A stretch of DNA of 32,000 bases from Caldimicrobium thiodismutans (GTDB lineage Bacteria; Desulfobacterota; Thermodesulfobacteria; Thermodesulfobacteriales; Thermodesulfobacteriaceae). The position numbers and the translations under genes were made by a program. Of this stretch, positions 1 through 32,000 are shown one piece after another. Below the pieces are notes generated by a model. That model ran no database searches. It was not told where the DNA came from and saw only the letters and a program-made list of their open reading frames with translations. Location of the stretch: contig NZ_AP014945.1 of the NCBI RefSeq assembly GCF_001548275.1, forward strand, positions 1,200,001 through 1,232,000. The letters run 5' to 3'. Each line of letters begins with the position of its first letter. Within the stretch, counting starts at the first letter, position 1.

Positions 1-335
1 ATAGGATAATTTCTTTCCTCTGCATACATTATGAGTGTTTCTATAGCTTCTGGAAGAAGTTGGTCATCATCGTCAACAAAAGTAAAATATTCTCCTGTAA
101 CATGATCTAAGCCATTATTTTTATTTCCTGTAGGACCATGCATATATTTTTCATTCTTTACATATTTTATTTTATCCATAGGAAATTCTTTAACAATTTC
201 GCATGCTTTGCCTTCTTTTGTATCATCTGTAACTATTATTTCAAGATTTTTATAAGTTTGTGCTAAAAGACTTTTCAGAGTGTCTTTTAGCGAAGATCTA
301 CCAATTGTTGGAACTATTATGGAAACTTTTTTCAT
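1..335 (-). CDS. Glycosyltransferase family 2 (GT-A fold), N-terminal part; 3' end lies outside the window
   Basis: Own minus-strand translation from the ATG at 335-333 gives MKKVSIIVPTIGRSSLKDTLKSLLAQTYKNLEIIVTDDTKEG...GEYFTFVDDDDQLLPEAIE. This is the typical GT2 N-terminus with an acidic DxD-type cluster. Its ATG overlaps the stop of the upstream methyltransferase (ATGA, 332-335). Confidence 0.75.
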   Translation of the reverse strand, partial: MKKVSIIVPTIGRSSLKDTLKSLLAQTYKNLEIIVTDDTKEGKACEIVKEFPMDKIKYVKNEKYMHGPTGNKNNGLDHVTGEYFTFVDDDDQLLPEAIETLIMYAEERNYP

Positions 336-1384
336 GGTTTTTCAGTTATAAATTCAGAGGGTAATTGAGCTTGAAAGTATAAATTTGTACCAGTAATTAC
401 AGGCATAAGTAAAAAAGTAGTTATTAAAAAAGATATATTTCTGGTAATTTTTAGAATTTTAAAAAATATTTTTCTAAAATTTGATGTATTATAAAAATTT
501 TTGTTTGAAAGTATTTTTTTCTTCACATTTCTTCTAAGATAAACTCCCTTCACGCCAAGTAAAGCATATTCTAATCTTGCTGAATTCTCAAACAGTCTTC
601 TAAACAGATTAGATATTTGAAGTTCTATTATTAATTTGACCTCAAAACCGCAAAAATTAAGGCATCTTTTTAAAGTATATTCATCAAACCACAAAAAATG
701 ATGTGGGGGAAAATTGCCCATAGAGTAATTTAAAGATTTTTTCACAAAACTTAACAATCTTCTATTTGGCACGCTTCCTGCAATATAGCCACCGGGTTTT
801 AAAAGCCTTTTTACATTTTCCAGAAACTCCCTTGGCTTGTCTTGATGTTCAAGCACCTCAAAAAAGGTTATTACATCAAATTTTAGCCCCTCTTTTTCGG
901 CAAAATCCACAAATTCCTCTAAACTCATAGCATAGACATTTTTAAGTCCCCTTTTTTCTCTACAAACTTCAACACTTTTCCTATCAAAGTCTATCCCCCA
1001 GACTTCAAAGCCCATTTCTTGAGCTCTCTTCAAAAACCTTCCGTCTCCACAGCCTAAATCAAGAAGCCTCCCAGATTTTAAAGGAAAATATTTGAAGAAA
1101 GCCTTATGATTTTCTCCCAGAGTTTCTGCTATTCCTAAGTGAAAGACCGTATAACTTTCACTCCCTTCCTCCTCGTAAAACTCTTTTTCAATCTTTAAAG
1201 GCTCCCACCACTCAAGCTCACACCCTTCACAATGATAAAGCTTATACTCCTTTTTATTCCAATCTGATATATATCTTTGGAGGTAGCTTTGTGAGCCTAC
1301 TTTGGTAGAACACACGGGGCATACTATTATTTCCGGCATCATCGTTATTATAATAACACCACCCCGGTGAAAAAACAATCCCAT
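332..1384 (-). CDS. Class I SAM-dependent methyltransferase with N-terminal Zn-ribbon (paralog 1)
   Basis: Supplied ORF. It has CPVC...CEGC cysteine pairs, the SAM motif LLDLGCGDGRF, and DVITFFEVLEHQ and LKPGGYIAGSVPN motifs. An alternative start at the ATGATG at 1342 (MMPEIIVCPVC) is possible. The central part is nearly identical to the 9069-10067 gene. Confidence 0.85.
   Translation of the reverse strand: MGLFFHRGGVIIITMMPEIIVCPVCSTKVGSQSYLQRYISDWNKKEYKLYHCEGCELEWWEPLKIEKEFYEEEGSESYTVFHLGIAETLGENHKAFFKYFPLKSGRLLDLGCGDGRFLKRAQEMGFEVWGIDFDRKSVEVCREKRGLKNVYAMSLEEFVDFAEKEGLKFDVITFFEVLEHQDKPREFLENVKRLLKPGGYIAGSVPNRRLLSFVKKSLNYSMGNFPPHHFLWFDEYTLKRCLNFCGFEVKLIIELQISNLFRRLFENSARLEYALLGVKGVYLRRNVKKKILSNKNFYNTSNFRKIFFKILKITRNISFLITTFLLMPVITGTNLYFQAQLPSEFITEKP
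791..1267. repeat. Direct repeat copy A (477 nt) inside methyltransferase paralog 1
   Basis: Manual gap-free alignment with 9525-10001 gave about 38 mismatches in 477 nt (about 92%). One internal stretch of about 110 nt has a single mismatch. Weaker similarity continues about 25 nt further on the low-coordinate side. Confidence 0.9.
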
Positions 1385-2006
1385 TATTTTACCTTATGGT
1401 GTTAATTTTGAATAGTCAGACTTATTTACTTTCTAAATTGTCACATTTCTGGTAGTCTCTTCCTCTTTACTATCTCTTTAAAGCATAGGAGACTTTGGAC
1501 TTAAGCAAAATAAGGCAATCATCCAAGCCTTACGCTACTCATTGAAAGTATCTTAAATTTTCTTTTGCAAAAAGAGTTAAAATTAAAACCATTGTGAAAA
1601 AACTAAATATTCCCATCACTAAAGATACTCTTCAGCTATTTATTGCAACAGGAATTAATTCTAAATATTTAAAATACTCAAGAAATATATCATCTCTGCA
1701 GATCAATAAAAGAGGCTCCAACTGCTAAGGAAGGAAAAAGGGCTCTAACCTTTTAGATTTGTAAAATTATTCAGCTAAGACAATGACGCTAAGTGAGCCC
1801 TATAATGTTATTTTTTTCACAAAATATTTACATCTTATAATTTTTGGGTATTCTACTTGAACATCGTTTATATTAGGACATCCTTAAAGATGGGAAGGAT
1901 AGTAGAAAATACATTATTAGAAAAACAATTGAAATTTCTTATTCTTTATATATATTGATTATTATTTATTGGATAAAATAAAATTGTATTAAAAAATATG
2001 TAAATT

Positions 2007-3145
2007 ATGCCTAAGATTTTTTTTATATAAAATCACATTTTAGAGAAAGGCAATGGGATACTATAAAAGCTGTTAAAACTTATTTAAATGAAAATTATTC
2101 AGTAATAATACCATCTGATGAGAAAAAACAAAGTTCTGTTAATGTTTTTAAATTTCATACTTCATATAAGGGAAGAATAAAATCTTTAATTGTATCAAAA
2201 TTGCCATTAATTAATTTTCGCTTACTACCTAAAAAAGAAAGTAATGAAGCAGATTTTATTTATACTTGGGGGTATATACCAATTTTGACTAAAAAAAATT
2301 TTATAATAGAGTTTGACAACCCTTATGTTGTGACCTTTTATAATAAGAAAGCATTTGGAATTTATAAAAGTCTGTTTAAAAAATTTTTTAATAAAGCTTA
2401 TAAATTAACATTTATGTCGCAAACATCAATGGAACATTTTTTGTATGAAATAGGAGAGCAATACAGACATAAATGTTTTATTGTTTATCCATTTGTAGAA
2501 AGAAACTATCTAAAAAAGAAAAAAGATATAAATAAAAAGACAATTAATTTTACTTTTGCCGGATTTGATTTCCGATTAAATGGTGGTCCAGAATTATTAA
2601 AAGCTTTTAGCTCTATTAAAAATAAAAATTTAAAATTATTTATTTTTTCGCAAGTGCCAAAGGAGATTAGAAAAGAAGTAAATGACGATAGAATAATAAT
2701 AAATACACCGATTAACCGCCAAGACCTTATTAATCATTTATTGACTACAACCGACATTTTAATTTTACCAACATTTTATGAATCTTTTCCGATCGTAATT
2801 TTAGAAGCATTGTCCTCGGGGTGCGGAATAATTATTACTAATGTCTATGCCACACATGAAATGGTTGAAAGTAATAAAAATGGAATTTTGCTAAGTCATC
2901 CCTTTTTAAAACCTGATAATTATAATGGCTTTGAATTTGTTAATAATACAGTATACAGAATTAATGAATTTACTAAAAATTTTTTAGAGAATAAATTTTA
3001 TGATTCTTTTAGCTTAGAAATAGCTAAAGCCATAGAAATAGGTGCGGAGGAATACAAAAATTGGCAACAAGGAAGTATTGAATTATATGAAAATAAATTT
3101 AGTAAAGAAATTTGGTTAGAAAATTTTAAAAAGATATTTTCATAA
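2007..3145 (+). pseudogene. GT4 (glycosyl transferases group 1) gene interrupted by a frameshift in a T8 tract; possibly phase-variable
   Basis: The ATG at 2007 reads MPKIFFI then a stop at 2028. The long ORF is open from 2015 in another frame, and its only start is a TTG at 2201. One extra T in the T8 run (2017-2024) would give a continuous ~379-codon gene: MPKIFFYIKSHFRERQWDTIKAV...ESFPIVILEALSSGCGIIITNVYATHEMVESNKNGILL (GT4 E-x7-E region). Confidence 0.65.
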
Positions 3146-3148
3146 AAA

Positions 3149-3838
3149 ATGAAAAAAGACAACTTATATGAAAATTTTTCTAAACTTCAACCTTCGGTGG
3201 AAGCTTATTATTGTCTCGATAAATTTTTGATACCAAAATTAGAAGCTGGTTCAAAAATTTTAGAGATAGGGGTTGGTAATGGTGAAATATCTAATTGGTT
3301 GATAGAAAAATATGAGGTATATTGTCTATATATTTCAGAAGAATGTTTAGATAAATTAAATAACAAAATTAAAGCTAAATTTAAATTAGACCTAGAAAAA
3401 GAGAAAATACCGGTTGAAGATAATTTTTTTGATGCGGTAATATGTTTTGCGGTTTTAGAGCATTTAAAAAACTTTAACGAAGCACTTATTGAAATAAAAA
3501 GGGTTTTAAAAAATGAAGGACTGCTTTTTGCCTCCACTCCTAATATAAGTTGGTTACCATTTAGATTAAAATTTTTATTTGGTATGTGCCCTGAAGATTT
3601 TCATACAGCGGACCATGTGAATTTTTGGAACTTAAAAAGATTTAAAAAAATATTTATGGATAATGGTTTTAAAGTGGTTCCTCAATTTACCTCTCTTGGT
3701 TTATTAAATATATTTTTCCCTTTAATTAAAAAATATAGAACTCGTTATTTAGAAATATATGATAAATATATATTTATAGCTACTAACTTTAAAAGCGCTT
3801 TATTAGGTTATAATCAAATAATTATTGCTAAAAAATGA
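3149..3838 (+). CDS. Class I SAM-dependent methyltransferase (Methyltransf_11-like)
   Basis: Supplied ORF with ILEIGVGNGEISNWL (motif I), DAVICFAVLEHLKN and LKNEGLLFASTPN. Its stop TGA (3836-3838) lies inside the ATGA that was the original junction with the next gene. Confidence 0.8.
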   Translation: MKKDNLYENFSKLQPSVEAYYCLDKFLIPKLEAGSKILEIGVGNGEISNWLIEKYEVYCLYISEECLDKLNNKIKAKFKLDLEKEKIPVEDNFFDAVICFAVLEHLKNFNEALIEIKRVLKNEGLLFASTPNISWLPFRLKFLFGMCPEDFHTADHVNFWNLKRFKKIFMDNGFKVVPQFTSLGLLNIFFPLIKKYRTRYLEIYDKYIFIATNFKSALLGYNQIIIAKK

Positions 3839-3933
3839 AAATTTTGGTAGTATTATAAATTTTGTGTATAGATTGGGGAGGTTTAAATTTGAGTCAGTAA
3901 CCTGGGTTGAATTTAAAAAAATTTGGTAAAATC

Positions 3934-3969
3934 CCCTCCTAGCCTCTACCCAAAAACTAACTAGGAGGG
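3934..3969 (+). promoter_or_regulatory. Hairpin that can sequester the transposase Shine-Dalgarno sequence
   Basis: CCCTCCTAG (3934-3942) is perfectly complementary to CTAGGAGGG (3961-3969), with an 18-nt loop between them. The 3' arm contains the AGGAGGG located 5 nt upstream of the transposase ATG at 3975. Confidence 0.5.
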
Positions 3970-3974
3970 CGAAA

Positions 3975-5228
3975 ATGAAGGATCCGCTCTATGAGAACCT
4001 TAAAATTATTATACAACATCCTGAGAAAAAGAAAATACTTGAAAACCTCTTATTTAAGGAAATTAAAAATATGATTAAAAACCTTCTTGAAACTTTGATT
4101 TTGGAAGAAAGAAGAATTTTTTGTGAAGAAATGGATGATGTGGGGAATGGATATTTCTTACGGAGTTTAAAAACACCTTTTGGAGAGATAAAAAATCTTA
4201 GGGTGGCAAGAACAAGGAAGAAAAATTTTAAGACCGCTATTTTTGAGCCTTATTCAAGAGAATTCTTATATTTAGATGAGCTGATTTATTACATGTATGC
4301 TGGTGGGTGTTCTACGAGAGATGTTGCTAACACCTTAGAAAAAATTTACGGGGTTAAATATTCTCCCACTTCTATATCTCGTATTACATCAGTTGTGACT
4401 AAAAAGATAGAGGAATTTAAAAATGCTCCTATAACAAAGTGGTATCCTGTATTATATGTTGATGGGACTTATTTAAAAGTCAGGCGTGGAGGTGTGACAG
4501 AGAATGAAGTAGTTTATTTTGTTGCTGGATTAAGTGAGGATGGACATAAGGAGATTTTAGGATATTGGATACCTGGAGGAAGTGGAGAGAGTGCACTTAA
4601 TTGGAAAGAGATATTTAAAGAACTTTATAAAAGAGGACTAAAAGAACCCCTTTTAGTGGTAGGAGATAACCTTCCTGGGCTTGAAGAAGCTGTAAAACTT
4701 ATCTATCCTCTTGCAGATTTTCAGAGCTGTGTGTTGCATAAGATCCGAAATACTTTGAATAGAGTAAGGAAACGAGAGAGAGCTGCAGTTGCAGAAGATT
4801 TGAAGGAGATATATGAAAGGCACGATGAGAGAGAGTGGAAGCTTGGATTTGAGAGATTTAAGAGGAAATGGGAAAGAATTTATCCTGATATAATAAGGTC
4901 ATGGGAGAGGGATTTGGACAAACTTATGGTTTATTTGAAGTATCCTTATCCTTTGAGGAGATTTATATATACCACGAATGCCCTTGAGAGATTTATTAAG
5001 GAAGTGAAGAGGAGAGTAAAGGTTATAGAAGTATTTCCGAGTGAGGGTTCAGTTGATAAGATTGTTTATTTAGTAGTTGAGGAGATGAATGAGAAGTATA
5101 GGAGTAGGAGACTAAAAAATTTTGAGAGGATAATAGAGGAGCTAAGGGGGGAAAGGAGGGCAAGATATGGGAGTGGAGAGATTAAAATTATTACAAATGA
5201 AAAAGAATTTTATACACAAAAAAGTTGA
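3975..5228 (+). CDS. IS256-family (Mutator-type DDE) transposase
   Basis: Supplied 417-aa ORF. Acidic-triad contexts are LYVDGTYLKV, LVVGDNLPGLEEA and the family signature YTTNALERFIKEVKRRVKV. The SD AGGAGGG sits upstream. Confidence 0.92.
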   Translation: MKDPLYENLKIIIQHPEKKKILENLLFKEIKNMIKNLLETLILEERRIFCEEMDDVGNGYFLRSLKTPFGEIKNLRVARTRKKNFKTAIFEPYSREFLYLDELIYYMYAGGCSTRDVANTLEKIYGVKYSPTSISRITSVVTKKIEEFKNAPITKWYPVLYVDGTYLKVRRGGVTENEVVYFVAGLSEDGHKEILGYWIPGGSGESALNWKEIFKELYKRGLKEPLLVVGDNLPGLEEAVKLIYPLADFQSCVLHKIRNTLNRVRKRERAAVAEDLKEIYERHDEREWKLGFERFKRKWERIYPDIIRSWERDLDKLMVYLKYPYPLRRFIYTTNALERFIKEVKRRVKVIEVFPSEGSVDKIVYLVVEEMNEKYRSRRLKNFERIIEELRGERRARYGSGEIKIITNEKEFYTQKS

Positions 5229-5232
5229 CACT

Positions 5233-6987
5233 ATGAAAATTTTAGGCATACAATTAGGTCATAATTCAACTGTAGCTATTTTACAAGACGGGAAGATTAC
5301 TCATGCAGTCAGCCAAGAGAAATTTGATAATAAAAAAATTTCAAGTAATTTTCCCAAGGAGGCAATTGAATGGTTTTTCAATGAAAGCGGTATAACTCCT
5401 GAAGAAATAAACTATATTGCTATTTGTGGTAAGTTTATTTTTCCTAATCAGCTATACATTGATAACAATACTACATCAGTAAGTTCTTTTAATAAAAAAA
5501 ATTATAAAGATTATGTCAAATATTTGATGGCTACTACTTTTCCTAATTTATACTGGAAATACTTATTCTTAAAAAATAATCTTATCAATAAGAAAACAAA
5601 ACAAAGCCTATTAGAACAATTATCAAAAGTTTTAAATTTAAAAATTGAATCTATTGAAAATAGAATAATTTTTGTTAGACACCATACATGCCATGCCTAT
5701 TCTGCATATTATAGTTGTTTAGACCGTAAAAAACCGGCTTTAATTTTAACCCTCGATGGTAGTGGTGATTATTCATGCTCCACTGTAAGTATATATAATG
5801 AAAAAAATAAGAAAATAGAAAGAATAGCATCTACCCCATGGCTATACTCTCCTGGTTATGTTTATTCAGAAATTACAAGATTTTTAGGAATGAAACCACT
5901 TGAACATGAATACAAAGTTATGGGTTTATCACCTTATTCTAAATATGAAATTTCACGAGAGATTTGCGATAAAATTTTTAAACCCTTGCTTTGGATAGAT
6001 AAAGACGGTTTAACTTTTAAATCTTCTATACCAACAAATCGTTTAATGTATTACTTTAAAGATAAATTATTAGGAATGCGATTTGATAATATTGCTGGAG
6101 GATTACAATTATGGTTAGAAGAATTAGTTATTCAATGGATTAAAAATGCTATTAAAATTACAGGAATTAAAAATATATATTTAGGTGGTGGAGTTTTTAT
6201 GAACGTAAAACTAAATAAAAAAATAATGGAGATGGAAGAGATTGAAGGTTGTTATTTTATGCCATCTTGTGGAGATGAAAGTAATCCCTTTGGCGCTTGT
6301 TTTTATGTTTATAAAACAAAAACAGATAACGACCCTGAACCATTAAAAGATTTATATTTAGGTCCTGAATATTCAGATGAAGAAATTAAACTCTATTTTG
6401 ATAAAAACAAACTACACCAAAAATATAATATTGAATACTATGATGATATAGAAAAAAAAGTAGCAACATTATTGTCAGAATTCAAAATAGTAGCAAGATT
6501 TAAAGGAAGAGCTGAATGGGGAGCAAGAGCACTTGGTAATAGATCAATACTGGCAAATCCTAGTGATCTTAAAAGCTTTTATGAAGTCAATGATACTATT
6601 AAACAAAGAGATTTTTGGATGCCATTTGCCCCCTCAATTTTAGATGAAGACGAAAATAAATATATTATAAATCCTAAAAAAATAAAAGCACCTTATATGA
6701 TTGTTGCCTTTGACTCAACAGAATTGGCACAACAACATCTAAAAGCTGCGATGCACCAAGCTGATAAAACATTAAGACCTCAAATAGTATATAGATCGCA
6801 AAATCCAGACTACTGGCGGCTTATAAAATATTTTAAAGAAATTACGGGAATTGGCGGGGTCTTAAATACGTCGTTAAATTTACATGGATATCCATTAGTG
6901 GCAACTTTAGATCAATTATTATTTACGCTTGAAAATAGTAAATTAAAATACGCAGCCGTTGGTAATTATTTAATATCCAAGAAATAA
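5233..6987 (+). CDS. Carbamoyltransferase (NodU/CmcH family)
   Basis: MKILGIQLGHNSTVAILQDGKITHAVSQEKF is the canonical family N-terminus, and the length (about 584 aa) fits. The supplied ORF start at 5167 is read-through of the IS end and is rejected. Confidence 0.85.
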   Translation: MKILGIQLGHNSTVAILQDGKITHAVSQEKFDNKKISSNFPKEAIEWFFNESGITPEEINYIAICGKFIFPNQLYIDNNTTSVSSFNKKNYKDYVKYLMATTFPNLYWKYLFLKNNLINKKTKQSLLEQLSKVLNLKIESIENRIIFVRHHTCHAYSAYYSCLDRKKPALILTLDGSGDYSCSTVSIYNEKNKKIERIASTPWLYSPGYVYSEITRFLGMKPLEHEYKVMGLSPYSKYEISREICDKIFKPLLWIDKDGLTFKSSIPTNRLMYYFKDKLLGMRFDNIAGGLQLWLEELVIQWIKNAIKITGIKNIYLGGGVFMNVKLNKKIMEMEEIEGCYFMPSCGDESNPFGACFYVYKTKTDNDPEPLKDLYLGPEYSDEEIKLYFDKNKLHQKYNIEYYDDIEKKVATLLSEFKIVARFKGRAEWGARALGNRSILANPSDLKSFYEVNDTIKQRDFWMPFAPSILDEDENKYIINPKKIKAPYMIVAFDSTELAQQHLKAAMHQADKTLRPQIVYRSQNPDYWRLIKYFKEITGIGGVLNTSLNLHGYPLVATLDQLLFTLENSKLKYAAVGNYLISKK

Positions 6988-6988
6988 A

Positions 6989-8727
6989 ATGTGCGGCATT
7001 TTTCTTTTATCTTCTAAAAAACCATTGAGTGATATTGAAATATCAAAGCTTAAATTAATAACCACAAAATTGAGACACCGTGGACCAGACGCAGAAGGCT
7101 TCTTTTTGTCTGAAGACAGACAAGTTTTTATATCTCATTATCGATTAGCTATTATTGACCTAGATGAAAGATCAAATCAGCCAATGATTAAAGAAAATCT
7201 GGTTATAACTTTTAATGGCGAAATTTATAATTTTAAAAAAATTAAACAGGAACTAACTAAAAGGGGTAGTAAATTTTTTACTGAATCTGATACGGAAGTA
7301 ATCTTAGAAGCTTATAAACATTTCGGTAAAGATTGCCTTGATTTATTTACGGGGATGTTTGCTTTTTGTATTTATAATAAAAATTCAAAAGAAATATTTT
7401 GTGCTAGAGATAGAATAGGCGAAAAACCGCTTATTTACTACATTGATGACCAAAAATTGATAATTGCTTCAGAAATACCGGTTATTTTAAGAACTCTTAG
7501 AGAAATTTATAATAGTCAGCCAGATATTGATAATGATATTTTAAGTTTATATTATTTAGGAACATATCGACATATACCTGAGCCTTATTCTATTTGGAAA
7601 GGGATTAAAAAATTAGAGCCCGCTAAATATCTATTAATTAAAGACAATAAAATTCAAGAAAATAATTTTTATTATCAGCCGAAAATTAGCAAAGAATATT
7701 TAAATTATCCAGAATCTAAAATCTGTAAAATGGTTAAACAAAGTTTAATAGAAGCAGTCGAATTAACGACAGTATCAGATGTTCCTTTAGCAGTTTTATT
7801 ATCTGGCGGTGTTGATTCTTCTATTATTAGTTTTATTTTAAAAAAAATTCTAAACAAAGATATAATAGCTTTTACTTATGGTCGAGATGAAAACGACGAA
7901 GAAATTCAAAGAGCAAGGTTGGTCGCCAACAAATTGAAAATTCCATTAAAAATATTTTATTTTAAAGAAGGTGATGTTTTGAAAAGTTTAAGAGATATAA
8001 TATCAATTTATGGCGAACCTCTATGCCTATTTCAATTTGCTTATTCAGATATACTTTATAAAAACATCAGAAATGAAGGCATAAAGGTCGTTATAACAGG
8101 TAATGGCGGAGATGAAATTTTTATGGTTATACCTCGCATCCTAAAACTTTATTATTTTCGTATATGATGAAAATTCTTAATTTTCTAAATTTATTAGATA
8201 ATAGAAAATTAAAAATTTTGAAATATAAATTTATGAGTTTTAAAAATAAATACCCATATGATAAGAAATTAGTCAATTCTATTTTTGACGAATTTGAACC
8301 TCTTTTATCAAATTTCAATAAAAGATTATTAATTGACTTTTCGAATTTTTGGGCTTTAATTAGCGAAAATGCTCATAGCATCACAATGGTCGCAGATATT
8401 GCAGGAATGAAAAACTCTGTAGAAGTAAGATCTCCGTTCTTAAATCATAACTTAGTTGAGTTAGCTTTCTCTATTCATCCTAAATTTAAAATTAAAAAAC
8501 TTTTTGATAAGACGGGTAAATATAATAAATGGATTTTAAAAAAAGCTTTTGAAGATTCCGAAATTAATGATATTCTATTTCTTAAAAAAGTAGGCTTTGG
8601 ATTTTATATCAAGTATGATAAAAACTTTGCTACAGAAAAAAATTTTCGTTTATGGAGCCTTAAAACATTTTCTGATATATTTGAAATTGATCTAAATAAG
8701 AAATTTGCTAATAATATCCTAAAATGA
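6989..8727 (+). pseudogene. asnB: Asparagine synthase (glutamine-hydrolysing, AsnB-like) split by a frameshift at a T5 run
   Basis: ORF1 (6989-8167) starts MCGIF (Cys2 Ntn amidotransferase) and has the PP-loop LLSGGVDSS. The expected G-x-DE-x-F-x-GY motif reads GNGGDEIF, then leaves frame at T5 (8118-8122). One extra T gives ...DEIFYGYTSHPKTLLFSYMMKILNF..., joining ORF2 (8164-8727). Confidence 0.8.
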
Positions 8728-8745
8728 TTTGTTTTTGTTATTAAA

Positions 8746-9050
8746 CATAGTGTCAATAATTTTATGTATAAAAATTTTTACTTTTATAAAAATTTTATTT
8801 TCCTTCTTTCCATGTCTTGCATTCCTGTACTCCCTTATCTCTTCTATTATCATCTCAAAATTTTTTAGTCTCTTACTTATATACTTCTCTCTCCTTAACT
8901 ACTAAATAAACAACTCTGTCAATCGAGACCTAACATGCAAAAACTTTCATAATCTTTACACTCCTCTTTAAATTCTTTATTAAATCGCTCAACTACTTTC
9001 TCTGTAAATATAAAACTCCCGCAAATATGATGACTTTCATGCTAAGTCTA
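8746..9050 (-). mobile_element. Decayed 3' fragment of a second, diverged IS256-family element (right end plus about the last 95 transposase codons)
   Basis: The reverse complement ends ...ATTGACACTATG, against ...GTTGACACTATG in the intact copy. It aligns back through remnants of TTNALERF-KE-KRR (FIFTEKVVERFNKEFK...) with stops and frameshifts. Its orientation is opposite to the intact IS. The upper boundary is approximate. Confidence 0.7.
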
Positions 9051-9068
9051 TGAATAATCAATCTATTT

Positions 9069-10067
9069 TTATGAGAATTCATTTTTGAAACCTCGCTTGA
9101 AAGTATAAAAAAGACCCTTGTCTTGAGGCACAAAAAACCAATAAGCCACCGCAGGCAAGAAAAAGAAAACATCCCTTGCCTTGCGAAGTAAAGATAAAAA
9201 GTAAAGTTTTTTATCTGGATTTACCTTTTTTAAATCTTCAACTCCTAAACTTGCAAGTTTTTCATCCTTTACTACGGACTTTTTAAGAGTCTTTTTAAGC
9301 CTAAGCCCTATACCACCTAATAATACACCCTCAAGATATGCAGGTATAGTCTTCAATTCATGTTTTACTCTTATAACCTTTATTGATGAAAATCCTGTAA
9401 GTTCCAAAGCCTGATAAAGTGCCTTTTTATTAAACCACAAAAAGTGATGAGGAGGAAAGTCTGAGTTTTCTCTTTCCCATAGTATTAACCTTTCTCTATT
9501 TGGCACGTCTCCTGCAATGAACCCACCGGGTTTTAAAAGCCTTTTTACATTTTCCAAAAACTCCTTTGGCTTGTCCTGATGCTCAAGCACCGCGAAAAAG
9601 GTTATTACATCAAATTTTAGCCCTTCCTTTTCGGCAAAATTTACAAATTCCTCTAAACTCATAGCATAGACATTTTTAAGTCCTCTTTTTTCTCTACAAA
9701 CTTCAACACTTTTCCTATCAAAGTCTATCCCCCAGACTTCAAAGCCCATTTCTTGCGCTCTCTTCAAAAACCTTCCATCTCCACAGCCTACATCAAGTAG
9801 CCTCCCAGATTTTAAAGGAATGTGTTTGAAAAAAGCTTTATAATCTTCTCCCAAACTCTCCCCTATTCCTAAGTGAAATATTGTATAAGCCTCATCCCCT
9901 TCCTCCTCATAAAACTCTTTTTCAATCTTTAAAGGCTCCCACCACTCAAGGTCACACCCTTCACAATGATAAAGCTTATACTCCTTTTTGTTCCAATCTG
10001 AAACATAAGTTTTTTTAAAAGCCCCGTTAGAAGCTTCCTTTCCACATACTGGACATCTTAAAATCAT
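9069..10067 (-). CDS. Class I SAM-dependent methyltransferase with N-terminal Zn-ribbon (paralog 2)
   Basis: Supplied ORF with CPVC...CEGC, LLDVGCGDGRF and DVITFFAVLEHQ. A strong SD GGAGGAGGG lies 7 nt upstream of the ATG at 10067. The C-terminal ~120 aa differ from paralog 1. Confidence 0.88.
   Translation of the reverse strand: MILRCPVCGKEASNGAFKKTYVSDWNKKEYKLYHCEGCDLEWWEPLKIEKEFYEEEGDEAYTIFHLGIGESLGEDYKAFFKHIPLKSGRLLDVGCGDGRFLKRAQEMGFEVWGIDFDRKSVEVCREKRGLKNVYAMSLEEFVNFAEKEGLKFDVITFFAVLEHQDKPKEFLENVKRLLKPGGFIAGDVPNRERLILWERENSDFPPHHFLWFNKKALYQALELTGFSSIKVIRVKHELKTIPAYLEGVLLGGIGLRLKKTLKKSVVKDEKLASLGVEDLKKVNPDKKLYFLSLLRKARDVFFFLPAVAYWFFVPQDKGLFYTFKRGFKNEFS
9525..10001. repeat. Direct repeat copy B (477 nt) inside methyltransferase paralog 2
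   Basis: See copy A (791-1267). It has the same orientation, and copy starts are 8734 bp apart. Confidence 0.9.
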
Positions 10068-10262
10068 TCTTTAGCCCTCCTCCTGCAATTTTTTGTTTAT
10101 AATGTAAGCATATCTCCTTCTGCCCTCCCGATGAGTTGGTTAGGCTAAAAGATACCACTAAAAATTCTTTTTTCCACATAGTTCTTCCCTTGTCGTATCA
10201 ACAGGAATAACATCCACATTAATGCTGAGTTTTCCCTCCAAAATAATCAGAAAGAATTATTT

Positions 10263-10652
10263 TTATAATTTACATTTCTCAATAATCTCCTGAGAAATTT
10301 CTATACTTTGATATACCATACCTTCAAGGTCAATGTTATTTAAATCGTTATCATAATCGCATTTATTTCTCCATCTTCTTAACTTATCTAATTTAGAAGC
10401 GATTTTTCCCCAATCTTTGCCTAATTTTCGTAAATATTCTCTTAAATACTTATGGTCTTTCGCTTCTCCGGTTGGTTTAAAACCAGAGTGTTTTTCAGCA
10501 TAATTGCGACACCAGCAAAAAGCTGAATAGTAAGCTCTACTAACTGCTGACCTGTAAGCGCATTCTCTTGAATATTCGGATCTTTGTAATCCAGCAAGTT
10601 CTTTTGCTAATTCTAAATACTCTTGCCAATTAAAAGCCATTTTTTTATTCAA
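10263..10652 (-). CDS. HEPN-like domain protein (putative toxin/RNase component)
   Basis: 129 aa, apparently all-helical. It has AYRSAVSRAYYSAFCWCRNYAEKHSG and a C-terminal LRRWRNKCDYDND block at the position of the HEPN R-x4-6-H motif. The assignment is by pattern recognition only; no HMM was run. Confidence 0.55.
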   Translation of the reverse strand: MNKKMAFNWQEYLELAKELAGLQRSEYSRECAYRSAVSRAYYSAFCWCRNYAEKHSGFKPTGEAKDHKYLREYLRKLGKDWGKIASKLDKLRRWRNKCDYDNDLNNIDLEGMVYQSIEISQEIIEKCKL

Positions 10653-11118
10653 ACTTTTTAAAATCGGTTGTTAACTGAATCCAACCTTTTTTGTCAACAA
10701 GGTAATCTAAAAATTCTGATTCTACATCTTCAAGTTTTTTCATAAATAGTTCATTATAACTTTTAGACCGAACATATATTACAATATATCTGTCATCTAT
10801 TTCTGGATCTTTGTATATATCAAAAACAACTTGATTATCCGGGAAATTTGATTTTATTATATTCGCAATAACAGGAATTAATTCTATCATATCAGAATAA
10901 TCTAAAAGATACTCTTTTATGTCTTCAAAATGTTCTAAATAAAATCCATATTTTTCTAATGTTTGTAGATTTTTTTCTATTCTTCTTTCAATAGATGTTT
11001 CAGTTTTGATAGATTTCATTAATTTTTGTAGAGAACCCATTCCCAACCTCTGTATATGTTTAATAAACTCTTGGGTTTGAAATAATAGGGGTGGATTTTT
11101 ATACTTTCCTTCTTTCAC
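10645..11118 (-). CDS. Hypothetical protein, partner of the HEPN-like gene (no recognisable family)
   Basis: 157-aa ORF with a GTG start at 11118 preceded by GAGAGG. It overlaps the downstream HEPN-like gene by 8 nt. No MNT-type hG[GS]...[DE]x[DE] motif or HTH was recognised. Confidence 0.5.
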   Translation of the reverse strand: MKEGKYKNPPLLFQTQEFIKHIQRLGMGSLQKLMKSIKTETSIERRIEKNLQTLEKYGFYLEHFEDIKEYLLDYSDMIELIPVIANIIKSNFPDNQVVFDIYKDPEIDDRYIVIYVRSKSYNELFMKKLEDVESEFLDYLVDKKGWIQLTTDFKKFE

Positions 11119-11275
11119 CTAACCTCTCTTTAAAATCTTTAAGTCCCATTTTATTAAATTTTTCCTTTTTCACAAAGGCACAATTTATTATCATATGGCT
11201 CATAGAATGGGTAACATCTGATCTAGTTTGATTTAAAAGTAATTCAAGGATAATATTAGTATCAATTAAATACAT
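11099..11275 (-). pseudogene. Truncated PIN-domain (VapC-like) toxin, only about 25 recognisable N-terminal residues
   Basis: Own translation from the ATG at 11275-11273 (TAATG overlap with the upstream antitoxin stop) gives MYLIDTNIILELLLNQTRSDV..., then unrelated sequence and a stop after 58 codons. Intact PIN toxins are about 130 aa. Confidence 0.55.
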
Positions 11276-11688
11276 TAGTCACTCAACAATTCTAAGTTTT
11301 TATGTTGAAGCTCTACTGAAGTATATTTATCTTTTAAATTTTGAAGTGCACCACGCCATGAGAGTTTCAATTCTTTTTTAGGTTTAGGATATTTTTTTTC
11401 TAACAAGAATTGGACAAAATCATACACCTCCTGCTCATACTCTGGTGGTAGCTTCTTAATCATTTCTATTAAAGATTCCATTTTTAGACCTCCTTTTTTT
11501 CTTAACCCAGTTATCTCTTTATAAAGCTCATCCACAGTAAGCTCCCCAAATAGCCTATCCTTAATTTCTAAATAATCTACCTTTTGATACAGGTTTTCGC
11601 GAATGAACATACTTGCTTTAAAAAGGCTCAAATTTTTAACTATCTTTTCCATAACCTTCAATTTTATATTTTCTTTATCTTGCAACAT
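11275..11688 (-). CDS. DUF2281/VapB-like antitoxin (C-terminal 68 aa) with an in-frame N-terminal extension of unknown nature
   Basis: The C-terminal part is MESLIEMIKKLPPEYEQEVYDFVQFLLEKK...LSWRGALQNLKDKYTSVELQHKNLE. The internal ATG at 11481 is preceded by AAAGGAGGT at 7-nt spacing, so a 68-aa product (11275-11481) is at least as likely as the 137-aa ORF. Confidence 0.6.
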   Translation of the reverse strand: MLQDKENIKLKVMEKIVKNLSLFKASMFIRENLYQKVDYLEIKDRLFGELTVDELYKEITGLRKKGGLKMESLIEMIKKLPPEYEQEVYDFVQFLLEKKYPKPKKELKLSWRGALQNLKDKYTSVELQHKNLELLSD

Positions 11689-11743
11689 ATTTTAAGATTA
11701 AACCAAGCATGCCAAGGATAAGTGTAAAACCTCCATAAACCAT

Positions 11744-11941
11744 TTACTGAAAAAATTGAAAGCGCCTCTCTAAGGCCTCAAAACGCCTATCCATCTCTCT
11801 CTGTAAAGCCTCAAATCGCCTCTCCACAAACTCCCTTAATGCCTTAAGCTCTTCCTCCACCCTAACCACCCTCTCTATCAATGATAACTCCTTCAATTTT
11901 GCCTCATTCACCCTTATATACTCCCCAATCTTCTCACTCAA
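11744..11941 (-). CDS. Small coiled-coil protein or gene fragment (RFEAL-repeat)
   Basis: 65 codons with a TTG start: ...LKALREFVERRFEALQREMDRRFEALERRFQFFQ. It resembles only the coiled-coil N-terminal part of longer proteins. The upstream frame is broken, with MAGLGLQGVSEQAIKDLVERF in another frame. Confidence 0.35.
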   Translation of the reverse strand: MSEKIGEYIRVNEAKLKELSLIERVVRVEEELKALREFVERRFEALQREMDRRFEALERRFQFFQ

Positions 11942-12337
11942 AATCTCCGATATACAAACCTCTCAACCAAATCCTTTATCGCCTGCTCTGATACCCCCTG
12001 TAATCCTAAACCAGCCATTTTTCTACCTCCTGCTTATTCCTATCTCCCTCTACTTCCTCTCTAAGTCTCTCTATAACTTTAACTCAAACTTCCATATAAT
12101 CAAAAAAGTGCAGAGGGGCACTATTCAAAGCTTTGAACAACCAAAATACCCTCTTCCTCTGCCATCTTTAAGGCTCTTGGCCTTGCAAAATGGGTATTGC
12201 CTGCTCAATTTTTAATAAAATCTTTATAAAAAGCTTTCTTAATAAAGGCTCAAGCGCATCCAAAGCCTGCATTATCTCTGCTGAATATATACCCATAATT
12301 AAAATACTAATCCTCTTTTAATCATTTGTCAAATTTC

Positions 12338-12362
12338 GTATAAGTCCATATCTTTTGAAACT
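12338..12362 (+). repeat. 25-nt motif copy 1 (GTATAAGTCCATATCTTTTGAAACT)
   Basis: 22/25 identical to 22785-22809. It contains the inverted arms TAAGT...ACTTA. Confidence 0.5.
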
Positions 12363-12901
12363 TAGGAAAATTATTCTACTACTTCGGTTGTAAAAAATAA
12401 ACATTTCACCCTTTTCCACCCCTTCTTTTTCTTGGTCGGATATGAATTTTAACACCTAACTTAAGCTCAAACACAAGCACATAATTGGCAAAAGGGTTAG
12501 CCCCAAATACCTGCAAAGGCAATAAAGGTCATAGCCTGAAGTCTTTCTTTGCCCTGTAAATACCTGTAGATGATAGGCTATACAAACACAAAGGGAAGGG
12601 TAAGAAAAGCTCAAAGTGGAGGGAGTTTCATACTGCGCATAACATATACTTGCATGGGATGACTTGTGCTATAGAGAGAACGATGGGCAAAGCAGTCCAG
12701 TTTCCTATTAGAATTAGCAAAGGGCGAGAGCCCCCTGTCTGAATTTACCCAAACCCCTTGCAAGTAAATTTAAGGATGAAGTTCTAAAAAAAGAGTGCTT
12801 TATATTCTCGGGTCCTTTTGGTAAAATGTAGGGGATGAGTTTTTTAACAATAGCTTGCATTAAAGAGAATTATATTATAATGTGAGAAAAGGGGTGGTAA
12901 A

Positions 12902-13984
12902 GTGGTATATATAATTCTTGTCTTTCTTGTAAGCTTTCTCTTATGTATGATAATAATAAGGCTTGGAGTTTTCAGTGATGCGCCCTTGGGGGTGCAAAAG
13001 TTTCACAAAAAGCCTACTCCGAGGGCTGGGGGGCTTGGGGTGTTTTTGGGGCTTTTGGGTGCAGGGGTTGGCTTTTGGGTTGCAAAGAAGGACTTTGCGT
13101 GGGAATACTTCCTTTTTCTTGTTACTTGCCTTCCTGTGTTTTTTGCGGGTATTTTGGAGGATGCAACAAAAAGGGTATCTCCTAAGTTGAGGTTGGTTGC
13201 TGGGTTTTTGTCGGGGCTTTTGGCTGTGCTTTTACTAAACGCTGGTGTGAAAAGGGTGAACCTTCCTTTCTTTGACCAGCTTCTTTCCTATTGGGTCTTT
13301 TCTTTGATTTTTTCTGCCTTTGCCTTTTCGGGGGTTTCTCATGCTTTTAACATCATAGATGGCTTTAATGGGCTTTTGGGTGGTGTTGCCATAATTGTTT
13401 TTGGCTCTTATGCTTATGTATCCTTTCTTCATGGGGACCTCTTTTTGACATACCTTAGTTTGAGCTTTGTCTTTGCTGTGCTTGGCTTTATGCTTTGGAA
13501 CTATCCCTTTGGTCTTGTCTTTTTGGGAGATGGTGGTGCATACCTTTTGGGCTTTGGAGCAAGTGTTTTGGGTGCTTTGCTAACCTCAAGGCATCCTGAT
13601 GTTTCTCCTTGGTTTGCCCTGCTTTTGGTGCTTTACCCTGTCTGGGAGACTTTGTTTTCTGTATACAGAAAAAAGTTTTTAAGAGGGACCTCACCAATGG
13701 AGCCAGACGGACTTCACTTTCATATGCTTGTCTATAAGCGCATTGTTAGGTTTTTTATTGGAGAAAGGGCTGAGGCATTAAAGAGAAACTCTTACACCTC
13801 TCCCTTTTTGTGGTTTATGGAGGTGCTGTGTGCGGTTCCTGCGGTTTTGTTTTGGAATAACACAAGCCTTCTTATGCTCTTTAGCTTTGCCTTTGTGGTT
13901 TTTTACACCTGGCTATACCTCAGAATAGTTAGATTCAAGGTGCCAGGTGTGTTTAAAGCTCCCCAGCGAGGGCAAAAACTCTGA
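12902..13984 (+). CDS. Polyprenyl-phosphate N-acetylhexosamine-1-phosphate transferase (MraY/WecA family, glycosyltransferase family 4)
   Basis: Supplied 360-aa polytopic ORF with KKPTPRAGGLGVF, ILEDATKRVSPKLRL, HAFNIIDGFNGL and FLGDGGAYLLGF motifs. It has a GTG start after AAAAGGGGTGG and is visibly more GC-rich than its surroundings. Confidence 0.85.
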   Translation: MVYIILVFLVSFLLCMIIIRLGVFSDAPLGVQKFHKKPTPRAGGLGVFLGLLGAGVGFWVAKKDFAWEYFLFLVTCLPVFFAGILEDATKRVSPKLRLVAGFLSGLLAVLLLNAGVKRVNLPFFDQLLSYWVFSLIFSAFAFSGVSHAFNIIDGFNGLLGGVAIIVFGSYAYVSFLHGDLFLTYLSLSFVFAVLGFMLWNYPFGLVFLGDGGAYLLGFGASVLGALLTSRHPDVSPWFALLLVLYPVWETLFSVYRKKFLRGTSPMEPDGLHFHMLVYKRIVRFFIGERAEALKRNSYTSPFLWFMEVLCAVPAVLFWNNTSLLMLFSFAFVVFYTWLYLRIVRFKVPGVFKAPQRGQKL

Positions 13985-14261
13985 GAAGGTTTACCGACAT
14001 GTTTTTGATGCTACCTGCAACCCTTAGGGCTTCGTATATAGGAACGGTGCCTATAGGGACGGTGATAACCTTTGTTATAGCTTCCCTTGTTATCTTTATA
14101 GCTTCACCGGTTGAGAGGTCCATTATGGTATCCACTCCGTATTTTATGGCTATTTTAACCTTCTCTAACTCTATGGGTATGTAGCTGGCAAGACCTGAGT
14201 TGCCTATGTTAGCGTTTACCTTTACCTCAGAGTTTATGCCTATGCACATGGGCTCAAGGTG
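13953..14261 (-). pseudogene. thiC: Internal fragment of thiC (phosphomethylpyrimidine synthase), about 100 codons
   Basis: HLEPMCIGINSEVKVNANIGNS...GVDTIMDLSTGEAIKITREAI...VPIGTVPIYEAL matches the conserved ThiC core (LEPMIIG..KVNANIGNS..GADTVMDLSTG..PVPIGTVPIYQAL). It has no N- or C-terminal parts, and its tail overlaps the 3' end of the WecA-like gene in antisense. Confidence 0.8.
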
Positions 14262-14611
14262 AGAATGTAATAGAAGATTTTTCAGCTTAAAGGAGGCAAA
14301 AGCCCCTAAAAGGTTTTAGTCCTCTTTCTTCTTATAATGATCTGATCTTAGAGTGTTTGCACCCATATCCTTTGACATTTATATCTATCTCTCACCCTTT
14401 TAATAGCATTTTTTCTGTAAAGATATAATTATATGCAATTTTTAATCTTTACTCCTGATCTTTTAACTCTATCATGTTTAACTTTAAGCTTATCTTCTCA
14501 AATAAAAATATAATGTGTTTTCAGGGTAATTTTTCAATCTTTATTAACTCTATTGAAAAAGAAAAATTTATTTGAAAAAAATTCCAAAAATCTAAATTTT
14601 TGTATAAAATT

Positions 14612-15976
14612 TTATAGCTTTGACCTTTTCCTGGAAAGTAACGTATATCCGGATATACACAGAAAAATATAGGCTCCAAAAGTGCCAAGGCAGATACCTT
14701 TTAATCCAAGCTTAAAATAAATCACTAAAAGATAATTCAAAGCCCCATTTATCATTACTCCCAGAAGGGCTATAAAAAAGATTGCCTTTAGCCACTCCCT
14801 TATTTGAAACACCCTGTATAAAATAGGCCAGATAAACATTAAGGGAAGACTTAAGGCATAATAACGAGTTGCCTCAGCTGTAAGAACTATATCTACTTTT
14901 GAAAAAGCACCATATCCAAAAAAAAGAGAAACTAATAAATCCGCAAAGAAAAATAAAATTAAAGTAAGAGGCAAAGTAATAAGAAAAATCTTTTTTAAGT
15001 AAAAATTTAACTTTTCAAGAGAACCCCCAACTTCAGATAGGGAGGTTATAGCCATGTGTTCAAGTTTTAAAATTCCCTTTGGAATTCCTGCCACAGTTAA
15101 GCCATAGGTTAAAGCTGAAACTGATTTTTCTTGAAGAAGGGAAGCAAAGGCCCTGTCTACAAGAATAAACAGGTGAAATGCTCCGTATAGAGCAGATAGA
15201 TAAAAAAAGTGCTGTAAAATTCTTTTAAAAGTGGCATCCACAAAAAAGTTAAAATGGATATAGGTCCTTCCTACATAAAGCATGTAAATGGTGGAAATTA
15301 ACTGGGCAAGAGAAAGGGAGATAGGCAACACCAGAGAAGAGCGATAGATAAAGAGGCCAAGGGAAATAAAAAGAAAGGTTGAAAAAGAAAAAAGGGCTTC
15401 TCCTACAAAATAGGCTGTAAAGTGCCTTGTGCTCCTCAAAACTGCACCAAAGTGATGAAAAATAAAATTTAGAAGGAGATAGGGCAAAAGAAGAAAATAA
15501 GCTTTTTTGGTTAAAGAGAGGGCTTCCTCGCTAAAGCCTCTTGGAATCTTTAACACAAGAGGATAAAAAATGAGAGCTAAAAAACCCGCTATCAGGGTTA
15601 AAATCAAGGTGAAGCTTAAAAGAAGCCCTGAAAGTCTTTTAAACTCTTCTTCACTTTTAAGGCGAGCCCTTACAAGATTGGGAACTCCTATGGAATCAAA
15701 AACATCGGCAAAAATTAAAAAAAGCCCGATAAGGGATACCGCCATAAAAAAGGCATCAGTTTCATAACTAAAACCAAGTAAAATAGCAATAGAAACATTT
15801 TTAAGATATCCAAAACCTCTTGCCAAAAGATTAATAAAAGAAGATTTAATAACCGCTTCCTTTACAGACTCTGAGGAAGTAGAAAAAAAACTTCTTAACA
15901 TCTCTTTTAAAAGATTTAAAATTCTTGAAATTTTCATTTGCCTTTGCAAGTCTATTCCAAAATTCCTATTTGACAA
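14612..15976 (-). CDS. MOP-superfamily flippase, MurJ/MviN-like
   Basis: Polytopic 454-aa ORF. LARGFGYLKNVSIAILLGFSYETDAFFMAVSLIG...FDSIGVPNLVR resembles the MurJ N-terminal signature. The start could be the TTG at 15976 or the ATG at 15937 (MKISRIL). Confidence 0.65.
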   Translation of the reverse strand: MSNRNFGIDLQRQMKISRILNLLKEMLRSFFSTSSESVKEAVIKSSFINLLARGFGYLKNVSIAILLGFSYETDAFFMAVSLIGLFLIFADVFDSIGVPNLVRARLKSEEEFKRLSGLLLSFTLILTLIAGFLALIFYPLVLKIPRGFSEEALSLTKKAYFLLLPYLLLNFIFHHFGAVLRSTRHFTAYFVGEALFSFSTFLFISLGLFIYRSSLVLPISLSLAQLISTIYMLYVGRTYIHFNFFVDATFKRILQHFFYLSALYGAFHLFILVDRAFASLLQEKSVSALTYGLTVAGIPKGILKLEHMAITSLSEVGGSLEKLNFYLKKIFLITLPLTLILFFFADLLVSLFFGYGAFSKVDIVLTAEATRYYALSLPLMFIWPILYRVFQIREWLKAIFFIALLGVMINGALNYLLVIYFKLGLKGICLGTFGAYIFLCISGYTLLSRKRSKL

Positions 15977-16591
15977 TCAAGAATTATTCAGGTAGTTTTC
16001 AAGGCGCTTTCTAAGAAGAATAAAGATAAAGAATGCCAGAAGAAAGGTTGCTGTGACTATTAGAATTTTATAAGGGTGCCCTCCATAGACTACATCTCCC
16101 TGAATGGAGAGGGCAAGAGTTCCCGGGGCTCTTCCAAGGGTAGAAACAATCAGAAAGGCTTTAAGCGATATAGGCATAAAAGGCATAAGATAATTAACTA
16201 AATCCTTGGGAAAACCAGGAAAAAGATAGAGAAAAAAAACTCCAGAAAGACCAAATTTTTTAAATAGTTTTTTTACTTTTAAATAAAAGGGATGCCCTTC
16301 ATATCTTGATAGAAAATGTTTTCTGAGAGAACGAACCAATAGAAAAACAAGAGCTGAGCCGAGAAAAATTCCAGTGACACTCAAAACAAAGCCCCAAAAG
16401 GCTCCAAAAAGAAAACCTGCCATAAAACCTGTTACCTCTCCTGGAAGGGGAGCAACAACAACCTGTAAGGCCTGAAGTAGAACAAAAAGAAAAGGCCCAA
16501 GATGGGGATGCTCCTTTATTATATCTCTAAGCAAAGTTCGGTCTTCCCAGAAATTTAAAAGATTATCCCACATAAGTTTTTTATAGGCCAA
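15977..16591 (-). CDS. TVP38/TMEM64 (DedA-superfamily) membrane protein
   Basis: VVAPLPGEVTGFMAGFLFGAFWGFVLSVTGIFLGSALVFLLVRSL. It is 204 aa and multi-TM. Confidence 0.75.
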   Translation of the reverse strand: MAYKKLMWDNLLNFWEDRTLLRDIIKEHPHLGPFLFVLLQALQVVVAPLPGEVTGFMAGFLFGAFWGFVLSVTGIFLGSALVFLLVRSLRKHFLSRYEGHPFYLKVKKLFKKFGLSGVFFLYLFPGFPKDLVNYLMPFMPISLKAFLIVSTLGRAPGTLALSIQGDVVYGGHPYKILIVTATFLLAFFIFILLRKRLENYLNNS

Positions 16592-17897
16592 AGAGAAGTT
16601 TCAAAACCTCTTGTAGGCTTTTTAGAGGATAAATTTCAAATGTTTTTGAGTTGATCTCAATCTTTCCATAGTCAGGCACAAGGGCTTTCTTGAAGCCTTT
16701 TTTTTCAGCCTCTTTAAGCCTGAGAGTCAAATCTCTTACAGGTCTTAATTCTCCTGAAAGCCCTATCTCCCCTATATAGAGCGTTTTTTGAGGAAGCTCC
16801 TTCTCAAAGAGACTTGAAAGGAGAGATACAGAAATTGCAAGGTCTGCTGAAGGATCGGTTATCCTTAATCCTCCTGCTACTTTAACATAGACATCCTTAT
16901 CTCCAAGGGAGAGTCCAAGCCTTTTTTCAAGGATGGCACAAAGAAGGCTTAGTCTTATCGGGTCATAACCAACGGACTGACGCCTTGGTAAACTCAAATA
17001 ACTTTTAGAGGTTAAGGCCTGAACCTCAACTATGAGAGGTCTTGTCCCTTCAAGGATACAAAAGGGGGCCCCTTTTCCAGTAAGAAAGAGCTCTTCATAC
17101 TGGGAGTGAGATTTAAGCCCAGCCTCTGTCATCACAAAAACACCAATCTCATTTACCGCCCCAAAACGGTTCTTCATGGCCCTGAGAATACGAAATCCCG
17201 TTTCCCTCTCTCCCTCAAGATAAAGCACCACATCCACAAGATGCTCAAGAATCTTTGGCCCTGCAATAACCCCCTCCTTCGTAATGTGTCCCACAAGAAA
17301 AATACTTATATCTTTCTCCTTTGCAAGCCTTAACAACTGATTAGCGCATTCCCTTACCTGAGAGACACTCCCCGGTGAAGAAGCAAGCTCAGGTAGATAT
17401 ACCGTTTGAATAGAGTCAACGATGATAACCTCTGGCTTTATCTCCTCAACAACTTCAAAGAGAAGGGATAAATCTGTTTCGGAGAGAAAATAAAAGTCTT
17501 CAACTATTTGAAGCCTTTTAGTTCTTAATTTAACCTGTTCTGGAGATTCTTCAGCAGAAAAGTAAAGCACCCTTTTTCCCTGCTCTGTGAGATAACCTGC
17601 CATCTGGGTTAAAAGGGTTGATTTTCCTATACCTGGATCTCCCCCGATTAAAATCAAAGAGGCTGGAACAATGCCACCTCCAAGGACAAGGTCAAACTCA
17701 GAAAGCCCTGTTGAAATCCTTGGCTTGGAAAAATAGGATACCTCGGCAAGCTTTAAAACCCTGAAAGGTTTGGTCTCTCTTTTTTTGGAAGCCCTTTCCT
17801 CTTTTTCTTCAAGAAAACTATTCCAGGCCCCACATTCAGGACACCTTCCAAGCCACTTAAGACTCTTATAACCACAACTCTGGCACTGATAACTCAT
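16581..17897 (-). CDS. radA: DNA repair protein RadA/Sms
   Basis: N-terminal Zn-ribbon CQSCGY...CPECGAWNSF, Walker A GGDPGIGKSTLL, the KNRFG motif and a Lon-like C-terminal domain. Confidence 0.95.
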   Translation of the reverse strand: MSYQCQSCGYKSLKWLGRCPECGAWNSFLEEKEERASKKRETKPFRVLKLAEVSYFSKPRISTGLSEFDLVLGGGIVPASLILIGGDPGIGKSTLLTQMAGYLTEQGKRVLYFSAEESPEQVKLRTKRLQIVEDFYFLSETDLSLLFEVVEEIKPEVIIVDSIQTVYLPELASSPGSVSQVRECANQLLRLAKEKDISIFLVGHITKEGVIAGPKILEHLVDVVLYLEGERETGFRILRAMKNRFGAVNEIGVFVMTEAGLKSHSQYEELFLTGKGAPFCILEGTRPLIVEVQALTSKSYLSLPRRQSVGYDPIRLSLLCAILEKRLGLSLGDKDVYVKVAGGLRITDPSADLAISVSLLSSLFEKELPQKTLYIGEIGLSGELRPVRDLTLRLKEAEKKGFKKALVPDYGKIEINSKTFEIYPLKSLQEVLKLLFGL

Positions 17898-19390
17898 CTA
17901 ACTAAATCCTTTACATAAATTCCCTTCCAGAGGGAAAAGGATTTCTCCTTTCCATAATAATTCAGTCTCAATTCCTCAAGCTTTAAAGGAGCCTTTAAAA
18001 CCCCTGGTTCAAAAATACCCTTTTGCACATATAAAACCTCTTTTCCAATGATTTCCTCATCCTCTCTCCATAAATGATATTGATTTTCAGGCCTCTTTTC
18101 AAGATTTACCACATAAACTTCGGGGTGAGAGTTCATATAAAAGGCAAGGGAGCTTGCAATTTCTCTATGACTTGCAAGAAGAGGAATCCCCTCTTGATAA
18201 TGTTTTTCCACAAATTGAGAAAGATCCTTCCAGCCATAAAATTTATAAAGCAAGAGCGCTGAAGATCTTCCAAAGATATCTGGCTTTCTTGGAAGAGCAA
18301 GCACCATAAGAGACACACCAAGAATTATAAAAAGATTTAAAATATATAGAAATTTTGTGAAATTTTTTTGTAGGAGAAAGAAAAGCACCCAGAGATAGCC
18401 ACTCAGAAAAAAGGGCATGATCCAGTTAGGATTAAACTCTTTAAAAAGGGAAAGGATTAAAAGAACTAAAAGGGGCGGAAAGGAAGTAAAATAAAAAAAA
18501 TTGAGAATTTTTAGCTGAAAGGCCTCAGCGTAAGAGAGATTTTTAAATGCCCCTTTTAAATTCAATTTAATAATACTAAAATATTTAAAACCATATTTCA
18601 AAAAATATAAGAAAAATATAGGCCCAAAGAGAAAAAATAGGCCTCCATAAAATTTGAGATAATAAGAAAAAGAAGGCACCCCTCTTTCAAAGTGCTCTTC
18701 TGTATGTTTAAAAAGAGTGAAGTGGTGCTTAAAATTCCAGTAAAGATTGGGAAGAAGGAGGATGAAAGGTAAGAGAAGGAGTAGGAGAGTTTCTCTTTTT
18801 TTCAGGGTTTCTCTTTCAAAGAAAAAGAGATAGAGAAAAGTTAAAACAGGAAGGGCAAGAGCTGTTTGTTTGGTAAGTAGGGCAAGGCCCATGGATATAC
18901 CTGTAAATATAGCTCTTAAAAAGGTGGGATTTTTTAAATATTCAACGAAAAAATAAAGACTTAGCGTCCAGAAAAAAAGAAGGGGTGGATCAATGGTCAT
19001 CACAAAGCTGTATACCAAAAAGATGGGGACAAAGCTTAAGGTGAAAAGGTGGGCCCTTGCCAGGTATTCTCCAAAGTAGCGGAAGGTTAAGACATATAGA
19101 AGGGTTATGGCTCCAGTTATTGATAAGAGGGCAGGAAGCCTTACCGCAAATTCACTAATTCCAAAGGCTTTAGTGGAAAGATAAATTAGCCAGGCAACCA
19201 TAGGAGGCTTACTGTAATAACCCCAATCAAGATGCCTTGCCCAGTCCCAATAATAGGACTCATCATAAGAAAGAAGAAGGGGAAGCTCCTTAAGATAAAA
19301 AAATTTCCCTGTGAAAAGGATTAAAAGAAAAAGACCTCCAATACTAAAGAGATAATCTACGAAATATTTTCTCTGGAATTTTTGACTCAA
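17894..19390 (-). CDS. Glycosyltransferase family 39 (ArnT/PMT-like lipid-linked sugar transferase)
   Basis: DESYYWDWARHLDWGYYSKPPMVAWLIYL signature in a polytopic 498-aa protein. It has a 4-nt overlap with radA. Confidence 0.8.
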   Translation of the reverse strand: MSQKFQRKYFVDYLFSIGGLFLLILFTGKFFYLKELPLLLSYDESYYWDWARHLDWGYYSKPPMVAWLIYLSTKAFGISEFAVRLPALLSITGAITLLYVLTFRYFGEYLARAHLFTLSFVPIFLVYSFVMTIDPPLLFFWTLSLYFFVEYLKNPTFLRAIFTGISMGLALLTKQTALALPVLTFLYLFFFERETLKKRETLLLLLLPFILLLPNLYWNFKHHFTLFKHTEEHFERGVPSFSYYLKFYGGLFFLFGPIFFLYFLKYGFKYFSIIKLNLKGAFKNLSYAEAFQLKILNFFYFTSFPPLLVLLILSLFKEFNPNWIMPFFLSGYLWVLFFLLQKNFTKFLYILNLFIILGVSLMVLALPRKPDIFGRSSALLLYKFYGWKDLSQFVEKHYQEGIPLLASHREIASSLAFYMNSHPEVYVVNLEKRPENQYHLWREDEEIIGKEVLYVQKGIFEPGVLKAPLKLEELRLNYYGKEKSFSLWKGIYVKDLVR

Positions 19391-19398
19391 GGGCTTAT

Positions 19399-19875
19399 CT
19401 ACTTTGGCACAGTTATAAAAACAACGAGAGGAAATTTTTCCTCAAGCTCAGAAGAGATTTCTTGTGCAATAACAACAGGAATAGTTTCCATCTTATAGGC
19501 CTTAGAAAAAATCTCTGCCCTCTTTAAAGCCCTTTCTGCATCCTTCTCATAGGCTGAAACTGACGCCTCAACTGCTAAAAGAAGCTCCCTTGGCTCTTCC
19601 TTCTTTCTACATCTAATAAGCATATCTAAATCAAGGGCATAATTCCTTTCTTCCCAGGTAATAATGCCCTGAGAAACCGCTTCATCAAGAACCTCAAGCC
19701 AGGTCTCACCTGGAATAACCTTGACCCTAAGAAAAAATCTCCCAAAATAGGCATGAGCCCTATCTCTTACTTTACGCTCAAAAAATATATCTTCAATATC
19801 TTCAAAGGCAATTACAGGAGTTTTATCCATCTCCTTCTTAATCTTTCTTGTATCTTCTATGGCTTGAGTTTGCAT
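19399..19875 (-). CDS. Hypothetical protein with a possible PD-(D/E)xK-like motif
   Basis: The ATG at 19875 (MQTQAIEDTRK) is preferred over the TTG at 19887. The block ALDLDMLIRCRKKEEPRELLLAVEASVSAYEKDAERALKRAEIF has D...E-x-S spacing reminiscent of restriction-endonuclease-like folds. No family was assigned. Confidence 0.5.
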   Translation of the reverse strand: MQTQAIEDTRKIKKEMDKTPVIAFEDIEDIFFERKVRDRAHAYFGRFFLRVKVIPGETWLEVLDEAVSQGIITWEERNYALDLDMLIRCRKKEEPRELLLAVEASVSAYEKDAERALKRAEIFSKAYKMETIPVVIAQEISSELEEKFPLVVFITVPK

Positions 19876-19946
19876 AAAAAACCCCAAAAAAATTAGCCTC
19901 TTTTAAAATTATACCCACAATTTAAATTTTGACAAATTTTAAAACC

Positions 19947-20528
19947 CTAAATTTGCTTCCACACCCAATAGAAAGTAAATCCTATCAAAAACCCAAGAAT
20001 ATATCCTCCAAATACATCCAAGGGAAAATGATGCCCAAGGTAAATTCGAGAATATCCAACAAGAAGTGCAAAGAGAATAGTAAGAGGACTTAAAGAGGGT
20101 TTCAAAAAACTCACAAAGGTTGAACCAAAGCCTGCATTTCCTGCATGACAGGAGGGAAAACTCAGAGTTTTTTTATAGGTTAAGGGGGTTTCCACAAATC
20201 TGAAGTGGTCTTCTGTGTAAAAATAAACTCCGGGAAGACAGGCAAAGGGCCTTTCCCGCTGAAAAATTGGCTTAAAAATTTTCCCGCAGGAAAAATCAGA
20301 AATTCCAAAACCAAGAATAAAAAAAAGTATTAAAAAAAGATACTTTTTGAGACTCAGTTTTCTCTCTCTGGAATATAAAAAGACAACTAAAAGAAAAAGG
20401 AAAATATAGAAAAGGAATAAGGAAGTCTTTTGGCTAAAGAGAGGAAGAATTTTATCTAAATAACTTGTGCGAACTCCATTAATAATATAAAAAAGTTTTA
20501 TATCAAGGGAAATTATCGTGTCTATCAA
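19947..20528 (-). CDS. PAP2-family lipid phosphatase (undecaprenyl-diphosphatase/phosphatidic-acid-phosphatase type)
   Basis: The three PAP2 motifs are present: [18 protein letters not shown] and [13 protein letters not shown]. Confidence 0.85.
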
Positions 20529-21181
20529 AGAATCTGGATCCCAGCCTTTTTTGCATCTTCAAGAAATTTAGAAAGCCCAATATCAGTAAGAGGATGTTTA
20601 AGCATTTGTTCAATCACCTTAAAGGGAATAGTTGCAATATCCACCCCAAGATGGGCACATCTTCTTACATGATCCACATGTCTTATGCTGGCTGCAATAA
20701 TTTCTGTTTCAATTCCATAAACCTCATAGATATGAACAATTTCTTCTGTGACAAGCATTCCGTCATAGCCAATATCATCAACTCTTCCAAGGAAGGGTGA
20801 CACATAGGTAGCTCCAAGTTTTCCAGCAACAAGAGCCTGAAGAGGAGAAAAAACAAGGGTTACATTGGTCTTAATTCCTTCCTCTGTTAAAACCCTTATA
20901 GCTTTTAACCCCTCGGTAGTAAAGGGAATCTTTATTACCACATTGGGACCCATTTTGGCAAGTTCTCGTGCTTCCTTAATCATTCCCTCAGCATCTGTTG
21001 CAATTACTTCAAGGGAAACAGGTTTATCGGGAATCTCCCTTAAAATTTCAAGGGCTGCTTCTTTCCATGGTTTCCCGGTTTGAGAAAGAAGGGTTGGATT
21101 AGTGGTAACTCCATCAAGAATTCCCCATTCCTTAACCTTTCTTATTTCCTCAATCTTTGCAGTATCCACAAAAATTTTCAT
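20525..21181 (-). CDS. tal: Transaldolase / fructose-6-phosphate aldolase (short type 3B)
   Basis: [32 protein letters not shown], with a length of 218 aa. Confidence 0.9.
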
Positions 21182-21211
21182 CTTTTACCCCCTATTTAAA
21201 CTTTGATTTTT

Positions 21212-22402
21212 TCAAAATGTGGCAAGATTTTTAAGTCTTAAAGCATTCAACCGAATAAAACCTTCTGCATCTTTATGGCTATAACCTCCTTCCTCTTCAA
21301 AGCTTGCAAGCTCTTTTTTGTAGAGACTAAAGGGGCTCTTTCTTCCACAAACAATTACATTTCCTTTATAGAGTTTTAAACGCACGGTTCCTGTGACCCT
21401 CTCCTGGGTCTCCTCTATCAGGTGTTTTAAAGCCTGGAATTCAGGGCTAAACCAGTATCCATAATAAATAAGTTCTGCGATCTTTGGCATAAGAGTATCT
21501 TTTAGGCGCATAACCTCTCTATCAAGGGTGATTTGTTCTAAAGCTCTGTGGGCTATATGAAGAATAGTTCCTCCCGGGGTTTCATAAATTCCCCTTGATT
21601 TTATCCCTACATAACGATTTTCCACCATATCAACTCTTCCAACTCCATGGAGTCCTCCAAGGTAATTAAGTTTCTGAAGGAGTTCAACAGGAGATAGGGC
21701 TTCTCCATTTATAGCCACCGGCTCTCCTCTATCAAAATCAATCTCTATGTATTCAGGCTTATCTGGAGCCTTCTCAGGAGAATTGGTAAGAATAAACATA
21801 TCCTCAGGAGGTTCCTGCCAGATATCCTCAAGAATCCCCCCTTCATAACTTATATGAAAGAGATTGGCATCAATACTGTATGGCTTTTCAGGAGTTACAG
21901 GAACAGGGATCCCCTTTTCTTTGGCATAGGCAATGAGATCACTTCTTCCTTTAAATTCCCACTCCCTCCATGGTGCAATGATCTTAAGATGAGGCGCAAG
22001 GGAAGAATAAGTGAGCTCAAAGCGGACCTGATCATTTCCCTTTCCTGTTGCCCCATGAGAGACTGCATCTGCTCCCTCTCTTAAGGCTACTTCAACCTGA
22101 GCCTTGGCTATAAGGGGACGGGCAAGAGAAGTTCCCATGAGATACCAGTCCTCGTATCTTGCTCCGGCCTTTATGGCAAAGAAACAATACTCCTTTACAA
22201 ATTCCTGTTTTAAATCCTGAATAATAACCTTTTCTGCTCCTATGGAAAGGGCCTTTTTCTTTACTTCTTCCCAATCCTCCCCCTGCCCAAGATCCGCTGA
22301 AAAGGCAATCACAGGACACTGATACCTTTCAATAAGCCATTTCAAAATAACTGAAGTATCAAGACCTCCTGAATAGGCAAGCACAATCTTTTTGGGTTTC
22401 AA
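21212..22402 (-). CDS. argG: Argininosuccinate synthase
   Basis: [17 protein letters not shown]-binding motif, the expected length of 396 aa, and conserved blocks throughout. Confidence 0.95.
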
Positions 22403-22425
22403 AGGATGCCTCCTTCAGAATAGAC

Positions 22426-22743
22426 TTAACTCCTCTCTATTTCTTCACCCAGCTTTTCTTCAAGGGATTTAAGCTTGGAAATTATCCCCGAACTTCTTCC
22501 TTTCCGATAATCAAATTTTACATTGCAAATGACACGGTTACAATCAGATTCCATTACTTCAAAACATTTTCTTATCACAGAAAGAGCGGAATCAAGTGTT
22601 TCTGTTTCAAAGGTTGTTTCCATGGGAGAAACCTTATAGGGAAAGCCTGATTCCTTTATAACCTTTACAGCTCTTGCCACATAACTACTAACGCTTTCCC
22701 CTTTATCAAGAGGGAAAATACTTATGGACACAAGAACACTCAT
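22426..22743 (-). CDS. MTH1187/YkoF-family (UPF0045) thiamine-binding-like protein
   Basis: 105 aa. VSISIFPLDKGESVSSYVARAVKVIKESG...SPMETTFE is typical of the family. Confidence 0.75.
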   Translation of the reverse strand: MSVLVSISIFPLDKGESVSSYVARAVKVIKESGFPYKVSPMETTFETETLDSALSVIRKCFEVMESDCNRVICNVKFDYRKGRSSGIISKLKSLEEKLGEEIERS

Positions 22744-22784
22744 ATCTCCAAATTTACACTAAAAAAAATTTTTCTCAATTAGTT

Positions 22785-22809
22785 GTATAAGTCCAAAGCT
22801 TTTGAGACT
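22785..22809 (+). repeat. 25-nt motif copy 2 (GTATAAGTCCAAAGCTTTTGAGACT)
   Basis: 22/25 identical to 12338-12362. It has a central palindrome AAAGCTTT flanked by AGTC/GACT. It lies about 40-65 nt upstream of the first gene of the argG-containing minus-strand block. Confidence 0.5.
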
Positions 22810-23164
22810 CTATAGTATTTTTTCTTTGGGCATAACACAAATTAAATCTCTCCACATACCCGTTCCCCTTCAGAAAGAGGAGCTTTTTTACCACCCTTAC
22901 TTTTTTCTCGTAAGGATCTGAGCTTATGCAGTTTATGAGGGCGATTTTCAGAAGTTTTTAAGCTATAAACATTCGTATTTCCAAAGACCATCGGAAAAAG
23001 GTTTGCATAATTGTCAAGAACATCCCTAATGAGGATAATTTTCAGATAACCTTGGACCTGCGGAATACTTTTATGTAAGCACTTATTTGCACCTGCACAG
23101 GTAATTTCTTAACAATCCTTTAACAACTCTTTAATAAAAACTTAACCTTTAGCCTTCATACTAT

Positions 23165-23902
23165 ATGCCAATGGAAAAATGCGCTATAGTGGAGCTTCAT
23201 GATGTAAGCCCACACTATTATGATGAAATAGCGCAGGCTATAGAGTTACTTGCAGTCTGTGGCATTGAGAAATATTCTCTTCTTCTTGTTCCCAATTTCT
23301 GGGATAAGGCACCTATTTACAAATATACAAGTTTCGTAAAAGCTATATTCTCAACAGGTCAAGAGCTTGTGCTTCACGGATATAACCATAAGGGTAAGGG
23401 TATAAGACTGAGGGACCTTTTGTGGACCTATGGGGAGGGAGAGTTTGGGGGGCTAACCCTTTCTGAGACCTACTCAAGGATAGAAAAAACCTTGGAAATG
23501 GTGAGCTTTTTGGACATGAAGTTTGAGTTTTTTGTCCCGCCTGCATGGATAGGAAACCGCTACCTTGAAGATGTGCTTTACTCTTTTGAGTTCAAAGCTG
23601 TTGCCTATAGAAAGGGTATAAAACACCTTGACACGGGAGCCTTATACACCTGCCCGGTTATAACCTTCAGCAACAGACCACTTCTTAGCCAGCTTAGTAT
23701 AACCTTTGGACCTGCACTATTCAGGCTATATCAGGATAGTCCAATTCTTAGGCTTGCCTTGCATCCAAGAGATTTCAGGGATAAGAGAAAGATAAAACTG
23801 TGGAGGTTTTTGCTTGCTAAAACAAAAAAAACAAGGAGGTTAATAAGCTATGAAGAACTTTTTAGCAAGAGCAGACTTGCACCTTCACTCCAAGGCTTCT
23901 AA
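23165..23902 (+). CDS. DUF2334 domain protein (polysaccharide-deacetylase-like fold)
   Basis: VELHDVSPHYYDEI...SLLLVPNFWDKAP...GQELVLHGYNHKG...EFGGL...FFVPPAW follows the DUF2334 pattern. The region is GC-rich. Confidence 0.75.
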   Translation: MPMEKCAIVELHDVSPHYYDEIAQAIELLAVCGIEKYSLLLVPNFWDKAPIYKYTSFVKAIFSTGQELVLHGYNHKGKGIRLRDLLWTYGEGEFGGLTLSETYSRIEKTLEMVSFLDMKFEFFVPPAWIGNRYLEDVLYSFEFKAVAYRKGIKHLDTGALYTCPVITFSNRPLLSQLSITFGPALFRLYQDSPILRLALHPRDFRDKRKIKLWRFLLAKTKKTRRLISYEELFSKSRLAPSLQGF

Positions 23903-26138
23903 CCTGCCGGGAGGGTGGTTTTCTAAGCTTATAGGTTGTCCCGAAAGCTATGCGGAGCCTATGGAGTTATACAAAAGGCTAAAGCAAAGGGGTATGACCT
24001 TTGTTACCATCACAGACCACAACACCATAAGCGGTGTGCTTGAGATTGCTCACCTGCCCGATGTGTTCATAAGCTGTGAATACACGGTGGAGTTTCCAGA
24101 AGAAGAGGCAATGGTCCATGTAATAGCCTACGGAATAAATGAAAAACAGCACGAAGACCTTTTAAAGCTCAGGGGTAATGTTTATGAGTTTGTTGAGTAT
24201 CTGAAATACCATAACATAGCTCATACGCTTGCCCATCCTTTGTATTCGGTGCAGGGAACCAAAATAACCAGAAGGCTTATAGACAAAATGGTTCTTCTTT
24301 TTGACACCTGGGAGGTGATAAACGGCACGAGAGGGGATGGTGTAATGGAAATAGAGGAGACCATAGCCCGAGCTTATAGTAGTTGGGATGTTATAAGAAG
24401 GTTGGAGGAGAAATACAAAATCAGAAGTTTAAGGAGCTGGGAAAGGATAAGTTTTACCGCAGGCTCGGATGACCATGGTAGCATGGATGTGGGAAGGACA
24501 TGGACGCAGATAGAGGGTGCAAGGAGTGTTGAAGAGTTCCTTTTGGGTTTGAGGGATGGTAGGAGTGATGTGGGAACTGAGGAATTGAGTGAGGACAGGC
24601 TTGTAAACACGGTAGCAAGGGTGGGCTATGTTTACATAAACAAACATTTCGGCATACCACAGGAGATAAGGTCTGTGCTTGACTATGTCCTTATGTATTC
24701 GGACGATCCGGCGGTTGCCATGGGTTTAAGGTTCCTGCTGGGTGTGGATGCAGAAAGGACAAAGTTGGTAAGGGCTCTCCTTGACAGTTTGCCCTTCTTT
24801 ATGTGGAACAGGTTCCTTAAAAACAGGTCTGTGACCGGGCTTTTCGGGTTTATCCTTTCTCTAATTCCTTATGCCTTTCCTTACCTTATTAAGTATATGC
24901 AGAAAAAGGAAGAGAGAAGGGTAAAGGCTCTGGCAAAGGAGTTTGGTATGGTGAAGCAAGGCCCTGTAAAAATTGCTTATTTCACCGATACATACAAAGA
25001 GCTAAACGGGGTTGCGCGCACGGCAAACATAATGAAAGCCATAGCCCTTGAAGAAGACTTACCCTTCCACTTCTTTGTATGCTCAAAGGAAAGGACAAGA
25101 AAAGAAAACCTTACATCTCTCAAGCCTTTAATAGAAGTCCCTACGCCCTTTTACAAAGAGCTCAAGATGGGTGTGCCTGACTTTAAGGATCTTGTGGAAG
25201 AGCTTGAAAGGGAAGGCTTCACAGGTGTGCATGTTTCTACGCCGGGACCGTTGGGACTTATGGCTTTTCTTGCGGGTAAGCTTTTAGGACTCAAGGTGAC
25301 CTTTGCCTTTCACACAGACATACCAACCTATGCATGTGTATACACGGGAGATGAGGAGTTGGAAAACTTCTTATGGAAGGCTTTTGTCTTTTTGGCTAAC
25401 AGTTCTGACAGATTCTTTGTGCCTTCGGAGCATTACAGAAGGCTCTTCTTGAGCAAGGGGGTGGAGCCTTCAAAGGTCAGAGTTTTCAGGCGGGGTGTAG
25501 ACACTAAGCTTTTTTCTCCTTATAAAAGGAACGAAAACTTTTGGAATGACAGGCTTGGCAAAAGGGTAGAAAGGGTCATACTGTATGTTGGCAGGGTAGC
25601 AAAGGAGAAAAACCTTGAAACCTTTTTCTATGTAGCAAAAGGCTTTCCTGAAGAGACCTTTGTAGTGGTTGGAGATGGTCCCTACAGGGAGGAGCTTGAG
25701 AAGATAAAACCAAAGAATGTGCATTTTGTGGGATATTTGAGGGGAGAGGAGCTTGCAAAGGCTTATGCCAGCTCCTATGTCTTTCTGTTTCCTTCAGAGA
25801 CGGAAACTTATGCACAGGTGGTCTTGGAAGCTATGGCAAGCGGTCTTCCTGTGGTGGTAAGCTCAAAGGGTGCAGCTAACGAGCATGTAGAGGACGGTCT
25901 AAACGGCTTTATAGCCACAGAGAAAACCGATTTTATCGATAGGCTAAGCCTGTTGCTTGAAGACGAGTCCCTGAGAGACAAGATGGCTACTGAAGCCTTG
26001 TATAGGGCTAAAAGCCTTGAATTGAGAAAAACTTACATGGAATATATGCTAAACATAGCAGGCAAAAGGGAAGTTCTGTATGAAACAAAGGAGGTTTTAT
26101 ATGAAAGTTGTCGATATCGCACCTTACTTTCATTCTAA
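23850..26138 (+). CDS. Fusion protein: N-terminal PHP-family metal-dependent phosphoesterase, a hydrophobic linker, and a C-terminal GT4 glycosyltransferase
   Basis: PHP motifs are ADLHLHSKASN, FVTITDHNTISG and GSDDHG. The hydrophobic segment is VTGLFGFILSLIPYAFPYLI. The GT4 part is KIAYFTDTYKELNGVA...GRVAKEKN...VVGDGPYREEL...FPSETETYAQVVLEAMASGLPVV. The SD AAGGAGG is upstream, and the ORF overlaps the preceding gene by 53 nt. Confidence 0.8.
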   Translation: MKNFLARADLHLHSKASNLPGGWFSKLIGCPESYAEPMELYKRLKQRGMTFVTITDHNTISGVLEIAHLPDVFISCEYTVEFPEEEAMVHVIAYGINEKQHEDLLKLRGNVYEFVEYLKYHNIAHTLAHPLYSVQGTKITRRLIDKMVLLFDTWEVINGTRGDGVMEIEETIARAYSSWDVIRRLEEKYKIRSLRSWERISFTAGSDDHGSMDVGRTWTQIEGARSVEEFLLGLRDGRSDVGTEELSEDRLVNTVARVGYVYINKHFGIPQEIRSVLDYVLMYSDDPAVAMGLRFLLGVDAERTKLVRALLDSLPFFMWNRFLKNRSVTGLFGFILSLIPYAFPYLIKYMQKKEERRVKALAKEFGMVKQGPVKIAYFTDTYKELNGVARTANIMKAIALEEDLPFHFFVCSKERTRKENLTSLKPLIEVPTPFYKELKMGVPDFKDLVEELEREGFTGVHVSTPGPLGLMAFLAGKLLGLKVTFAFHTDIPTYACVYTGDEELENFLWKAFVFLANSSDRFFVPSEHYRRLFLSKGVEPSKVRVFRRGVDTKLFSPYKRNENFWNDRLGKRVERVILYVGRVAKEKNLETFFYVAKGFPEETFVVVGDGPYREELEKIKPKNVHFVGYLRGEELAKAYASSYVFLFPSETETYAQVVLEAMASGLPVVVSSKGAANEHVEDGLNGFIATEKTDFIDRLSLLLEDESLRDKMATEALYRAKSLELRKTYMEYMLNIAGKREVLYETKEVLYESCRYRTLLSF

Positions 26139-27333
26139 AAGCGGTGGTATAAAGAGATATCTTTTAGAAAAGTCAAGATACTTACAAAACAAAAATGTGG
26201 AACATGTAATGATAATACCGGGCAAAGAAAAGAAGGTCCATTACATTAATTCCACAAAGATTTATCAGATATCGTCCTTTACTATACCTATGAGCGGTGG
26301 ATACAGGTTTTTTAGCAGTCTAAAGGAAATAAAGAATATACTTAACCTGGAAAAGCCAGACATAGTAGAGCTTGAAGGGACTTACCTTCTTACAGTTTCC
26401 CTTTCCTCTACCGAATACAGGCTAATAGTGTTTTACCACTCAGATGTGAGGACGGATGCAAACCTATTGCCCCTTCCCGAAAGACTAAGAAAAAAGATAG
26501 TTGACTTTACTATCAAAACTCTATCAAAAGCTGACCTTGTGCTAACACCTTCAAAAAGGCAAGAAGAGTTTCTGAAAGGGTGCGGTCTTGAAAAGGTGCG
26601 CACCGTTAACCTTGGGGTGGACACGGAGATTTTCACACCATACAGGAGGAATCCTAACCTAAACACTTTCTTTGGCATAAAGGAAAACACCTTCAAAATC
26701 ATATATGCAGGCAGGCTTTCGCCAGAAAAGAACATAGACCTTTTGCTTGAAATTGTGAGTATGCTGGACAGTGCCACCTTTCACTTTATAGTGGTGGGAG
26801 ATGGACCGTTAAGAAAGAAGGTAGAGAGCTTTGCAAAAAAACATCCCAATGTGACTTTTTTGGGTTATATATCGGACAAGGAAAGGCTTGCAGAACTTTA
26901 CGCAAGTAGTGATATTTTCCTTTCTGCGTCCTGCTCGGAGACCTTTGGGCTTTCCTTCTTGGAGGCTCAGGCTTGTGGCTGTATTCTTGTGGCACCTGAC
27001 ATGGGTCTTGAGACACAGCCCTTCAAAAAGTTCTTGGTAAAAGACTTGGCACCAGAAAGCTTTTATTGTGCCCTGCTTGAAGCGGTCAATCAAGTTAGCT
27101 TGACTACAAGGTTAAGGATAAGCTCATACATACAGGAAAACTTCTCTTGGAAATCAACCTTTGATAAACTATTGGAGCTCTATAAGATCATTCTTTCAGA
27201 CGGTTCTGCTTCCGAGATAACACACTTATGTTTGAAGGTGAACCAACCGCAAGCCCATGAGCCCATAGCACAGCTTCTTTGGCGGCTTCATCCACCTTTT
27301 TTAGCCTTACCTCTATGCCCTCCACCTTTTTAG
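26101..27333 (+). CDS. GT4 glycosyltransferase with a probably non-native C-terminal tail
   Basis: The ATG at 26101 follows AAGGAGGT. It reads MKVVDIAPYFHSKSGGIKRYL...GRLSPEKN...VVGDGPLRKKV...SCSETFGLSFLEAQACGCILVAP. After ...LLELYKIIL (about 27195) the ORF runs antisense through a flavodoxin-like gene fragment. Confidence 0.8.
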   Translation: MKVVDIAPYFHSKSGGIKRYLLEKSRYLQNKNVEHVMIIPGKEKKVHYINSTKIYQISSFTIPMSGGYRFFSSLKEIKNILNLEKPDIVELEGTYLLTVSLSSTEYRLIVFYHSDVRTDANLLPLPERLRKKIVDFTIKTLSKADLVLTPSKRQEEFLKGCGLEKVRTVNLGVDTEIFTPYRRNPNLNTFFGIKENTFKIIYAGRLSPEKNIDLLLEIVSMLDSATFHFIVVGDGPLRKKVESFAKKHPNVTFLGYISDKERLAELYASSDIFLSASCSETFGLSFLEAQACGCILVAPDMGLETQPFKKFLVKDLAPESFYCALLEAVNQVSLTTRLRISSYIQENFSWKSTFDKLLELYKIILSDGSASEITHLCLKVNQPQAHEPIAQLLWRLHPPFLALPLCPPPF

Positions 27334-27409
27334 CACCCTCTGCCACAAGCTTAGCCATCTTTTCCGTGTTTCCTGTTAGAGAGCCTTAAAGGACACACAT
27401 CTTAACCAT
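27225..27409 (-). pseudogene. N-terminal fragment of a flavodoxin-fold (WrbA/flavodoxin-like) gene with an in-frame TAA
   Basis: Own minus-strand translation from the ATG at 27409 gives MVKMCVL*GSLTGNTEKMAKLVAEGAKKVEGIEVRLKKVDEAAKEAVLWAHGLAVGSPS. A TAA (27386-27388) sits where Tyr is expected, and homology is lost after GSPS. Confidence 0.65.
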
Positions 27410-27430
27410 TGTCCCAGAAGCAAACACAAA

Positions 27431-27652
27431 AGAGGCGTGTACGGCTTTGAAAATCTTTTGAAGCTTGTAAAGTTTTTAAGCGGCGAGCTGAAAAAAGAGC
27501 CAGAAAGCTTTGAGCCAGAAAACTGGCAAAGCCACTAATACGACTTGGATTTTTCTGAGGTTTACGGACAGCATAAGGCAAAAAGGGCTGCGGAGACTGC
27601 CTGCGCAGGCATGCACCACCTATTACTTATAGGGAGCCCAGGGGTCGGGAAA
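27431..27652 (+). pseudogene. comM: Internal fragment of a comM/yifB-type Mg-chelatase-like AAA+ ATPase gene with an in-frame TAA
   Basis: GVYGFENLLKLVKFLSGE...(TAA at 27536-27538)...[37 protein letters not shown]. This is the linker plus the Walker A region only. The supplied ORF 27545-27760 is its tail. Confidence 0.7.
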
Positions 27653-27700
27653 GAAAGTCAGTCTTTATCCTCCTCTATTCATAACACAAAATTTATACCT
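27651..27700 (-). mobile_element. Solo IS256-type left-end (IRL) remnant
   Basis: The reverse complement contains TATAAATTTTGTGT (27684-27697), a 14/14 match to 3854-3867 of the intact IS. The adjacent inward 14 nt match 10/14 (ATGAATAGAGGAGG against ATAGATTGGGGAGG). The outermost 8 nt of the IR are absent or diverged. Confidence 0.55.
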
Positions 27701-27769
27701 GTTTTTGGTTTTCTTCTTCAAATCTTAAAAATTTGTATTATATTTTGGGACGGGGGTTGAGGTATAAAA

Positions 27770-28967
27770 ATGAAAGTTCAAGCACATAAAGAATTATTAA
27801 CTCCAGGCATTTTTACTCAATATAAAAATATTGACCTTGAAAGACTTCTTAAAGAGTATGAAGAGAAACTTTCTGATTTAAGGGGGTGTCTTTGACCCCG
27901 AAGGTCTCAAAAAGAAATTGCATAAAATAGAGGAGAAACTTCAAGAAACTCAGACCTGGGACTCACCAGAATTTAGGCACCTCCTTAAAGAAAGATCACA
28001 AATTTCACAAAGACTCTCCCTTTATGAAAAATTGGAGGGGGCTTTTAAGGAGTTAGTTGATTGGTATCTCCTTTATAAGGAAGAGGGTTCACAAGAAGCC
28101 TTTGAAAGCTTTCTTCAGGAGCTCAAAAAATTTGAAAATCTTTTTCATCAAGAGGAGGCAACTCTTCTCCTTTCCGAAGATTATGATCATTCTTCAGCCA
28201 TCTTGAGTATCCATGCTGGAACTGGTGGAACCGATGCCCAGGATTTTGCTGAGATGCTTCTACGCATGTATACACGCTGGGCAGAAAAAAAAGGCTTCAG
28301 AGTAAAACTTGTGGATTATCTTTCTGGTGAGGAAGCAGGGATTAAAAGTGCAGTTCTTCTAATAGAGGGTCCTAATGCTTATGGACTTTTGAAAGGAGAA
28401 AAGGGGATCCACAGACTTATTAGGATATCTCCCTTTGATGCCAATGCCAGACGACACACCTCCTTTGCCTCGGTAACTGTCATTCCAGAAATTGAAGAAG
28501 ATGTTGAGGTTGAAATAAGGCCTGAAGATCTTAAGATTGAAACTATGCGGGCAAGCGGGCACGGTGGCCAACATGTTAACAAAACAGAAAGTGCTGTTAG
28601 ACTGACTCATATTCCAACTGGAATAGTTGTTACCTGCCAAAATGAAAGAAGCCAGCACCTTAATAAAGCCACTGCCTTAAAAATTCTTAAGGCCAAACTC
28701 TATCAACTTGAAAAACAAAGACTTGAGGAAAAAAAAGAGGCTCTCATTGGGGAGAAAAAAGAGATTGCCTGGGGACATCAGATTAGAACATACATACTCC
28801 ATCCCCACAAGGTTGTCAAAGACCATCGCAGTCAGTTTGAATCCTATAGAGTTGATGATGTTTTAGATGGTGAGATTGACGAGTTTATCCGGGAATTTTT
28901 ACTCTGGTATACCAAGGAAAAATTAACCAAGGAAAAGGAGAAAAAAAATGAAAAGAGAAAAAATTAA
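27770..28967 (+). CDS. prfB: Peptide chain release factor 2, expressed via a programmed +1 frameshift: join(27770..27892,27894..28967)
   Basis: ORF0 is MKVQAHKELL...SDLRGCL, followed by TGA at 27893-27895. The +1 frame continues DPEGLKKKLHKIEEKLQ... with the SPF (RISPFDANARRHTSF) and GGQ (SGHGGQHVNKTESAVR) motifs. The SD GAGG lies 7 nt upstream of the ATG. Confidence 0.95.
27881..27896 (+). promoter_or_regulatory. RF2 autoregulatory +1 frameshift site
   Basis: AGGGGG TGT CTT TGA C: an internal SD-like AGGGGG, 3-nt spacing, then the slippery CTT followed by a weak-context TGA C. This is nearly identical to the classic AGGGGGTATCTTTGAC. Confidence 0.9.
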
Positions 28968-30090
28968 GGCCTTAGTTATGCTTGAAGATGGAACCCATTT
29001 TTGGGGCTATTCCTTTACCACAAGAGGGGAGACCTTTGGGGAAATCGTCTTTAATACAGGAATAACTGGTTATCAGGAAATTCTAACAGATCCTTCCTAT
29101 TATGGACAGATTGTCACCATGACCTATCCCCTCATTGGAACTTATGGAGTGAACTCCGAGGACATGGAAAGTTCCCGCATTCAGGTTGCAGGTTTTATTG
29201 TAAAAGAATATCAGCCCTTTTACAATAACTGGAGAGGTGAAAAATCCTTAGGGGAATGGTTAAAGGAAAACCAAATTCTTGGGATAGAAGGTATTGATAC
29301 TCGCGCCTTAACTCGCCATTTAAGGAATTTTGGGGCTATGAAAGGTGGTATTACTACGGAAACCCTAAATCCAGGAGATTTTCTTGAAAAAATTAAAGCA
29401 AGTCCAGACTATGTGGGAAGAGACCTTATTCAGTATGTAAGCACTGAAAATCCCTATTTTTACGATAAAGAGGGCTTTGATTTTTCCACCTCTACCTTCA
29501 AAGGTAGGGCAAAATATAAAATTGCTATACTTGACTGTGGTATGAAATACAATCAACTGAGACTTTTTGCTGAAAGAGGTGCGGAGTGTCTTGTCTTTCC
29601 TGCCAAAACCTCTGCAGAAGAAATTCTCAAGCACAATCCTGATGGAATCTTTCTCTCCAATGGACCAGGGGATCCTGCTCCTCTAACTTATGTGGTAAAT
29701 ACAGTGAAAGGGCTTCTTGGGAAGAAACCAATCTTCGGAATCTGCCTGGGGCATCAGATCCTTGGACAGGCCCTTGGTGCCTCAACATTTAAACTTAAAT
29801 TTGGCCATCGGGGAATAAATCACCCAGTTTTAAATCTCCTAAACAAAAAAGTGGAGATTACTTCCCAGAACCATGGCTTTTGCGTAAAAATGGAAGAACT
29901 CCCCAAAGAAGTTATTAAAACCCATATTAACTTGAATGACAATACCTCTGAAGGGCTTTATCATCCTGAACTTAAGGCCTTTTCTGTTCAGTATCATCCT
30001 GAAAATGCACCAGGTCCTCACGATTCCATCTATCTCTTTGATTGCTTTATCCGTCTGATTGAAGGCCAGGATGGAAATTTATTCTCCTAA
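28948..30090 (+). CDS. carA: Carbamoyl-phosphate synthase small (glutaminase) subunit
   Basis: GEIVFNTGITGYQEILTDPSYYGQIV and the GATase triad context GICLGHQ...HPE. The SD AAGGAG is upstream. It overlaps the prfB 3' end by 20 nt. Confidence 0.95.
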   Translation: MKREKIKALVMLEDGTHFWGYSFTTRGETFGEIVFNTGITGYQEILTDPSYYGQIVTMTYPLIGTYGVNSEDMESSRIQVAGFIVKEYQPFYNNWRGEKSLGEWLKENQILGIEGIDTRALTRHLRNFGAMKGGITTETLNPGDFLEKIKASPDYVGRDLIQYVSTENPYFYDKEGFDFSTSTFKGRAKYKIAILDCGMKYNQLRLFAERGAECLVFPAKTSAEEILKHNPDGIFLSNGPGDPAPLTYVVNTVKGLLGKKPIFGICLGHQILGQALGASTFKLKFGHRGINHPVLNLLNKKVEITSQNHGFCVKMEELPKEVIKTHINLNDNTSEGLYHPELKAFSVQYHPENAPGPHDSIYLFDCFIRLIEGQDGNLFS

Positions 30091-30994
30091 GGATTTCCCT
30101 CTTCCCTTTGATACAGCCATAACCATTGGGGCCTTTGATGGCATTCATCTTGGCCATCGGGCTCTTTTTCAAGAAACCTTTAAAATTTCAGAATTAAAAG
30201 GATTAGTTCCTTTAGTGGTCACCTTTAATCCCCATCCCAGAAAGGTTATTCAACCCCATCTTGAGCTAAAACTTCTTACTACCTTAGAGGAAAAACTTGA
30301 ACTCCTTGAAAGGGAGGGTTTTTCAAGAGTTGTAGTCCTTCCCTTTACTAAGGCTTTGGCAGAAATTACTGCTGATCTTTTTGTAGAAAAATATCTTGTG
30401 GACTATCTCAGGGCAAAAGCTGTGGTGATCGGGTTTAATTTTAGGTTTGGAAGGTCCCGGACAGGTGATACAGAGCTTCTCAAAAATTTAGGACAAAAAT
30501 ATGGATTTCAGGTCACCGAGGTTCCCCCTGTAAAACTTGAAGATAAAACTATCTCAAGCACCCTTATCCGGGAAACCCTGAAAAAGGGCGAAGTAGAAAA
30601 AGCCTCCAAAATGCTTGGCCGAAACTATACCCTAATCGGTAAGGTTATCTCCGGTAAGGGACGGGGGAAAAAGCTTGGCTTTCCCACCGCTAATCTACTT
30701 ATTCCCTCAGAAAAACTCATTCCTGCCCAGGGAGTTTATGCAGTCTGGGTATATTTAGATTTTCAAAGATTCCCAGGAGCTCTAAATATCGGTTATAATC
30801 CAACTTTTGATGAAAAAGAACTCTCCATAGAAGTCCATATCTTAGACCTCAATGGAGATATGGACCTCTACAACCAGGCTTTAAAAGTTGAATTTGTCAA
30901 ATTTATAAGGGGTGAAAAAAAATTCTCCTCTATTGAGGAGCTTATTCAACAAATATCTCAAGATTGCCAGCTTATCCGTAAAGTGTTAATCTAA
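30071..30994 (+). CDS. ribF: Bifunctional riboflavin kinase / FMN adenylyltransferase
   Basis: AITIGAFDGIHLGHRALF, with the riboflavin kinase part GKGRGKKLGFPTANL...HILD. The ATG at 30071 (MEIYSPKDF) is preferred over the TTG at 30059, though the start remains uncertain. Confidence 0.9.
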   Translation: MEIYSPKDFPLPFDTAITIGAFDGIHLGHRALFQETFKISELKGLVPLVVTFNPHPRKVIQPHLELKLLTTLEEKLELLEREGFSRVVVLPFTKALAEITADLFVEKYLVDYLRAKAVVIGFNFRFGRSRTGDTELLKNLGQKYGFQVTEVPPVKLEDKTISSTLIRETLKKGEVEKASKMLGRNYTLIGKVISGKGRGKKLGFPTANLLIPSEKLIPAQGVYAVWVYLDFQRFPGALNIGYNPTFDEKELSIEVHILDLNGDMDLYNQALKVEFVKFIRGEKKFSSIEELIQQISQDCQLIRKVLI

Positions 30995-31224
30995 GCCTTT
31001 TTAGCTTTTTTTAACTCATTTACGAAGGCATCATAAATATTAACTTTTTTTCCGATTTTCTTAGGAATATCAATTCCTCTCTTTCTCAATTCATTAACGA
31101 TTTTGTTCACCTGAAATTTACTAATACCCAGCTTTTCAGCTATTTGAGTTGCACTCATCAAAGCATAATTCTCATAAACAAATCTAACATCTTCCAAAGT
31201 AACAGGCCTACTTCTCTTTCTCAT
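30991..31224 (-). CDS. Small helix-turn-helix protein (77 aa), function unknown
   Basis: The ATG at 31224 is preceded by TAGGAGGTG (5-nt spacing). It reads MRKRSRPVTLEDVRFVYENYALMSATQIAEKLGISKFQVNKIVNELRK, an HTH-like pattern. Its 3' end overlaps the ribF stop, and the two genes converge. Confidence 0.55.
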   Translation of the reverse strand: MRKRSRPVTLEDVRFVYENYALMSATQIAEKLGISKFQVNKIVNELRKRGIDIPKKIGKKVNIYDAFVNELKKAKKA

Positions 31225-31274
31225 TGTCGCACCTCCTAACTTTTGGTTTTTTATCAAATTATATATCAGATTTA

Positions 31275-32000
31275 TTAAATGTCAATAGATATCTTCTGAG
31301 AATTTAAAGAGGTTAAACCAGAATATGAAGTCAGATCATATTGGATGGGTGTAATAGTGATAAATCCCTGTTTTAGAGCTACCACATCTGTTTCTTCATC
31401 TGTTTCTGTATGCTCCTCCGCTCCTTGCCAATAATATATTTTACCGTGAAGATCCAATCTTTTTTCAAAAAATTCCCTTAACTTAGCAGTAGACTGTCTT
31501 ACAAATTTTACCCCTTTTATTTGATGTGGATTTAAATGAGGGATATTTACATTTAGACAAAATGGTCTTAGTAAAGAAAGATTATTTAACTTTTTGACCA
31601 ATTTTCCAAGGAAATAGGCAGTAAAGCAATAATCAATATTTTCATAAGCATCAATGGATACCGCTATACCATTATAACCAAGAATTTTAGCCTCAGTTGC
31701 CGCTGAAACTGTCCCTGAATAAAGCACATTTATACCCACATTAGCACCCCGATTGATTCCTGAGATGACAAGGTCAACAGGCCCAATTAATTCATAGATG
31801 GCAAGTTTGACACAGTCTGCAGGAGTTCCTGAGACCGCATATCCCCAAAAGTATTTTCCTCTTCTTACTTCTCTTACCCTTAAGGGATAATGAATGGTTA
31901 TAGCATGCCCTACAGCACTTCTCTCTACTTCTGGAGCTACAATATAAACCTCATGCTCTTCACTTAAGGTAAAATAAAGGCCACAAAGGCCATCTGCATA
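31275..32000 (-). CDS. surE: 5'/3'-nucleotidase SurE, 5' end outside the window
   Basis: The frame is open to the window edge: ...VYIVAPEVERSAVGHAITIHYPLRV...DLVISGINRGANVGINVLYSGTVSAATEA. The supplied ORF start at 31739 is an internal GTG. Confidence 0.9.
   Translation of the reverse strand, partial: YADGLCGLYFTLSEEHEVYIVAPEVERSAVGHAITIHYPLRVREVRRGKYFWGYAVSGTPADCVKLAIYELIGPVDLVISGINRGANVGINVLYSGTVSAATEAKILGYNGIAVSIDAYENIDYCFTAYFLGKLVKKLNNLSLLRPFCLNVNIPHLNPHQIKGVKFVRQSTAKLREFFEKRLDLHGKIYYWQGAEEHTETDEETDVVALKQGFITITPIQYDLTSYSGLTSLNSQKISIDI

Follow-up and report, generated by a model that had tools for sequence, protein, structure and literature searches.

How can an insertion sequence land between two genes that share their stop and start codons, and leave both encoded proteins unchanged? 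The question is raised by a glycan-modification operon of Caldimicrobium thiodismutans, with the gene order GT4, methyltransferase (MT), carbamoyltransferase (CT) and AsnB-like, that lies in the 32,000-nt stretch of DNA analysed here (the window; contig NZ_AP014945.1, positions 1,200,001 to 1,232,000 of the forward strand). The whole is, with high confidence, best explained by a 1390-bp IS256-family insertion that split the operon after divergence from a relative of about 98% identity. The features at the junction are as follows.

3149–3838, + strand: class I SAM methyltransferase (MT) gene, 229 aa (Pfam Methyltransf_23/11), with a 229-aa orthologue at 5315–6004 of contig L193.
3835–3838, + strand: left remnant of an ATGA stop/start overlap, which reads caaaaATGAAAATTTTAGGC in the empty site of L193/L194.
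3838–3845, no strand: target-site duplication, left copy AAAATTTT.
3846–5235, + strand: 1390-bp insertion sequence of the IS256 family, oriented with the operon; a 98%-identical second copy and end fragments exist, and it is absent from L193/L194.
3846–3870, + strand: left terminal inverted repeat, of which 17 of 25 positions agree with the right end when the two are aligned in register; six left ends.
3975–5228, + strand: intact transposase gene, 417 aa, ending in TGA at 5226–5228.
5211–5235, + strand: right terminal inverted repeat, ending ...TTGACACTATG and containing the transposase TGA.
5233–5235, + strand: element-borne terminal ATG, now the CT start codon.
5233–6987, + strand: intact NodU/CmcH-type carbamoyltransferase (CT) gene, 584 aa (Pfam Carbam_trans_N and Carbam_trans_C).
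5236–5243, no strand: target-site duplication, right copy AAAATTTT, making up CT codons 2–4.

The ends of the element, GGTAGT and ...TTGACACTATG, were set by the second full copy and six end fragments, all from this genome, and by relatives whose transposases are as little as 50% identical. All four right ends in the genome terminate at ...TTGACACTATG and then run into unrelated flanks, and the termini are thus defined without the 3846–5235 site; left ends start (G/A)GTA(G/A)TATTA in six cases out of six. Differing termini in other copies had been named in the original prediction as grounds for abandoning it, but the copies share their termini, including the remnant at 8746, which had been expected to end in the same way. 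Given these independently set ends, the flanking repeat AAAATTTT is perfect and exactly 8 bp long, lies at the coordinates first proposed, and has a chance probability of about 2e-5 at the local base composition. The identity shared by the junctions really extends to 11 bp (ATGAAAATTTT) because the three bases before the target, ATG, happened to equal the last three of the element. A target origin for the ATG at 5233, with an element ending ...GACACT and an 11-bp duplication, would account for these 11 identical bases but is scarcely credible and was rejected, since four right ends with four different flanks all run through the ATG, relatives at 50–80% transposase identity also extend through it to the same terminal CACTATG, the left and right ends fall into register only with the ATG inside the element, and IS256-family duplications measure 8–9 bp, as does that of the metagenomic L206 copy (8 bp, GAGGCAAA). 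The ATG is assigned to the element from the right ends, the relatives and the empty-site comparison described below, in agreement with the proposal that CT had gained a new start codon from the end of the insertion sequence.

The transposase at 3975–5228 is the sole intact copy in the genome. It matches the Pfam transposase profile PF00872 (E 4.3e-90, profile positions 23–377 of 379), scores 337.8 bits with NCBIfam NF033543 (cutoff 150), and aligns across residues 18–390 with the ISCth4 structure 6xg8 (E 8e-62). In this alignment residues D163, D231 and E338, together with C252 and H255, correspond to D175, D241, E348, C262 and H265 of ISCth4 TnpA. Size and layout are those of the IS256 family (1390 bp, one 417-aa ORF, imperfect terminal repeats), as is the duplication, with AAAATTTT on either side of the element and in a single copy in L193/L194. 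An outward −35 hexamer, TTGACA, occupies bp 6–11 from the right end, and −10-like hexamers TATTAT and TATAAA lie within bp 6–14 of the left end; the arrangement fits a circle-junction promoter by sequence, and the two ends may hold half-promoters as in copy-out/paste-in IS256 elements. With an intact transposase and its DDE and CxxH residues in place, the element looks mobile.

IS256 of Staphylococcus and Enterococcus, the family prototype, likewise encodes a Mutator-type DDE transposase in a single ORF of an element of about 1.3–1.4 kb, has imperfect terminal repeats and an 8-bp target duplication, and inserts in polysaccharide operons as the window element does, although the two are only distantly related in sequence. 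The nearest named relatives of the window element, at 44–48% identity, carry the label 'IS654 family'. ISCth4 of Clostridium thermocellum (PDB 6xg8, 6xgw and 6xgx; PMC7780238) corresponds to it in the residues above, in the −35 at bp 6–11 of the right end and in a −10-like box in the left end, whereas the terminal sequences differ and the window element is known from sequence alone. As Maki & Murakami 1997 is cited in PMC7780238, the outward −35 at the right end of IS256 can form hybrid promoters with −10 boxes of the target. There the effect is on the promoter, whereas here the element end supplies a start codon. As a transposition event the insertion is an ordinary, routine one for the IS256 family, tidy and opening no new question.

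The empty site was located by a large protein search followed by contig look-up. Two contigs with approximately 98% nucleotide identity in the flanks (97.6–98.5% to the window), the MAG contig JAEDZT010001996.1 and a Logan contig (L193/L194), carry the exact empty site ...AAAATGAAAATTTTAGGC... and AAAATTTT only once. They read ...CAAAAATGAAAATTTTAGGC..., in which the MT TGA and the CT ATG overlap as ATGA and the element is lacking; MT ends at 6004 and CT begins at 6001. Removal of the insertion sequence and one repeat had been predicted to restore just this overlap, and the relatives read exactly so. The MT–CT overlap is also kept in five of five metagenome contigs at 58–69% protein identity, along with the order GT4-MT-CT-AsnB, and the prediction therefore also withstood the comparison on which it had been said to fail were the junction missing from related genomes. 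Because the ATGA is uninterrupted in all five distant relatives, the empty site is the ancestral state. The idea that CT and asnB arrived in a composite transposon, with the 8746 remnant as its other member, was rejected, as the four genes are syntenic and element-free in seven other contigs. Elsewhere, forty species-representative genomes of relatives lacked any close match to the junction or to CT (best match 50%, in another genus), an exact-protein look-up with the window's own MT and CT returned no match, and the literature, searched by accession number for the empty-site contigs, gave no match. Scans of genome and metagenome contigs reached no more than 69% full-length identity, in relatives useful for synteny and lacking the exact empty site, and 74% identity over one segment of an internally deleted CT in L122/L123.

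From this comparison the anatomy of the junction can be reconstructed. The 8-bp target AAAATTTT started at the final base of the ATGA overlap, and after duplication the left copy finishes the MT TGA and the right copy holds CT codons 2–4. MT keeps its native stop, TGA 3836–3838, as predicted, because the left copy provides the final A. The former CT start, ATG 3835–3837, is now orphaned, and its role has passed to the three final bases of the element, a conserved part of the right end. Both proteins are unchanged because this final ATG, 4 nt past the transposase stop as originally described, stands in for the lost start codon: CT homologues align from residue 1, MKILG, and CT is 99% identical to protein P0121 of the empty-site relative. 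The MT stop and the CT start now lie 1.4 kb apart.

The view that the insertion is recent is supported by its absence from a lineage only about 1.5–2.4% diverged, by the perfect duplication and by the intact transposase. An old insertion, with the relative's empty site arising by precise excision through the 8-bp repeats, is very unlikely. In staphylococci IS256 is known to excise precisely at its duplication, and the 1.6% divergence between the 3846–5235 copy and the second full copy in the genome indicates that the former did not arise freshly from the latter. However, all five distant relatives have the uninterrupted ATGA, a single gain in the window lineage is more parsimonious than a gain followed by an exact loss, and the perfect duplication and intact transposase stand against the imperfect 6/8 duplication and frameshift of the other copy.

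A second alternative is that the insertion is a reversible switch that lowers CT and AsnB and whose exact excision restores the ATGA-coupled operon. IS256 acts as such a switch in the staphylococcal ica operon, and the perfect duplication, the intact transposase, the location in a surface-glycan cassette and the existence of a natural empty allele would all suit this role. Against it, the occupied site is known from one genome and the empty allele from two contigs of a single close relative, and a divergence of about 2% in the flanks marks the empty allele as a separate lineage rather than a revertant. A switch is therefore considered improbable, and a recent insertion into an ancestral ATGA junction remains the preferred account.

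What the insertion does to CT expression is read from three further features.

3934–3969, + strand: hairpin CCCTCCTAG / CTAGGAGGG, predicted in both the minimum-energy and centroid folds to sequester the transposase Shine-Dalgarno.
5154–5169, + strand: strong Shine-Dalgarno GGAGGG with an ATG at 5167, within the transposase 3' end and in the CT frame (ORF 5167–6987, 606 aa).
5225–5254, + strand: hybrid promoter-like site, a consensus match only, of TTGACA (element), 18 nt and TACAAT (CT codons 6–8).

The original translational coupling had been expected to be broken, and this follows from the junction anatomy; we infer that the native termination–reinitiation coupling of CT to MT has been lost. 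CT would now need RNA that reads through the element or starts inside it, and no terminator-like site was found within the element on the + strand. The further suggestion, that CT might now depend on transposase translation or on promoters of the element, is qualified by the hairpin, by the position of the promoter-like site and by the stronger signal at 5167. On read-through RNA the hairpin would block transposase translation, in which case reinitiation at 5233 would occur mainly on element-promoted RNA. A conserved TAAAAT lies directly upstream of this hairpin, and relatives show compensatory changes in it (TAG/CTA to TGG/CCA; ACCTCCTGGTG pairs with CACCAGGAGGT), the fold z-scores of both folded regions not being significant alone. 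The strongest initiation signal into the CT frame would be the Shine-Dalgarno and ATG at 5167, giving a CT with 22 extra N-terminal residues: its pairing with the 16S tail is predicted at −12.4 kcal/mol, compared with −10.7 for the transposase, −1.6 for 5233 and −0.3 to −2.0 for the other cassette genes. This signal is embedded in transposase coding sequence (RRARYG). The outward mini-ORF to which it belongs, opening with the Shine-Dalgarno and ATG 66 nt upstream of the right end and staying open to the last base, is kept in the close clade at 62–80% identity. Because the signal overlaps transposase codons and is missing from relatives at 50% identity, it probably arose as a by-product rather than a device, and the mini-ORF was rejected as a conserved device on the loss of its ATG and its overlap with constrained codons. 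A reading in which most of the remaining CT starts at 5167 and less at 5233, with CT and AsnB expression below the pre-insertion level, is put forward tentatively, with a likelihood a little short of even. The hybrid promoter-like site, with 11 of 12 matches the best within 2000–9200, would begin its RNA downstream of the ATG at 5233.

The state of the cassette itself matters for this reading, and two features downstream of CT bear on it.

6989–8727, + strand: AsnB-like amidotransferase gene, split into ORFs of 392 aa and 187 aa by a 1-nt T-run deletion near 8117.
8746–9019, − strand: diverged (76%) right-end remnant of a related IS256-family element, ending ...TTGACACTATG; homology to the empty-site relative stops here.

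In L193 asnB is intact (579 aa), and relative to the empty-site contig a second 1-nt T-run deletion breaks GT4 near 2016; the run is T8 there and T5 in asnB. These deletions suggest that the cassette may no longer function in this strain, in which case the preservation of the reading frames would be without consequence. Preservation would then be a coincidence within a cassette being inactivated, with CT effectively silent. The rearrangement at the remnant from 8746, the lack of a Shine-Dalgarno at ATG 5233 and a promoter-like site that would start RNA past the start codon all agree with this explanation. However, CT keeps an intact ORF with 99% identity to the protein of the relative, few random insertions in a cassette of approximately 7 kb would leave both frames whole, the element contains no terminator-like site, and the T-run deletions may alternatively be homopolymer assembly errors or phase-variable states. 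An effectively silent CT is the most serious of the alternatives, somewhat doubtful but carrying appreciable weight.

The element has metagenome relatives from hot springs and other sources (P0001–P0013; loci L183–L189 and L205–L209), at 50–80% transposase identity. Their right ends likewise read ...ATACACAA...TTGACACTAT(G), the hairpin sequestering the Shine-Dalgarno is shared, and the transposase stop lies 4 nt before the terminal ATG. In L206–L208 an istB gene is interrupted, and its downstream part likewise opens with the terminal ATG; a stop/start overlap is the site of none of these relatives. The second copy, the fragments and the metagenomic relatives lie in unrelated contexts, one of them inside istB, and show no systematic preference for start codons or ATGA overlaps. 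Judged by titles and abstracts, a literature search on insertion sequences that donate a start codon yielded nothing on point. That the right end of this IS256 subgroup, with its outward −35 and terminal start codon and, in the close clade, the mini-ORF beginning 66 nt upstream, might be kept as a portable expression module beyond transposase binding is highly doubtful; if it were so, insertions at or inside the 5' ends of genes would routinely give expressed genes or fusions.

The occupied and empty alleles, at about 98% identity, form a clean natural pair in which two coupled genes have been moved 1.4 kb apart with their proteins unchanged. This pair could test the importance of ATGA coupling for operon genes that have no Shine-Dalgarno sequences of their own, and could show how the end of an insertion sequence replaces a start codon.

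The locus is a glycan-modification cassette in which the methyltransferase (MT) and carbamoyltransferase (CT) genes lie between an upstream GT4 glycosyltransferase gene and a downstream gene for an AsnB-like amidotransferase. The original prediction placed an IS256 element within an ATGA overlap of MT and CT, and its positions for the MT stop, repeat copies, transposase ORF and ATG were exact when checked against the sequence:

MT ORF with TGA stop at 3836-3838, + strand: class I SAM methyltransferase, 229 aa (Pfam/NCBIfam)
3838-3845 and 5236-5243: target-site repeat AAAATTTT, flanking the element
3846-5235, same orientation as the operon: element of 1390 bp
3975-5228, + strand: transposase ORF, 417 aa, IS256-family (Mutator-type)
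CT frame with ATG at 5233-5235, + strand: NodU/CmcH-type, 584 aa, with Carbam_trans_N and Carbam_trans_C domains

The CT ATG lies four bases past the transposase TGA. This stop codon (5226-5228) itself falls within TTGACA (5225-5230), the outward-facing -35 hexamer of the right end.

The genome of the organism is a single 1.81-Mb contig. Besides the window element it contains another full-length copy at 1659016-1660406 (98% identity), plus two right-end and four left-end fragments. The four right ends all terminate at ...TTGACACTATG, beyond which lie four unrelated flanks, and all six left ends begin (G/A)GTA(G/A)TATTA. When the window copy is delimited in this way, its ends can be aligned in register (17/25 matches), and the same CACTAT(G) terminus occurs in metagenomic relatives with 50-80% transposase identity. 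One of these, L206, has an 8-bp duplication (GAGGCAAA) on either side. Given the shared termini, the in-register ends and the metagenomic relatives, the element was defined as 3846-5235 with ATG as its last bases. The original prediction had hinged on other copies ending alike, as they do, and every right end in the genome runs through the ATG that it had assigned to the last three bases of the element. With the ends fixed independently, the flanking repeat measures exactly 8 bp as claimed, a match with a chance probability of ~2e-5 at this base composition. Identity between the two junctions actually extends to 11 bases (ATGAAAATTTT), and the three bases preceding the target are also ATG. It is through this coincidence that the terminal ATG of the element can replace the native CT start codon.

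The second copy (L002 1501-2891) differs from the window copy at 22 positions, none past position 938. Its transposase is split into 280 aa and 100 aa by a single inserted base close to element position 936, so in this genome only the window copy is intact. The flanking repeat of the second copy matches at only 6/8 positions (ATATAAAA / GAATAAAA). At G000:C1:376346-376675, a left end (~79 bp) and a right end (~190 bp) are separated by 64 bp and share one strand; this ~330-bp, MITE-like derivative has lost the element's interior, and no duplication can be recognised around it.

The transposase matched PF00872 (E 4e-90) and NF033543 (337.8 bits, cutoff 150), and aligned to the solved ISCth4 transposase (6xg8; E 8e-62). 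Residues D163, D231, E338 and C252/H255 sit opposite the published ISCth4 residues D175/D241/E348 and C262/H265, and TTGACA of the right end lies at bp 6-11 counted from the tip, just where the -35 of ISCth4 has been reported (PMC7780238). In the left end, TATTAT/TATAAA occupies bp 6-14, and the two ends, if joined in a circle across a short spacer, would form a promoter. Such a promoter belongs to the known IS256 copy-out/paste-in arrangement, which the element fits by sequence, with the circle a predicted intermediate. The circle aside, the element agrees with the IS256 family on every feature open to testing. There was no sign of start-codon targeting, as the second copy, the fragments and the relatives all lie in unrelated contexts. 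In L206-L208, the element of a 50% identical transposase (P0010) lies inside an IS21-type istB gene with like geometry: transposase stop, 4 nt, then a terminal ATG that heads a 103-aa downstream istB fragment.

The locus was absent from forty species-representative relatives, and exact-protein look-ups gave no match. A CT search of a large protein collection identified P0121, a homologue 99% identical to CT. Two contigs carry its gene: L193, which is JAEDZT010001996.1 at NCBI (assembly GCA_017880035.1), and L194, a Logan contig from run SRR13170868. Both contigs align to the window over the left flank (97.6%, 1907 aligned columns) and right flank (98.5%, 3566 aligned columns), and their junction reads ...attattgctcaaaaATGAAAATTTTAGGCATACAA... 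with no element. In L193, MT (5315-6004) and CT (6001-7755) overlap as ATGA, and the 11 bases at 6001-6011 align to two places in the window, 3835-3845 and 5233-5243. The uninterrupted ATGA junction of these contigs is the empty site reconstructed earlier, with a single base changed (C for A) 5 nt upstream of the ATG. The overlap was also to be expected in related genomes, and all five less closely related metagenome contigs (L103-L105, L122, L123; MT 58-65% and CT 65-69% identical) keep both it and the GT4-MT-CT-AsnB order, so the uninterrupted state is ancestral. Alignments of CT homologues begin at residue 1, with MKILG or a near variant, so 5233 marks the native N-terminus. The orthologous CT of L122 (2546-3583) and L123 (3001-4038) has an internal deletion of residues ~75-309, with intact neighbours.

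Shine-Dalgarno (SD) strength was calculated as duplex energy with the 16S tail. GT4, MT, CT and AsnB have almost no SD (-0.3 to -2.0 kcal/mol) and are spaced by 0-4 nt or overlap; the transposase SD reaches -10.7 kcal/mol. Because the cassette is near SD-less and tightly packed, CT was probably translated by termination-reinitiation from MT, which the insertion would abolish. The element is co-oriented with the operon and contains no terminator-like site on the + strand, making read-through RNA across it plausible. The top promoter-like site in 2000-9200 is a hybrid of TTGACA from the element and TACAAT from CT codons 6-8, 18 nt apart (11/12 matches). Its predicted RNA would begin ~30 nt past the ATG and might be used for asnB, but an intact CT could not be made from it.

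A 9-bp hairpin (3934-3942 / 3961-3969) sequesters the transposase SD in the predicted fold, and is kept with compensatory changes down to 50% transposase identity (L183, L186, L205, L206, L209), always with a conserved TAAAAT just upstream of its 5' arm. This conservation fits protection from read-through translation. In the classical arrangement, only element-promoted RNA that starts inside the 5' arm is translated. Were this to hold here, ribosomes on operon read-through RNA would seldom reach the transposase stop, and reinitiation across the stop-4 nt-ATG would depend on the element's own promoter, which in insertion sequences is usually weak.

The strongest SD in the region (-12.4 kcal/mol) is AAGGAGGG, followed after 7 nt by an ATG at 5167 in the CT frame, which is open through the element end. 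A start here would yield a 606-aa CT with 22 extra N-terminal residues. The pair is present in the 62-80% identity clade, lacks its ATG at 50% identity and overlaps the RRARYG codons of the transposase; we consider it a by-product that is available here by chance. The corresponding mini-ORF (window 5154-5235; L183 1346-1456; L186 1478-1597) overlaps the transposase 3' end, reads out through the terminal ATG and is called by gene finders as a 36-39 aa ORF.

Relative to L193, the window is one T short in a T-run near 2016, breaking GT4 (379 aa in L193), and one T short near 8117, splitting asnB (579 aa in L193). These deletions may be real, with the cassette undergoing decay or phase variation in this strain; otherwise they are homopolymer assembly errors. 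Homology to L193 stops exactly at 8746, the edge of a remnant (8746-9019; 76% identical) left by a related element. L193 carries a different minus-strand gene in its place, so a rearrangement or deletion accompanied this older insertion. Should the cassette be dead, that both ORFs survived would be a coincidence without consequence. Overall, this is an ordinary insertion whose local effect is neat, made by an element of a known kind.

What the first reader, a model, noticed from the sequence alone, without database searches (positions are those of the whole stretch)
10263..11118. Overlapping two-gene module: a HEPN-like protein and a 157-aa partner I cannot place, a candidate uncharacterised toxin-antitoxin or defence pair
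Seen in sequence:
- Two minus-strand ORFs overlap by 8 nt (10645-10652).
- The upstream gene has a GTG start preceded by GAGAGG.
- The downstream 129-aa product looks like a HEPN domain. It has helices such as AYRSAVSRAYYSAFCWCRNYAEKHSG and a C-terminal LRRWRNKCDYDND block where the R-x4-6-H ribonuclease motif normally sits.

Established: small HEPN proteins in thermophiles are normally paired with a minimal nucleotidyltransferase (MNT, hG[GS]...[DE]x[DE]) that neutralises them.

The 157-aa partner (…DIYKDPEIDDRYIVIYVRSKSYNELFMKKLEDVESEFLDYLV…) shows no MNT, HTH, RHH or other signature I can recognise.

Inference: this is either a very divergent MNT or a new kind of HEPN partner (antitoxin, sensor or adaptor). 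The pair sits in an AT-rich islet of TA debris and appears to have replaced the body of a neighbouring PIN toxin, which fits a mobile defence/addiction cassette.
Basis: partly seen in the sequence, partly recalled or inferred. Interest (0 to 1): 0.75.

Follow-up and report, generated by a model that had tools for sequence, protein, structure and literature searches.

The report
HEPN toxin with unannotated partner family
The two genes are a cut-down copy of a widespread but undescribed three-gene operon, in which a predicted RNA-cutting HEPN toxin sits directly after a protein of no known family that probably keeps it in check and that some phage-like contigs carry on its own.

Summary
Both ORFs are real genes of Caldimicrobium thiodismutans: THC_1203 (called B here) and THC_1202 (called C here).

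**C** is a HEPN four-helix protein of the AF0298-like HEPN-T type. Its motif is R-N-x-C-D-Y rather than Rx4-6H, and it has an invariant alternative His.

**B** is neither an MNT nor RnlB.
- It belongs to a large family: 1,110 clusters at 50% identity.
- The family has no Pfam, NCBIfam, PADLOC or PDB match.
- Its conserved unit is a C-terminal alpha/beta domain of about 115 aa.

**Linkage of B and C.** About 87% of 90 B genes have C immediately downstream, usually 11 nt overlapping to 8 nt apart. This holds in many bacterial phyla and in methanogens.

**The usual form has three genes:** a TIGR04255-family protein (A), then B, then C.
- In an A-centred sample, 54 of 55 informative loci were A-B-C.
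- The window holds a derived two-gene form. Its B begins with KYKNPPL, a remnant of the start of A fused in frame.
- Six other B genes in A-less loci show the same A-like start.

**Phage-like contigs** carry the B core alone. It is up to 88% identical to cellular copies.

**Neighbours** include restriction-modification and cas genes.

Best reading: a toxin-antitoxin or abortive-infection module in which B neutralises C. No function has been tested. I rate it a new variant of a known kind.

The parts
10263..10640 (-). Gene C (THC_1202): HEPN protein, 125 aa from ATG 10640. The longest ORF starts at TTG 10652.
   Evidence: ORF. Homologue N-termini and the GenBank/RefSeq 125-aa call. PF05168 on homologues. 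PDB profile hit 9xbd, E=3.7e-7. AF2 pLDDT 90, and nearly all top Foldseek hits are HEPN proteins.
10353..10370 (-). Codons for R91-N-K-C-D-Y96, the variant HEPN motif (His replaced).
   Evidence: Read from the sequence. RN..DY is invariant in 35 aligned homologues and in nearly all B-linked C proteins.
10452..10454 (-). Codon for H63, the invariant alternative His of AF0298-like HEPN-T proteins.
   Evidence: Invariant column. This feature is described for the clade in PMC3710099.
10645..11118 (-). Gene B (THC_1203): 157-aa ORF from GTG 11118. Alternative start at ATG 11040 gives 131 aa.
10645..10998 (-). Conserved core domain of B (residues 41-157): three helices, a beta-hairpin, a helix and a strand.
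   Evidence: The profile match of the family covers roughly positions 36-157. AF2 pLDDT is above 90 from residue 41. Invariant D104, E106, R117, Y121 and T151.
10792..10809 (-). Codons for D104-P-E-I-D-D109, the acidic loop of the beta-hairpin and the most conserved motif of the B family.
   Evidence: This motif was used as the search pattern.
11059..11118 (-). Residues 1-20 of the B ORF (MKEGKYKNPPLLFQTQEFIK): an in-frame remnant of the start of a lost TIGR04255-family gene (A).
   Evidence: A proteins start M-x-[RK]-K-Y-x-N-P-P-[ILV]-[IV]-E-A-V-C-E-F. KYKNPPL is identical to the start of L019 A. An HMM of the A N-terminus ranks the window B 5th of 4,421 non-A ORFs, and the top 7 are all B proteins of A-less loci. 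AF2 models this stretch as disordered.
11123..11128 (-). GAGAGG, a Shine-Dalgarno-like sequence 4 nt before GTG 11118.
   Evidence: Read from the sequence.
11099..11275 (-). 58-aa ORF whose first ~22 residues resemble a PIN/VapC N-terminus. Probably a truncated vapC at the upstream edge of the module.
   Evidence: PIN_3 E=0.09, residues 2-22 only. The same arrangement occurs in metagenome contig L090.
11275..11688 (-). DUF2281/VapB-like antitoxin gene, now without an intact toxin. A neighbour, not part of the module.
   Evidence: PF10047 E=7e-18 and NCBIfam TA_VapB E=4e-6.

Best explanation
The locus is a two-gene derivative of a widespread three-gene operon that I could not find described: A (TIGR04255-family protein, ~246 aa), B (unannotated family, conserved ~115-aa C-terminal alpha/beta domain) and C (AF0298-like HEPN-T protein).

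**Shown**
- B and C are real, conserved and almost always adjacent, usually 11 nt overlapping to 8 nt apart.
- B and C are co-inherited.
- This A subfamily is essentially always followed by B and C.
- The window copy has lost A. It keeps the A start codon region fused in frame onto B.
- B is not an MNT or RnlB and has no detectable relative of known fold.
- Phage-like contigs carry the B core alone.

**Inferred**
- C is a toxic RNase that uses R91 plus the alternative H63.
- The B core domain neutralises C, most likely by direct binding, possibly through its invariant acidic hairpin (D104, E106, D109). B's variable, probably disordered N-terminal region connects to A.
- A is an accessory sensor or regulator. 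It is not needed for neutralisation, which is why it can be lost.
- In-frame A'-B fusions are what survives A loss, because they keep the B core translated from A's start site. This is the signature of addiction to B.
- Solo B on phage-like contigs acts as a decoy antitoxin, as T4 Dmd does against RnlA. That would imply the cellular system acts in abortive infection.
For: **C is a HEPN**
- PF05168 E=2e-7 on homologue L004.
- PDB profile hit 9xbd, E=3.7e-7.
- AF2 pLDDT 90. Top Foldseek hits are 1wwp and HepT (7bxo, 6m6w, 5yep), TM 0.6-0.68.
- Invariant R, N, D, Y and H63 match the alternative-His class of PMC3710099.

**B is a large family of unknown kind**
- 1,110 representatives.
- No Pfam, NCBIfam or PADLOC family.
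- No PDB sequence hit.
- No Foldseek PDB hit below E=0.09.

**Linkage**
- Of 90 B genes, 78 have C next to them: 41 as ABC and about 37 as BC.
- 75 B-C pairs are spaced mostly -11 to +8 nt. Mirror-tree r=0.49, against a permutation maximum of 0.19.
- 6 of 6 loci chosen through C have B or a B-like gene upstream.
- In the A-centred sample, 54 ABC and 1 AB of 55 informative loci.

**A-loss remnant**
-.
- A is split into two ORFs in L037 and L042.
- Where C is absent or degraded, B survives. This is the decay order expected for antitoxin and toxin.

**Solo B on phage-like contigs**
-.
- The neighbours are phage-like.
- The B core is 87-88% identical to cellular B, and the similarity starts at the core domain.

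**Context**
- Immediate neighbours include N6_N4_Mtase, ResIII, Mrr, AAA_21 and Cas5d.
- An intact ABC lies on the Thermus brockianus megaplasmid beside a methylase, CopG-VapC and cas6.
Against: - No experiment exists on any member.
- C lacks the canonical catalytic His. RNase activity of this HEPN class is itself only predicted.
- B has five invariant polar residues. That is more typical of an enzyme or ligand-binding site than of a simple binding antitoxin.
- B has no DNA-binding domain, unlike classical type II antitoxins.
- No B:C complex model could be made.
- A's fold and role are unknown; I could not model it.
- PHROGs holds distant relatives of A, B and C. Phages or prophages may therefore also carry whole systems, which weakens the decoy reading.
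- IMG/VR contigs can include host DNA.
- The window's own match to the A N-terminus is weak on its own (E=0.53). It is convincing only in the context of the other fusions.
Confidence: 0.6

Rival explanations
1. B is a highly divergent or inactivated minimal nucleotidyltransferase, so the pair is a degenerate type VII HEPN-MNT (HepT/MntA) module.
For: - HEPN-T proteins are classically paired with MNTs (PMC3710099).
- One weak Foldseek hit is to a putative nucleotidyltransferase: 1ylq, E=0.25, TMt 0.46.
- B has conserved carboxylates near a beta-hairpin.
- C keeps an invariant Tyr in its motif. MntA enzymes AMPylate a Tyr beside the HepT motif (PMC7641770 and PMC13000451).
Against: - None of 99 family members hits an NTP_transf_2 or MNT Pfam model, even at E<=0.1.
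- There is no conserved G[GS] and no [DE]x[DE] on a strand. The only near-invariant Gly is in the C-terminal GW.
- The predicted topology is a beta-hairpin with no helix between the strands. It lacks the alternating helix-strand core I recall for MNTs.
- No PDB sequence hit.
Confidence: 0.05
2. B is not a stoichiometric inhibitor. Either it is a small enzyme or ligand sensor that modifies or switches C, or A is the true antitoxin and B is an adaptor linking A to C.
For: - D104, E106, R117, Y121 and T151 are invariant across about 100 diverse sequences. This is unusual for a mere binding partner.
- B's variable N-terminal region is present when A is present and shortened when A is absent.
- A has near-invariant Cys, His and Asp positions (C15, D178, C180, H223). 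These could form a catalytic or metal site.
Against: - A is dispensable. About 37 BC modules lack it, whereas B is retained whenever C is.
- The phage-like contigs carry only the B core, without A.
- No known catalytic fold was matched.
Confidence: 0.17
3. The module is not a conflict system. C is a catalytically inactive RNA- or nucleotide-binding HEPN, and A-B-C is a housekeeping or regulatory complex.
For: - The canonical Rx4-6H His is missing.
- PMC3710099 notes that some HEPN domains are inactive binders.
- Some loci sit among ordinary genes, for example ribosomal protein genes in L004.
Against: - The charged and polar residues R, N, D, Y and H63 are invariant. PMC3710099 treats this as a sign of an alternative active site.
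- The distribution is patchy across distant phyla and archaea.
- Copies occur on a megaplasmid.
- There are tandem duplications, pseudogenised A genes and degraded C genes.
- Neighbours include restriction-modification and cas genes.
- Solo B copies occur on phage-like contigs.
Confidence: 0.1
4. In this genome the pair is only a decaying relic left after deletion of A and disruption of vapC, and it no longer functions.
For: - A is lost and its remnant has lost the A invariants E12, A13 and C15.
- The start codon of B is ambiguous.
- The module abuts a truncated PIN gene.
- No clear promoter or terminator was found.
Against: - Both ORFs are intact and keep every family-invariant residue.
- Sequences at least 90% identical recur on several other contigs of up to 582 kb.
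- BC-only modules are common (about 37) and widespread, so the two-gene form is evidently stable.
Confidence: 0.08

Closest known systems
HepT/MntA (HEPN-MNT) type VII toxin-antitoxin systems (e.g. Shewanella SO_3166/SO_3165; PDB 5yep, 7bxo, 6m6w)
   Same: - A small stand-alone HEPN protein is encoded directly after, and tightly coupled to, a small partner gene.
- HepT structures are among the best structural matches of C.
- Both have a Tyr beside the basic motif residue.
- Both are found in defence and mobile contexts.
   Different: - The partner is not a nucleotidyltransferase by sequence, motif or predicted topology.
- C has R-N-x-C-D-Y plus a distal His instead of Rx4-6H.
- A third gene (TIGR04255 family) is part of the usual operon.
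AF0298-like HEPN-T proteins (PF05168; PDB 2hsb, 1wwp, 1o3u) as classified by Anantharaman et al. 2013 (PMC3710099)
   Same: - The motif His is absent, the basic residue is kept, and a second strongly conserved His lies N-terminal to the motif.
- 1wwp is the top Foldseek hit.
- Clustering with restriction-modification genes is noted for that family and is seen here.
   Different: - That family is described as stand-alone or MNT-associated.
- The clade here is linked to the B family and to TIGR04255. In the passages of that paper that I searched, I found no three-gene arrangement.
RnlA-RnlB / LsoA-LsoB with phage T4 Dmd
   Same: - A HEPN RNase toxin is held in check by a small, non-enzymatic, non-DNA-binding antitoxin (PMC3710099; PMC8266594).
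- From my own knowledge, phage T4 carries its own antitoxin, Dmd. The solo B core on phage-like contigs would be the analogue.
   Different: - B is unrelated to RnlB. Only 2 of 99 members give weak PF15933 hits, and hhalign probability against E. coli RnlB is 0.14%.
- The gene order is reversed (rnlA before rnlB).
- RnlA is a large multidomain protein.
- The phage-contig copy here is a homologue of the host antitoxin. As I recall, Dmd is not homologous to RnlB.
Tripartite toxin-antitoxin systems (e.g. HipBST, toxin-antitoxin-chaperone modules)
   Same: Three co-transcribed genes in which a third protein accompanies a toxin-neutraliser pair, and reduced two-gene versions exist.
   Different: There is no homology to any component. 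The third gene here has unknown fold and activity and lies first in the operon.

Membership tests
HEPN superfamily (protein C) | All-alpha, four-helix up-and-down bundle fold | tested here: met
   The AF2 model (pLDDT 90.4) has five helices. The best Foldseek PDB hits are HEPN proteins (1wwp, 7bxo, 6m6w, 5yep, 4nqf, 2q00, 1jog), probability 0.97-1.00, TM 0.5-0.68.
HEPN superfamily (protein C) | Significant match to a HEPN sequence model | tested here: met
   The window protein alone is below the Pfam cut-off (20.6 against 22 bits). Homologue L004 scores 31.6 bits, E=2e-7. Many homologues carry PF05168. The family profile hits PDB 9xbd 'HEPN domain-containing protein' at E=3.7e-7.
HEPN superfamily (protein C) | Canonical Rx4-6H catalytic motif | tested here: not met
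   The motif is R91-N-K-C-D-Y96, and this form is conserved in nearly all B-linked homologues. An invariant H63 upstream fits the alternative-His variant described for AF0298-like HEPN-T. Catalysis was not tested.
HEPN-MNT (HepT/MntA, type VII TA): partner B as an MNT | Partner has the nucleotidyltransferase signature hG[GS] and [DE]x[DE], and matches NTP_transf_2-type models | tested here: not met
   No such Pfam hit in 99 family members at E<=0.1. No conserved G[GS] or DxD on a strand. The only structural link is 1ylq at E=0.25.
HEPN-MNT (HepT/MntA, type VII TA) | Antitoxin covalently AMPylates a Tyr of the toxin | not testable with these tools
   C has an invariant Tyr (Y96) in the motif. 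PDB 9xbc is a Tyr-to-Phe version of the closest solved relative. Modification needs mass spectrometry.
RnlAB/LsoAB: partner B as RnlB | Homology to RnlB (PF15933) | tested here: not met
   The window B hit is E=0.0049, below the cut-off. Only 2 of 99 members hit. hhalign of the B profile against E. coli RnlB gives probability 0.14%.
Type II toxin-antitoxin module | Antitoxin gene directly upstream of the toxin gene and tightly coupled to it, with the two co-inherited | tested here: met
   75 pairs, spacing mostly -11 to +8 nt. Mirror-tree r=0.49 against a permutation maximum of 0.19.
Type II toxin-antitoxin module | Antitoxin carries a DNA-binding domain (HTH, RHH, AbrB) for autoregulation | tested here: not met
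   No such domain in Pfam or NCBIfam scans of B. The predicted fold is a compact alpha/beta domain.
Type II toxin-antitoxin module | Toxin arrests growth, and the antitoxin binds and neutralises it | not testable with these tools
   Only indirect evidence. B persists where C has decayed. In-frame A'-B fusions preserve B expression. Solo B occurs on phage-like contigs.
Anti-phage defence system | Match to a catalogued defence system | tested here: not met
   In PADLOC v2, B and A have no hits. C has only weak HEPN_IX and PDC-M05B hits, with a best E-value of 1.8e-5 on a homologue.
Anti-phage defence system | Association with defence islands or mobile elements | tested here: inconclusive
   Of 146 immediate neighbours: N6_N4_Mtase 6, ResIII 6, Mrr_N 4, AAA_21 3, NA-iREase1 3, Mrr_cat 2 plus Mrr_cat_2 2, Cas5d 2, IS200 2. 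The Thermus megaplasmid copy lies beside a methylase, VapC and cas6. No background rate was computed.
TIGR04255 family (protein A; absent from the window) | Match to NCBIfam TIGR04255 above its cut-off | tested here: met
   A proteins of L003, L004 and L008 score E=1.5e-44, 1.3e-51 and 2.2e-37 against a 30-bit cut-off. The Thermus copy is annotated as such. In the window only about 12-20 N-terminal residues remain.

The most novel reading that the evidence does not exclude
A-B-C is a previously undescribed, widely distributed three-gene abortive-infection system.
- The TIGR04255 protein senses infection.
- B is a new-fold antitoxin.
- An alternative-His HEPN is the RNase effector.
- Phages have captured the B core domain as a decoy antitoxin.
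- The recurrent in-frame A'-B fusions are a natural record of cells being addicted to B once A is lost.
Probability: 0.35. Interest if true: 0.8.

Novelty: new variant of a known kind. Interest (0 to 1): 0.68.

Why it matters
- HEPN toxins are among the most abundant prokaryotic toxins, and the only well-understood way of restraining the small stand-alone ones is the MNT enzyme. This locus would add a second, unrelated partner for a whole HEPN clade. That partner family has over a thousand sequence clusters and no annotation in any library searched here.
- It links TIGR04255, a named NCBIfam family for which I found no papers, to a concrete operon and a testable role.
- It offers a candidate phage counter-defence protein: solo B core on phage-like contigs, up to 88% identical to host copies.
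- The repeated in-frame fusions that keep the start of the lost gene are a rare sequence-level trace of selection to keep an antitoxin expressed.
- Cultivable handles exist: C. thiodismutans (two-gene form) and the Thermus brockianus GE-1 megaplasmid pTB1 (three-gene form).

Tried and rejected
**Hypotheses tested and rejected**
- RnlB homology of B. The weak PF15933 hit is not shared by the family and fails hhalign.
- MNT identity of B. No model hits and no motifs.

**Searches that found nothing**
- Sequence relatives of known structure for B and for A: none.
- Fold relatives of B: nothing below E=0.09 in PDB by Foldseek. One unnamed viral protein in BFVD at E=1.2e-4.
- PADLOC for A and B: no hits.
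- Annotated phage genomes (INPHARED) hold no B by tblastn. Plasmids hold one, in Thermus.
- A-like genes on viral contigs: none.
- Literature searches for TIGR04255, CHP04255/IPR026349, UPF0332 and 9XBD: no relevant paper.

- I tried to define the vapC breakpoint by finding intact relatives of the DUF2281 gene. There was no exact record and no metagenome relative.

**No signal**
- Promoter, terminator and repeat scans of 9900-11800 gave nothing beyond chance and no flanking duplication.
- No tRNA in the window, and no Rfam family in 8000-15000.

**Weak test**
- A strict regex for the A-start motif gave only p=0.06 between A-less and A-containing loci. The HMM ranking test is the stronger one.
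Full report
**1. The observation**

The window is from the chromosome of the thermophile Caldimicrobium thiodismutans. Six window proteins, including both of interest, are exact matches to its proteins. C is THC_1202, named 'HEPN domain-containing protein' in RefSeq. B is THC_1203, 'hypothetical protein'.

Both minus-strand ORFs exist as described: 10263-10652 and 10645-11118. GAGAGG lies four nt before the GTG at 11118, and the LRRWRNKCDYDND block is present. Three details need correction.

- **Overlap.** Homologues of the downstream protein begin M-x-F-[DN]-W-x-[ED]-Y, and GenBank and RefSeq aa. The likely start is therefore ATG 10640, 4 nt after the upstream stop. The 8-nt overlap is an artefact of taking the longest ORF.
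- **Start of B.** It is ambiguous: GTG 11118 in RefSeq, or ATG 11040 in GenBank, which is preceded by AGAGG.
- **HEPN motif.** It is not Rx4-6H. It reads R-N-K-C-D-Y.

**2. Protein C is a HEPN of a particular class**

- The window protein scores just under the Pfam HEPN cut-off (E=5e-4). Its homologues pass it (L004, E=2e-7; many).
- A profile of the family finds PDB 9xbd/9xbc, 'HEPN domain-containing protein', at E=3.7e-7.
- The AF2 model (pLDDT 90) is all-helical. Its top PDB matches are almost all HEPN proteins, including 1wwp and HepT of the MntA-HepT complexes.
- In 35 aligned homologues, RSAVSRAxY, AFC, H63 and RN..DY are invariant. The motif form R-N-x-[CAS]-D-Y holds in nearly all C proteins found next to B.
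- This matches the class Anantharaman et al. describe for AF0298-like HEPN-T proteins. The motif His is missing, the basic residue is kept, and a second conserved His N-terminal to the motif may form an alternative active site (PMC3710099).
- RNase activity is therefore plausible but predicted only.

**3. Protein B is a large, uncatalogued family**

- The word-index search found only two relatives. An exhaustive profile search found 1,110 cluster representatives at E<=1e-3, and 618 at E<=1e-10.
- Typical members are about 180 aa. Only the C-terminal ~115 aa are conserved. D104, E106, R117, Y121 and T151 (window numbering) are invariant, and Y70, L71, D76, Y102, D109, G145, W146, T150, D152 and F153 are nearly so.
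- Every source name shown for these proteins is 'hypothetical' apart from one 'predicted GTPase' label, and none has a Pfam domain.
- The family has no Pfam, NCBIfam or PADLOC model and no sequence relative in the PDB.
- The AF2 model is confident from residue 41 onward (pLDDT above 90). Residues 1-40 are mostly low-confidence and probably disordered. The fold is three helices, a beta-hairpin carrying the acidic D-P-E-I-x-D loop, a long helix and a final strand.
- Foldseek found nothing in the PDB below E=0.09. It found one unnamed viral protein in BFVD (E=1.2e-4).
- The MNT idea fails. No member hits a nucleotidyltransferase model, and the G[GS] and DxD signatures are absent.
- The weak RnlB_antitoxin hit is a one-off. 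Only 2 of 99 members show it, and hhalign gives probability 0.14%.

**4. The pair is conserved, and it is usually a trio**

- The first HEPN homologues I looked up all had a B gene immediately upstream, with a ~246-aa gene upstream of that. That third protein, A, is a TIGR04255-family protein (E=1e-37 to 1e-51).
- In 80 species-representative genomes plus metagenome loci, the architectures around 90 B genes were ABC 41, BC about 37 and B alone 10.
- The hosts span many bacterial phyla and methanogenic archaea: Methanothrix, Methanoculleus, Methanocalculus and Methanoregula.
- The 75 B-C pairs are spaced mostly between -11 and +8 nt. Their pairwise divergences correlate (r=0.49, against a permutation maximum of 0.19), so they travel together.
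- More distant C homologues, from a cyanobacterial subfamily and the P0016 group, are also preceded by divergent B-like proteins.
- Sampling from the other side, 80 metagenomic loci were chosen through A. Of the 55 with enough downstream sequence, 54 were ABC and 1 was AB.
- An intact ABC lies on the Thermus brockianus GE-1 megaplasmid pTB1, beside an N4/N6 methylase, a CopG-VapC pair and cas6.

**5. The window copy is a reduced form with a remnant of A**

- A proteins begin M-[GS]-[RK]-K-Y-x-N-P-P-[IV]-[IV]-E-A-V-C-E-F-R.
- The window B ORF begins MKEGKYKNPPLLFQTQEF. KYKNPPL is identical to the start of L019 A, and the EF falls at the same offset.
- The same A-like start opens B in other loci that lack A:
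  - L052: MSVNPPIIEAVCESRL
  - L029: MGKKCANPPVVEE
  - L074: MAKKYLDPPI
  - L026: MPGKYLNPTIIE
  - L016: MKEKYKNSSILE
  - L022, and probably cluster representative P0114: MSRKHKNPPIVE
- An HMM of the first 24 residues of A was searched against 4,421 non-A ORFs. The top seven hits were all N-termini of B proteins from A-less loci. The window ranked fifth, with E=0.53 on its own.
- The retained length differs between loci (about 10 to 19 residues), so several independent deletions are likely.
- In each case the body of A and the variable N-terminal part of B are gone, and the B core is read from A's start.
- A is also found split into two ORFs in L037 and L042.
- In the B-alone loci, C is degraded (L077) or missing.
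- The decay order is therefore A first, then C, with B last.

**6. Phage-like contigs carry the B core alone**

- Six IMG/VR viral contigs (at least four distinct) encode B proteins of 112-143 aa, with no A or C within the flanks retrieved (up to 5 kb).
- Their neighbours are phage-like. They include a DNA methyltransferase directly upstream in three contigs, a sliding-clamp/processivity factor, a head maturation protease and a DUF932/phrog_1221 protein.
- The viral copies are 87-88% identical to B of cellular ABC operons over about 90 residues, and the similarity begins where the conserved core begins. One of the cellular loci (L002) comes from the same metagenome as two of the viral contigs.
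- Caveats: viral-contig calls can include host DNA, and PHROGs contains distant relatives of A, B and C, all of unknown function.

**7. How it most likely works**

*Shown:* the gene anatomy, the linkage, the A-loss remnants, the solo B on phage-like contigs and the defence-type neighbours. Of 146 immediate neighbours: N6_N4_Mtase 6, ResIII 6, Mrr_N 4, AAA_21 3, NA-iREase1 3, Cas5d 2.

*Inferred:*
- C is a toxic RNase.
- The B core neutralises it. B sits in the antitoxin position, is kept whenever C is kept, outlasts C in decaying loci, and is the part found alone on the phage-like contigs.
- A is an accessory sensor or regulator that is not needed for neutralisation.
- In-frame A'-B fusions are what selection allows when A is deleted, because B in the full operon starts at or over the A stop and probably depends on A's translation.
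- I favour direct binding, perhaps through the acidic hairpin into the basic HEPN cleft. The five invariant polar residues of B keep an enzymatic or ligand-dependent mechanism open.

**8. Comparison with known systems**

- It works most like HEPN toxin-antitoxin modules. It resembles HepT/MntA in gene layout and toxin fold, and RnlA/RnlB with phage Dmd in having a non-enzymatic antitoxin and a possible phage counter-measure.
- It is a member of neither. The MNT and RnlB membership features were tested and not met.
- PADLOC v2 does not contain it.
- Literature searches for TIGR04255, its InterPro names and UPF0332 found no papers in the library searched.

**9. Verdict**

- The real unit is a three-gene operon, and this copy is a truncated derivative.
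- Function is untested.
- Novelty: a new variant of a known kind.
- Interest: 0.68.

Noticed in passing
window 11099-11688 (- strand): A DUF2281/VapB-like antitoxin gene (137 aa, PF10047 E=7e-18) is followed, with an ATGA overlap, by a 58-aa ORF. Only the first ~22 residues of that ORF look like a PIN/VapC N-terminus. This is apparently a vapBC pair whose toxin was truncated where the B-C module begins. The same arrangement is seen in metagenome contig L090.
   Followed up: partly
window 10950-10969 and 11013-11032: A 20-nt imperfect direct repeat (80% identity) spaced 63 nt (21 codons) apart lies inside the non-conserved N-terminal part of B (LQKLMKS / LQTLEKY). It suggests a small internal duplication after the fusion event.
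   Followed up: no
window 11744-11941 (- strand): A 65-aa ORF with a coiled-coil-like internal repeat (RRFEALQREMDRRFEALERRF) and no family match. The only terminator-like hairpin in the region (11776-11764) lies inside it.
   Followed up: no
window 11950-12900: About 950 bases with no ORF over 52 aa, between the small-gene cluster and a glycosyltransferase gene. There is no Rfam family and no tRNA. This could be further gene debris.
   Followed up: partly
L052, L029, L074, L026, L016, L022 and window 11059-11118: In every A'-B fusion seen, 19 or fewer residues of A are retained, never a longer piece. Random deletion breakpoints would not predict this. Either longer A fragments are harmful, or the A N-terminal peptide has a role of its own.
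   Followed up: partly
L037 4162-4896; L042 4174-4926: The TIGR04255 gene is split into two ORFs (140-150 aa plus 81-105 aa) in a Bacteroidia MAG and in Chloroflexus islandicus, while B and C stay intact. This looks like pseudogenisation of A in progress.
   Followed up: partly
L059 4896-7272+; L067 1868-3679+: Tandem duplicated modules (B-C-B-C) occur in an Acidobacteriota MAG and a Gemmataceae MAG.
   Followed up: no
L094 1-3381: A distant C homologue (P0016) is preceded by a divergent B-like protein (B profile E=1.4e-8) and by a 206-aa protein in the A position that the A profile does not recognise. An ApeA_NTD1-domain protein lies further upstream. The first gene of the operon may be replaceable.
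   Followed up: partly
L065 4947-6707; L083 1747-3502: In two Methanomicrobia genomes a solo B gene lies about 600-700 nt from a Cas5d-type gene.
   Followed up: no
protein C, window 10263-10640 (C42 and C94): Two cysteines are conserved in C. C42 in AFC is invariant. C94 inside R-N-x-C-D-Y is conserved in the B-linked clade and is Ala or Ser in the cyanobacterial subfamily. A redox switch involving two cysteines was reported for a fused MNT-HEPN toxin (PMC13000451, abstract). I did not test whether these two could pair.
   Followed up: no
PDB 9xbd / 9xbc: The closest solved relatives of C are two deposits of one 125-131-aa HEPN protein that differ by Tyr-to-Phe in the RNRSD[Y/F] motif. No paper was found for them. 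Someone appears to be studying that Tyr.
   Followed up: partly
L004 4406-5983: A 525-aa protein made almost entirely of ankyrin repeats is encoded 28 nt downstream of C in one ABC locus. This is unusual in a bacterial MAG.
   Followed up: no
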